Part shown: piece by piece, positions 1-64,000 of the stretch | How positions within the stretch are numbered: the first letter of the stretch is position 1 | Layout: each line of letters starts with the position of its first letter | NCBI GenBank assembly: GCA_000708835.1 | Contig: DF237014.1 | Coordinates: forward strand, 62,001-126,000 | DNA length: 64,000 nt | From: Klebsormidium nitens | Lineage: Eukaryota > Plantae > Klebsormidiophyceae | Direction: 5' to 3' | Made by a program: the position numbers and the translations under genes | Notes under the pieces: model-generated | The model's input: only the letters and a program-made list of their open reading frames with translations | The model's database searches: none | Told to the model about the DNA's origin: nothing

Positions 1-854
1 CTTTCGATGAGGAGCCAGCTGGAGCAACTTCGAAGTGCTGATATCGAAGTGTATGGAAGAGAAGGTGCCCTCGCCAGCGCTAAGAGAATTGTTATTAGTT
101 GAAGACTAGGGAACCACTGGCAGATCACTCTGTTTCTTTAATGCGGCACTTGATAGTGTGCAGCCTTCCTTTAACTCTGTCCCTGCGAATTGTGAGCCAT
201 GATCTGCCCAGACAATTTCCTATCCACCAGATTGTCTGACATCCAGATGCCGATGATCATGAGCTCCCACAAGCACCATCTCATTAGACACACCACCCCG
301 AACCATCACGACAGAACTAGGTAAATGCTGGAGCACCAAGACTCAGAGGCTGTCTTTCGGTTGAGGTTGGCCAATGGACGCCCCACAGTTTCAGGACTCG
401 GTCAGTTTGTCGTTGGGCGTTTTGCCCACAGATCCTGGTGTGCGCCCCCATTGTCGAGCTATGAAGTCAGGCAGCTGACCCGCGAACTGCGCTCAGACCT
501 CAGTTCAACTTGTGTCAGGCCAGGCTGCAGGAGGCTGAGGGAGCCCCCTGCGAAGGGCGAAACCTTCGGGGAGGGGTCGACCAAACCGAATTGTCGATGG
601 CGGAGATCTACCTACCACCGGTGGGTGGTACCCGGTCGATCCCTACTCGGCAGAGGATCTCCAGTGTCGCACAGTGTCCACCATCCAGTCACATCCAGTG
701 CATGCACATCGCGCATTTGCCCCGACGTACACCTGCGACCTACCGGTACTTTGAGGTTGTGCGGTTGGATCACCCCGAGCTCTTAGTCGGTCGACCGTCG
801 ATCGATCGACCGGGCGTCTTGCGAACATTAGAGGTCATGATTGACCGTCCCCAG

Positions 855-1199
855 GGGCCTATGCACACACAAAGTTGGGTCTCGGTGCCGATTTTGGGGC
901 TCCAAAGCCAATTTCACAGGACCGGAACCCGGCCACTTGGAACCCGGCAACCCGCTATGCACACAGGCAACTCGACAACCTGTTTTCTACGACACAAGAA
1001 CCCGATTGTATTATTCGGAACCCGGCCGTAGGGCCGGGTTCCGAATTTTGGCAAATTCGAGGAACCAGGTTGCGATCGAGAACCCGGAACCCAACTCCTG
1101 TGTGCACAGCCGTTCCTCGGCACCGGGTTGCAAATTGAAGCACCAGGTTCCCAATTTGCCTGGGGAACCCGGAACCCAAACCTCTGTGTGCATAGGCCC
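855..1199. mobile_element. Non-autonomous fold-back MITE, PIF/Harbinger-like
   Basis: Perfect 15-bp terminal inverted repeats GGGCCTATGCACACA (855-869) / TGTGTGCATAGGCCC (1185-1199), flanked by a direct CAG (852-854 and 1200-1202). Internal inverted TIR-like copies (~955-967, ~1098-1110), repeated GGAACCCGG motifs and a central 15-bp stem (1013-1027/1032-1046). No transposase ORF. Confidence 0.8.
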
Positions 1200-1356
1200 C
1201 AGCTGTCACTGTCGCAAAATGTACAAAGATGACGAGAAAAGTTTGGGAGAATTTTGTTCGGACGGTACCGGGCGCACAATGGCTGCGGATGGTACCAACC
1301 GTCACTTCGCGTGCGGTACCCATCTTTGCCAAGCGCAGACGCAACCGGGCACTATG

Positions 1357-1504
1357 ACTGACCTTAGGGTTAAGTCACAAAGCAGTGATGGTATGTTAGG
1401 GTTACGCCACTACCTGTGACGGTTTGTTAGGGTCGCGTCCCTTCCCTGTGAATGCTCTCCGATTAGGGTTCCCACTAACGGCTAAGCCACTGACCTTAGG
1501 GTTT
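1357..1504 (+). repeat. Degenerate ~32-bp minisatellite with telomeric/telo-box TTAGGGT cores
   Basis: TTAGGGT at 1364, 1396, 1427, 1463 and 1496 (spacing 32, 31, 36, 33). ACTGACCTTAGGGTT occurs twice. One exact telo-box (TAGGGTTT, 1497-1504). Confidence 0.75.
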
Positions 1505-1613
1505 TCGTGCGGTTTGGTGTTAGCCGAGCACTTTATCGGCGTCCACCGAAGGCGTCCGTGTCCGATTCTCCCAAGTTTTATTCGTGCCTCTTGCCTGTCT
1601 GTCACTTGACACC

Positions 1614-1845
1614 CAGCGGCCAGCCGCGCTGAGCCGGAGGGCACGCGGCCGGCTTTTATGTGGGCCGCCGCGAGCAAGCCGCGGCCCGGGCGGCAGCGGC
1701 GCGCTGCGCGCGGCGCGGGCGGCCGCGACCGTGGTAATAGGCGGCCGCCCGGCGGCAAATCAAAACCTCGGCTAAAGCCGCGGGTTTTGTAACTATTGAG
1801 CGAACTCCTCAGCGCGGCGGCTGATGTCGCGGCCGCCATGCGGCT
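1614..1845. other. GC/CpG-rich patch upstream of RsmI with an imperfect inverted repeat
   Basis: Dense GCGGCCGC/CGCG motifs. GCCGCGCTGAG (1623-1633) is the reverse complement of CTCAGCGCGGC (1808-1818). Confidence 0.5.
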
Positions 1846-1949
1846 GCTAAGTTTCTGCTACTTGACCATTCATTTGCAGCATTGGGGCCGGGCTCTGAAT
1901 CCGAGACAGAGCTTTTGAAAGCTTCGTGGCGCTGTTAGGAGTTTTTGAA

Positions 1950-4900
1950 ATGGCAGGAAGGCAACTAGCTTTGGGCTCTATTCAGCACTCTTTGCAGGGC
2001 TTGAACATAAGGTTTAGGGGTGGCGTTTGCCACCAGCGGATTCATCAATGCCCCCAGCGTCCAGCTGCCCCAAGAGAGAGGCACAGAGGTCACAATGCAC
2101 ATGCCGACTATGAAGCGCTCCGAGCAAGTCCTCTTCAGCATCAGGTGACCAGAATCTTGGAAGTATGCTCAAAAAGTTCAAGCCTTGGCCGACTCCAGCG
2201 ATACACAACCAACCGATTTGCGACATGTTCCTCCATGAGCCATGCAAGCGCGCGACACTCCTTACCTTCCATAAGTATGTCAAGTACTGCGCCAGATATT
2301 GTCGAGACAGCGGCTTCAGGTGGCGTTAGTGAAAGCCCTGACATGTCAACTGACAGCAGCGCTGGAGAACTCTACTCATCATTCAATTTTCATAAGGACA
2401 AAGGTGGCAGCCCGCCTTCATTGCAGCAGGGAGCATTGTACCTTGTTGGAACTCCGATAGGCAATCTGGAGGACATCTCATTCAGGTTAGTCTCTGCATC
2501 TTCAGTAATTGGATGGTCACCCTTGGTTATATTGGATGGTTTGTCTTACTCACAGTGCATAGTGGTGGTATGATTGTAGCAGCTGTGTTCGGGCCAGTTC
2601 CAGAAGTCCTTCCATCACAACTTCCAACCTGCAAAATCAGGGACCGACTTTCTCGTGGCTGGAGGGGACAAGTGCCCCACCCAAGGTGGTCAGAGCTACG
2701 TCCGTAAGGTCTGCTTGGGGAACTGCGTATGGTGTCTTGCCACCATACTCGCTTCAATCCTGCTACTGCAAACCATACTCGCTTGAATCCTGCTACTGCA
2801 AACCTGCGCGGATTCCGAAGTAGCCAAAGGAGAAGAGCTATTTTCCCCATGAGTTGCTCATGCCCTCTTGATGGGCACTCAAGTGGATCAAAGCTCAGAT
2901 TCAGAATGTTCTTTGATATCGAGCCCTCTATACGGAGAAGTTTCAAAACCATGAATTTACAGTAGTGTTTGGTCAAGGGCCGCTGTGGAAGCCCCAACTC
3001 TTCTGCGTCCAAGCGCGACCGAAGGCCTTGGTGAACTATAGCCTGTATGAGCTTCCAAATGTCTGTCTTTGTTGGTTGTAGGGCCTTACGTGTGCTTAGC
3101 TTGGCTGATGTCATCCTGGCGGAGGACACACGGCGGTCAAGCAAACTGCTGAGCTACTTCGAAATCAGAACACCGATGATTAGTTTCCATCTGCACAACG
3201 AGCAGTCTAGAGAGGGGGAGGTGCTGCAAAAGCTGCGCGCGGGCAAAGTGGTGGCGGTGGTCTCGGACGCAGGTGTGTGTCGTTAGCACCCAATTGCACA
3301 CTTCCCCCTCCGAATGAAGAGCCATCCCAATCCCCTGCAGGGATAGGCTCTGCGGTGAAAGCTTTCCCATTCCTTCAGAGATTATGGACAGATTCGTTTT
3401 TCTACCATTCCTTGGATCCTCGGGTAGCGGGGGTGAGGCTAAACAAGAAACGAGGGGGGTGAAAGCTTTTCATATTGCAACCAGTCCCTTTACATCAGAA
3501 GATCAACGTGGATTACGCTTGTTGCTCAGGCTTAGGCCAGAAGTGTTTAAGCAAGAACTTAGGAGAAAGGAGAATCTTAGGAGAAAGGAGAATCAGTTCC
3601 TATCAATAAGATGATCGTTTTTGTGTTTTCCCCCAACAAATTATCAATGCCATCGAATAGAAGCCTACTTAGTCTCTGATCGATGTTCTTTGACCGTCAC
3701 AGGTATGCCAGGCATCAGCGATCCAGGGATGGAATTGGTGAGAGCATGCTAGTGTTGAACAGAATTGCGCTTGGCTTGCAGCAAGTCTTATTGGGCAGCG
3801 AAACGCGTTGGGTTTGATTGGAGATTGGAAATCATTGCTGTGAAAGGTAAGGTTTGTGCAGTATTTGGACAGGAGATATCCTAGTAAATTATGTTAAAAG
3901 CTGCAACATTAGGGCGCACACCTCACATTTTCGCTGCGCAGGTGGAGGCTTGTGTGGGAGCCAAGATTCCTGTAATCCCCATTCCTGGCCCATCAGCCGT
4001 TATCACGGCCTTGGTGGCCTCAGGACTGCCAACATACGAGTTCACTTTCCGTGAGTCAGGTCACCCTGCTTTGCCATCCCTCCTGGAAGCCTTACGAAAT
4101 CTCGTGTTCCATCTAGTTCATGATTGCTCTCTGCTCGATTCTACCATGCCCTGTATATTCGACAATCATCTTTCACTGATTGTGATTGTGTGAGGTTCAG
4201 ATAAGTCGACCTAGCCGTTTCCTGGCTTCGGGTTGAACTGATGACGCTGCAGCACACGTGATGAGAGCAGCTCGTTCATGTGTCGAGAAACTCAGGGGCC
4301 GGTTACCTTGAGCTGACTGCCTACTTGAGCATGCTTCTGAGAAATAAAAACGTTTGCAGTTGAGAAGGCTAGGTAGGCCTACACTGCAAGAACTCTCACT
4401 TTGTCCAAGACGGAATTCGGATCCGAGGTCCGAGTGAATAGGATCCAGAGCCCGAGCTCTTTCTCCGTGCAGTCGGTTTTCTGCCGCCCGATAAAGCTGC
4501 GAGGAGAAAACGCTTGGCGTCCATGAAGGATAGCAAGCCCACCCAGGTCATGTTTGTTGGGCCCCACAAACTAGCCGCATGCTTAGCAGATGCTGCTGAC
4601 GTCATCGGCCCAGAGCGCCGGTGTGTTGTTGCAAGGTGAGAAGACAGGTTCTCGGTTAAGTTGTGGACTTCGACTGAGCCCCTCTAGCTAAACCTTAGAA
4701 AGCGCCCGTTGTAGGATATTCACAATCAGCCAGTGTCTTTCACTAGACGTGTATTGCCAGAATCGCTATGGGAGTCCCGCAGAGGAGTCGCGCAGAGGAG
4801 TTTCAACCGTTTTGCTTTCCGTGTTTCGTGGACACTTGACTGGCGGGAAACAAGGTCAAGTAAGGCGGACTGGTTTGCTGAGCCACCTGTCGAGGGTGGC

Positions 4901-5583
4901 AAAACCCGGATTGTCGGTGACGCTAGAAAAACGCGGAAACTCTGGTCGTTGTGGGATGCCGGACGCTTCGGGAAGAATGGAAACAACCGACGACGCTGCC
5001 GAGCCTGAAAACCAGATTTGATTTAAGACCCGTAATCGGACTCGCAACCGCTCTTCGTTTCAGGCTTGCCTTTCAGAGCCGACCCTTTTCTAAGATCGGC
5101 GTCTCGACAAGCGGGATTGGCGTCGAGGAGTGCCTGCGGGCCGAGTCGGCCCATGTCTGGCTCAAGCTGTCTATGTCTGTCAGCTGACGTAATATTGCTG
5201 CTCCTGCTGACAGGGAGATGACGAAGGTGTTCGAGGAGTTCTATCGAGGACCCCTCGGCGAGGCAGCAGCCGCCTTCAGATCGCCAGACCCGGGAGAGGC
5301 ACCCCAGGCGGTAAAGAGGAAAAGACCCGAAGCAGTCGTCCGTGGGGAAGTGACGCTTCTCATTGAGGGTCATCGGAAGGAACACGAGGAAGAAATCTCG
5401 GAAGATGACATAACTGCCCAACTGCTGGCGCTCAGAGAACGGGGGGCTTCGGTTTCCGACGTGAGGACTTCGCTCCTTACAACCTACTGTGAAAACCCTT
5501 TCGTGGGGGCTCGTCATTTGGTGGCTCGTTCTTCAGAGCGTTTCAATCGGGAAGCTGTGCTTTGTGTTCGCTTTACGAGCTAG
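1950..5583 (+). CDS. rsmI: RsmI-like 16S rRNA (cytidine-2'-O)-methyltransferase (tetrapyrrole methylase family) with a probable plastid transit peptide; 6 exons
   Basis: Exons 1950-2485, 3082-3272, 3703-3737, 3942-4050, 4473-4635, 5214-5583 are GT-AG and in phase. Motifs: LYLVGTPIGNLEDIS, ILAEDTR, SFHLHNE, VSDAGMPGISDPG, PIPGPSA, GFLP, AREMTKVFEEFYRG, RGEVTLLIEG. Confidence 0.93.
2742..2804 (+). repeat. 30-bp tandem duplication in RsmI intron 1
   Basis: ACCATACTCGCTT(C/G)AATCCTGCTACTGCAA x2 plus ACC. Confidence 0.85.
3558..3593 (+). repeat. 18-bp tandem duplication in RsmI intron 2
   Basis: CTTAGGAGAAAGGAGAAT x2. Confidence 0.85.
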
Positions 5584-7214
5584 ACCTGTGAGTTCTCGGA
5601 TTGAATGCTTTGATAGCAAGCCCGGGGCGATACTGAAAAAACGTTGTTCCTGGCTGACGTCAAGGATACTGTTTTACAGCAAGATGAGGCTCGTTGATGC
5701 GTTTCCCTCGTGTACCATCTAATGGAATTCCATTGTGCTCCTATGTGTAGGCCACACGCGAGATTGTCGAAGCTTCAGGTTTGCGCAAGAAGAAGATCTA
5801 CAGGTTGGCGCTCGATCTCTGGAAAGACGACTGATATTGAGAGAGAATTTCGGTACGTACGACAGCGAAAAACATGGTTAAAGTGCTGCTTCTCGAAGAA
5901 GAGCAATACTCGGAAGCTTAGGAACCTCGATGGAAGCCCGGCCCTAAGTCAAGGCCTTTGATCTGCGATTCCGTTGAAAGTCATCTGGCCGTGCTTATAA
6001 TGTATCTAACTGAAGCCTGCTGCGTGGCATGCTACGTTTGTGAGTTCCAAATTGAACTTGATATATCAGGCATATTATACGTTTCACGGCCCTAATGTGG
6101 GTGCTCGCCTTTCTCGATTTTGGCCCAAGTACTGTGCAGTGGCAATCCCGACATGTGCCGTGATCCTTCCATCACTCTTGTTGTGGCGCTATAAAGGATT
6201 CGTTCGAAGAGGTTCGAGGCATCGCTATGTTTGTGTAACTGCATATGCAACAAAGATTGTATGACGGCGAACCCCTACTTCGTATTGCGTAAATAGTTTA
6301 CCTGACAGATGAGCAAAGCGTTGATGCCCGCAGCCAGACCGCCTATAGCATCATATCACATATGGATCCGCGGCGTAGCTGCAGAGGAATGTCTCATAGT
6401 TTTCGATATGAGAAAGTTCTAGTCACCATATGCATTTGCTCACATTATTAATCAAGATATCTCTTCATGGATCCCGGAGTCCGCAGGCATGCGGCAAGGA
6501 ATTAACGGATAGGTATGCTGGCATTATAAGCTTTGGGCGGCCGTGCGTATAAGAGGGACGTGACTGCATGCGGGCGCATGCTACGTTCACTCACTGAGAT
6601 GATCACATGCACCGGAACATACACTTGCATGAAAGCGAACCAGCAGCACAAGCCATGATAAACTGCAGTTGCAAGAGGCCATAATGCAGCGCATTTTCCC
6701 CTTGCAATTGTCCACTTGCAGTTGCGGGATGAAGACATGGCTCGCCGAGCCGAATAAGCTCGCCTCTTGCGTGTGAGCTCCAGGGCCGCGCACAGTTTAC
6801 ATGGATTTGTAAGGCCCAACTCTGGTACGGTGCGAAGCCTTTCGGCTCGCTGCCGCGCATTGAAATGCCAGCATGCCTAGGATATGGGAGTCACGTTGTT
6901 CAAGACTGCGGACTCCGATGACAGCCTACTGTCAGTGTAGGTGGTAATAGTCGCAAATTACTGCATATGGCAGGACTCGCGTACTTCGATACACCGCGAA
7001 GCTTCATGAAGCTCAAAGCCAAGCTTGAAGTGAACAGTACCTCTATGTGATTCAAAAAAGCCTTTGAACGAGCACCTGATGTGCGATGATGGATCCAGAA
7101 GGCAAGTCTATCAGATGCAACATGTATTGAGTGGATGTCGCCTAGTGCTAATGCATTCAGCACTCACTCTCGAGATACGAGTTCCAGATTTGTTGAGGTC
7201 AGTTTCACCGACCT

Positions 7215-9750
7215 CTACCTTTTGCGAACCCTCATGACCCGAGCCCTACCTATGTTTTCGATAAGAATCGCCTGAGGAATCGGCCTCTTTCTGCAACCAG
7301 AATCTTGAAGGTTATCCTGGGTTGAGTTCTTTGTGCCGGTTGAAACTTTCTGCCTCTCGTTCAAAAGCTCAGATTTAGGCTCTTCGTTCTGCTCTTTCCC
7401 GACTTCGACACATTTCTCTTTCTCCGAGGACTGAGCTTCCAATCCTTCAGCTCTCGATCCGCCTGGTAGATTGTCGTCAACTGCGTCCACCCCGGACGTT
7501 TGCGTAGCCATCTCGACCGTCTCGTTGTGGTCTGAAAGTTTCTTTCGAATGCCGTCTTTGAAGAGTTGTGCTAGGTCCTCATCGACCTCCGCTTTTTCCT
7601 TCACCCACGGCCTTACAACCGGCATAGAAGGCTCCGCATTGATGAGCGGTTGTTCTTTGGAGTACTTTTGGGTTTGGTGTGACTCTTTCGTCTCAACATC
7701 CCAGTGAACGTGTACTGAACGGCTAGTCTTTTCTGCCAAAGGATTTTCTTTCAACGCCGATTTCAGATGAATTGCTTTTGTGGGATTTGGGAAGGTCTCA
7801 GGCGCTTCCTCCTGCCTTTCCAGCTCGTCCTCCCATAGTTCCGTTGACATTTTGGACCTTCTACTGTTTTTCAGGAGAGAGGCTGGACCGGTGTGGTTGT
7901 TTTGGTGGTGAAGCTCTGAACCACCCATCGTGACATGGACGGCACGGATAGAGTCTTTTGGAATCTTGTTGGCCTGAGAAGCTGTTGGCCGTAAGCTCGC
8001 CTTATTATGCGGAGGAAGACCGGCTTCGAAAGACTGCGAAAAGAGAAAATGATTGCTTTCAGCACACTTAACTTAGTGGAAGAAGATAAGAATCTGCGTA
8101 GGTCGTCCCCTTCATTGAGAGTTAATCATCTGCGTTAGTCCCTACATCAGCTGTTACTTAAACCGTACCTTCGCAACTATGGACGCCGTGTCCGGATGGT
8201 GGATGTTGGTTCTGAGCATTCCAGCCACTTCTTCGCGGAGGGCCTTGAAGAAGCTCTTCGTCCGCACTGCAAATCGCTGCTGAGATGTCATGCTCAGTGC
8301 GTACATCAGCACTTCGGAATTTGTTATGCGTCAAAGCGTTGGCCGCATCCTATCAGCACTATTGACGCTTGGAGGTACGGACAAGGAAAAGAACCTCAGC
8401 AGGCGACTTTTGCCTACCTTGCTCCTTCAGGACTACCCTTAGAACGCTTCGTACATCTTTGTTTTCTTCCTGTATGTTTTTGAGATCTTCTTGCAACCGT
8501 TGGCTGTCCTCATCGTAATGCCTGTCTCCTTCTTCGATAAGCCATTGAGCTCCTTTCATACGTCTTGCTTGATCTGGACGGTAACGTAAGACAGAGCGTC
8601 GGATAGTGGAAACGAGAGACAAATTAAAGGAGGGAAGTATGCATTTTCGGCATTTGGATCAGTGCTTTACAACGTGGCAGACACCAGAGTCTAACAGATT
8701 TTCAGGGATATAATATTCATCAAAGCCTTGAGTTGGCCTGCAAAACCCACCTTCAAGCTGTTTTTGCATGTCAGAAACTTTGCGATCAACGGACGAAGCG
8801 ACAGCTGACAGCTTAAACTCCCTGCAAAGGTATCGAATTCAAGATGAACCACGAAAACAAATGATTAGCCACTGGCAAATTCTTCCAGAAGGAAGGTTAT
8901 AACTCACTGCAGGCCTGTCAAGGTTTGAATTGAACTGTTCTTTAGCAAAGCTAGCATAATTCATAGGATCATGAGTGTCTTAGCGAACTCACATCTTGTC
9001 CTCGATGCGCCGTTCGAGGGCGGCGGACTGATCTTGCAAGCTTTTGGTCACCAGACCGACTGCTTCGTGAAACCTGACTTCATCCTTGCTCTTTGCCTGC
9101 TTCTGAATCTTTTTGATCGCCTCAGTGATTGCTTCGACATCGCTGCAACATGCACAGGTCCAGAAGGTCAGATCTTGAAAAAACCCGGACAAAGAAGCAT
9201 CTGGCTCTTCATCGAAACACTCAGGAAATGCTCAAGTTTCTCGGATGTTTGCAGAATGCATAATACAGTATGTACCCACCTGCAGATGTCGAAAGTCTGA
9301 TCTTCTGCACGTTGTTGATCACCTGCAAGTCGGAGTGGAGCTCAGTGACATGTGTAGCCTACAAGACCAGATTGGAGACCTAACGTACCTAAACCGACTC
9401 AAAAGCCATTGAAAGAAGTTTCCTATGGTAGATCTTCACACACGCTCTTGCACCTGAAGACAAGCAAGAACTTAAGTCGAGTTACCTGGTACACTCTTGT
9501 GGCTGCGTCTATCCATCACGTACTTCTTTTGCTCCTCCTTTTCATTTTCGCTCACAGGATTTTCTGGTGTCTCTTCTCCGTCCAATTGTTGCCTGCGTGA
9601 ATGGCGTGGTGACTGCCTGTCTGCCTCTTCATGATTGCTTTCGTTGTCTTCCATCAAGACATCTTTGCCTTCCATCGCTTTTAGAAGTCTGTGCCGCCGT
9701 GCAACCCTCGAAAATCGTCTATCTATCCGCGCTGCATCAGCTTTCGACAT
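7215..9750 (-). CDS. ~533-aa coiled-coil protein, candidate ASY4/SYCP3-like meiotic axis subunit with a long disordered C-terminal tail; 7 exons
   Basis: Exons 9750-9486, 9322-9280, 9142-8993, 8821-8751, 8573-8418, 8266-8169, 8033-7215 are GT-AG and total 1602 nt in frame. The central heptad region FDICSDVEAITEAIKKIQKQAK...EAVGLVTKSLQ...LERRIE resembles my recollection of the ASY4 coiled-coil start. The gene model is more certain than the family call. Confidence 0.6.
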
Positions 9751-11014
9751 TGCTACTATCGTCCCCGCTCACTCAATGAGCCAGAAGGTTCGTTCTGGTT
9801 CAGCAGCGGCGTCTCATCCTTATCTGTGTCTTTTAAGTTTTACCATACGTAGCGCTTCGCTTGAAGCAAAGCGCCGGCTACTCTGATAGGCTTTGTCAGT
9901 TTTACATTGAAATGAAAATTTGAGCAGCAGCCGCAGAGGAGGAGTTCATACCAGTGATGAACCTCGCTTTACCATTTTCCAGGCCTAGTTATTCTTTGGC
10001 AAACGACTTGGCAGCTCTGCATAAATTGCAGGAAGGCGACCTGCACGCGTAGATTCAGGGGGCCGAACCTGAAGAAGATGAAGTTGTAAGATGATCGGGC
10101 TCAAGGGCAATGCCGGGCCATGCCAGGCGATGGCATGCGGCCGTGGACGAAACCTTCGAGTCGATCAAAGTGGGACTTGCAGAGCATTCCCAAGATCATA
10201 TCCATGGCCGCGACGTCGTGGCAGTTGAAGGCTTCTTGGTGTAGCGCTGTCCTCAGCTGTACTTGCGTTTCTTTAATCTCAAGAGCTCTCGTTCTCGGTT
10301 CTCATCCAGGAAAAGAAATGAGAGCCCCTCAGCGTTTCCCTAGGCTTCGATGCCCACCCATGCCCACCTGGAACGATACGAAGATAATAGTGCCACGGTT
10401 GGTTATCATATAACATTCATACAGAACTTATGCCCGGGGAAGTGGTAGGGTTAGCTAGGACGTGGTTAGGGTGGGTTCGGTGCGGAGCGCGCAAAATTTT
10501 GGTTGGGGTTTCATAAGCCAGGCCTCTGTACCGGGTGCTTTCGAAAATCTAGTTGATTTGTGTGATACAGAATAGAGTAACGGACTTATTGCAAATATGA
10601 TAGGTACTCGTACTCGTTATTTTAGACCCTGTATGGTCAGCTTAGTCCGTTAAGTTGTGAGCTTTCGAATTCAGGTCAAGCCTGAAGTGTTTAAAAAAAG
10701 AGAACAAGAATCTTAGAAAAATCCAACGCGATCGAGTAGGAAAATGTAACCTCACGAGTTTTGAGAGCATTTTAGATCCCCGCAACGCATTCCTAGTGCA
10801 ACGCAGTTGACTGAGGTACGAAATGAAAGCTTCAGTGCCAGAACGTCCCCCGCGAGGATGTGCTTTCCTCTTGTTTAGAACTAGAACAAAAAAGTAATCA
10901 GGGCCCGCTTGGATTCTGGCTTGACAAGCCGCGCAAGCGAGGAGATAGCAGCAAACTTGGCATACTACATCTTGACAAGCCACGGTAACGGGAACGATCA
11001 GAAAGAGCGGCCCG
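9751..11014. promoter_or_regulatory. Putative bidirectional promoter between the ASY4-like and ASY3/SYCP2-like genes
   Basis: 1264 bp between divergent start codons. Contains TAGGGT telo-box-like motifs near 10447-10471 and a palindromic TTTCGAAA at 10539-10546. Confidence 0.45.
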
Positions 11015-14000
11015 ATGGAAAGCAGCGGAGAGGATGTTGAAACTGGCGGCTATGAGGATGTTGTTGAGCTGATAGCAGCTGCTGAGGCGGACGAAGAACT
11101 TCCACGGGCAAGCAGGGACCTTGTTAAGAAAGTGCACATAGTTCTTGAAGGTGCTGTACTGCGCAAGAGGAGTATCGACGCAAGCCTAGCCAAAAGAGTG
11201 TTGAAAGTGATTCGAGCCCTTCTTCCCTCCAGCCTTAGAGAAGTTCTTGAAGAAGAGACGGTCGAAAAGCTCGGAGACATCTTTGATGCTCTTTTCAGGC
11301 CAGAGAAGCAGACCGGAACGACCTTTGCTGTCTTGGGGGACGTTCTATACACTGTGGAGGATCTTTGTGATACGAAAGAAGGTACATCGAAATACAAAGA
11401 CTAGGCTGTGCTTGGGAGATTCGCATGCTTCAAAGGAGAATCTGCGAATGGCAATATTGTGGAGGAGGAAAGATATGACGTACTGCTAGACTCACTGGTA
11501 CGTTCTGGGTTAAAATTTGCTGATGGAAGCACGTATCATTGAAAACTTGAGGTGCGATGCTTCTTGTTCCATCCAGCTTAAAGTGGACGCTTACATTCTG
11601 CAGGCAGGGAGAAGTGCGGTCCATGCTTCATCCCCAGACTGGTCAGACTGCAATATGGTAGGCTTCCTTTCAAAGTACGACGGGCGGCTATTGAGAGCTT
11701 ATCAGCCATCACAGAAGGAAGTGCTGCCAATCTGAAGGAGCTCCTGAAGCTCGAGAAAGATTGGTAAGGTCCTACCATATGCAATACCAATTTGAAGACA
11801 CCTGCATTAGATGAGCTCAAAAATGGACTGAAAGAGCTGCGGGAAGGATAAAAGACCGCTTCTAGATTCGACTGGACTTTTCACGTCTCAAGATAGTGCC
11901 ACTGACATAGATTTGTGATTTCTGCAGCACCATTCTCTTCACTCAAACACTTCCGAGCTGTGGGGATTTCCTGACCCAAGCAAGCATACTTGGTGAGTCC
12001 TATTAACCTTTGGTCTAGAGGATCTGAGCATTCTGACTTGAACGCGAAAACCGTTGTACTGAAAAGCGAGCTTTTAGTTTTCCAGCTTCCTGTGAAAGGT
12101 ACAAGTATCAAGACTTGGGGTGTGATAATCCGTTCTCATCTGTCATCTCAAGCTGGTCCGCTATTCCATCTTACATACGGATCAAGGTGATTGCAAAGTT
12201 GGCATGTTTACCATCAAATCATCCTTTCTGCAGAAATACTGTACCGGATCGTGCGGAAGCAGTCCTCTTTGCTTCAAACCGGTTTCTGCGGAGTGGAAAA
12301 ATGGAGAAAGTCTCTAAAAGAAGAGTTCTTGATGATTGCGAAGAAGCGGGATCCAGAGCTTTACAAGGAAATTAGAGCCTTCCTACTCTCGTACAACGCT
12401 TCACTAGGAGCAGCTCGCAGGTGAGTGTGAAGCAGTAGGACCAATATCGAGTGCTTAGCCTGATATCGTTGTTCAGATCCAACACATTCTTGCCTGTTCA
12501 TCATTCTCCAGGGCTTGGCAAGTGATGTCTCATGCTGTTTTAGGGCAATGGTTGTGAATCCATCCCAGGATTTTCAGACCAACGGGTTTATCCTCCTCAC
12601 AGCGTCTTTTCGGTCGAGTTCGAGAGGATCGTCATAGACGGAAATGAAGCGACGGCGGTGACGGACAGATGGCTGGATTTTGGTTCCAATCACGTCTCCT
12701 TCTACGCTTTAAATGAAGAGGTGCGATTTGCAATCTTTCAAAGGAATCAGATAATCAGGTTCTCAGGCACTGCATGTTTGGATTGTGCGGCATAATTTTC
12801 AATTTCGCAAGCCTGTGTCAGACCTAAATTGACTGATTTTTGATGCGGAGACAAGGGTCTCGACGTCTGCATGGCTTACTTGATAAACACAGAAAGCATA
12901 GACGCGCACGAAGAAATATTTCATCCGTTCTGCAGGACAAACGGCTGGAAGCAGACGAGGAGGGGGCAGCGCTTGTCGACCTTCCTTACGGGAGAATACT
13001 GGACCTAAAACGTTCGTGAACTTTTGATTTACAATCAATGAGATTTTTGAGAGTTGGAATATGATTATCAGTGAGAGAAAACTTCAAACGTCTTCATTGA
13101 ACACACTGCTTTCTTCTGAGGTCTCTCGAGAGGATACTGATAGACCTTCACTCCACTCTTCCCGGAAATACGCGAGACTTGTCTGCAGGTTCTTCTGCAA
13201 CAACTCTCAGCCTGGTGGCAAAGTCGGCGGCGGCCGGGCTCGCAAGCGCGCAGGTACTATCCGTATCCAATTCCGTCATCTGCTTTGGAAGTGAAAATGC
13301 TTTTCCTTCGTTTAGGAGGACTTTGCAAGCAGAGATACATGTTTTTCTCATCCCCTACACAGCAGTACGGCTTTCCTTCTCGTTTTCACGACACATCCTT
13401 CATATCATGCAGTTCTCGCAAAACGCCCAGTCTACGAAGGAAGTTAGTATCGAGATGAAGGACAAAGGTGAGTAAGTACATGCTCCATTGTCTTTGGGTA
13501 CCCTTGCCGTCAATTTTGCAGCGTGTACTCTGCGAGTACCGTGTTCAGAAAGAACGTACAAAAACTTGCGAAAGACATCTTTACTACAGAGAAGAGTTGC
13601 GACACTCGTTAACGATTTCATTCGTACTGGCTGCGCAGAGATGGTCACCGTCGAGCGAGTCATCTTGCCATGGCTGAACAGCAAAAACAAGCAGGTAGGT
13701 CAATCTTGACCTGCAAAAGTGACATCCTTTCGGCTTATTGAGCAGCTTCGGAAGAGGCGTTTCACCTCATGAGACGCGGCTAGCTCCTGTTGTAACCTCA
13801 ACGCCGCCGAACAGAGCCGGAAAATGTCCCCTATCACAGCGTGCTATGGTTTTCCCTTTAAGAGCAAACACTTGCTGGAGGTAGATTTGCAAACTATAAA
13901 ATGCTTAAGTCTTGCACCTGAAGGAGATTAGACTGCCTGCCTCTTGTGGCTCGGCTGTGCATGTTAACATAGTACAAACTTGGTCCAACTTCTTCTTGAG

Positions 14001-17000
14001 ACGGCTGCTCTCATTGCGCATTGCCCGAGATGTAGTACTTTGCAGGCCTTCCCTTCGCTGCAATCAAAAGGACTCGGTCGAGAAAACTCTGCATCATCAT
14101 CAAGGGCACCTCTCAACAGTGGAAGCATCGTAGGCTCAAGAAATCAGGGCAGCATAAGGAAAGCTTCGATCGGCATCCTACCCGGGAGGTCTGCGTCGAA
14201 GGTTAGCAGACTGATAGAAGTTTAAATCCAGTACCTCGTGAGTTTCAAGAGCTTTTGCCTTGCAGATCACAAGATATCCGTATGTGGTATCGTCATACGG
14301 TTTTCTCATCCTCCGGTCGATTTTGTGCAGTGTTCACAATTGAAAGGACGAAAGAGCCAGCTCAGTGACAGCATACTAACAGTTCTCCATTTTGCAGGAT
14401 TTACCTCAAGAGCTCGTCAAGGGGCCGCTCCACCTTGTCAGCACACGAACACCCGAACGTGCTGACAACAACAAAGAAAATCTTCCTCCAAACAATAATA
14501 ATGCTTTATCCTCACCACGGAAAGAAGGAGGCAAAATGACGACCAGACTGGACCCCGAGCTACATAATTGGGAAGATGTATTCAGACAGCCTCAAGGACC
14601 TGAAGACCACAGAGGTGCGTCGAACAAGAAGCGGCGCGTGTTTGCACTGGAGCCTTTGCATCTCGAAAGTTTGGTCTATGATACGTTGATACGTTGTTCT
14701 TAATAAGATTGAGCGTCTGATCGCTCGAGCTAGCTTCGCGCCTGTCCAACTGATATAACCTTATCTTCGAACTTACTTCAAGATCGTTCAGGTAGTGCGT
14801 CACGTGCAACGCTGAGGTGCCTTGGTAGCAGAAGTTGCACTCTACAGGTAGATTTTAACCTCTCTGATAAGCTGAAAATTTGAAGAATCTTTTTTGCAGA
14901 GACTCACTGTACGGCTTTCCAAGAAACAAGAAACGACCGGAAAGAGCTGACGCATCAAGAACACTCTTGCGGTGACAGAAGCGATATGCCGATCGAGATG
15001 TTGCGACAGCAAGTCCGAGGGCTTCAAGAGAAGGATAAGTGCAGACCAGCAGCAGGTGAGAATGACGATACACCCCTTCTTTCGGGCATCGTTGCGGGTT
15101 TCTTCCTGATCTTGGAACCTTTTCTTCATAGTTCTAACTAACCTTTACTGTCCAGAGCTTTTCGGAGGCGTATACCATACTTCTGCTTTCTGGAAGAATT
15201 GAGCCAGGTTATCTAAAAACAGGCGAAGCTTGCAAGAGGAGAATCCAGTCAAGCTTTCTAAACCAAAGAACATGCTCGTATTACAGAGGATGCGGATGGC
15301 CGAGGCAAAAAGGGAGGTGCGAAAAGGAGGGGCGAAGGTGGGGAAAAAGCAGATGAGGCAAACAAAGAGCTCTCAGAAAGGGATAAATCCTCCGCTGACG
15401 ATGACGACAGTACGAGAGCTGTAAATATCGGCAAGGATGCCGGTGTTGCAATCAAGAGCCACAGGGCTCTTAGGATTCCTCCAAAGCAGAACAAAGTCGA
15501 ATCTTCTAGCCCCGAGGGTGGGAAGAAGCCAGAGAAGGAAGCTGATACTGGGAGCCCGCACAATATCGGCGCAAAAGGCGGAGGAAAGGACGTGGCCGCA
15601 AGAGAGATGCAAGCGGCAAAAGTTCCTAAGGAATCTGTTAACCAGAAATACATTGCTAAGGGCAAATCAGAAGGGAGAAAAGTTGACAGAACGAAGGAAA
15701 ACAATCATGGCGCTTTCGAGTTCAAAGCTGATGAAGGCAAAGACAAAATAGAAGCGGAGAAAGAAGGCAGACTGCCCTCCAAAAAGCAGGGCGGACCAGC
15801 TAAACGAGGCGCAAACGAAAAGGAGGCAGTCCGGAATGACGGAAATGCCAACGGACAGCCTGATGATGAAGAAAAGGATCAGGTAAGATTCCTCAGGCTT
15901 TGTAATTGGGCATCCAAATGTGCGATAGTAAAGGGAGTCAAAATGTATCAAACTCTTCTTATTCCGAAGCGGGACAAGATGTGAAATTTTGTTTATGATT
16001 TCGAACTGCAGATCGACCATGGTAAATCCTACAGACCTACATTGGGATCCGACCCGATCGAGACGGACAGCGAGGCGCGTGGATTTGAAGCACAACCCAA
16101 AGCTGTCAAACGCGGAGCAAAAAGAGGGTGGCGGTCCGCGAAGAAAACCAATGACAAGCAGAAGGCCCGCCCGTCAAATGCGCAGAAATCGAGAGCATCT
16201 CAATCTGAGGAGGGCAAAAACGTAAGAACTTCACTCTAAAAGCCACCACGAGCTCACGACCTGATCCCAACGAGTGAATGCATCAAAAGGTGATCAGAAT
16301 CTACTAGCATTTTTAGTCTGCTGACTAATCTCTGAGGCAAAGGTTCTGAGAAAGCTTTCACAACAACTTTCAAATGAATCCTGCTTTGAATCATGAAGAT
16401 TCCGATGTTATCCCTAAGCACGTTAAACTCACTAACAGCCGGAAGGTTGATTGTTCTTGAACTCAAGGCTTCAACTACAGTAAGAATGCGTAATCATTAC
16501 CATCATCAACCTGCAGGAGGACAAAGATAAGAAATTGGATGGTGCCGTCAATCAAAAGAGTGTTGCTGTCCGCGCTTTGCAAAGGCGACAAAGTAGAACA
16601 AATCAACCCGACTCCGGTAAGCGGCGTCGAACTGTACAATCCTGTGATCGAACTTCTGCTAGTTCCAATGACGGCCGTAGGAGGGTTTTTTACCGAGCTT
16701 GCAGCTTGCTAGGGTCTGACTTCCTGAAGTGCTGGCTGACGGCTTTCGTACAAAGAACAATCTTTAGTACACAAAGTTGCTTCACCCATGCGATCAAAAA
16801 ATGCTTGCCTAGATCGTGTGCGATGCCACTGTCCGTAACAATAGTGATTCAACGGATTGATCAACCGCCTGTGTTCCGCAGAAGGAGATGCCTTCGACAT
16901 CCTACCGAAAGCTGCTGCGTGTGATCCAGAAAAAGTGAGTTTTGACTGCTGAAAATCACGTCGAGAAGATTGTACTCATGATGGTGAGAAAGTCGCTTAG

Positions 17001-19646
17001 CATTTCTCTGTAAGCGACGCCTGCTAATTGTACTATTTGCAATTATCTGACGAGACTCCCAGGCAACTAAAGAAGAACAATCACATCGAAATCATAGAAC
17101 TTCTCGGACCCTGCAGGGTGATAGTCCACGTACCCCGCTTCGGGGGGTTCAGCAGCGCTCAGAGTCTCCGGCGCCTCAGCTTAGGCGCGACAGCATGTAC
17201 CAGGATGAGCAACAACAAGTTGAAGAAGCCCTGGCTTATCTGCTTGAGGAGGAGGACCCTGATCAGACGAAAGGGAACTCCACCTGGAAGTCGGGAGATG
17301 ACACAACAGCGGGAGCTCCAGAGGCGAAGCTGGACTTGAATCCTGCACGCAGAAAGCCCCTGAAGCTGAAGACCGGGAAGCGGCAAGACGAAAGTGAAGA
17401 CAAGAAGCCCGCAAATTTGGAGGTGGGCTTGCCTGTGTCATCTGCTCTATGATCTTCCCCTATTTCTACAACGAAGGGGTCTTTCGTATAGCGATCACGT
17501 TGCGAGGTAGAAATTGTTTTACATTTGCACTCCTGGACGGTAGCTCTAAGAATATTCTAGGCGATGAAGATGGGCGCGCAGGTTCTTTTCCCTCCGAGAA
17601 GGGTAACATAACATGTGCGTGGTCTAATGAAAAGTTCAATGATCTGATTCCGACCATCAACTTCACTGCAAAGATTCATCTTTTCTGACGCTTCAACCAG
17701 ACTGTGTACAGTTGTCTGCCTGGAACGAAGACCTTCCTGATGCCGGCTTCGACGCACTGGAAGACCCCCCGCTTTCTCCAGCTCTTACTCCAGAAGGTGA
17801 GTAGCCTGGATCAGCTTGGCTCGGTAAAGCTCGTCCGTGATCGACACAACCACTCATCTGTGTGGCTGCCTGATTGTTATGCTTTCGAAATGAAAGAAAC
17901 GTCGACGTTCCACATGCAGAAGAAGCGCCTCTCAGGCTTCTCGCCGACCTCCCAAAGTCAGAGCGTCATTTGAGAAACGCCCGCCGAAATGGAGTCGGCA
18001 CCGAGGTCAAGAGCGCCAAGCCTTCTGAGAAAGAAAAGCCTGCACGCAAAAGTGCCCCTGCCCCAATTGACACTCTTCTACTGGAAACAGCTGCAGTCGA
18101 GGAAGAGCTGTTGGGAACGCCTGGTAAGTAATAGATTCGTCCACAAATTTAACACGTTTGATACGTGTCTCTCGTAAAAACATGTGATTCTTGATCCAAT
18201 TTTCAAAGGCTGGTAGTTGCACCCGAATGTGATCCGACGAGCATACGCTTACAGCGGGCGGTGGATTGGAGCCTAATTACTAAAACAGACACTGTCTATT
18301 CATGCAGACGAAGGTCTTCTGGATACGGAAGGAGGGACCGACGAGGGTGGACTCGGAGGGTAAGCTCTTCTTGGGTGGCTTTTGGACCTCGGCAAGTCTT
18401 CTCACGGATCCAGACTTGCTATCGAGGAAGATGAATTTTGTCTTCGATAGCTTGTTCTCGTTCCTCTGGCCAAGCGTTCTCACTGGTTCATGTTGTATGC
18501 AGAGCGGTCAAGATGATTGCCAAGATGGTGACGCAGCTGAAAGGCAAGATGAAGCTACAGTCCAAGAGGAAAGCGTCCAGCATCGTGGAGGATGCTAAGG
18601 AAGCCATGCAGGCGGAGATGCTCAAAGTCCAGAAGAAGGTCAAGAAAGACAGGTGACTTCTTATCCCGTTAACAATCTCTTACCTGATGTCCTGTTGAGA
18701 TCTCGTCTATGTCTCCTTTTCATGTAGGCGGACGTTTTTAAAGATTCCTTGAGTACCTTTATAACTCAGTTAGCATCTCTCTTTTGCAGTGACGAGTGCA
18801 TCCGCGTCTGCAAACGCAAGTTCGGCACAATTGAGGCCCAATTGCAAGGTATGTAAGGAGCCAAACGCACCATGCAATCATACGCTGTGGGCTCCGCGTG
18901 ATGCATCAGTGACCTTTTTCACCGCGGGCTCCACGTGATGCGGGTGGCGTTGAACCTACGCCGTTCTTCCTGACTTGTCAGAATTCCATAGGGAGCAGGA
19001 TAACAAGAAGAAAGACAGAAGTTCCCGGCCGTTGACGTAAAAATGCTGAAATGTCTTGCAGCCCACAGCAAAAAGATGAAGATGCTTCATGACAAGTTCC
19101 AGGCAGACTTCAAGCAACAATTGGACGAGTACGAGAACACGTTTGCGCATATGGACGACGCCAAGGTGGACATGAAAGAAGCGATCGACAAGACGAGTAA
19201 GTGGTCCCGGTCTAGCAACGATCAATTATAGCTTGGTCCTATGCAGAGTCTCGCCTGTCTTTCCCGAAAGGTCGACTCCCTCTCAGCGACTTACAGTGGG
19301 CGAACTTTCTGCAGAAGCTGCTCACAAGAAGTTGTTCGAGCAAGCTCAGGAGAGCGCCACCGAGATCCTTCAACAGACAGAGAAGAAGCTGCAGTCCATT
19401 AACAAGGTACGTAGACCGCTTCTCTTTCTCCTTCAACTATCGATAATTCACGGTATGATCTTCAAATAGTGCAACACAAAAGTCACGATGTTGTCTTGCT
19501 GGAAGCAGGAGGAAAATAGCACTCAACGCAGATATCCTGTGAGTTGCGCTGCTCAGCGCTGCGCATTTACGCCTCACAATTTGTTGCAGGGTGCACGCGA
19601 AATGAAGGCGCTACGTCAGGCCCTAGTCGGTATCACTGCCCTGTGA
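11015..19646 (+). CDS. ASY3: Meiotic chromosome axis core protein: ASY3/PAIR3-like with a SYCP2/Red1-type ARM + PH N-terminus; ~1297 aa, 25 exons
   Basis: Exons 11015-11381, 11604-11763, 11928-11992, 12234-12420, 12603-12720, 12936-13011, 13189-13253, 13413-13467, 13522-13694, 14046-14201, 14398-14614, 14900-15055, 15287-15882, 16012-16221, 16517-16616, 16882-16934, 17117-17422, 17712-17796, 17920-18123, 18308-18359, 18503-18652, 18790-18848, 19062-19196, 19315-19406, 19590-19646 are all GT-AG and total 3894 nt in frame. The C-terminus (GLGGAVKMIA...KMKMLHDKFQADFKQQLDEY...HKKLFEQ...KKLQSINKGAREMKALRQ) matches the ASY3 coiled coil as I recall it. N-terminal GDFLTQASILEILYRI, RAFLLSYNASLGAARSVF and WLDFGSNHVSFY match SYCP2 ARM/PH motifs as I recall them. 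Confidence 0.8.
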
Positions 19647-20465
19647 TGCGTCCGACCGGATCCGGAACTTACGCCTCTAGCTGCCGCAAATGCATACCCA
19701 ACACATCCTGCTGTCGTGTAAGCAAAAGAAGCATACATCCTTCAATATAAGAAAAGTCGGACTTTTAACGGACTGAATTTCTAGAGCAGGCAAAAGGTTG
19801 CGCAGATGAACGTATGCTGCCGACCATGGAGCCATGGTGGAGGCGAAGTACGTTTACCTTCGATGGTCCCAAAGATCGAACTGATAGCTAGTCATGCACA
19901 AACCATGTCGTGTGCTCACTATTGGCGGGCATGTCACAATAGGATTCCCATTGGGGCCTTTTCTCTGGACCGATCGTTTGGCGGCCGACAACGAGCATGC
20001 CCATGCACGTTTGATGCTTACGGAAGTGTGGTGGCCGGCATGATCAGTTCAAGTGAACAGAACTCGTGCAGTAGGCATATCGGAGCCCGGCCAAGACAGT
20101 GGTGGATGCAGGTTTACGTCTACATATCAAGCATGCTATCTGTGACAAAGATATGATGTCATGCCTATCATCGAGGTCAGGCAGCAGAACCCTGTGAGCG
20201 GCCTTTCTGGCAGATACATGTGGGCGCCGTCGCAGTGCAAAATGAGCAAGAATGCAGACCCTGTGCCCAGCCGCAAGGCAATTCCGAGAGCCAAATTAAA
20301 GAGAGGTCACCACCAAGACACCTTCATGAGACAACGCTATTTGAACCCCACAGAGGATCTTTTTCAAGTCCATGCTATAACGCTGGAACCTGCACCTCGT
20401 GCACACAGGCTGACCTTTACTCGATTTGTCCACTGAACCCGTATCGTGTAGAGACCCTTTCGTGT

Positions 20466-23400
20466 CTACTTTCGAGCGGATTTTTTTGGCCGCCTTTCGC
20501 TCTCGCTGTCACTCTCGCTGTCCGAGTAGGAACTACCCGAGAACGAGCTACCACTCCCCGAATTAGAATAGTCGCTCTCAGAACTTGCACGACGCTTGCT
20601 AGCCCGCTGCGCCTTCGGAGCTTCCTTCGTCACCTTCTTCAAAAGGTCGTCTCCCTTTTCGGCTGCCTTTGCAGACTTCGCTTCGGCCCCGGGCCTACCC
20701 TTCTTCCTCGCAGGCTCGTCATCCGACTCGCTCTCACTGAGCGGCCTCTTGGCCGGAACCCCTTTGCCCCTCGCTCTCTCGAAGCGCTCCTCGTCTTCCA
20801 AGTCCGACTCGTTGGGCTTCTGTCTCTTGCTCACCCCCCTCTCTGGCACGTCCCGGACTGGAGGGCTGTCGGCGCGCCGCTTTGCAGCCGCCACAACGGG
20901 CGCCACTGCTCGCTCGACCGCAGCCTGATCTTCCTCCTCGTCACGGCGCACCCTTTTGACCCGCGCCTCCTCTTCGGAGTCGGACACCGGCCGCCCCTTG
21001 GGCACGCCAGGCGCCGCCTCAAGGCCCTCATGCAAAAGGTCGTCAGGCGCAGCCCTCCCTCTCGCCCCCTCCGGCGCAGCTCGCTTGCGGACCGGCGACT
21101 CGTCCTCTGACGACGACCCGCTCAGCGAGTCGCTGTAACTATCTGAAGACTCCGAAACCGCTCTCTTTGCTGGCGGCTTCTTGGCCCCCTCCCCCACTGA
21201 CTTGCCCGCCCGTCCAGGGGACCTAGACCTGTCCCGTTCGTCTGGAGACAGAGCCTTTGGCCTCCTGCTGGGCACGACCGGCGAGTCTCCCGCAGGCGCT
21301 ATCGGCGACCGGCCCAGAGGCGCGGGCGACCTGGAGCTCGAAGGGCTCCGCCTACGAGGAGGGGAGCGCTCCCTCCTTCCCCCCTCCCGGCCATTCCTGC
21401 CGCGGGCCGGGGACTCATCACGCGCTCCCCTCCTACGCTCATCGTAACCCCTAGGCACTGGCGAGCGCCTCCGGGGGGGGGACCTTGCACGGAAAGGAGA
21501 GGGCCTCCGTCCACGTCCAGGGGGGCTGTCGTGGCGGAACCTCCCCCCCCGGGGAGGGGGCGGACTCTCCCGCCTGAGCCTGCCCCCGCGGTACGGCGAT
21601 GCAGCCCGCCTAGGTGGGGACCGGCCACGCCTGTCTGGAGACAACCTGCGCCTGGGCGGGGGGCTGACGCTCCTGCGGGGCGATCCGGACTCCCTGCGAA
21701 TGTCTCTTCTCGGCGGAGGAGGGATGTCTCTGCTCAGAGACCGATCCCTTCTCGGTGGCGGGGAACGGGTCACCCTCGGATGAACGGCTGGAGAAGGCCT
21801 CCTCTCCACTTCTCTTCTTGGGGGTGGGCTCACGGAGCGCTCGGGCGAAACGACTGGCGAGGCTTCTTTCCTTCTGGGGGGTGTGTCTGCTCTGCGCCCG
21901 CGCTCAGCTGACCTCCCCCTCTTTGGCAGATCTTCTGGGCTTCGGACTTGGGGCCTTGCAACTGCCCTCTCCTCAGTGTTCTTACCCCTGGACCCCTCAG
22001 GTTCAATTTCGGAGGGACTGTCGTGCCTCACTTTCTTCCCGTTGATTGGCGCTGTCGGCGCCGCCGCTCGCTTCTTCTTCCGCAGAGCCTCTCTTTCGCT
22101 CTCAGGGTCGCTCTCGCTCAGCTCGCTCTCGCTCGAGGAGAGCTCTGACTCGCTCTCTGACTCGCTGTCGTAGCGGCCCGTCTTCCTTCGTTCGTCCCTC
22201 CCACGTGACTTCTCTCCCGACTTGGCTGCTGAGCGAGCGTCTTCTTTTCGCCCCTTGCTCTCCTTTCTGCCCCTCCCCTTTTTGCTCCTTGCAATCTCAT
22301 CATCATCCTTCCGTCCCGATCTAGCCTTGCCACTCCTTTCCCCCACTTCCTCTTCTTCGCTGTCGTACCTTCGTCTTTTGTCCGTCCCCGCTCTGCCATT
22401 CTTCGGCTCATCCTCAAGCTGCCACCTGTCTTCCCCCCTGAGTTGTTTTGCTGCCTCTTCCGCCTTCTTTGCTTCAAGGGCCAGCCGCTCCGCCTCTTCC
22501 TCAGCAGCCCGCTTTGCCGCGGCTTTCTTCTCCTTCCTCAGCCTCCGCTCTTCCCTCTCCTTCTGCCGCTCCAGCTCGCGAGCCAAGCGCTTCTTCTCCT
22601 TCTTTTCCTCCTTTGCCTGCAAGAAAACGAGGAATAAATGTTAAGCCCAGTCTTGAGCTTTGAAGTCTATGCATGGACTGATGCAGGCCCCACGAGTCGA
22701 AAAGCAGCCTTGCAAGACTACCTGCAATGTCCGCAGCGCAAAAAAAAGCTTCCAAGAAAATCACCCAATACCTTCTCCAACCATATAGAGTGCCCTGGAC
22801 GCAACCCAGCAGACTGCAAATCTAGACAGTCAACAGCAGCTTGACAAACAGAATGAGCAAGAAGCTCTCGTTCACGGCATACGCAGGCAAACGTGGCCGA
22901 TAGAGGGCCAGATTCCCTTGAGGCGTGCTCACCTTCCGCTTGGCCGCCTTCTCTGCATCTTTCTTCGCCTTCTCCTCAGCCTCCTTCAGTATCCTCTCCT
23001 CTTCCTTCTTCGCTTCTCGCTCTGCAATCCTCTCGAGCTTCTTCTGCTCCTGAAGATCCCGGTCAAACGCCTCACCCTCCCGCACATTCTCAAGCCCCAG
23101 CGCATTCTGCAGGGAAGGAGATGAATCAGGATCCAAGTCAAAAACATGCCAAAAGCGGTTCAGCCAGTAGGCAGGACGCAGCAGAAGATCCGCAATTCAT
23201 TAAGACATGCCTATTCCCGCTCCACATGTAATCCTTTCACCAGCCTCCAACAAGACAACCTCAAATCTTTGCAATAACAAGCAGTTGACCAGATTTCAAT
23301 CTTTTGCTGCTACTTTTGTCAAACACCAAAGCTTGCTCTACCCTCCAACTCTAAAATACCAAAAGTATGGTACTTAAGGCACGCCACTAAACAACCTGCT

Positions 23401-24523
23401 GCTGCGGCATACTAAAGCAAAGGGAGAAAGGAGGATTCACCCACTTTAGCCAAAACACTCCAGTAATACATATCGGAACCATTTTAAACTGCTGCCGGCC
23501 CTAGTCTCCCACACGAATCACGATAAGTTCCAAACCCGTGATTGATTTTCCTTGATCCGGGTAATCTTCTGAACTCGCTGAACCAATCAGTACAACATCA
23601 CCAAGGGCTCATGCAATTGATCCTGATCGTACATAACCTCGCAACAATAGGGAACTTTCATCGCTGAGGGCGTTCGCTCTTCAAAGCAACTTTGCACAGC
23701 CAGGTTCAAAATTTTATATGCAATGACAAATCAGTCTCGTTTTAAAGTCAGTAGATTACCTTGAAAACCTCCATCTTCTTCTCTTTCCTCATGGCAATCT
23801 GATGCGTCTCCTGGGCCATGAACGCCGCATCTTCCACAACCACTTCAGCATTGGCAGCTTCGAGCTCCTGCCGCAACTCATCCACCTTCTTCTCGATCTC
23901 TTCTTCGTCATAACCCTCCTCCTCCAAAGATTCCTGAACAAAAAATCGTTGGTCAATTAGCATCATATACTCATTCCAAGATTGCAAGGAACAAGAGGTG
24001 CATAGCAGTAAAAAGAGGCTGGCAATTCAGGCAAAGGCCTTCTTGCGAGGATGCATAAATCAAGCACTTCAAGGAGCCGCCAAAGGAGTAGCATCCTATG
24101 CATGTGCAGAGATATACCAAGAGCTGGAGCCTTCAAAAATTGCAGCATTTTACCGCGCAGAATCAAATTGAAGTACCAAGAAAATCAACCAAACTTTTCG
24201 ACCATTACCAAAGACAATGTTTCCAATCAGCCGCACATGCAGGACAGCCTAAACTTTCCTATCCAGACATGTGAAGGTGCCAGTTAGGTCAGGTTGTGGA
24301 AGCATACCTGAAGCATTAAAATCTTGAGCTCAATCTGCCTTTTCTTTTCATGGTCCAGAATGTCCTTGTTGGCCTTCCTCAAGACACCACCTTGCCCCTG
24401 ACCATCCGCAAAATCCCTGCGCTCAATCTTGGTTTGCCTGTGCCGCACCAGGAACTTGTTTGCCTGCACATATCCGTTTGTTCCTGAGCCCCGAGCCGTC
24501 TGTAGCCCGATCCCATTATACAT
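20466..24523 (-). CDS. CWC21: Pre-mRNA splicing factor CWC21/SRRM2-like: cwf21 domain plus a long R/S/P-rich tail; 4 exons
   Basis: Exons 24523-24308, 23933-23760, 23106-22933, 22616-20466. N-terminus MYNGIGLQTARGSGTNGYVQ and ILDHEKKRQIELK, then ETHQIA...ALGL, followed by RRSP/SPPPRR repeats. Confidence 0.93.
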
Positions 24524-25349
24524 GTTGCCAGACTGATCGCCAAAAAAGTGCAGAAGTCCTCAGCTCAGCCTCTTTGCGAACCCGCAGAAGGCTGCCTTCT
24601 TGGGCAACCACTGCCAACCAGAAGGCTCTCTCAAGATGCTGACGATCATGCAATAAAAGCAAGCTTTTCCAAGCTATATTGCCTCCCACTGCTTGCGCCA
24701 CTGCCCGCTTCAGCGGCGCTTGCGCCTCCCTGGTTGAAGTTTCACTGTTTCAGTTTGAGAGTTGCGCCAGTTGAACTTGGGGTTGAACGGGCCAGCCGAT
24801 CCTTTCATAGAATTTGCTGCCTAGAATGAGCTGAAAATTCGGGCAATCCCCGGTTAGAGAAGACAAATCGCCTTTGTACCTAACTTGGCAAGCTACAGGC
24901 TTATGGTTTAGAAACCAAATTGATATATCTGAATTTGAGTACCCGTGCAAAATGAAACGATGCTTGTCTTACTTGCTTGAGTTTTCGTCGTTCACGGAGC
25001 AGCTTGATCAAAAAAATCCTGTGTGGGCGTATTAGACTATAGCCACTCAGGTGCATACGACGTCGTCTTGCCTAGGATAAACGGAGCAGGATCTCGGCCT
25101 ATTATATCAAGTTGGACAGATTTACCTATGGCTGGAAGTTGGAACCCTAATCTGCTTACCAAGTGGCAAGCACACACTCCAGTCTCAATTTGGCTCATGA
25201 GAGCAGATACTACTAATAGCCTAGCTTGCGCAAGAGCTGGCGCAGGAATTCAAGCGGCTCAGAGGAATTGATTGGCACGTCAGAAAAACTTTTCTTACAG
25301 CGTCCTTGTAATCCTCCTAACTTCTGGAGCATCCGCCTGGTCAACAAGG
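24524..25349. promoter_or_regulatory. Putative bidirectional promoter CWC21 / AP4M
   Basis: 826 bp between divergent ATGs. Confidence 0.4.
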
Positions 25350-28300
25350 ATGATATCCCAATTCTTTGTGCTGTCACCAAGGGGAGATACAATCATTTCC
25401 AGGGATTGTAAGATTTTAATGAACTCTGGTTAAATCCTTTTTGTGTGCTTGCCAGTCTTCCATGACTCATGTAAATTGGGGATAGATGATCTTGGACCCA
25501 TCGAGGTTTTCTGAGGGGCACCACCAATACTTTTGCTTGGCCAAGGAGTCTCGCATGCCCACAAGAAAAGTCGATTGTGCATGGATATTCAGCGGAGCTT
25601 TCTTGTGTGCTGGTGGTTACAAAAGAAAGAAAAGATGGGGTGATATGCACTTTCTCAGCGGAGCTGCACCTCCTCATTCGGGAGGACGCCCCGATTGCTG
25701 AGATCTAAGAATGCTGCATCAAACCCCAAGCTCCTGCTCCAGGTTGCTGGTGGCAAAGAGGCTGATGGTTTGTGTTCTTCACAGATCGGGGGGACGTACC
25801 TCGGGGCACTGCAGAGATCTTCTTCCGTCAGGTCAAGTTCTGGAAGGGCGGGCAAGAGGATGCACCCCCAGTCTTTGTGAGTGGGCTGGATTCAGCGCGC
25901 ATAAGACTTTGAGCCTGATTCCAGCAAGCGTCTCTGTGGTGATGGTTGCAACTGGGCACTTTCAGTCAGAGGGTATGCTTTGGGAAATTTTTGAAACTGA
26001 GGAAAATTGTAGAAATTCCTGATGAACAGGGCTTCCCCACAACGCATATGGCCGGATCCTGTCGTAACTTCAGTGACCCTATGCAACTGGCTGGCGACCA
26101 ACTGGTGGTTTAAGATACAAGCTGGTGACTTATGTATCTATCCTTGCTAGTTCCGCTTCTGACTACTGATACGCCTGCTCGCAGAACATAGATGGGGTCA
26201 ACTACCTCCATGTCAAGGTCAATGGGCTACTGTTCGTCGCAACAACCCGGGCCAATGTGTCCCCGGCCCTTATCCTGGAGTTGTTACAGCGGATCGCCAG
26301 GATCATCAAGGACTACTGCGGCATCCTGAGCGAGGACTCCATGCGGAAAAACTTTGTGCTAGTCTACGAGTTGCTGGATGAGATCATCGTAAGTTGCTGA
26401 ACGTCCCTTGCTCTTTTGACTGGCAAACTTTCGAGTACAACACGGTCAGCGCCGGTCAGCGCTGATCTTTGAGTATGTAAACCCTTGATCATCTGGGAAG
26501 TTGTGTAGAGGCAATTCTTCGCCAAGGCTTATCTACTTGGTTACGATGGATATAGTGAGACCCTTTTTGTTACTTCTATAATCTTCAAGCTCAGTCTTTC
26601 AATCCGCATCTAAAGAGAACTCTGGTTACTGCAGGTTACATCAAAAATGCTCATGGTCCTGGTTCATCACGTTACATGTTACGGTTATTCAAACCAGCGC
26701 CTATCTTGCAGAGACGCCTCTTCTCGAGTTCTACTCCAAAAGATACAGCAAATTAACGATTCAATCTTCTGGCAGGACATGGGGTATGCCCAATCCACGT
26801 CAACCGAGTCCCTCAAGGCGTATGTTTTCAACGAGCCCATTCAGCTGGACGTTCAGAAGCTGCCCAATCTGGGCGCCGCCTCCATCTTCATGAACCCGGG
26901 CAAGCGCGTGCCCGGCACGGCCGTCACCAAATCGGTGGTGTCGAACGATCCGTCCGGCAAGAAGCGGGAGGAGGTCTTCGTGGACATCATCGAGCGAGTC
27001 AGCGTCACCTTCAACGCCAGCGTGAGTGCTCCACTCGGTCACCAGTATCTTGCACGAACGAACGAATATGAACTCGTTTCGAGGTTGATTGGGTGGGTGC
27101 AGTCGTGTCTGGTCCATTGTAGAAACCCAATCATTTTGATATTCTCGGCGTTTGGGGGCGTTTTGTCTATCTTCTCAACCGACATATCTCGAAATTGCAT
27201 GTATTTAAATTGAAGAGGATTGTCAATCCTTGGCCACCCTGTATGTCAAAGATCGTTGAGGACCCGCTGTCCCTGCCATCCGCACTCTACTCAGAAGTCC
27301 GCAAGCCACTTGCATTTCAATCCTCCGCCATTGTGTCTTCAGGGGTACATCCAGAACTCGGAGATCGACGGTACAATACAAATGAAGAGCTACCTGTCCG
27401 GGACGCCCGAGATCCGGCTGGCCCTGAACGAGGACCTGGCCATTGGAAAGGAGTTCGGAGGAACGGGCGATCTGGGCATGGTGCTGTTAGACGACTGCAA
27501 TTTCCACGAAAGCGTGCGCCTTGATTCGTTTGACGTGGACCGAACGCTCGTGCTGGTGAGTATAGTGCTTCCAACTGCGGCGCTTGACAGATTTTCCCGA
27601 GGGGCGGTTGTCATCTAGGAAGGCATTAGCAAGCCTGGGGTTGAGTGATTCCGTGATACTTACGGGCTGTGAAAACGTCGCTTCGTGCAGTCAAAACCGT
27701 TTACTCTGCGGTGGATTGGGCGCTCTTTGGCGATTGTCTCTCATTGTTTCTTCTGGCAGAACCTCGACAAGGCGGGCTTCGCGTGAAGCAGTCGAAGCGG
27801 GCTGCGCAACTACTGAATTCCCCGTTAAATCCTGAAAAAAGCCTGAAAACTGGAGGACAGATGTCAGATGTCAGAATTTCTTCTGACCGGGTTGGATGAC
27901 ACACTTCACACTGTTGATTGAATGTAGGCGCCTCCGGACGGGGAGTTCCCGGTCATGAACTACCGGATGACGCAGGAGTTCAAACCACCGTTCCGAGTGT
28001 TCCCACACGTCGAAGAAGCGGGGCCGTTCAAGGTGAGGCTTTCGTCTCTCCTGAGTTGTCGTGTGTTGGTCTGCATCGTGCAAGAAGCGAGTTTCTGTAT
28101 GTTCACCTATCACATTCTCTCTGACCCGCACGAATGAGGCTGGCTCGCTGCTTGGCTTTTACTTAAGCCACACGAAACTTTCGTGGCACGTCTCCAATTT
28201 TTTGTCCTTGGTCCGTGATTTCTTGTCTGAACCTGCTTCTATCATTCAAGTATAGAGGAAGGCGAGATGCTTAACGCAGGCGTATGTGGTTAGGTCTTGA

Positions 28301-30345
28301 GGGAGGCCTTTTCGAGGTTGGTTTGGTTGGAAATCGTCTCAACTTGCCGTCGCTGCGTGTCGTGTCATTTCTTCTGGCTCAATCAGAAAGCCCACCTCGG
28401 AACACACCGCTCACCGGCTCGAGGGTCCATGCCCGAGGCCTTTCTCGTGGTTCTGTGCAAACCAGAGCACACGGCAACAATGCTGTAATGCTCCATGTTT
28501 ATTAACCCCCAACGCTCAACGACCGTTAAGCTAGAACGCCGGCCCCGATTGGATGGAATGCTCCAGAGTGGTTATGACCTCCCACCTTTGTGCAACCCAC
28601 CTTCAAACGAACCATTAACCAGCCGCTAACCTTGGGTTTCACCCTCGTCTTCAGGCGGAGGTGGTGGTGCGCGTGCGGGGGGAGTTTCCGTCCAACAGCG
28701 TGGCCAACAATGTGGTCGTACGCATTCCGCTGCCCAAGGGCACGCAGCGCGTCAGCTGCGAGCAGGAGCCGGGGGCGGTGGGGCAGAGCACCGACTTCAA
28801 GGAGGCCACCAAGCTCGTCGAGTGGACCGTCAAAAAGGTGGGCGGACCGGCGCTTAGGCGAGAACGTTTTGAAGCTTTCTGAGAGAGTGCTTAAACTGGG
28901 AGCCGGTGCGGCCTTTTTCCTCAAGCCATAAGCTGGAAGAAGTAGCGGTCTTAAGTCACTGCTGGAAGCTGTCAAGGTTTCGAGACTCTATTCCCATTGT
29001 AACCGTTTCTAGAGCAGCGCTGATGTTTCTTAGGCACTGCTGGTTTCTCTCAGCAGGGATCCGCTTGAATGGTAGGAAGAAGAAGAAAAGTACGAGTCCA
29101 GCGAAGGAAAGATGCACGCCAAAGGTGGAAGTTAGGGTGTCACGACGGAGGCGCCCAAGGGAGGTCTGCTGTGTGTAGTCGCAGTCCGCACCTTCGTCAC
29201 GCCAGGATCGAAGTTGCTTCTTGTCAACCTCTCCTATCGCACAATCTTCAGTGCCGTTATTGGATCTACCTCGAGATCTCGCAGACAGCTCTCTTAAGTT
29301 ACAGACGGTAGGACCGTCGCCTTGCCCAGATCAACACGGAAGCTTTTGGCCCCATGGCTGTGGTTGCTTCTTCAACGTTCAAAGGCTGACGCACAGCTCG
29401 TATCGTTTCTTGTAGTTCCCGGGCAACTCGGAGCACGTGTTGCGTGTAAAGCTGACGTTAGCACAGGAACGGAACGGTGAGCCGTCAAGCTCGCGGTGCT
29501 CATTAGTAGGCTCCTGATTTGATTATTGGCGATCGGTGCCTGCACTGTTGACCTGTTACCAGAATGCTGTTTTGGGTAGCTTTCTCTTCTACCCTGTGTT
29601 ATTAAGTTCTGGGATCGAAGACCGTTTGTTCAAATAAGGAGCCAACGTCGAACAGCTTCAGACGAGGGTCGTCAGAGTGAGTCTGACTGCAAGTACTGAT
29701 GCTGAGTGCGCTGATGTTTGTTCGAACTGCTGTAGGATCAGCGGGTCTGCTCAGACTTTTGCAGTGCGGAAGGAGGAGAGCTTTACCTGGTAGTTTTCTG
29801 CTGACGGGGGGCTCCGCAAGTCCCCCCAAATGGAACTGACTGCCATTGGCCCGCTGTGCAGCGAATCTGAAAAAGGAGACGGGGCCTATCAACATGACCT
29901 TCACGATACCCATGTACAATGCATCTCGGCTACAGGTGAGTTTGTCGCCGGCCATTCTATCCTAATGTCCTTCTTACCAGTTGTAGGTAAAGTTCAGTCA
30001 CTTCTCACGACCAGTCATGAAACAAGCGCTCACAGTTGCCCTCGGCGTTGCAAGTGTGACCGTGGGTCTGGCTCCCTGCTTTGCCCTCTGTCCTAATTGC
30101 AAGCATTTCGTGATTGCAAGCTTCTCAAATTGTCATCACGACTGTCCCTAGCAACCAAACACGTAAAGGTCTGCCTAGATACAGTAGTAGGATCCATCTC
30201 TACTGCGAGAAATTGTACCTAAGTCCTGGTGTTTCTTTGTTTGCAGGTTCGATATTTGCAGATACTCAAAAAGAGCAAAGCTTACAATCCATACCGCTGG
30301 GTTCGGTATGTGACGCATGCCAACTCGTATGTCACGAGGCTATAG
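25350..30345 (+). CDS. AP4M: AP-4 adaptor complex subunit mu; 10 exons
   Basis: Exons 25350-25407, 25785-25876, 26185-26388, 26776-27021, 27343-27555, 27928-28032, 28655-28837, 29416-29476, 29862-29935, 30247-30345. Motifs: MISQFFVLSPRGD, KNFVLVYELLDEII, EEVFVDIIE, EIDGTIQMKSYLSG, DDCNFHESV, YNPYRWVRYVT. Confidence 0.95.
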
Positions 30346-31630
30346 GAGCAGATTCGTCTAACGTGGGTGCCCTTCCTTGGCGTTTTCATGCTGGGTGAGA
30401 CCAAACTGCTCATATCGCTTTGCAAACCACCAAGGGGGCCTTGAGGTTTTATGGCATGAGCTCTGCCTTTCTCATGTTCGAGGATATCCACTGGACCTTT
30501 CATGAACAGATTCTTCCTCACAAAAAGGTGGCAACTCAAGCAACTGGCCGAGCTCACACGATGTAAGCTAACGTTGTTGAAAAAGTCTTAGGCTAGTCAA
30601 CGATATGAAGCATGTGCGTTCAGTGATGATCATTAGGACATACATCAAGGCCCTCGCATAGGCGCAGCCGATTTGATGAGTCACGCTGCATAGCTGGCAG
30701 TATACTCAAAGCCTATAATGTATATGTAAATCCATGCTATATGACACTGCTCGAAATAAATGTGTGGAGTAGCTATAGTGATCGTCTGTCTCATTAGCTA
30801 CGATCGATGATCTCTCGCGTATCGACTGAGAGATCGCCGGCTGGCTTACAAGTTAACAAGCGGTTCAACTCGCGCTGAGTCGAATACAGTGCGTTCGCAC
30901 GCAATCTTGCGCGCAGCTGTCATGTGCAACCTGGAATTCTAGCTGATCGCGTTTCTTAGTTGCAATACACATGTTGGATATAGCCTGAATGTAGGGCCGC
31001 CAGCCTGTCCTGAGCTAGTGAATGCTTTGTGCTTATTATATAGTCTGCTGCAGTACAACCACGCAACAATTGTTCCTAGCACAGTTTGTGCATGTTCACG
31101 GCTGGATGTTGTGTGCGCCCTCAAGTTGAGTGCATGGTGTATAGCTGTTGGTATCCACAATCAGACATTCGAAATACTTACAAGGTTTCAATGTTCGTCA
31201 GGTTTGACTAATATTGAATAGTATTAAAGCTGTCCAATCGAACTCAAGCTGAGCAATACCTAAGCCTCACGACCTCTTTTGGATCTGGTGACATGAAGCA
31301 GTTTAGCTGCTTATGCAACTTGACATATATAGCAATGGGCTCTGAAGCAATGCTCTGCTCACAAGGACACTCTTGTTCTTCGAGAAAAGGACCCTTGTAT
31401 AAATCACCAAACAATCGGTTGAAGTGCAGATTTAGTAGCACTTCTAAGCTCTCTGATAACCTCGACTCATTTCTGTACAAGGCACGCACTCAGGGACGTG
31501 CACCAAGGACACGAACCTACTAGTGATTCAGACTTGAAAGAAAGATGAGTCATGACGCAGATGGCCCCCTGGACCACCTTATGCATCTCCAGGTGTTGTC
31601 CTGATCTTTCGTAGAGAAACAAGCTAGCGG

Positions 31631-32467
31631 CTAACGCTGCACCTGGTGATTTCCAAAGACCACGACAAATGATTCTGAAATCTCTCGGTACAGCTCCACC
31701 ACCTGCCCAAAGCATGCCATGAATGTCAGCAACTTGGACAACCAACCGGATTGCGAAAAACCAAGCGGATTGCAGGATCCCAAGGAAAAGGGACGATGCT
31801 CTAAGACAAGGGAGTTCTGCCAGAGTAAAGACTACCAGACTCTATTCTGGTCAGCAACACTGCTGCACGACACGTACCCTAGAGCTTCAAATACATCTTT
31901 GAAGGATGATTTTTCCAGCATCTTCAAGCATTGCTTGTGCTCTGACTTCAGGCCACAACAGCAGTGCTTCTGCTTCAGCAAGGAGATCATGCTCCCTCCT
32001 TTCATGACGTTGACTTGCCTCAGCAAAAAGAAATCAGACAGGTTCATAGGAGCAGACATGTCTACAGTGGGTCTGCAGGAGTCCAGAATGGAATTTCCAG
32101 ATACAGCAAAACCATCAGATATGGGACTCTCTCTCAACTTCACAGACTAACAAATAAACCCAAACTGTGTCCCAGCAACAGCCACTGAAGGCAGCCTGCC
32201 AAGCAACCTCACCTTAGCAACATTGCTGTGCAGCTCTCTAATGAGAAGCACGTTTCTAGAAAGCCCTTCGGTCCTCCTTGCACAGTGGTTCTGGTTGATC
32301 TCCTTGATGAGCAGCCTGTTCTGGTCCAGGATCATTTGCACTTTGTCAAAGTTTGCAGCGCCCGGCCACTCCTTAGAGATGCCTAGGGCCTCTGGTGCTG
32401 TGCTTGGCTCATTTTCTGAGTAACCTTTCTGCCAGGGCAGGTCCTGGCACGGCATAAGACTTGCCAT
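31631..32467 (-). CDS. ELF4: ELF4-like (DUF1313) circadian clock protein; 2 coding exons
   Basis: Exons 32467-32213 and 31702-31631 give FDKVQMILDQNRLLIKEINQNH...LSRNVLLIRELHSNVAK|VVELYREIS, the DUF1313 signature. The start codon is uncertain. Confidence 0.85.
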
Positions 32468-34606
32468 TGCAAAAACCACTGAGTGCTCGGTGGATGCTGC
32501 ACTAGTTCCAATCAATTTCGTACTTCCATTTGCAACCTTGGCCAGTACAAGATGGACAATATTACGCCGCCAGCTGTGATTCAACCCTGCATCAGATCTT
32601 TTGTCGGAGAAGTCATACAGGTATTCTTTTAATCTTCAGAACTAGTTGACTCACGCCGTCTACGTAAGATGCAACATGAACCTGCTCGCTTGCTTCAGCA
32701 AGGTTGCACACGCCCCTCTTGTGCCAGTGGACCGGTCCGACTTAGGGCTGCGCTACACGAACCAGCAAACGACCGTGGGACTTACGGAGACTTCACTGGA
32801 GTCCTGCAGTGCGTCCTCATCTTCTCTTCAAAGTAGATACCTACCCTCTTGAAAAGCGATTGGCTCTGACAGCCATGTGCGCTTTTCTCCACGCCCTTTT
32901 TGCTGGCCTCAAAAAGATCTCTCAAAAAGGACCTTCAGATATTTTTGCAGCCTAGCACTTTTCACTTTTACGCGCATCAAAGGGATTCTTCTTCAACATC
33001 TGAGGCCATCGAACCCGTCGGTTGCACTTAAATGTGTCAGAGACGGACGGCTCAAAGTAGCCGCGATCTGTGTGCAGATTTCGACGGTTTCTTGCTGCGC
33101 GTGCTTCATGCCACGTCATCGCTTGCCGACGGTGTTGTCACGTTTGCGCGCCGCGCGGCCGCCGGGCGTGCACAGTGGTACGTGACTGCAGAACCTTGGT
33201 AACGTACCTGCAATGCAGACTCGGATGATAATTGCTTTGATGCTTTGCAGGCTTAGTATACTAGGATATTCAATGGCCCGTGACGAGGTGACGGTATTCA
33301 CACCATGGTTCTTTGCAGCTGAGCTTTACAAGACATTGCCGGGTCGTATCCATATAAGCGCCCTGTCAATGGTAACTTCTCAGTTATTTACGCCCTTAGC
33401 CACATCAGAGCCATGAAGCACGGTCTCCGGCAGACCCGGGATAGTTTGTTGACTCTACAGCTTGCTTAGTACGGCTGTAAGTCATGTCCGGACTCAATCT
33501 GACCCTACGAAAAACAAAGCTAGAGTCCTCCAATGAACATATGCGCATAAGCGACCTGTGGTACCATGCATTGGTACGTTCAATGCCCGACTCGATTCCT
33601 ACGGCAGATTAGCTAACTCCCGAAACTGGCTATAGGTCTGTTCAGTTACGCGACAAGTGGCTTAAATTTGCCCTTTATTGATGACCAACTGCAACGATTC
33701 TACTACTCGGCATTTTTGCCCTTGGTGATTTGTAGAGCAGGTCCACAATGGTGTCGATCTGGTCACGGGCCTTGTCGCCTGGCTCGGCCGCGTCCTCGGG
33801 AGATGCTAGTAGTGCTGCCGCAGCTTCCGCAGCCTCGGCACGGGTGTGCTGCAGAGCATTCTCCGTGTGCTCGGTGGTTATTGTCAATCATTAGATCTTA
33901 GAGTACCTATACTTTCTGACCAGCTCTAGGGCCTGCTCAACATTGAAAATGCATCATTGACATACACAGCCCCGCAATCCCGCAAAAGCCATGCAAACAT
34001 GCACTTGCAATGATCATGCACTAGCTCACGAATTCCCTCGTTAGCTTTACCGGCATGCCCGGAGGCCACTTGCTTCTCCGATCAGAGTACAAACGTTTCT
34101 AGCCAGCATGCTTTGCAATCCCTGGACAGTCAAGCATGACGTCCGGCGGTATGTGGCCAAGATTGCAACCCGAGCCGGCCATGTGCGAAGTTCTGGATTA
34201 TTTGGTGGACTGATTCCACCAAAAACAGATTCTCTCGAGTCGCCTTTGGTAGAGCTTGAGCTCGAACTCAATCTATATATAAGAGACAGTTCAGAATTGT
34301 GAGACATTCCAAGGGGGAAAACGCACAAATAGTATCTAGTATAATCTCCTCATTTAACTCTCCAAGTACGAATCTGATCTGACGACTTTAATGCTAAAAG
34401 AAGGTTTAACCAAGTGACTTAAGACTGAATCGGATGCCAAAGCACCCAACCTCATTTCGACGAAAAGATGGCCAGTTCAAACAAGATGCCTAACATTTTG
34501 GTCTTGCTAGCTTTGCCCTATGATGGATATAGTACTCAAGAACAGGTCTCTGAAGGCGCCTAGATGCGCCTTTAAGATCTGAGCTCTGGCTCGTTATGCA
34601 AAACGC

Positions 34607-37600
34607 TTAGAACCCTCCTATGGACCAATCGCCCTCTCCAATGCCTCCGTCGAAAAGCGTGCCGTCGTCTAGGTTTATATCTAGGAAGTCAGCATCCAGC
34701 TCCATGAGCTCATCTAGCGCCCCAGTCAGACCGGGGTCCCCGTTGGCGTCCAAGCCCATCGGGTCAACTTGAGCTTGACTCGGGGCCGGACTTGCCATGT
34801 CGTGAGCGAACGTGGCACTCCTCTCGGTACCAGGAGCCTCCTGGCTTGTCCCGGGGTCCCAGCTGATGTAACTCGTGTTGGCGTGAGCCTGCTGGACGCT
34901 CTGATCCAGCGGCAACTGCATATAGGGTGGTACCATACCGCTGTCCCCGCCAATGGGCAGCTCCTTCACTCGATGATCGAGGCCCGAGCTTGCCTGCGGG
35001 TAACCATTCCCGAACCCAATTTGGGCGCCGGCAAAGCCAGACCCTGGAAGGTGCGCTGCAGAGATGAGAGTAGGTCTCAGATCCCCATCCCACTTTCAAC
35101 ATTCGGGCATGTCTGCCCACTGTCTTGACCAAAAGTTGGCAGCCGACCAGCGCTGTGATTGGTCGTATTGGTTTTGCAGATTGCCTACTTTCCCAGCACG
35201 AGCACCAAGATCAAGGACCAGCGAGGAATACAACGCACAGTTAAGACAGAGGACGTCAGAAGCTCCAGAATGAAGCGAGCATTTGCTGTTTGGTGCTCAA
35301 CTCCTAATCAGCTCCAGTCCCTTACATAATTGGCTCTGAGCAACCGATCCACGAATTCTGCACTTACCCTGCCACAGATTCCCTGATGCACCTGGCTGTC
35401 CCCCGCCCTGCATCTCCAGCTCCATCCCCGCCCGGCTGTCCCTGTAGTTCGCCAACCCTCCCGCACCATTCTGACCACTTTGCACCAACCCCGGCGCCAC
35501 CCCCCCCTGTTCTCTTGGCGTCAGCCCCCCATCTTCCTGGAACAAGTCCAAGTCCAGCGAATCCAGCACCTCCTTGAAAGGGTCCGCCGACGCATCGGCG
35601 GCCGCGGCCCCCGCAGCTGCCCCATCCGTGTCGGGCGCCCCCCCTCCCGCGTCGTCCGTCAGCATGTCCATGAAGCTGCCGGGCTGCTGCGGCCACTGTT
35701 CCAGCAGCTGCTCCCCCCCGTTCGTGCCCGAGCTCTGCAGGTCCGACAGCAGGTCCGCGCTTGGCTCCCAGGAGCGCCCCCCCGCGGCCATCCCGGGCGT
35801 TGGGATTATCCCCGGTGTGGGGATCATCCCCGGTGTGGGTATCATCCCAAAGGACGCCATGTCCGGCGGGAGGGGTGTGCCGCCGTGGCCCGCCACCCCC
35901 ACCCCCCCCAGACCCTGCAGACTGTCGCTGCTGCGCGCAGCAGCCGCGAACGACCCGTTTTGGCCCCGCCCAGTGAGGGCGTTGCTGAAGCGGGGGGAGT
36001 CCAAGAGCGATCCAGTGCTTGTAGCGTCGGTAGGGAGGAAAGGAAGCACCCCCGCAGCGGGGTGGCCCCGGTTCGGCCCCAGGAGGGAGAGCCCGGGGGT
36101 GGGGATCATGGTCGCCCCTCCCCTGGGCGAGGCGGCCTCCGGGACGGACGGCGAGCCATGGTTGGGGCCGGGGTTGGAAAGGAACGACCCTCCGGACAAG
36201 GAGGATGTGGTGCGCTGCAGCGGACGCTGGGGCTGCTTCAAAGAGTCTCGGCTAGCAGTGGGGGACGAGCCGCCGCTCGCGATCTCGCTCTTGTGCTTCT
36301 TCCGATTGGCTTTCAGGAGCTGCGCAATGGGGATGTTCTGGTCGTACGTGGACGGGGGCAGCGTCATGGGGGAGGGGTTTCGGGCCGCAGTGGCGGGCGA
36401 CAGCGGCGGGGAGCCGGCCGACGAGTTGGCGGCCGAGCTCGCGGGCGACAGCTGGCGGGACCCTGAGCTGGCTCCCTGCTTTCCGGGGGCCACCTTCTTG
36501 CCCCGGCTCTTTTTGACCTGCTTCTTAACCTGCTCCGTTTGACTAACTGGCGGCGCTGGCTGCGGCTGCGGCTGTGGTTGCGGCTCAGGCTGAGGCTGGG
36601 GCACGTATCCGGGGGTGGGGATCATGTTACTCAGCCCGGGCATGGGCTTGGGTGGCGGCGGCTGCTGCATCTGGCGCTGCTGCTGCAACAGCTGCGCTTG
36701 CTGTAGGAGCAGGCTCTGCTGCTGTGCAGACAGCCGGCTGATTTTATCCATAGTGTACCCCAGCGGCGGGGCTCTACTCAGACCCGCAACTGGGGCAGGC
36801 ACATTCTGCTGCTGCAGGGGCGCACCCCGGGGCTTCTCCGGCACGCCCATCCGGGCCCCCTCCGCCATCTTAGCCAGCGCCGGCGCCCAGCTGTTGAGCT
36901 CCTGCGACGCGCTATACCGCATATTTGCCAACCCGTTGAGCCCCCGCATTGCCTGCCCGTTCTCCGACCCCGACCGCTGGCTGTGCGAGCTCGGCGGACG
37001 CCCCATTCCCCCGCTCCCTGGCCGCGCCCCATTTGCTTCCGCACCATTCTCACCCCGTGTGCCGGTTAGCCCCGGCTGCAGGATCACCTGCGCCTGCTGC
37101 AGGGCAGCGCCCCCGTTCTGGAGCCTGGAGAGGGTCTGGCTCATGGGGACGGCCGGCGTGCGGCCCCGCGCCAGCATGGCGGCTGTGATGGCTGGCTTGG
37201 TGTTAAGGCCGGGGGCAGGCAAAGACACCCCGTTCAAGTGGGGCGGCTTGACATCCCTGACAGCCTGCTTTGCGAAGCGCGCGCTCTGGAGGCTTGACTC
37301 GGGTGGGGCTCTTTCCGGGAAATGAAGCTTGCGGTGGAAGAGGAACAGGTTGGAGATGGCCTTGGCATTGCTCGGTTCCATTGGGGGGGTCCCGCTCAGC
37401 CGGCTGAGACGGGTGTCGGACGAGGCGCCGCTTCTAGATTGCCAGGTACTGCAGCGCAACAGGACGAGTTGAAGGAAGGGGAGAAGGAAAGAAGGAAGGA
37501 AGTGAAACAAACAGAAAGGGGGGAGAAGGAAGGGGAAACAGACATCTGTTCTTGCCTATGGTACTCATTACCTGATTGGCCCCCAGATTGAAACTCTCTT

Positions 37601-39632
37601 AGATGACTTCGCAGATCTCAAGCTCCTCAATGCAGTGGAAGAAACATTGATGTGACCTGAGAGCCCGTGAATATGGCCAGCATAAGGTAACCTTCTCGAC
37701 GAAAAGATGACAACTCAACGGTGTTTCGCATACCTGTCAGGATGCAGAGCGCCTGCTGATGACACGGAGAGCGCAATCTCCGGAGACTGGAACGTGCTTG
37801 CCCTCATGCGGAAGGGCCGGACTGCATGGCTGATCAGCGTAGGACTTGACTTGGCCTGCAGGGAGTGGACTTCTTTGAACTCTGCTTGTAGCATTAAACT
37901 GCTCAATTGAGAAACCCCTCTGTACGAGTGACACTTAATAGTATGTCGAAGGGCCTCTCAAGCAATGCAGATGGTTTACTTTCATTCCCTGTGAATCTGT
38001 CCAAAAAAAAGGGGCGTAATCAAGTCTAGGCTGACTGGTTCTTAAAATCCTGCTTAAAGATTCCAATCTGAGAAGGAAGGAGCACAGATTGGAGACTAAT
38101 CAAAACAAACACTCGTAAACCACAAGCAAGAAGCTGTGAGATCAGGAATTTCAGATAGTAGATAACAATGCAGACAAACAAACAAAACAAACCAGTGGAG
38201 GGGCCAAAACACAAAGTCTCTTCACACATTGAGTATTGAGTAAGCTGGCCGCTTTCGAAAAAACTTTCTACAATCCAAAGAAAGTTTGGGTAGTGCTCAA
38301 ATAGGCTTGATGCAAGCAGTAGCCAAATCAGCAAGTGAGAATGTGTGAAGATACAAACAGAAAAAGTGCCAACTCAACACTGAAGGAAAGATATCTTAGA
38401 TCGCTCCTTGACTGCTCTAGGCCCTTAATGCAACCAATGTTCCAGGACCGAGCTGCAAGTGAAGGCTCCTAAATGCCCCAACATACTGTCAAAGTTTCCG
38501 TATGCATTTAAAACATTGACCACCAAAGTGATCAACTCCCACTAACATGTCCATGGCATGTCCCTGCTCCACAAACCTTCAAGGATCTAGCTAAGATGCA
38601 ACTGACACAGGTTCTTCATACTCCAGACAGTCTCTTCAAATCACAAGCCAGGATTCATGATAGAGCAACCAGCACGTCTCTGCTGTGGGGTAAAGTCCAG
38701 GCGCTTTGCATCTTGGTAAGATCTATTATTCACAGCTGCTTCAGGTATTTACCAGCAGATAAGACCAATTGAAGCCTCAATAGGCTCTTCACAGGACCAC
38801 AATATCTGATCAAACAACCACTCTCAGCACTTTGCAGTGCATGTTAGATATACTATGGTTATGCACCCTTTCGCCCTCCATCATATTGAAATGAACGTTC
38901 AGAAAGTTGTGCAAACAATATTCACAATACGCGTATGTATAAGCTCACCTGCATGAAGTTGAGCACGTCCTGGCTGAGCCGCATTTCGTACTTGATGCAC
39001 AGCTCTTTCTCCAGCTGCAGCGTGTACGTCCTGCTCTCCACCAACAGCGCTGTCCCTTCCACCTGCTTCCTGCCGTTGGTCTGCGCTTCCCACCTCACTC
39101 GCTTCTCCGCGGGGTAATATACCAGCACCCTCTGCTCCACGGGCTTCTGTGGGAAGGGCAGAGAATCGTCCCATCTGACTTCCACTTCCGGCGGCAGGAG
39201 GAAGCCCCGCCCTGGCTGGAAGGGGGTGCACTGTGCGGAAAAGGGGAAGAAGGTGCCGTCTAGGACGATGCCCGCCGCATTTTGATCAACGTTGTTGATT
39301 GCAGAATGGAGCAGCCTGTGGATCGTTGTCAGCTGCTCCTCCTGCGCCTGGTCAAAAGGAAAGCTGCGAGATGGCCACTCGCCGCTCAACAGCTTGCTGC
39401 CACCGGCTTGGCCATTCGGCGCTCCTGCGAGGACCCCCGCGGTCTGCTGCTCAGACCCAGATGGTCGTGCCCCCACTCCTTTTAGATATGGCCCCTGCTT
39501 CAGCATTGCCACGGCCGTTCCATTTCGGCCGGAAGGCAACTGTCCATTGGGCATCTGATGTCCGTACATCAGATTAGCCATCCCCAGGCCAACCATCTGC
39601 AGCGACTTCTGCGAGCCTGCTGTTAAGCTCAT
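34607..39632 (-). CDS. Large orphan Q/P/G-rich protein, putative transcriptional co-regulator, with five [MI]IPTPG motifs and an acidic C-terminus; 4 exons
   Basis: Exons 39632-38949, 37855-37734, 37448-35368, 35055-34607 are GT-AG and in phase. Contains QQQ and PQPQP runs and ends in an acidic-hydrophobic tail (ELMELDADFLDINLDDGTLFD). Confidence 0.7.
35792..35845 (-). repeat. In-frame 18-bp x3 coding repeat (MIPTPG MIPTPG IIPTPG)
   Basis: Direct translation of the minus strand. Confidence 0.9.
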
Positions 39633-40937
39633 GCCTTGGGGACGGCGTCAGTCAAGCCGGCACTCCCAAGAGCCGCAAATTCTTGGATGCATGTGAGGCC
39701 TGGGATGAAGAACATTCTAGGAGCAATCGTGTTGCAGTCGCTGGTGCGGGACGTTGCTCTGTCAAGCTGTCCTGTCATTCCACTCGACAAAAAATCCTAT
39801 ACTGTGTGCCTACATCGCTCCCTTCTAGCTAGCTCCGCAGACAAAATCCAACCCGGCTCTCGTAAGGTAACATTTGCTCTTGACGAAGCAGCTCTGCTTG
39901 CTATCGCATGCAATCAGACCGAGACATACAGCTTGCCCGTAGAGCTCAATTTCATGGGTTTCCAAGACCCGCACCCTTCAATACCGATGGTTACAGCTAC
40001 GGGCTAGGATTGGCTGAAGAAAGTATGCTGGAGACTGGGAAAAAACCAACGAGAGTTGAAAGTGGGATCCCCTGGGTAAGTTTTCTAAAAGTTGAATCTC
40101 ACAGTCGGTGCATTGTCAACAGCATGGAGACAAAGCAAATGCGGGTCGCTCAACTCAACAGCTGCACCTTTCTTCCAGGTGCAAGTTAGATTTAATCCCA
40201 AAACTCTAAATTGACCTGTCATGCTGACAACGTGCGGCAGAACGCCTGCGGCACACGATGGAGGGAGCCATCTCCATTCCCCTCTAGCTACCATGTAGGA
40301 CTTGGTGCTTCGTTCAACTTCTCTTCAGAGACGTCCTAATTGACTCTGCAAAAGCCTCATCGACAGAAACCGCACTGCGCAGAGTCCAGACAGCCGCTGG
40401 GTAAAATCTTGGGAGGAGGTCTTGCGCCGTCGATGAAGCGTGAGCAGATTCTACGTGAGATCCTCCACGAATACACGGCTGGAAAGCAGCCAGATAAAAG
40501 CGCCAGGAAATTCTGCAGCGTTGGATGGACCTCAAGGCCGGGTTCTTTGCCTATCGCACGGTGAACAACCTGTGCCAGTGGTCACATGGTCGACTTCAAA
40601 GTCCTGGGGCCCCGGGCGTTTCAAAATGACCCCGGCGCGGCTACAGCCGCGGCCCTGGGCCAGGTGCCCGGCTCTAGCTGGCCCGGGTGGCCCCGCCCGG
40701 CCATCATTGTCTTGGGCCTAGGCCTGCTGCATTTGCTTTGCAATGGCGAAACGTTGCGTTGGCCGAGCATGAGCCGCTCCATTTTCTGTACTTTTGAAGT
40801 GATTTTTGAAATGCATCTCTGATATACTGTGTAAAGTCCTAGTGTATGAGTCTCTCTTCCCTTTTTCAGGACTTCAGGAGCTGACGGAAGACGCAGACAG
40901 ATTATAATCAGGCGCTTGAGAGAAATTTCTTTCACAA
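39633..40937. promoter_or_regulatory. Putative bidirectional promoter, orphan gene / GatC, with a GC-rich patch
   Basis: 1305 bp between divergent ATGs; GC-rich tract at ~40600-40700. Confidence 0.35.
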
Positions 40938-42333
40938 ATGACTGTCGCTGCTCGCGCCCTCCACCATGGACGGGCATTGCAGCACTTGACGGGTGCAGGG
41001 AAGATCTGGCAAACGGACGCTGCTAATTCAAATAAACTTCTTCAGAAACTTGGTATAGCACAGCATTGCAGAGTGGCGCATCACAGCAGCCACTCATTGG
41101 GTGCCATTCGACAACATCGAAAAGTTTCGTGTTCTGCGGGTGAATCCAGGCGCGTTGACCCGCCGGATGTAGCAGACTTGGCAGTTCGAGCAAGGCTTGA
41201 GGTTTCCTCAGAAGAAGTAAGTGTGACCAGAGGAATCTCTTTTCTAGTTATCAACTCTTGTCGCTATGAACCGCCTTCCCAACCAGAGAAAGAAAGCTGT
41301 CGAGGCCTTTCGAAACTTGTGGTGGGGGCCCCTGCCAATTGTGTGCGTCGGCTCTTATCTTGTATCTCCACTTCCAAGACAAAATGGCGCCGATGCCTGT
41401 GGTGGTAAGGTCTGAGCACCTTCAGAATTCATTACAAGGCCAAAATACTGCAGTGTCTGACTTCAAGATTTCAATTTAACAACCATCGTCCCTGACAAGA
41501 ACATTCTGTTTGTGCTCACAGATTGAGGACTGGACGCCAAAGATTGGCAAAATCATAGATTGGTAAGTTGGGGCCCACGCTGTTAAGCTTTTCAAGAATC
41601 CAAGCACCTCATCAGTTTCTTGCTGTACTCCTCCGTCCCAACTTTCTTCCATGTTCAGGTTCTGTTTCTGTGTCCGGTGCTCACACGATTCAGATTGTGA
41701 CTCTCGCTGGTGATTGACGGTTGACAGCCTATTCCACAGGTTTGGCCAACTTCAAGAAATAGACGTTGAGGGGGTACCGCCAGCTCTTCGCGCAGGCGGT
41801 GATCGGACGGGAAACACAGTGCAAAAGGACGAGCCCCGAGCGTTTGGGAATCGGTGAGTCCTCCTTCCAATTACTGATGGGGTCCCTTCAATCAGTATCT
41901 CTGCCTGAGCGTTGTGCATATAACACAAACCATTTTGGGTCTGCCAAGGTGCACCCTTTGAGTGATGGATCTTTAGCTTCAGTTGCTGGAAGTTTGTGGA
42001 ACACGAAAGGGCATCAGATGACTTTTGATACCAGCGTCATATGAGGTCAATGGTGCAATACTGAACTGCGGTGGTTTTGCAGAGGCCTGTTCCCCAAAAA
42101 GTGCCCTTGGTGTATAACGACCAGACTCTCTGGTTGTCACAACACATTTACAATTGCTTTGGATCTCAGAAGTCTCCTCAGGAACATGCCTCCCACAGAA
42201 TCTGCGGTCATACTTCTGCCCTTGATGGCTGGTCCAACTGCTGTTCTGCAGGGACGCCCTATGGGATGCAGTTCCGTCCAAAGAAGGCCCATTCATTCGG
42301 GTGCCTAAGATCTTGAATGAAAGTACAGATTGA
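40938..42333 (+). CDS. gatC: Glutamyl-tRNA(Gln) amidotransferase subunit C, organellar; 4 exons
   Basis: Exons 40938-41216, 41522-41562, 41740-41853, 42252-42333 give a transit-like N-terminus then PPDVADLAVRARLEV...KIGKIIDWFGQLQEIDVEGVPPA...FIRVPKIL. Confidence 0.9.
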
Positions 42334-43616
42334 GTTCTCTGGCAGTGCACTACGCCCCTCAGAAGATATCGGGTAACTTCTAAAAGTATCGACCACTGAA
42401 CAAACCAGAAGATGTGAAGATAATTTTGTTACGTTCATACCGGCCTTTCGTCAGCTTCAAGTGGAGCTTGGAGCGAAAATTCACATCTTTTCGATGTTGG
42501 CTGCGTGCAATTGGGCGCTTGCCGGATTGGGAGAATGAGGAGGACGATCTAGACATACTATCGCAACGAGCCAATCAACCAAAGCGCCCTTCCTCATCAA
42601 TCCACTTATGCACGTCACGTGCCAGCAACCGAAACTTGCGGTTGGACAAGCGACTGCTTGCCGTGCAATCGTTCGTCAGACTCTTTGCGGGCGCATGGTT
42701 TGATGGATGTCACAAACTAAAGCACTTTCGACATGCAGCAGTATCATAGCATGGCTGGGTGCAGCCTTTCTTTCAGTCACTCTTGATGGGACGAACACTC
42801 CGGGTCCAGATGATGCGTCGTAGTGACATGGTATTAACGATCTCTTGTGAGCACGCTGACATTTTGGGCAACAGTCAAACTGCAGATCCAGTCATGTGCA
42901 TCAGGCCCAGCCGGGCGTGTCCAGGCCGTCACTGATCTGTGTCTGCAAGCATGTGCTGGACTTCGGTGATCAATTCCATATACAATGATCTGATCACGTG
43001 TCATGGCAATACGTGGCTACATATACCAACAATGGACTTCAATGCACAAGCCGCGCACTTTTGAGCACACGTGTGTGTAGTGGACAATCCGGTCGCTGTC
43101 ACATGCGTTATTGTATACAAGGAGTCAGCGCGGCCAGGTTTTGCCAGTGAATATTCACGATTTGTGTGAATCTGAGCTCGGAAATTACAATCACCACGCC
43201 GTGAATTGACAAATTTGACTTGATCTCCAGACGGCTCGCAACAAACCTTAATCCCATAGCTAAATATTGCTGCCACTGTTATCATCCTATGCTTAGGATG
43301 CACATTCTGACAGCCACGCTGTTTAACCAGGGTATAGTTATCTGGTAGCGAGATATCTGGCGTTCATCTCTGTCTTCTCGCAGAGTAGACCAGGGTATGT
43401 TGTACTTGGTTGCAAGATATCTTGCGATCAACTTTGTCTTCTCGCGTGTTCCAGATCAATTACGTGTCTCCTTGCAGTGTCAGAATCGTGAACAATGTGT
43501 TGTGTCTTGCTATGTCTGGCGCGCTACTTGTGCCTACTCACAAATAAAGGTATCTGGATTCTGGTGACCTGAATCAATGGGCGACAACTACGATGCTAGA
43601 AGAACAAGCATCTCAA

Positions 43617-46600
43617 TTATTTGTGCCCAACCCTTCTCGTGATACCTGCCCTAGAAGTCCGACTACTAACTACAACCCGCTCTTCGGAACGCTCTATGTT
43701 CTTTTCTGCTTTTGCCGCCGTTGCCCGGTCAGCCTTGTCTGCCATTTCCGAAAGCGCGAACAAACTAAGAGCTCGTGTGAAACTGTCGAGGTCAAAACTA
43801 TCTGTGTCTGTCTTTGTAAGAATCTCTTTTACAGATTTTGAAGGGCTATCATGTACACCTGCTACGGCGGGTTTGCTTTCTGTCTCTTCCTCCCCAAACA
43901 GTTGTGTTGTCATACTGCCACCTGCATACACAAAAACGGAGGCTTGCTGTTGTTGGCACAGTTTTGGCCAGAATTAAGAACGGCCTGATCGATTCGAGTC
44001 GGTCATTCGTCAGGATGACTTGATGTGTTCCCAAAGGATCGTCTGCTGCGTCTCTCTCTGTCACCTCAACAAGCACTTGCCCTAAAGCCTCGTATATTCT
44101 GGTGAAATCGAAAATTCGCTTCGCCGAAAGTTTGTCCCCAACGAACACGCGAAACCCTGTTCAGTCTGTCTCAAACCAACGCCCCAACCGACAACCAGAG
44201 CAAACAGTCCCGTGGCAGAAAACAGGGAAGCTAGAATCAGACACGGTCTCTGTGACTTATCTTTAGAGGATGGTATTAGAGGCATCTCAGGCAGCCCTTC
44301 ATCAAACATTGGAAACCAATTATGAGGAAGGAGCCCCTCAATGGTGAACGCCAACAGTGACTTGCGTAAGCTGCTGAGGGCAGACGTCCTTCCCAGTTCA
44401 AAACCAGCCTAACCTACTTCCAGGGACTCGACGTCTTCCCTGCAGGAATCAATTTCGCGCAACAGACAAAACCACGCAAACTTGGAACCCAAGCCAATCG
44501 ATAATGTTCTGCCAAATACTTTGATGGCTCACCTAGGATGAGGGCCGCCCCCAACCACCCCATAGGACCCCACCGCTCGCCTAGCAAAAGCCACGCAAAC
44601 CCAGCACCCCACAGCGGCTCGATCGTGTACACAAGAGCGGCCTCCGTGGCTGAGACGTCATGCAGGGAAACGACCTGCACAAGCCAGTCGCATGCTGTGT
44701 GAGTCAGCAAACCAGTCAGTCTTGAGATGCTTCAGCCTGCAGAGGGACGTGAGACAGACTTCATGCATGAGCCAGCATAGGGAACTGACCGACTTTACAA
44801 AAGGTTGAGCTGCAACTGGCTGACGGTCGACTTTCTCCCATGCGACAGAAAAGTTCTCCACCTTGTTAGGAGGAGAAAAAGGACCACGTACCCCCTGATT
44901 CGAACATCCTGTCTCATGCGAATAGGAAACGTCTTCAATCCGGTAAGATCAGGAATTGCTTCTAAAAAGATAGCCACAAGAAGCTTACCTCAATCCAAAG
45001 GCACAGGGCAGTGGTGAAAACCCCGGTGTAGAGCATGGGCCACCAGGGCACTCCCTGTAACCCTTGCGCCAGCGTGCCCACGTCTCCCGCAAACAGCGCG
45101 TTCAACACCGTCAAGTCGCCGCTATGCAAGTGGCCAATGAGCGCCCAGGCGGCGGAAGCTGCAGCAGTCACTGTCATCTGTCCCAAAAAGGTAAGAACTG
45201 CTTGGGACATGGTTCACAAGCAACAAAAGCGTGCCAACTGCAAAAATTCCAGTGCAACCCTGCACTTTACCGACGTTAAGGAACCCAATCATCCGGCCCT
45301 GTTTGAAACAAATTGAATCAACTGACTTGTAGGAAGCAGATTGAAACTACTAAAGTGATGAGGCAACGCACCCAAGCAAGTCATTTCAGGTTAACATTTA
45401 TCCTGAAGAAAAGCTCCAAAACTCATCTTCGAACGTCCAGACAGGAACAGCGGTGAACGTACCTGAAGGCCAATCAGTGCCATGGAGTCCTCCTTGCGGA
45501 GCGACCTTGAGTGGTGCTCGGTCCGCAACATCTGAACGCCAAACAGCACAGCGCTCAACAACGCCCACACGTCGCCGATCTGCAAACAAAGATACCTTAG
45601 GTCAGCCGCACTGCACAAACCAAAACACAAATTGGCTGTTAAGATTTGTGCAAAAAGCAGCAATTTCTGGGGTTTACTTGATCCAGATTCCCCTGCAAGA
45701 GCACTTTCCGGATTAATTTAGGCAACGCAACGCAGCGTTCAAGGGGGGCACACAGCGGTGGGAAAGAGAACACTTCCGCGACCATGTGCAAAAGGGTGAG
45801 AATTCTTGCACAAAAGCTGGTTCATTGCGGCGTTCACTCACCGCTGGTGGCGCTCCGCTCGACTCAAGAAGCCCGACCCCAGCGAGGGCTGCCGCTGCTG
45901 ACACCCACGTGAGGGGAGAGATCTTCTTGCCAAAGAGGCCAGCAAGCAGGGGCACCACAATGACCTGGAAAGACCTCCGGGTCAGGAATCTTAATGCGGA
46001 CGAATAATGATGAGTCACCAAGCGGACACCTCACCAGACCGGCGTCAAAGGAGACACAGCTATCGAAAAGCGTGACCCCCAGTTCTGTCGATTGGACACC
46101 CCACGAGGAATGAGAGGCCTCGCCATTAAAACAAAGTCAAGCGTGTCACAAGCAACTCTGTTGACACTGGCATAGCTGACACACGCTGAGCCAACAAGGT
46201 CTGGCCACTTCGCTCCACTCAAGCACAGGCTTACCGTAAACGTGGAAATGAATGAGACGCGCCCAGCGTCGCTGGTCTGGAGGGCAAGCGCCTGCAGAGG
46301 GGAGGCACTTCATACTTCAGCACTGGTTCCTTGAAATCTATTTGACGAACAAGCTCATGTCCCAATGGAATATAGATACGGTGCTCGCCAGCCACATCAA
46401 GGGGATCGCGTCAAAAAGGCTGCACCAGCCCTCGCTATTGTTCTACAGGGCTGGGCCATACCTGAGTGAGATACGCAATGCTGGCCCAGAGCCCCAGCTC
46501 TCCGCCGGCTTTGCGTATCCTGGGGTCTCTCAGGGCCTTCCACAACCATGGACCAAACGCAATTGACCCAATGCCAAACCTCCCCGCTGCAAAGGTGGCT

Positions 46601-48031
46601 GGGTCCAACAATGTCGCAGAATTCTTCAACACGGAAACATTGCTGCCTGCAAACAACAATCAAGAAAAGGGGTTTTAAGCAAAACAGACGGCACTGAACC
46701 TGAAGTAGTCAATGTTTCTGCCCCCTGGTTGGGGAAAAGTCAGTAATAAACATCAAAAAGGAAGTCAAAAGTGACTCCTCCTTTCACTAGCCATCCGATG
46801 CCCGGCTGATCGAAACAGAGTGGCTTTAGGTTCAACCCCAAGACAACAAACAGACGCACATGCAACACTAGGGAAAATTGTCATAAAGGCATGCGTGCCT
46901 GTATTTGGGCCTCAAAGAGTGGTGGAGGCAGAGCGACCATCCAGCGATAAGAAGTGACAAATTGGGGTTTCAATGCTGCAAATAATCAAGAAATAGTCTT
47001 GCAAACGAATTTGGTAGTACAGCATGCAATGTTCAAATTCAAAGACCTGGGAAGAGCAGATCAGAAGCTCTTGACTCACCATACAAGAATGTCAACAAGT
47101 TAAGAAGCATGAGGCCCTTCATCCGCGCATCGAATTTGCCCGTGATTCTAGAAAACCAATTCCCGCCTCCCTCCGCTTCCTGCTTGCCCTCGTTTGCCTC
47201 TTGCTCTCGTCGTCTCTCCTCATCTGGCACAACTTCCTGCTCCTCCCGCTTTCCGTTTTTTTGACTGTCAGAAGCAAAGGCAAACCCAAAGTGCGAGCTT
47301 CTGCCAGAGGTCTCAGCCTCTTCTTGCTTCTCGCTGCTGCTCCGCTCTGGCTCATCAGCCTTGATGGCCCTGTACAATGCCAAAGCTTGAGACTGCTGTA
47401 TTGAACTGCATGCAGCTTCCTCGTCCTCTCCTGACCCCTCCCCGTCCCGGGACTTGCTCCTTCTGCCACTCAACCAATTCTGCGCCTCACTTGAGTCCAA
47501 CCACTTCTCCGCCTGCGGCTGATTAGACTCCACCCACTCCTCCAAGGCATTCAATGCCACCTGCCGCATCTCCGCCTGCTCCTCGGGTGTGAACTCATCC
47601 CACCATTCCAGTTCCTCCTCCCTGGACAAGACAGCCGAGCGGAGTGCCTCCTTCACAACGCCAACCTTCCCTTTTGATACCTCCGGCTCTGCCGACTTGT
47701 TCTTTGGCTCCCTTGGATTTCCTTGTCTAGTGTGTGCTTGTAAGGGGCTGCTCACCGCCGCTTGCCCAGCCAGCCCACTCAGACTCGGTCTGCGCGACCT
47801 TCCGCTGCCAAGCCCACATCTTATGCCCGGTCCGGAATTGCTGTCCGGCAGAGAAAACCGCCGCTGTCTAGATCTCATGAGGGGGCTTGCGTTGGCAGAG
47901 TTACTCCATGGGGATGGAAGAAGTGCTTGAGGGAGGGGAGATGGGGTTCGAGTAGAAGTCTCGCATGGGCAACCAGGCAAGACAACCGATAGTGACAGCC
48001 TCCGTGCTGAAGCAGCCATGGCGGGCGACAT
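43617..48031 (-). CDS. EamA/DMT-family membrane transporter, probably plastid-targeted; 8 exons
   Basis: Exons 48031-47080, 46646-46462, 46291-46235, 45964-45842, 45579-45463, 45177-44989, 44674-44533, 43921-43617. Two EamA-like repeats (FAAGRF, DAGRVSFI, IGDVWALLSAVLFG, YTGVFTTALCLWIE, SATEAALVYTIEPLWGAGFAWLLLGE). Confidence 0.88.
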
Positions 48032-48887
48032 GGCGGGCGGCAAGAACCGCAACAGTCGGTGCTGGGAAAGGCTGCTGAAAAGCAACCGACCTATCAACCA
48101 ACTAATGAACCAATAATCGACCAGCAGGACCTCAAATGTAACCCATGTTGGGCCCAAAAGGTGCTCGACAGCAAAGTGGTGAATGAAAGTCCAACCCCGC
48201 CAAAGCCTCGCCCTTCTGACCGTGACAGATCCAGAACGCGGTCAATGGCTTCCTCTTTCCTCGAATGTGAAGGCTGCCGACACCGTAGCATTGAGCAAGA
48301 AGGAAGCCCTCCAGGTCCCAGGCTCCTCGAGCCGCCTCGTCAGGAGTGAGTCAGGGCCCTGAGGCCGATTTTGCTGGCGCCTGTTGCACGAGTCGGAGGA
48401 AAGATCTGTGCGCCACGTGTTTGGGAAGGTCCATGCTTTCTCCCCCGGGCACATGTTGCTCTGTCCCGCCTCTTTGGCAGGTTGGTTATGTAACCGGCGG
48501 GCAACCGGACACTGGCCCGAACATCTCCCGAGGGCCTTGATATCCATTTATCCTGAGCAGGATCCGCAGATTTGCGGCTTCACCGTTACCACCGTTGCCG
48601 GGTGTATTTAACTTGATCAAGCCCGTTGACATGACCACCTTTACCGTCCACAGTCGGAGACCGTAGCTGTAGTCCTAGCTCGACGTGGCAGAATTGTGAT
48701 CACTGATCTCTGGACACCTTCCAAGACTCCCGCCGGCGCGGCGCGGCGCATTGGCCGTACCGTAGACGGCGTAGTAGGTAGGTCGAACTTGGGCGTGACT
48801 CCGTGAGATCTCAGACTCAAGCTGGGACTACAAGTTGGCATCACAGACGGCAGGAAGGTGAGGGTGGGAGACGCTTGCCATCTAAGA
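48032..48887. promoter_or_regulatory. Putative bidirectional promoter EamA / SDHAF1
   Basis: 856 bp between divergent ATGs. Confidence 0.4.
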
Positions 48888-49160
48888 ATGGTAGGCCGCC
48901 TATCTGGCATTCAGAAGCAGGTTTTGGCCCTCCACAGATCATTCCTCCGGTGTGCTCGCAGTAAACCTCAGGACGTTCGGAGACCACTTGAAGAGTACAT
49001 CAACGCAGAGTTTCGAAAGGATGCACGCCGCATCGATAGGAAAAACTACCTGCTGATTGAGCATCTTCTTCGAAAAGGAAAGAAACAGCTTGAGGTGTTG
49101 CGGAGTACCAACGGGTTTTCGGTGGCCAAGATCTCGCATAACAATCATGAACAGTCTTGA
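48888..49160 (+). CDS. SDHAF1: Succinate dehydrogenase assembly factor 1-like (complex I LYR family), single exon
   Basis: LSGIQKQVLALHRSFLRCARSK...EFRKDARRIDRKNYLLIEHLLRKGKKQLEVL. Confidence 0.85.
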   Translation: MVGRLSGIQKQVLALHRSFLRCARSKPQDVRRPLEEYINAEFRKDARRIDRKNYLLIEHLLRKGKKQLEVLRSTNGFSVAKISHNNHEQS

Positions 49161-50774
49161 AAGCAGTTCACTTGCCCAGCAGTCTTCTTTGTTTGACAGC
49201 ATTTTCCAGTTCAGTTACATGTACAGGGTTCGGGAGGGCAACCTGCAGCCATTCAATTGTCTGCATACTGTGGATGCACCGGTGAAACTTCAAGTAGGGA
49301 TGGACTGGCGCCCCTGGCTTTAGATAGCTGCAACCACAAGTAGCACCTAAAAGTCTGGTCAAGACTGGCGTGCAGTTGTGGTGATGATTCTTAGATTTTG
49401 ACATCCCAAGCCTTCAAAGATTTACCACCACCACCATCGCCTTCAGCAACCAATGCACAAGGTAAATATCTGAAACCCTGCAGGGGATCACCTCTCTTGT
49501 CCAGAATTCTGGCCCCCACTTATTGCAGCTTTGCCTTCTCCTGCTTATGTCCCCCAGCACTTCACAGCCTTAGATATAGAGGGATCGACTTGTTGCAAAC
49601 TGGTCTCTTGAGTACTGGGGTCGGCACATCAACCTACCTAATCGAAGTGGCAGCTTCTTACTGAGTTACTTATGGATGTCATGTGCAGGTGGACAGTTCG
49701 TTTGGCGCACACTTAGAACCTCCTGCTTCTTGAAGGTTGCTTCGAAACACTTTCTTGACAACCTTACCTTTTGCAAGTACTTTGTGAGCAGATGCTCAGA
49801 AAATCCTGAACAGTGGTCATCGAAGTGAGGTCAACATTTGTGGCAAGGTATAGGCTAGTTTTGGTTTGTGAAGATCGAAGATGGCGATTAGTCATGGACT
49901 CTTTTTTGTTATTCATGAATTTATTGGATCGCACTTGCATGGAAATCTCGGTGATGGCATAACTTGAACACAGGCCGTGATTGACGGTGGTCAAAGTTTC
50001 GCTTTGAGGTTGTTGCTCAAGTATATCCGGTGTGTATGTTTGTAACAGCCGCATTCATGTTACATGGTATACGGATTGTGTCTATCCGTATGTGATGCAG
50101 GCGACGTTCTTGACATCCGCAGGGCCCCTATGCAAGCCGAATTCTGACACACAAAATTTAGAAACTTGAATGGTTCATGCGCGCACATGTACATGCATCA
50201 AGTGGGACGCGTCCAAAGCCATGTCGGATGCCGTCCACCAGAAACATGAGGTATTAGTACTGCAATTACATGCTGTCCTCAAAAAAAGGTTTTGTCGCCA
50301 TCCAATTTGAATCATGGACCCGGCTCGTTTCTGGAGCCCTGGTATATCGAAGAGATTGTCTTTTGGCTTGCAATCATTCGACTCAACACTCTGAATGAGA
50401 GTTACATGCGGTTCCAGAATCGTGTCTCTTAGACCATCATTCACTTAGCTGGCTATCAATATAGAAAAAAGCGATAAAGTAAACTTTTGCATAAATCAGG
50501 ATCGTAACTCCATATGCATCTAGAATAGCCACCTGACGGTAGCTGCGTGCTATCATGAATCTCTTTCTTTTGCAATATGTGAACGTTCAAGCGTCCAGCA
50601 ACACCGCCGTCATAGGAACTCGAATATCAAGGGGCCTGCCAAGCCACTAGATTGGCCATCCATTTCACACAAGCTGGATAAGAAAAAGACCAGTCTGAAG
50701 CGCCATGACCAGACAAAGCTGAAATCATCAGAATCTTTACAAACAGTATAAGAGGACGACACATTTCGGGATGC

Positions 50775-53700
50775 TCAAGCCATGCTGTCGATAAGAGATG
50801 CCCTCATCTCATTAACGATGGCACTAGGTTGGGCGTCTCGTAGCTTGAAGACGCTCTCTATTACCGACAGCTCCGTTGCTGTTGTATCGAAGCCTGTGAA
50901 CGCCGTCCAGTCGTTTGCGACAAGACCCGCCCCAACCACCTCGCTTCCACGATTCACCGTGCCTGCGACCAGGGGGACTTGTAACAAGGAACTCAGCTCG
51001 TCTAAGTCCTCGACTGATGTCTGCGGATGAACCTGCAACACATCCAAAACGTGCGTCTTCAGGCTCTTCATAGAGCAACTGGAAGCGACAATCGATCGAA
51101 CCAGATGTTGTCAGAACAGGCGGGCGAAACCGCTGTTTAGCGGAGACACGTTCAGACAATTGAATCTGAGTACCGTCACTTCAGGTCGATCGACACGTGT
51201 ACTCACCAGTCCCCCTCTATTCGAGAAGACGGCGTAGCTGCCGACCAAGATGTTGCCGGCAATCGTTTGCCGGAACACCTCCACCCCCAGCACGTCTGCC
51301 ACCAGCTCCTCCGTTTCCTGTAATTCAGCGGCAACCACTTTAAAGACAAACATTGACGTGATGAGGTGTGCACTCCTCGAAGGAGAAGCAATACCGGAAC
51401 AAGTGCAAAGGCACCATAACCACAGGATGTGGGAGTACAGAATTGCTCCTGTTGGGCCACTCAGTCGGCAAAAAGGAAAACCCGAGCTTCGAGAGGCAGA
51501 CGCATTGTCGTTGAGCATAAAAAGCACAAGCAGAAAGAAGGGACCTCGACCAAGAATATGCAAGCTCAACAATCAGTTCAAACTACGAAACGTCACAGAT
51601 CGTCGTCAAAGCAAAGAAACACCATAAGATGCCAGAGAACACCACGCCAGAACACCAGATCCGCGACTAAAGATGATGAACTTGCATCAAGTGTGGCAAC
51701 CTTCGGCCATGAAGAAAATGCTGACGTCTAAGGATTCCAAGCAAAGGGATCACTGGGTTCAGGCTCGCATGTCCTCAGATGGAAGCATTCTTGGTTCGTT
51801 ACCATCATGAGAATACAGGGACACAACAGGACGTCCAGCAATTGACTCGGCACAGGCACCACCCAAGGATCAATCTCCCAAAACGGTCCAAAGGATGCCT
51901 GCGGCCCACATGAAGCTGCCTAGCTTTGAGTTCCAAGCGCTCAGGGAATACAAACTGTACTATCATTGACGGACATGCCCATCAAATCTAGGTACGTTTC
52001 TCTCATCACCGCGCTGGTCAGAGTGTCATGTCCTACAGGAGGAATTTCGGGAGCGAGGCAGACGACGAGGCTTGATACAAGAACGGAAGAGCGGACTACA
52101 GCAGCCATGTCGGGCCAGTTTTGTCTACTCTTCCACGCAAGCAACCTAGCTTAGAACATAGTTACATAATGATCGACCCGACGACAAAGGTGCGCTTTGC
52201 TTCGAAGCAAGTGCACACAATCAAAAGCATACATGAAGCCAACCGCACTTGTTTCGTGATGATGCCCAAATTTGAAACCAAACCCACAGGTGAGCGATTA
52301 TGATTGAACAAACGCTGTATCCAGAGGAAACAAAAGCAGGTTGGTATCCAGACCAGAAACTTACTCTATCCAGATCCGTATGGATCAATCCCACATAATC
52401 ATTGCAGGATATGCAGTTTCCCAAAGCCGACAGCCTCTCGTCCACTCTCTGCACCACCACCGAATCGGGCAGAGAATTCCGAATGTGTAGTAGCTCTGCA
52501 GACAGGGGGCACGAGAGCAGGATCAGGAAACGACATGAAAAAGAATGATATTGAGGAGTGGCGATTTCGCCTTCTCAAATCTTGGTGCTGATCAACCTCT
52601 CTCTCAAAGATGTCTCTGGATTGATAGGAGATGAGGTATGAACTTAAGAAAGTGACAGCATAGAAGGAACGAACCCTGAGGACAGCTCTCTGCCACAACC
52701 ATAACACCCTACACTCGCAGAACACATCTGATCAAGAGCCAATCCAACATTGGTTTGCCTCTACATGTAAGTCAACTTACCCTGATCTGTTGTTGAGTTT
52801 GGTAGAAGCAAGCCGTTCTTGTTGCCTGTAAAAGGAAGAAAATGCGCTCAATAGCAGCACAAGACACCTGCCAGAAGGGCCGCTGCTTGCAAAGCTTCCA
52901 ACTCAAATTTTGAATCAGCAACTCACAAGGAACGACCCGAGATGAACTTCACTGTCCACCGTCACTGCATGATAACATCATCGAGAAAAGAATCCTTATG
53001 CTCGGGGGCTGCTGAACCTTAAAAGTGCCAGAGGAATAGTCAGAGGAATAGTGTATGAATAGCACCAGCACAACTTTCAACCAGTCATGCTGAGTTCGCG
53101 AATATCCCTACCTACGCACATCCGACCGATCACCCGAGTGCCCGCAATGGACACTTTGACGACAGGTATAACATCCGCCAGCTCTGCTTCAAATGTGCTG
53201 CACCAAAGAAAAGCAGAGAGCATCAAGCTATACTCAAGAGCTGCTTTCAAGACTTGACCAAAAACCAAAGCTAGAAGTGTTGAACCCGCGTGTGGATACA
53301 TCAACAAGATGCATCAGGGAAACCACTGGATAAACATCGTCGACATCCACCCACTAATAACTGTAGTCAAGCAGGAAGATATGCGCGACACCACTTGATT
53401 GCAACGATAAGCCGCAGAGCTCTGGTAATGTAGCCTTAACAACAAAAGAACAGAGTTTGACAAAACCACGTTGATACCAGCATTGACTGCGACATTGAGG
53501 GCATGGGCACCACAGAAACTCGTCGAAAAGAATCACTCCGTCTTTTAGTCAACGTAGGTCTTAAGGGTCACCAAGACGCAACTCCCACCACCACTCTGTA
53601 AAATTCACAACAGACCAATCCATGCAATCAATCAGCTTAACACACATACCTGTAAAAGTTCTCCGAGCCACCAATGGCCGTCAGACAGTATGCATTTGTC

Positions 53701-53969
53701 AGCTTCGAAAAGACACCAATCTCACTACTGTTCTCAAATTGAGTACCTGAGGGCAGAATAGAGAACAAAGAAACTTGTGAGACATGAATACTTGCACGTT
53801 ATCTGGTGGTCCAACTTCCATTACCTATTAAGCCAAAGCCAAGAGTTGCAAAGCGGGTCATATTGACCTGCATGGTAAGATGCTAGGCAGAGCTTGCAAC
53901 GGTGTTGGCCAATCCGGAAGCCAGAAGGAGGACATGCAAGAGCAACGTTTCCGACTCACGTGTCGCCAT
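50775..53969 (-). CDS. EIF6: Eukaryotic translation initiation factor 6; 7 exons
   Basis: Exons 53969-53960, 53746-53650, 53197-53112, 52825-52781, 52495-52365, 51317-51207, 51032-50775. Motifs: [51 protein letters not shown]. Confidence 0.96.
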
Positions 53970-54784
53970 GCTGCTGCTCTTGGAAAACGCTTTGTCGCCT
54001 CCGATTTGACGCAAGGCAGGCTAAGCAGGGAGCAAGCGTACCCGGGGCCCTAGCTGTACTCTGAAAAAATTAAAATGCTCTTAGCTTTTAATTGTCTGAG
54101 CCTACTAGGTTTGAACCCTTCTTCCGCAGCCTTCCGCCCTTGAACTGTGCTGAACAAATTGTCTCCGGTCAACGTTGCAGCAGCGTTGTTGCAGATTGCA
54201 GATTGCACTAGTGCCAGCATGCTCAGCTGGCGGCGCGAGGATTGGCAAGGAGAATTCAGATCGGGGATGCGCAGCGACGTCGGTGGTACCGTGACCGGCC
54301 GCCGGCATTGTGCCGATTATCCTTTTGAGCGACACAGCCAGCAAGCGTTCAGTTTTGAGGTCGCTGGATGTGGGAGCCGGTGCAAGTGCCTTGGGTGAAC
54401 GGTGACATAACGGGACGTTACCGTTTGCAATGATATGCATGACGAAAGGCGGCGGACCTTTACCACATCAATCTCACAAATTGTAAACCCCGTTACCGTT
54501 CTCTTTGCAACTCTGACTGTGAGCGCGTCGCGTTTTCAGAGCGCCAAGGTTACTTCTGAAGTTTGCGCAGCAGACTGAGAAACATCCTGAAAGATCACGT
54601 TGCAGTTGTCAATGTTGCGCCTTGTCCGCGCCAGAACTCGATTTGCAGCTGGACAAGATACATAGGTTGCGGTGACATAATAGAAACAACGACGTGTTTG
54701 CACATTTTCTAAAGTTGCTCGTGTTGATGAGAGGTCTCCTGTTTTGACCGATTTTCGCCAACAGATTGACAACCAGCTGAGGTG
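53970..54784. promoter_or_regulatory. Putative bidirectional promoter eIF6 / uL13
   Basis: 815 bp between divergent ATGs of two ribosome-related genes. Confidence 0.4.
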
Positions 54785-56595
54785 ATGTCAAATCACCTCA
54801 AGGTAAGTCACTTTACCTGCGTGTTTAGCGAGCTGTCTCATGCCCCTTTTCGACACATAGGAATTGGGGCCTCTTGCATTTAAATTGATTGTGTCCAATG
54901 GGGTGCTTTGCTTATCGGATCCCGTTGAGCTGCAAAGTCCTGAATCGCCATTTAGCGGATGTGCAATTCCAGCCAACAGCAACCTGGATGTCTCACTCAA
55001 TGCCGTGATTAGTGATTGTGTAAAAGTAGAAGGTGTACAGCAGAGTCTACCGTCACATGTTTCTCCAGACACGATGCAGGATCGGTGAGCTTTCGAGCGC
55101 ATTTCACTTGCTGAAAGGCAAGCTCCCTGAATCATCTCTCAACGCATGACGACCATCTGTTCATACCTGCGAGCAAGGCCTCCTTACGCTTCCTATCCAT
55201 CTTGCAGAATGTTGCGACGGTTGGGCTGCGGTGGCGGCTCGTTGACGCCAAAGGGGAGGTGCTGGGCCGCCTGGCCTCGCAGGTCTCCATGATTCTGATG
55301 GGCAAAGACAAGCCGACGTACACGCCCCACTGGGACGAGGGCGATGTGGTGGTAGTCAAGAATGCGCGCCATGTGGAGCTGACGGGGAAGAAGGTCAAGG
55401 AGAAGGTGTACAAGTGGTACACAGGGTGAGTTTGATCATCTGGGACTCCATGTCTTTTTGAGCACCTGCTATGTGTTTTGGAATCTATTTTCAGACTCCT
55501 TAAAGAGATAGCAAAGAGCTAAACTTGCGAGACAGGTATTTCTAACCAGATGATGAAAGAAGCAGCTGGCTCGGGCTTGATGGATGCCTGGTGGAGCTCG
55601 TAGCTTGTGTTGCCAGTCTTACTGACTGCTCCCTTGGGACTCTTTTCGACCTGCAGCGGTTCAAATAGTGCACAGTATGAATCTGAGCATACTAGAACAT
55701 GGACGAAGAAGCGGCCGTTTACTGCCAGATTAGAGACTGTGTGGAAGGATGGAGACACCGTACTAAAGGCGTGCATCCTGACGTTCTAAACACGGTAGAT
55801 TCATTCTTTCCTGGACTCTCTTGCCAGGTATGTAGGTGGCCTGAAAGAAAGAACGGTGGAGGAGCAATTTGAGCGGGAGCCGACTGAGGTGCTGCGGAAA
55901 GCGGTGGAGAGGATGCTGCCAAAGAACAGATTACGAGATGTGAGCTTGTCATGGACAACGTCCTCTTCAAGTTTTCGACAATCCTTGTATGCTCACGCTG
56001 TGCAGTCGGTTTCTGCAAAACGTTTGGAGAGGCTTCAGATGCATTTGATTTTTGCCAGAGTTCGAAACAGTCACCCTGTCCTTGTACAAGCGATCTGCTG
56101 AACATTCTGAGCCTTTGTACGAAGAGATGATGGGGTCTGAGCCTTTGAATGGAGAGAAGACATTTTATGGGGTCTCGAAACTCATCTACTGGCGCTCGTC
56201 CAGATAGGCTCGTCATCTGCATTGACTCTGATGATATGAATAGTAGTCAAGCAGAAGCCGAAAACCTAAGGCTCATTTCTGACTCAATCACGATGGAAAA
56301 TGGCCCGTTACAAAGCCTTGTTGAGCATTTTCCGCTGTCAGATCATAGCGACTTGCATCTTTGTATTCGGACGTCCAGCGTCTGATTTCATCGGTTCTTC
56401 CTTCAGGACCGGATGAGAAAGCTTCGGATCTTTCCTGACGAGGAGCACACATACGAGGGTCTTGAGCTGTGGAAGTTTGAGATGCCTCCACGAAATAAAC
56501 GAGAGTTGCGGCCCAGAGAGGCAAGGTTACTGCGAAAGCAACAGGCAGAGGGAGAGCAAAAACTTCATAACGGTGCTTCTGTGGAGCCGAGTTGA
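54785..56595 (+). CDS. RPL13: Bacterial-type ribosomal protein uL13, most likely mitochondrial; 4 exons
   Basis: Exons 54785-54802 (tentative), 55208-55425, 55828-55939, 56407-56595. Motifs: [54 protein letters not shown]. Confidence 0.9.
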
Positions 56596-58075
56596 AGAGT
56601 AACTGCTGGGACGATTTCGCTGAAGCATTTTCATCCTGTGGCGGCTGATGCCAGTGCCGCACCTATTTTTCATTGCTGTACAGTTCACCCGTTCGTTAAC
56701 AGTGTCCTTACTATCATGATTCCTTTGTGGATTGACAGGACCCAAATGCTGCGATCTATCCTGTCAAGTAATGTGCCATGGACCTTCTGCTCAAGGAACA
56801 ATCTCAGCGCGCAACCCGCAGGAGGTCGACAGACTTAGACACAACAACTCTTCAGGGGTTACTATGCTGTCGCGCTGGGCTACGTTTTTGGCTCGAAAGT
56901 TGAGTACTTGCATGGATGTTTTCTGCACGCGCTTTCCCGTTCCTCTGATATTGTTGCCTCTCAATCAAGGTGGTGTCGGACTCCAGATACCCGATCTAAG
57001 TGGTGGCGGCCTATCACGACTGGCATGCGTGCAGATATCCGACAGGCATTTCCTCTGATCTCTGGGACCTATAGGGACTTATAAGGTCGCGACTCCTGAA
57101 TGCAAGCACTGAACGGAAGTCGTACCGTGACGCCGCATAATGAAGGTCCAACGGATGTGGTTCGCAACGCACCAGACCTATAGTATACAGATTTATTTGG
57201 TCCGTATAATTGCATTCCGCATGCGGATCGCACAATGATCTACTTTCATGTGAAATTTCGTGATTCTAGTACGTACGAATTGAAATGGGATATCTGTAAA
57301 GGAGTGGAGAGATTACCGTGACACACGCGGGGTCAAACGAGGTCACTCCCCCGCGTCGACGTCATGACGCGCCATTTCATTTTGAGTATTGCGAGGATAA
57401 TTCTGCCACAAGTGCCGGGAGTATGCACATTGTCCGATCGATTGTGCAATTAGACAGCGGGCCCTACTGGTCTTGCTTTGATGTGAAGGCGGCCCTGACT
57501 AGTTCGTTGACGAATCAAATATCATATCATGCTTGCGCAAAACCAGAATCAAACTCACGCGTTTGCAAAACATGCAAACAGTAATTAAATTCTAGCATCC
57601 TCGTCAGTGCAGATTTTGAAAACTGCTAACAGTAACCAATTCAGACAGAGCGACTCGTACAAGAACGGTCTTTCCAATAGACGTACAAGAATTGTGCGTG
57701 AGAAACTTCTCCGGTCATTATATGTCTACAATTACAAAGCTGCGCTCCCTTCAAATGTAAACGGTTCTTATATTCATACAATGGCCGTAACCTATTGTGA
57801 CACTGCAAAAATGTTCTAGCGTACAGAATGCTGTAAAAATGTTGGCGTTACACAGATTCCAAATTGCAAGGGACTCGAAATTCCTCACTCTCGAATCGAA
57901 CTTGGCAGTCCATTAAACCCCCCGGCACTTTTCACCTCGATATCATTGTCAATGACTGTTCTAATGTATCCCCTGCCCTTTCAACCGACAGTGACAACCG
58001 TTGCATGCATGGTCACATGCGCTCATCCATGGCAGCATGCCTATCCCACCTCTCTACCCCCCACGTCCTTGTCCC

Positions 58076-61000
58076 CTACATATGATGAGCGATCGGGGGC
58101 AGGAACACCTTCCCGGGTGGAGAGCTCGTGGTGCCGTCGATCAGCAGGGGCGACCGGGGGGATCCCCTAGGAGAGCGGGGCGGCATGCGCGGCGAGACGG
58201 GGAGGGAGAAATTGAGCTCCTTGCTTTCGTCCACCGCGAAGAGGTCCAGCTGGCTTTGGCTCGCGCTCGGGCCCAGCGGGTGCTCATTGCGGGCCAGCGG
58301 CACCTGCGGTGGGCCGCCCGAGTGAGCAACGTAGTCAAGGAGGGCAAACTAGGTGATGAGTAGTAAAGTCCGCTCGCGCGTCGGGGTTGCCACCGCCGGC
58401 CTTCTTTAAGAGAGCGCCGATGTGATAGGAAGACATGATATATTTTCCGGTCTTTGTTCAGACGTTAAAGCAACTTCGACTACAACTGCAAAGGCCTCTT
58501 GACTACAGTCCAATTGCAAGCTCTTCCCCACTCCAATTGATTGCAAGCACTTGAACCACTTCAAGCGACTGCACGCTCTTGACGTTCGCTTCTTCCATTG
58601 CAATTTGGTCGCCATACCTCAGACGGTGTAGCTCTACGACGGCTACTTGCCAAGCAAGCACCCGGTTCTTGGTGGGCAAGAAACTAAGAACCTGTCCGAA
58701 AGTGCAGGTTTTGAAGAGAGCGCTCACCCGGCGGATGAGCTCGCGGAACTTGAGGATGTAGAACATCTCGAGGTAGCGCCGAGACTCGTCGCGCTCCAGG
58801 TTGGACACGTACTTCCAGAAGCTGCACCACGCAACATACACGGAACGTCAGCAGGCTTCCGGGAAATGGCTGGCAGAGCGGGATCGCAGGGTGCGGTGGT
58901 CAAAAGCTGGCTGGGACGGGGAAGAGAACCATTCGAGCGTTCCAGAAGTCTGATCGGACGGGAGCCGACGAGAAGCAAAGCGGCATCGACCGTTCTCACG
59001 ACAAGAATTGACAATGACTTGGTGCCACTTCAAGTAAACTTTCAAAGGACTTGGCATTCATGCGGAATGGCGGTATGCAAAGAATTTGGCGGGGTCCACG
59101 AGTCCGAGCCCCGAGGGGAGGGGCTTGGCCCGGCAAACCTTTGACGGCTGGCAGGACCATAGAGCGTTCTACCTATTCACGGAACTGATTCAAAAAAGGA
59201 TTTGGAAAACTATCCTGAATCACGCAGGACGATATCCTAACGTGCGAACGGACATGAGGCTGACCTGTAGACCCTGCTCAGGGTCATGAGCCGCTCGGCG
59301 TAGATCTTCCAGGTGTACCGGCTGTAGATGCGCTCCAGGCCGCCCTACGTAATCGCGGACATACTCAGGTCAATGCAAGCAAACACAAACCTAGGAATCT
59401 CCTTGAAAGAAGACACCACAGATGAGCAACGACCCGGGCAAGCAAGTCTTGTGCTCTTTCTGACCGCCTCTATGCCGAGCGGCTCCCATTGCCCGCTTGC
59501 CAGGAAGGGGCCAAAGCCGCTCAGACTTCTCCGTCAGCAGAGCCAGAAAACGATTTGGCGTGGCTGGCATCCACGGATAGTAAGTCCTCGCAACCGCTGA
59601 CATCATGCAGACGAAGATGATGTCCTCCGCCCACCTTGGAGATCTCCTCCCAGTGCTTGGGCTCCTGCGCGCACCGCTCGAAGAAGTCCGCGAGCTTGTC
59701 GGCGGCTTCCGTTCCGTTGTAGGGATCAATCTGGAAACCAGAGATGCCCTCCTTGATGATCTCGCCCGGCCCGCCCTTGCTCGTGGCGAACGTGGGTAAG
59801 CCGCACGTCATCGCCTCGATTACCGTCAGCCCAAAGGCCTCGTACAGCGCGGGCTGAACGAAAGCGCCCCGGGTGTCGGCGATGTAACGGTACAGCTCGC
59901 CTGGAAACAAGGCCCGTTTGTTGGAAAAGAACTAAGTGACGCCTCGGGAATGCACAATACGAAAGAGGGGAAAATAAGAAACTGCTGGAGGGCAGGCAAC
60001 CAGGCGGAGCGGTGACTTATTTTCCAATGTGCGCTAAAATCTTCGCTTGCGAAGACATCCCGTGCGACAAAAATCGTCAGCATCAGACGATTGCAAAAAC
60101 ACGCGCCAAGATCGAACGGGGAAGCCAGAAGCGCTTATTAGATAATCAACTCCCAACGGTCAGCTTTCATGCCGACTAACACGAATTATCATTCTACGGC
60201 GCGAGTTTTCAAAATTTAGCGCGGCGCTGAGCGGCTCACCGTTGCGCACGCGGTTCTTTTGCGCGCAGATCCAGCGGAGGCTGCCGTTCAGGTTGTGCTC
60301 CTTGATGAGCGCGTGCATCTTGTTGATCTGCTCGATCTCCTCGTTGTCCTTGCTCTGCGACACGTCCACGTTCCCGCCCACGATCACCAGGTTCACCAGC
60401 CCGCGCAGCCGCTCGTTCTTGGCGTACCTGCACCACCGCACAGCCAAGCGCTTCAGACTTCATCTCACAACGTGCAATATGAAATCCAAGGCATCAAGAT
60501 GGTTAATCGTTTTATGCCAACGGTTCAGGTCCAAATGTACGGGCTGATACCGGTCACTCGATTAGTGTAAAGTGGACAGTCTGAACTCGCTCGTGAGCAG
60601 AAACGGAAGCCCCTCCGAGCAAAGCCACCGACTTGTGTGGAGATCCGCGAGGTACAGATTCTAAAAGTCCTAGGCTGACGCTTCGCTCAAGCCTGATATT
60701 GGAGCTACAGTAACTGCAGCTCAAGGTGCTCAATAAGAGGTAACTGTCTCCTTCATGCAGATTGGGGGTCCCCTCTTCTGCGGAGATGTCCGAGTCAATG
60801 GCAATTTATGCTGCCAGGAAGAGTATGGCAAAAGGAAAGCGCTGCTGGTGGTAACCGGCCGCTCACCATTCGACGAGGCCGGTGAGGTTCTTGACGCGAT
60901 CGAGGCGCGCCATGCTGAACACGATCGGCTTGTTGCGGTCCGTGATCGTGCATTTGGCCAGCGGCTCCTCGTCTGCGCGCGCACCACCGCACGTCAGCAA

Positions 61001-63817
61001 GTCAATTGGAGCTTGTGCAATTCACTTGTCCTCTGCTCTTCTCGGTTTTGCAACCTTCTTAAAAAATCACTTAAGATCAAAAGCAGAGCCTTCAAAACAC
61101 GGCAAAACACCTTTTTACTTCGAAGCATGAGGGTGCAATCCGCATGCTAAACCAACAGGTTACCAGAGCATTACAACTCCTGCGCTATCTTAAGCGCAAA
61201 GTCAACCAGAGGCTTTTTGGAGTAACGGGCGTGCTGCACGGCGCGCGGACCTGTGCCGAAGAGCAGGTCCTTGAACGGACTCTCCACCTCGTTAAGGACA
61301 AGTTCAGTATGTGTGTGCATTCCGCCTGTCGAGGTGCTGATATTCCGTGAACTTCTCTCGAGCAGATGAGAACGAAACAGAAAATCATCATAACTTTGAT
61401 CCTTGCACCTTTTGAACTGCCAATTCAAACAAATGTTAAGAAGCCGCGCGTACCCGTGCCGTAGAGCAGGTCCTCAATGTCCTCGTGCAGGCTGGTGAGT
61501 CGGCGGTCCTGGTCGAAGTAGGGGAAGTAGATGTCCTCGTCGGCGCCGGGGGACACGATGTTGAACTTGGGGTCGTACACGTCGATGCCGTTCACCACGC
61601 GGTACAGACCGGGCATCGTGAACGCGGAGTGGCTCTCGTACTGGCCCACCGTGGAGGCCTGCCCCGCGATCTCCTGCCAAAGTCACGGAGAAAGTGAGCA
61701 GGGACGCGGCTAAGATACAGGGAGACAGGCCTCGGAGTTTTATGGTGCTTGAGAAGCGCGGAAGTTGCCTAAGAGAGCTAGCAGAAGGCATGAGGAGACC
61801 CAGACCCTTGGTAATATTTGCAACCTGTAGCAGCCGATCGACCGGGACAACTCGATCGGACTGCCGGTTCTCATTATTCTTGCGGTATCCACGAGCACCC
61901 TTGCGTGGCCTGCTGACAAAGCTTTCCGTAAGAAGCGAGTACCCGAGTTGGATGGGCAGATAGCAAGTGAGCGCAAAAGCAGGGTCTGGTCGGCGGTGCA
62001 TGGATACCTGGTAGGTGGAGGTGATGATGAAGTCGGCGTGGTTCATGGCGATGAGGTCGGCGGTGAACTGCGCCGAGAAGTGGTACTTGTCGTCGAACGT
62101 CTGCCAGTAAATGTCGCTGTCCGGGTACTTGGTCTTCTCCAGCGCGTGCGCGATGTTGCACTGCGTCACCTGAAAAATGGCACGACACAAACACGCGATG
62201 TCAAGAAACCAGATTGCCGTAATAGGCATCAAGTCCAAGAACAGGGCGACTCTGGATCCCGTTGAAAAGGGATTTCAGAAGACACGCACGTTCACATCTG
62301 TGACTAACAAACGCGTTCCAGGCCGCGCCATAATTTGCAGGCTGTCCTGACGTAGAGACCGCAACCAAGGTCCCACGGCAGATCAAGCAAGAGGAGCGAT
62401 GCCAGTCAAATTTGGCATTACGAAAATCGGCGGGTGAGATTCAAGAGTGCGCACGGGCACGGGGGTGCCTCACGTGCATGCGGTGCGACAGAAGGGACGC
62501 CACGAGGTTGCCGTCGCTGTAGTTGCCGATGATGAGGTCCGGCTGGCCGCCCAGCTCCGCCTTGATCTCGAACGCGGACTCGCTGCACGCAGCAACACAA
62601 AGCTGTGAGCGGAAGCTTCGCAAGCTCTCTGTAACCTTCCTTCTGGCCGCAAACCGGCGACCAGGAAGGCAAAACGACAAGGCGCGCGTTTGAGCATCTA
62701 AGAGGGTTCTATTTGATTAATGGCAGCTACTGAAGCCTTTTCAGAGCGATCCGCGGCGGAGTAAGGCATCCAGCCAGCCTAATAATCCTACTCACGCCCT
62801 AAGCTCTCAGTTTGTGCCAATATACCTTGAATGCACAAGGTAGCGAGCCGAAGCCCTGATTTCTGCGCAAAAATCCGTCGAGCTTCAAAGCATGCGCCCG
62901 CCCATAAACCCGTATCGAGATACTCCTTCGCAATGTCGACTTTGTCCCGGCCGTTTCGAGACTGCACTTCGTTTCACGATCTCCGCCTCTGCAGGCGCAC
63001 CGCCCTCACCGTGTAAACTCCTCAAGATAGGGCCAGACCTCGAAGCGCGAGATCCACTGCGGCAGGATTCCGCGCGCGTCGCGGAAGGGCACGCGCAGGA
63101 TGCGCGCGTGCTCGGTGCCGCTGATGCGCTCGATGCGCTGGTTGCACGTGGTGCCCTTGGCGTCGGGGATGAGGCGCGTCAGCACCACGATCTGCGGCGT
63201 GATGAAGTCCAGCCCCTGCTGCTTGTTGCGCGCGAGCATCTCCTGCTCCATCGCGCGCACCTGGTCCAATATGTACACCACCTGCGGACGCGGACTTCAA
63301 AGGGTGAGGCGGACAAACGAGAAAAATCGTCAGTACACCAGGAAGGGTGAACCGGATGCACGTCCGTTCCAAGCCTCGTTAGCGACGAGGGGGTTCATTT
63401 TTCCAAACGGGTCACGCTCGAGACAAATTCGTTTCTTGGCAAATAGTTCCTCGCTCTGAGCCCTCTGGTCTAGCAGACTAAAAACTACAAGTATGTCATT
63501 TGCACTTCAAGCTCAATCTTTGCCATGCTGTGCACGGAAGGATTCGAAGCACGTGACCGACTCCTCGAAGTTTTGACGCGGAAGTAACGGCGCCAATTTG
63601 GGCGGAACTTGTCAAGCAGCTTCGAAGTTGCTTCTCGTCGCAGTAGCACTTCGGGGCCAGCTTTGATCGGGGCAAGCAGCGCGCTTACCTGTCCGCCGGT
63701 GTCCGGCATCCCTAGGACATTGGCTTGGCCAAAATAGCCGTGGGGGGAGACGATGACCACGTTGAACACCATGGGTACTCGCGCCAGAAACTTTTCCAGG
63801 GTGTCGGGGTCCGGGGC
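58076..63817 (-). CDS. SUS: Sucrose synthase (GT4), 3' part; the 5' exons lie beyond the window end
   Basis: Exons 63817-63689, 63281-63010, 62582-62474, 62169-62008, 61673-61454, 60972-60867, 60427-60240, 59900-59635, 59344-59265, 58821-58728, 58303-58076. Motifs: [82 protein letters not shown]. Confidence 0.97.
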
Positions 63818-64000
63818 CTGCAAACACGGACACGTGTCACGTACCAGCACCGTTTGGCATAGCAGCAGTGGAAGCAGGCAAAATATGTTGACTGGATCAT
63901 CTACCATCCGATTCTTACGGCGATGCCTGGAAAGAGCCCTGGCTGCGGTCTGCACAGCAAGTGCGAATCGCACCACACGCATCTGGCCCAGAAACGCTCT

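Follow-up and report, generated by a model that had tools for sequence, protein, structure and literature searches.

Here we report that KFL_000650110, a minus-strand gene lying head-to-head with the meiotic axis gene ASY3 in Klebsormidium nitens, is probably descended from an old partial copy of the ASY3 3' end, now strongly diverged, and probably encodes an axis-core subunit of the ASY4/SYCP3 type. The window analysed is a stretch of 64,000 nucleotides of contig DF237014.1 (assembly GCA_000708835.1, forward strand, 62,001 to 126,000), and all coordinates below are positions within it. In current thinking, the coil-only subunits SYCP3, ASY4, ASY4L, Rec27 and KKT16 arose time and again from SYCP2-type coils, and coil-only axis subunits diverge so fast that algal orthologues are missed. 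If the duplicate reading is true, intron positions can reveal such subunits when profile searches miss them, KFL_000650110 becomes a candidate ASY4 for an early-branching streptophyte in which ASY4 is missing or doubtful, and the duplication model becomes directly testable, as the duplicate still adjoins its parent. If it is wrong, KFL_000650110 is an ordinary lineage-specific coiled-coil gene beside ASY3.

KFL_000650110, the candidate ASY4/SYCP3-type gene, occupies 7215-9750 on the minus strand, and its seven exons total 1602 nt (533 aa plus stop), with every splice site AG/GT. Exon e1 (9750-9486; 265 nt, phase out 1) encodes a basic/acidic N-terminal tail and is followed by e2 (9322-9280; 43 nt, phases 1/2). 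The first coiled-coil exon is e3 (9142-8993; 150 nt, phases 2/2), after which come e4 (8821-8751; 71 nt, phases 2/1), e5 (8573-8418; 156 nt, phases 1/1), which carries a conserved IEEGDRHY element, and e6 (8266-8169; 98 nt, phases 1/0), where the helical core ends in KSFFKALREEVAGML. The last exon, e7 (8033-7215), supplies a 272-aa tail and the stop. The domain layout is thus an N-terminal tail of ~100 aa, a helical core of ~150-160 aa encoded by e3-e6, and the C-terminal tail. Coils of ~145-180 residues are on record for ASY3 and ASY4, and the core here fits that range; 370 further residues flank it. These results reproduce the 533-aa model and ~270-aa tail of the first-pass annotation; the peptide it quoted for exons 2 to 5 is encoded exactly by e2-e5. 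Plant ASY4 is without the 370 extra residues.

The deposited protein for this gene (P0001) has 456 aa and uses e2, e3, e4, e6 and e7 identically; its model begins at Met26 and omits e5. In the ESM Atlas model of P0001, a long helix spans residues 64-176 and matches generic long-helix proteins only. Relatives were compared through four Klebsormidium-like contigs, L001 and L003 with orthologues of KFL_000650110, and L004 and L005 with ASY3. In L001 and L003, respectively, e5 retains 86% and 76% amino acid identity, with its splice sites kept; of its codon changes, 10 are synonymous and 7 non-synonymous, and nucleotide identity is 88%, versus 59-71% in introns. Exon e5 is therefore a conserved coding exon absent from the deposited model, and the gene model is corrected accordingly.

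Across the gene, conservation is 61-86% in the core and 34-61% in the tails. Exon e3 keeps 86% amino acid identity with L001 and 71% with L003, and in both e3 and e5 synonymous changes outnumber non-synonymous ones; the core is under purifying selection. Exon e1 has 61% amino acid identity with L001, where MSKADAARIDRR aligns to MSKPDAERMDRR and the start codon at 9750 is kept. The e7 tail is weakly conserved (51% and 34%), yet short motifs in it are retained across three species. The architecture, in which a disordered N-terminus precedes a central coil of ~150 aa and a long tail closes with a conserved basic motif, would also fit another meiotic coiled-coil protein that evolves fast and has disordered flanks, for instance of the Mer2/PRD3/PAIR1 type, and PRD3 is reported as undetected in K. 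nitens and charophytes (PMC9957857). We regard this as very improbable: Pfam searches gave no Mer2 or other match, and the parallel with the exon layout of ASY3, described below, would be left unexplained.

The plus-strand neighbour, KFL_000650120 (11015-19646; annotated product of 1136 aa, some 23-25 exons), had been called ASY3-like, and its identity as ASY3 is supported. The annotated product bears the Pfam families PF20435 (ASY3-like) and PF26290 (DUF8079), and the K. nitens ASY3 of Thangavel 2023 is KFL_000650120, listed as kfl00065_0120 in supplement 2 of PMC9957857. Compared by eye, its C-terminal coil is collinear with the C-terminal sequence that PMC9957857 prints for Arabidopsis ASY3. 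The exon borders at the 3' end have canonical splice sites and give exon lengths identical to those in L004.

It is in these last exons that the two genes resemble each other. The 43-nt e2 has its counterpart in the ASY3 exon at 18308-18359 (52 nt, phases 1/2), which encodes an acidic DEGGLG linker preceding the coil. Exon e3 (150 nt) corresponds to 18503-18652 (150 nt, phases 2/2; 88% amino acid identity in L004), and e4 (71 nt) to 18790-18848 (59 nt, phases 2/1; 100%). The counterpart of e5 (156 nt) is 19062-19196 (135 nt, phases 1/1; 93% in L004), which contains the motif KMKMLHDKF and, searched alone, matches PF20435 positions 698-742 with an E-value of 7.6e-4; that of e6 (98 nt) is 19315-19406 (92 nt, phases 1/0; 90%). 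The last ASY3 exon (19590-19646, phase 0) contributes the final 18 aa with the stop, at 94% identity in L004. The intron phases, 1,2,2,1,1,0, are identical across exons 2-6 of KFL_000650110 and the last exons of ASY3.

Under generic phase frequencies the phase pattern has a chance of 5e-4, which becomes 2e-3 under the tentative frequencies of ASY3 itself; five other ASY3 exons would match the sizes as closely with a chance of 8e-4 to 1.4e-3. Other offsets along ASY3 do not approach this match. Taken jointly, six phases and five exon sizes would coincide with a chance of ~1e-6, at the position where an ASY4-type copy is expected; this figure is to be read with the fact that some ASY3 exon borders in the null are tentative and that the parallel was spotted after inspection of the data. 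The borders of both genes were fixed independently: the deposited model and the two orthologues agree on those of the minus-strand gene, and the splice sites and L004 bear out those of ASY3. Hydrophobic positions anchored on the exon borders also coincide: across residue sets, p is 0.0001-0.026 under shuffling and 0.001-0.054 under rotation. Between e3 and the ASY3 exon at 18503-18652 the hydrophobic overlap is 8-9, the top of 49 rotations, and RKVSDMQKQLE of e4 against RKFGTIEAQLQ of the exon at 18790-18848 gives p 0.04.

Direct sequence comparison gave a negative answer throughout, with searches of low power that used single exons and P0001, which is without e5; most genuine ASY3 exons likewise miss PF20435 when searched singly. 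Pfam searches with each exon and with P0001, at E-values up to 10, returned neither PF20435, Cor1 (PF04803) nor Mer2, and nothing else relevant; the SYCP3 (Cor1) profile gave the ASY4-like reading no support. A PDB sequence search gave a chance-level match to SIKE1 and no SYCP3. With phmmer, P0001 had five matches among 1.84 billion proteins, all of them Klebsormidium-like fragments; a word search with the core and tail recovered only K. nitens itself and one relative, and a scan of JGI metagenomes found no relative. Against the ASY3 coil in cis there was no signal by tblastn or by exon-wise BLOSUM scoring with shuffles (summed z 1.4), and an exon-wise hhalign matrix showed no diagonal.

These negatives bear on the possibility that KFL_000650110 is an unrelated, Klebsormidium-restricted coiled-coil protein that lies beside ASY3 by chance, its exon and register parallels being coincidental. 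Head-to-head pairs are common in compact genomes, the adjacency is not kept in two relatives, and the literature gives the name ASY4 to another gene. Phase runs, moreover, are not vanishingly rare, as one other ASY3 offset matches 5/6 phases. We nevertheless judge a chance neighbour unlikely, given the joint chance of phases and sizes, the heptad register common to both genes, the fitting length of the coil and a second link to the ASY3 neighbourhood in L003. The same evidence divides the ASY4-like identity proposed in the first-pass annotation: no sequence or profile search supported it, whereas exon layout and heptad register, in paralleling the last exons of ASY3, spoke for it.

The reading of KFL_000650110 as an ASY4/SYCP3-type subunit follows from the kind of origin proposed for it, which equals that inferred by Tromer et al. 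(PMC8131943), for whom ASY4 and other SYCP3-type proteins are duplicates of SYCP2/ASY3-type coils. Arabidopsis ASY4 (AT2G33793, 212 aa), the partner of ASY3 in the axis core, is taken to have been copied from the C-terminal coil of ASY3; like KFL_000650110, it has a coiled-coil core of ~150-180 residues. The Arabidopsis ASY4 string given for the gap-free alignment agrees with the table of PMC9957857. Its first helix segment aligns by eye without gaps to e3, with 8/49 identities and hydrophobic positions matching; by itself this is not above chance. The coil-closing KSFFKALREEVAGML of KFL_000650110 also resembles KTFSILRKTLGSFL of Arabidopsis ASY4. Unlike ASY4, KFL_000650110 shows no significant sequence or profile similarity, has 533 aa with tails of ~100 and 272 aa, adjoins ASY3, and is without LH.KF; in Arabidopsis, ASY3 (AT2G46980) and ASY4 are located far from each other. 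The hallmark (K)M.M(L/I)H.KF, the most conserved motif of ASY3 and ASY4, is missing from e5.

The missing hallmark and the long tails with conserved short motifs, which plant ASY4 does not have, would also fit KFL_000650110 being a true but lineage-specific duplicate of the ASY3 coil that is not orthologous to land-plant ASY4 and may have changed its role via the tail motifs. The real K. nitens ASY4 would then be kfl00034_0400, the different gene to which supplement 2 of PMC9957857 assigns that name, and Tromer et al. (PMC8131943) do find recurrent independent duplications of such kind. We consider this possible but doubtful: the copy must be old, with no sequence similarity left to ASY3, and the published ASY4 assignment rests on PSI-BLAST/HMMER with a coiled coil, ASY4 being recovered only patchily among charophytes. 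By description, ASY4L of Chlorophyceae and Rec27 of fission yeast follow the same pattern in other lineages, as independent coil-only duplicates of SYCP2-type genes, and SYCP3 came from a separate duplication in Metazoa (PMC8131943). SYCP3, defined by Cor1, differs from KFL_000650110 in the domain and PDB searches described above; the role proposed for KFL_000650110, by analogy, would be that of SYCP3 in the SYCP2:SYCP3 heterotetramer.

For the preferred reading, an old ASY3-derived axis subunit, we infer the duplication, the partnership with ASY3 and the meiotic expression of KFL_000650110. Exons 2-6 would derive from the final six ASY3 exons, those encoding its C-terminal coiled coil, and the copy would later have acquired its own first exon and long C-terminal tail. 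The duplication would have to be old, because a recent local one would leave sequence similarity and none was detected. In the scheme of West et al. 2019, a long ARM-PH subunit uses its C-terminal coil to pair with a short coil-only subunit. If ASY3:ASY4 and SYCP2:SYCP3 are a guide, the ~150-residue core of KFL_000650110 may assemble with the C-terminal coil of ASY3 as 2:2 tetramers, which might in turn join end to end into filaments.

The arrangement of the two genes has to be considered separately. The intergenic spacer (9751-11014) puts 1264 bp between the ATG at 9750 on the minus strand and that at 11015 on the plus strand, in agreement with the spacing first given. That the spacer acts as a shared, operon-like bidirectional promoter, as was proposed, is conjecture. 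No RNA run containing the stretch was found, and four runs compared with it yielded zero contigs. Divergent genes ~1 kb apart are typical of bidirectional-promoter gene pairs, and the K. nitens pair resembles them in this respect; by contrast, its pairing is missing in two related species. In L004, the gene upstream of ASY3 is a UFD2/U-box gene, and 20 kb contain no copy of the minus-strand gene (the contig reaches 10 kb upstream); in L005 there is none within 5.3 kb upstream of ASY3. The head-to-head layout is thus not kept in these two relatives. A literature search found no paper that ties ASY4 to a head-to-head layout, a bidirectional promoter or synteny, and found the gene identifiers of the pair in no paper. 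The adjacency reads more economically as what a local duplication left behind than as a device selected for co-expression; two relatives lack it.

A more specific version, which we think rather unlikely, is that K. nitens keeps the birth configuration, in which an inverted partial copy made of ASY3's last six exons just upstream of its parent would be divergently transcribed from the parent's promoter region and hence be a co-regulated partner subunit. If true, the locus would capture in a living species how SYCP2-type genes give rise to SYCP3-type proteins. Both ORFs inside the spacer lack a Pfam family. The first ~300 bp of the spacer beside the minus-strand gene are homologous to L001. Homology to the ASY3 contig L004 covers the block 10423-10480 and the final ~20 bp, and the contigs L001 and L004 diverge within the spacer at about 10052-10423. 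In L003, the orthologue of KFL_000650110 adjoins the orthologue of a gene that flanks ASY3 in K. nitens.

The minus-strand gene facing ASY3 was identified by a word search in which its last exon gave a 100% match to P0001, the deposited 456-aa protein of KFL_000650110 of Klebsormidium nitens; the contig is DF237014.1 of GCA_000708835.1. Rebuilt from the sequence, the gene has seven exons with AG/GT at all borders and runs from an ATG at 9750 to a stop at 7215, with 1602 nt of coding sequence specifying 533 aa. This model encodes the peptide quoted in the first-pass annotation exactly as given there, and the reported 1264 bases between the minus-strand ATG at 9750 and the plus-strand ATG at 11015 were likewise recovered. 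The deposited model begins at Met26 and splices exon 4 straight to exon 6; at 456 aa, it is without the first 25 codons (9676-9750) and a conserved 156-nt exon (8418-8573, minus strand) of the fuller 533-aa model.

Orthologues on contigs L001 (species B, assembled from SRR23617307) and L003 (species C, assembled from SRR23617210) allowed the reading of exon 5 to be assessed. This exon is among the best-conserved parts of the gene, with amino acid identities of 86% in species B and 76% in species C and splice sites retained in both. Relative to species B, it shows 88% nucleotide identity, compared with 59-71% for the introns, and has 10 synonymous and 7 non-synonymous codon changes. Because it is conserved in both relatives, keeps its splice sites and has accumulated more synonymous than non-synonymous changes, exon 5 is evidently a real coding exon, and it may be spliced as a cassette. 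The upstream start, MSKADAARIDRR, is also retained in species B. Conservation along the protein is uneven, with 61-86% identity in core exons 3-6 and 34-61% in the tails, and the strongest constraint falls on a helical core of ~150-160 residues.

That the plus-strand gene is ASY3, as first proposed, is confirmed. The annotated product of 11015-19646, 1136 aa in length, carries PF26290 (DUF8079) and PF20435 (ASY3-like), and a single exon at 19062-19196 matches positions 698-742 of 793 in PF20435 with an E value of 7.6e-4. The last six exons are collinear with the Arabidopsis ASY3 C-terminus as printed in PMC9957857; DEGGLGGAVKMIAKMV and KMKMLHDKF in the K. nitens protein stand against DEGLGRAVALFAMAL and KMRMIHEKF in Arabidopsis. 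Supplement 2 of PMC9957857 lists K. nitens ASY3 as kfl00065_0120. The remaining exon list is tentative, the boundaries at about 12758-12914, 13467-13639 and 14634-16000 being provisional, and the tentative intron phases (11015-18300, plus strand) are rich in 1 and 2: 1,2,1,2,2,1,1,1,0,0,?,0,1,1,0,?. Within the gene, ~1.17 kb of lysine/glutamate-rich, coding-looking sequence (14560-15731, plus strand) finds no match in the species B orthologue on contig L004, an insertion or deletion difference that falls within the protein's disordered central part.

The two genes share an exon architecture. Ahead of its short terminal exon, ASY3 has exons of 52, 150, 59, 135 and 92 nt, and the bordering intron phases are 1,2,2,1,1,0; in the minus-strand gene, exons 2-6 are 43, 150, 71, 156 and 98 nt long, and all six phases are identical. 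Exon boundaries were fixed independently of this comparison, from the deposited model and two orthologues for the minus-strand gene, and, for ASY3, from canonical sites and a gap-free match at 88-100% identity to its species B orthologue. The probability of the phase pattern arising by chance is 5e-4 under generic intron-phase frequencies and 2e-3 under the tentative frequencies of ASY3 itself, while only 0.08-0.14% of draws of five random other ASY3 exons come equally close in size. At other offsets along the tentative ASY3 exon list, none is near in size and one matches five of the six phases. The joint chance of phases and sizes is ~1e-6, and it is still small after allowing for the parallel having been spotted post hoc. 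Hydrophobic positions coincide as well: aligned ungapped from the exon borders, exon 3 and the 150-nt ASY3 exon have an overlap of 8-9, the best of 49 rotations, and across four pairs of exons, shuffling gave p values of 0.0001-0.026 and rotation 0.001-0.054, varying with the choice of residue set. Because intron phases, exon sizes and hydrophobic positions are held in common, we lean towards the minus-strand gene having arisen long ago as a partial copy of the ASY3 coil. Such a coil duplication is the origin that Tromer et al. (PMC8131943) infer for streptophyte ASY4 and for comparable proteins in other lineages.

The proposal of an ASY4/SYCP3-type partner is thus supported by gene architecture and not by sequence and profile searches. 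Neither P0001 nor any minus-strand exon matched Pfam, including Cor1 and ASY3-like; a PDB sequence search gave a chance-level match only, and a word search with the core alone found nothing beyond the protein itself. An exhaustive phmmer search with P0001, covering 1.84 billion representatives, returned five proteins, all of them fragments of this gene from Klebsormidium-like assemblies. Against the cis ASY3 coil, the exon-wise BLOSUM sum reached a z of 1.4, and an exon-by-exon hhalign matrix, built on small alignments, gave no diagonal. LH.KF, the best-conserved motif of ASY3 and ASY4, is absent, and exon 5 carries a conserved IEEGDRHY element in its place. Since these searches used single exons, or P0001 without exon 5, and since most true ASY3 exons likewise fail to reach PF20435 singly, their power is low.

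Coiled-coil tetramers of 2:2 stoichiometry are formed by ASY3(605-793) with ASY4 and assemble end to end, giving filaments that repeat every ~23 nm; the predicted coils are ~145 and ~180 residues long (West et al. 2019), lengths that the minus-strand core fits. By analogy, this core would pair with the ASY3 C-terminus. Plant ASY4 lacks the 100-aa N-terminal and 272-aa C-terminal tails, the latter having been rightly flagged at the outset as foreign to ASY4. Short conserved motifs in the tails suggest added interactions. Two stretches of the otherwise poorly conserved C-terminal tail (about 7680-7775 and 7218-7280, minus strand) have counterparts in species B and C. HLK.ALKE...SR.V.VHWDVE.KE, kept in all three species and with RVHW in the two relatives, is similar to an RVxF-type docking motif; VEMATQT and the C-terminal I.I.N.G.ARVM.V are also retained in the three. 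The K. nitens ASY4 may instead be kfl00034_0400, on another scaffold; PMC9957857 names it so, and also reports patchy ASY4 detection in charophytes.

For the minus-strand gene, head-to-head linkage with ASY3 differs from Arabidopsis, where ASY3 (AT2G46980) and ASY4 (AT2G33793) are not neighbours, and our literature search found no paper connecting ASY4 with head-to-head arrangement or synteny. The shared promoter proposed in the first-pass annotation is hypothetical, and comparison with relatives weighs against the linked module envisaged there: because copies of the minus-strand gene are missing near ASY3, within 20 kb on L004 and in the 5.3 kb upstream on L005 (a fourth assembly), the arrangement is evidently not an obligate, conserved unit. 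L004 is collinear with 10994 to 19646 and has a UFD2/U-box gene upstream of ASY3. The species B minus-strand gene lies on the separate contig L001, under constraint there although ASY3 does not adjoin, next to the same convergent TP_methylase gene (PF00590, RsmI-like; about 1900-5600, plus strand; L001:4200-8340) as in K. nitens. In species C, it is convergent with the orthologue (L003:3676-4029, 74% amino acid identity over 119 residues) of a 718-aa arginine/serine- and lysine/glutamate-rich ORF of no Pfam family, which is found in K. nitens immediately 3' of ASY3 and convergent with it (20466-22622, minus strand); this layout hints at inversion of a two-gene block or another local rearrangement. 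L001 ends at a point corresponding to about 10052 in K. nitens, its 302 upstream bases aligning at 75%, and L004 keeps a 58-bp non-coding block (10423-10480; L004:9440-9496) that is 83% conserved without the head-to-head neighbour, so the two contigs part inside the spacer. Some 550 bp separate this block from the downstream ASY3 start, and it is a candidate ASY3 promoter element.

Follow-up and report, generated by a model that had tools for sequence, protein, structure and literature searches.

An algal gene in Klebsormidium nitens that probably encodes the ASY3 meiotic axis protein in a long SYCP2/Red1-type form

A single gene of 24 or 25 exons in Klebsormidium nitens probably encodes a meiotic chromosome-axis core protein, the ASY3/PAIR3 orthologue in its ancestral long SYCP2/Red1-type form. 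It lies on the + strand at 11015-19646 of the window, the 64,000-nucleotide stretch of contig DF237014.1 that we analyzed. In our model, 25 GT-AG exons totaling 3777 nt form a stop-free ORF of 1258 aa, with start codon ATG at 11015 and stop codon TGA ending at 19646, with all 24 introns bounded by GT..AG and measuring 118-351 nt each. Splice sites were chosen by consensus before any frame check, and the first model already gave a stop-free ORF. A first-pass annotation of this DNA had proposed one phase-consistent 25-exon ORF of about 1297 aa, which holds for the single ORF but overstates its length by ~3%. The exons are listed below, with L002 and L004 denoting two related metagenome contigs and L001 a further relative.

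Exon 1, 11015..11381, + strand: aa 1-122; start codon and opening helices of the N-terminal domain; L001, L002, and L004 keep both the ATG and the sequence
Exon 2, 11604..11763, + strand: aa 123-175; phase and splice sites match those of L001, L002, and L004; weak HEAT_2 match (E 0.047)
Exon 3, 11928..11992, + strand: aa 176-197; contains GDFLTQASIL; 91% identity to L002 and L004
Exon 4, 12234..12420, + strand: aa 198-259; mouse SYCP2 (5iwz_A 257-284) has its best match in 12350-12420 together with exon 5 bases 12603-12615
Exon 5, 12603..12720, + strand: aa 260-299; contains WLDFGSNHVSFY; 80% identity to L002 and L004
Exon 6, 12936..13011, + strand: aa 300-324; orthologous exon with position and phase as predicted
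Exon 7, 13189..13253, + strand: aa 325-346; orthologous exon
Exon 8, 13413..13467, + strand: aa 347-364; orthologous exon
Exon 9, 13639..13694, + strand: aa 365-383; closes the conserved N-terminal domain and is followed by intron 9
Exon 10, 14046..14201, + strand: aa 384-435; block 14079-14189 is near-invariant, has its core RKASIGIL at 14157-14180, and is a candidate HORMAD closure motif
Exon 11, 14398..14614, + strand: aa 436-507; conserved motifs DLPQELVKGPL..LVSTRTPE and EL.NWE..FR.PQ, of putative function
Exon 12, 14900..15055, + strand: aa 508-559; poorly conserved
Exon 13, 15287..15882, + strand: aa 560-758; K/E/G-rich, 26% identity to orthologues, presumed disordered
Exon 14, 16012..16221, + strand: aa 759-828; motif RPTLGSDPIETDSE at 16033-16074
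Exon 15, 16517..16616, + strand: aa 829-861; uncertain
Exon 16, 16882..16934, + strand: aa 862-879; uncertain
Exon 17, 17117..17422, + strand: aa 880-981; conserved RRDSM..VEEALAYLLEEE
Exon 18, 17712..17796, + strand: aa 982-1009; conserved WN..LPDAGFD
Exon 19, 17920..18123, + strand: aa 1010-1077; orthologous exon in relatives
Exon 20, 18308..18359, + strand: aa 1078-1094; the coiled-coil domain opens with GLGGAV, which straddles the exon 20/21 junction
Exon 21, 18503..18652, + strand: aa 1095-1144; coiled coil, 88-90% identity to orthologues
Exon 22, 18790..18848, + strand: aa 1145-1164; coiled coil
Exon 23, 19062..19196, + strand: aa 1165-1209; coiled coil, matches Pfam PF20435 (ASY3-like)
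Exon 24, 19315..19406, + strand: aa 1210-1240; coiled coil
Exon 25, 19590..19646, + strand: aa 1241-1258 and stop codon, whose place is unchanged in L002 and L004

We propose a four-part protein: 1) a domain of ~385 aa that is ordered and under strong constraint, most likely an ARM-like plus PH/Spt16M-like module that would anchor axis core proteins to chromosomes, 2) immediately behind it, a near-invariant basic-hydrophobic-basic peptide (..RKASIGILPGR..), most likely a closure motif to which an ASY1-type HORMAD would bind through its HORMA domain, 3) a fast-evolving, probably disordered linker of ~650 aa with short conserved motifs, at least one of which (SD.IETDSE) is common to Arabidopsis ASY3, and 4) a C-terminal coiled coil of ~165 aa that is homologous to, and as long as, the tetramer- and filament-forming domain of ASY3 and would be expected to form filaments too.

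Comparison with relatives shows that this is a real gene. Its orthologues on L002 and L004 have complete ORFs of 1239 or 1244 aa, keep the start and stop codons, and have splice sites at the positions and phases predicted from the window model. Both carry an extra intron after aa ~50, inside exon 1 of the window gene, and the exon 5 donor is GT in the window gene versus GC in L001, L002, and L004. Conservation in L001 extends over exons 1-6, with diverged introns. Exons 15-16 (aa 829-879) are uncertain because they have no counterpart in L002 or L004; skipping both together (153 nt) preserves the reading frame. An apparent lack of intron 9 in L002 was rejected, the long HSP being intron read-through and exon 9 having been located separately. 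All regions of the gene are under purifying selection, with dN/dS <1 throughout: between L002 and L004, the ratio is lowest in the coiled coil (0.06) and the N-terminal domain (0.09) and rises to 0.30 in exons 10-11 and 0.40 in the middle. When 1.84 billion representatives were searched with exon 1, only short ORF fragments of relatives and two spurious bacterial/phage proteins were returned, and metagenome scans with exon 1 gave no match. Word-index protein searches with exon 13, a neighboring 718-aa ORF, and the exon-4 alignment also gave no match, and none of the searches brought back proteins of the genome itself. The upstream gene was considered as an ASY4-like candidate and rejected, with no BLASTP or Pfam signal and a coiled-coil profile of E 0.5 or worse.

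The C-terminal coiled coil is homologous to that of ASY3, a bona fide axis core protein. In an exon-by-exon Pfam scan, exon 23 alone matched PF20435 (15.7 bits, E 0.0045, profile positions 701-741 of 793), a score to be read against a gathering threshold of 25.7 bits that applies to the whole protein; no ASY3-like match was reported for the other exons. The last ~165-167 aa can be aligned with the C terminus of Arabidopsis ASY3 without any gap, with identical spacing and 41 identities counted by eye. The best match of the Arabidopsis KMRM peptide is in exon 23, with a score of 62 reached by 0/3000 shuffles, and that of the peptide at the GLGGAV coiled-coil start (exon 20/21) was reached by 6/3000. 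These results bear out the placing of an ASY3 coiled coil in exons 20-25 by the first-pass annotation, whose three C-terminal peptides are found in exons 23 and 24 and across the 24/25 junction, and whose Arabidopsis strings (KMRMIHEKFKDD, HQKLIAH, and SVNKSAR) can all be found in the ASY3 sequence that PMC9957857 prints. The algal coiled coil has the length of that of Arabidopsis ASY3 and rice PAIR3, with which it shares the GLG.AV start, KM.M.H.KF, and S.NK.AR; it resembles ASY3 specifically, as opposed to mammalian SYCP2 or yeast Red1.

Upstream of the coiled coil, the likeness to Arabidopsis ASY3 extends as far as the candidate closure motif. The best matches of five Arabidopsis ASY3 peptides are collinear, at aa 410, 766, 1088, 1167, and 1232, and by these alignments Arabidopsis ASY3 appears to map onto aa ~410-1258 only. 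Therefore, angiosperm ASY3 would correspond to the part of the algal protein downstream of its ~385-aa N-terminal domain. At the first of these sites, the block of aa 395-431, a hydrophobic core flanked by basic residues, is near-invariant in three taxa. Its RK.SIG core is common to Arabidopsis ASY3 residues 18-25, and RK.SIG(V/I)(M/L) stands where ASY3 has its closure motif; the 28-mer of ASY3 residues 7-34 has its best-match site in the exon 10 block, with a score not above shuffles. In mammalian SYCP2, the closure motif (residues 395-414) likewise comes directly after the ordered N-terminal domain. Within the linker, the exon 14 motif RPTLGSDPIETDSE matches ..NSDSIETDSES.. of Arabidopsis ASY3, a match reached by 28/3000 shuffles, which gives both proteins an SD.IETDSE motif. 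The order of elements (closure-motif core, SD.IETDSE, and coiled coil) is the same, but the algal protein has a longer linker and ~400 extra N-terminal residues comprising a conserved ordered domain, unlike Arabidopsis ASY3 (793 aa), which begins at the closure motif.

What this N-terminal domain is can be approached through SYCP2, with whose ARM-PH N terminus the first-pass annotation had matched it. The three algal peptides on which that rested are present across the exon 3/4 and 4/5 junctions and in exon 5, and the human SYCP2 28-mer cited there corresponds to residues 257-284 of the mouse SYCP2 chain 5iwz_A. The mouse 28-mer has its best match at aa 237-264 of the algal protein, an equivalent position, with a score of 36 reached by 0/5000 shuffles, a count that overstates significance because the 28-mer was picked after the fact. 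The domain shares with mammalian SYCP2 one similar 28-residue stretch and its size, ~385 aa against the 401 residues of 5iwz_A. Statistically robust sequence or fold matches to the N-terminal domain of mammalian SYCP2 (5IWZ, ARLD and SLD) were lacking in our Pfam, PDB, AF2, and Foldseek queries, which were made with single exons of the domain: no exon piece matched Pfam SYCP2_ARLD or SYCP2_SLD, and per-exon phmmer and hmmsearch runs against the PDB never found 5IWZ. The AF2 model of exon 1 has five helices (pLDDT 77.5) in a generic alpha-solenoid; 5IWZ was absent from its top 50 Foldseek matches, and residues 14-145 of human SYCP2L ranked 8 in Swiss-Prot, in register. A protein-atlas look-up returned weak HEAT/ARM-flavored matches only (0.81), and Chou-Fasman propensities were discarded since they left helical and beta parts inseparable.

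It is conceivable, though unlikely, that the ~385 aa belong to the ASY3 gene yet adopt a different fold, such as a lineage-specific helical domain, and resemble SYCP2 by chance. The negative per-exon searches and the generic exon-1 fold matches would agree with this, as would the readiness with which short N-terminal motifs find chance partners, exon 5 matching the ADAM17 prodomain (E 9e-4) and the exon-5 motifs finding, as their sole match in metagenome scans, a bacterial contig that we rejected (L007). Against it, the domain has the size of the SYCP2 module and the same place before a closure-type motif, the verified 28-mer matches at the equivalent position, the SYCP2L N terminus is in the Swiss-Prot top 10, and published profile searches tie non-seed-plant ASY3 to ARM-PH. 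An ARM-like plus PH/Spt16M-like module is, in our view, the most likely fold. Of the SYCP2/Red1 architecture claimed in the first-pass annotation, one gene with an ordered N-terminal ~385 aa, a closure-motif-like block, a poorly conserved middle, and an ASY3 coiled coil stands; the ARM-PH identity of the N-terminal part is a prediction.

The unity of the gene turns on intron 9, at 351 nt its longest. Angiosperm ASY3 starts about where exon 10 starts, and the locus could be two adjacent units, an exons 1-9 gene and an ASY3-like gene from about exon 10, or have an internal promoter in intron 9 giving a short product too. Transcripts are silent either way: RNA runs of the alga contain next to none of the gene, with one unspliced 264-nt contig of depth 2 over 14815-15078 (exon 12), and no spliced transcript of it is among those listed for the organism. 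However, the exon 9-10 junction, like all others, keeps the phase and creates no in-frame stop in any of three taxa, exon 10 opens at a canonical acceptor without conserved ATG context in all three, constraint is continuous across the junction, and SYCP2 and Red1 normally have this joined architecture, leaving such a split with a slim chance. Slimmer by a shade is the prospect that the alga makes the long protein together with a short form, which would be initiated within intron 9 and open with the closure motif, a living intermediate of the seed-plant truncation; if so, the conserved linker motifs EL..WE..F, SD.IETDSE, and LPDAGFD would be partner-docking sites thanks to which the ARM-PH anchor could later be dispensed with. 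That the near-absence of RNA marks a pseudogene, decaying or unexpressed, in an alga that is mostly asexual is highly improbable given intact ORFs in three taxa and dN/dS of 0.06-0.40 across regions, and a gene whose expression is presumably meiotic would not be expected to be expressed in vegetative cultures.

A single gene for the long form of ASY3 agrees with the survey of Tromer et al. 2021 (PMC8131943), in which ASY3 lost the ARM and PH domains in Spermatophyta, and homologues outside Spermatophyta carry ARM-PH. That survey relied on conservation around the last ARM repeats and PH domain and on a C-terminal coiled coil; the algal gene has the same pattern as its Archaeplastida SYCP2-type genes, with an N-terminal domain whose fold is here a predicted one. 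The suggestion in the first-pass annotation that ASY3 arose by N-terminal truncation fits the collinearity, which places ASY3 downstream of the N-terminal domain, but is not new, having been published by Tromer et al. 2021. Because the principle was already in that work, this analysis adds a motif map and a validated gene model but no new concept. West et al. 2019 called the absence of the Red1/SYCP2 N-terminal domain from plant ASY3 a mystery. A long form in a streptophyte-type alga would place the truncation point at residue level, immediately upstream of the closure motif, and would show which linker motifs predate the truncation. It may also offer a natural comparison for what replaced the N-terminal domain as chromosome anchor in seed plants.

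The DNA at the ASY3/SYCP2-type meiotic chromosome-axis gene is eukaryotic, with short GT-AG introns. Open segments of the three + frames were tabulated, and splice sites were then picked with the consensus as sole criterion (mostly CTGCAG or TTGCAG at acceptors, GTRAGT-like sequences at donors). On first joining, these sites gave a stop-free ORF of 1258 aa in 25 exons totalling 3777 nt, which begins with the ATG at 11015 and ends with the TGA at 19646. The first-pass annotation had placed the start, end, and exon number of the gene correctly and was right to see a single phase-consistent ORF, but its length of about 1297 aa was too high, our model being ~3% shorter. All six peptides that it quoted were found, each in the exon named for it.

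When exon 1 was searched against 1.84 billion protein representatives, the matches in relatives were limited to short ORF fragments, at 79%, 64-67%, and 33% identity. We compared the window with contigs of these relatives: L001 (7.3 kb) and 20-kb stretches of two 36-38-kb metagenome contigs, L002 and L004. In L001, exons 1-6 are conserved and introns diverged, with splice sites coinciding with those of the window. In L002 and L004, collinear counterparts exist for 23 of the 25 exons, with canonical splice sites at the exact positions and phases predicted by the window model, and the spliced ORFs (1239 and 1244 aa) are complete and stop-free and share the start and stop of the window model. Exons 15-16, which together measure 153 nt, are uncertain, since they have no counterpart in L002/L004 and leaving them out does not shift the frame. 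Exon 1, undivided in the window and L001, is interrupted by an additional intron in L002 (9913-10162) and L004 (10151-10402); an intron has been gained or lost within this close group. At intron 5, the donor is GC (GAG|gcaagt) in L001 (~7074), L002 (11989), and L004 (12266), and GT in the window (12721). Three orthologous loci give the gene model good support.

Exons 1-7 and 9 are 63-91% identical to their L002 counterparts, exon 10 is 71% identical, exons 12-13 are 26-31% identical, and exons 21-24 are 87-90% identical. For L002-L004, the unsaturated pair, Nei-Gojobori dN/dS was 0.09 in the N-terminal domain, 0.30 in exons 10-11, 0.40 in the middle, and 0.06 in the coiled coil, which indicates that all parts are coding and constrained. 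Although computational, this is strong evidence that one gene is present and functional. Within the otherwise fast-evolving linker, short motifs common to the three taxa occur in exon 11 (14398-14614; EL.NWE..FR.PQ) and exons 17-18 (17117-17796; VEEALAYLLEEE and W N..LPDAGFD). Cohesin-interaction motifs have been described for Red1 and Arabidopsis ASY3 (bioRxiv 10.64898/2026.01.19.700424), which EL.NWE..FR.PQ loosely resembles.

RNA runs under the same species label contain next to none of the gene, as one would expect of a meiotic gene when cultures are vegetative. Among the RNA evidence listed, none was spliced: across 11015-17014, four RNA runs yielded one contig of 264 nt, unspliced and at depth 2 (14815-15078, run X34), which reads through exon 12 and both flanking introns and is either pre-mRNA or DNA carry-over. 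The transcript structure is a prediction from the gene model and unproven.

When exons were scanned singly, exon 23 alone matched Pfam PF20435 (ASY3-like; profile positions 701-741 of 793, E 0.0045), and no match was reported from the others. By eye, a gapless alignment of Arabidopsis ASY3 (sequence from PMC9957857) with aa ~1092-1258 has 41 identities over ~167 positions, and the spacing is identical in both proteins, with KM.M.H.KF beginning at residue 77 past the GLG start. Scored without gaps, five short Arabidopsis ASY3 peptides fit the model best at aa 410, 766, 1088, 1167, and 1232, which is their order in Arabidopsis. Among 3000 shuffles, 0 reached the score of the KMRM peptide, 6 that of the coiled-coil start, 28 that of the IETDSE peptide, 110 that of the C-terminal end, and 1377 that of the closure peptide, the last match not being significant. 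Alignment and peptide order make aa ~410-1258 collinear with the whole 793-aa Arabidopsis ASY3, which, in contrast, has no counterpart of the first ~400 algal residues. These comparisons bear out the ASY3-type coiled coil originally proposed for exons 20-25, and orthology of the C-terminal two thirds to ASY3 is well supported.

The N-terminal domain was tested as single exons only, none of which matched Pfam SYCP2_ARLD or SYCP2_SLD; exon 2 weakly matched HEAT_2. The mouse SYCP2 N-terminal structure 5IWZ was never recovered, either by phmmer with exons 1, 4, and 5 or by hmmsearch with four-sequence profiles of exons 4 and 5. The exon-5 profile gave a short match to the ADAM17 prodomain (E 9e-4), and scanning metagenomes with exon-5 motifs turned up a bacterial gene and nothing else, both of which illustrate that motifs this short readily produce chance matches. 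The human SYCP2 28-mer given in the first-pass annotation is genuine (5iwz_A 257-284, E 5e-12). Within the model, the best ungapped match of its mouse equivalent lies at aa 237-264, which is nearly the equivalent position, with a score of 36 (shuffles, 9.7 ± 4.8) reached by 0 of 5000 shuffles, a count that overstates significance because the peptide was picked after the fact. Size and position also fit (~385 aa, versus 401 residues for the 5iwz_A chain). An ARM-PH identity is plausible and, partly on literature grounds, probable.

Directly after this ordered domain, a block in exon 10 (aa 395-431) is nearly invariant in three taxa, with basic residues on both sides of a hydrophobic core (..IRKASIGILPGR..). 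This is the place of the closure motif in SYCP2 (residues 395-414) and also in Red1. RK.SIG in the block recurs at residues 18-25 of Arabidopsis ASY3, a match too short for significance, within a region (8-35) that binds the ASY1 HORMA domain (West et al. 2019). By analogy, it is a candidate closure motif.

Two further genes or frames flank the gene:
7215-~9800, minus strand, divergent neighbour gene, head-to-head with the ASY3-type gene
20466-22622, minus strand, open frame of 718 aa with an extremely high content of R, S, E, K, and P
The head-to-head arrangement is conserved, with neighbour orthologues at ~5389-8245 in L002 and ~5606-8463 in L004. The neighbour had no match in Pfam or by BLASTP against the ASY3 coiled-coil exons, and the ASY3 coiled-coil profile reached only E ~0.5, in the orthologue of exon 8992-9231 and in the expected register; an ASY4-like identity is neither supported nor excluded. 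In composition, the 718-aa frame resembles an SR- or RS-domain-like protein, and it had zero database proteins at E <= 1e-20.

From iterative profile searches, Tromer et al. 2021 (PMC8131943) report that ASY3 of Spermatophyta has lost the ARM and PH domains, which ASY3 homologues elsewhere retain. Their trees of the ARM-PH region and of the coiled coil cover Archaeplastida, with two ASY3 copies in Chlamydomonas, for example, and they give as diagnostic the last ARM repeats and PH domain, together with the C-terminal coiled coil. The three N-terminal motifs picked out in the first-pass annotation fall exactly in that region (last ARM repeats and PH). ASY3 has also been detected in chlorophytes and charophytes (Thangavel et al. 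2023, PMC9957857). Given these two studies, the evolutionary inference drawn in that annotation was already published: the concept is known, and the Klebsormidium nitens gene is a further member of that kind.
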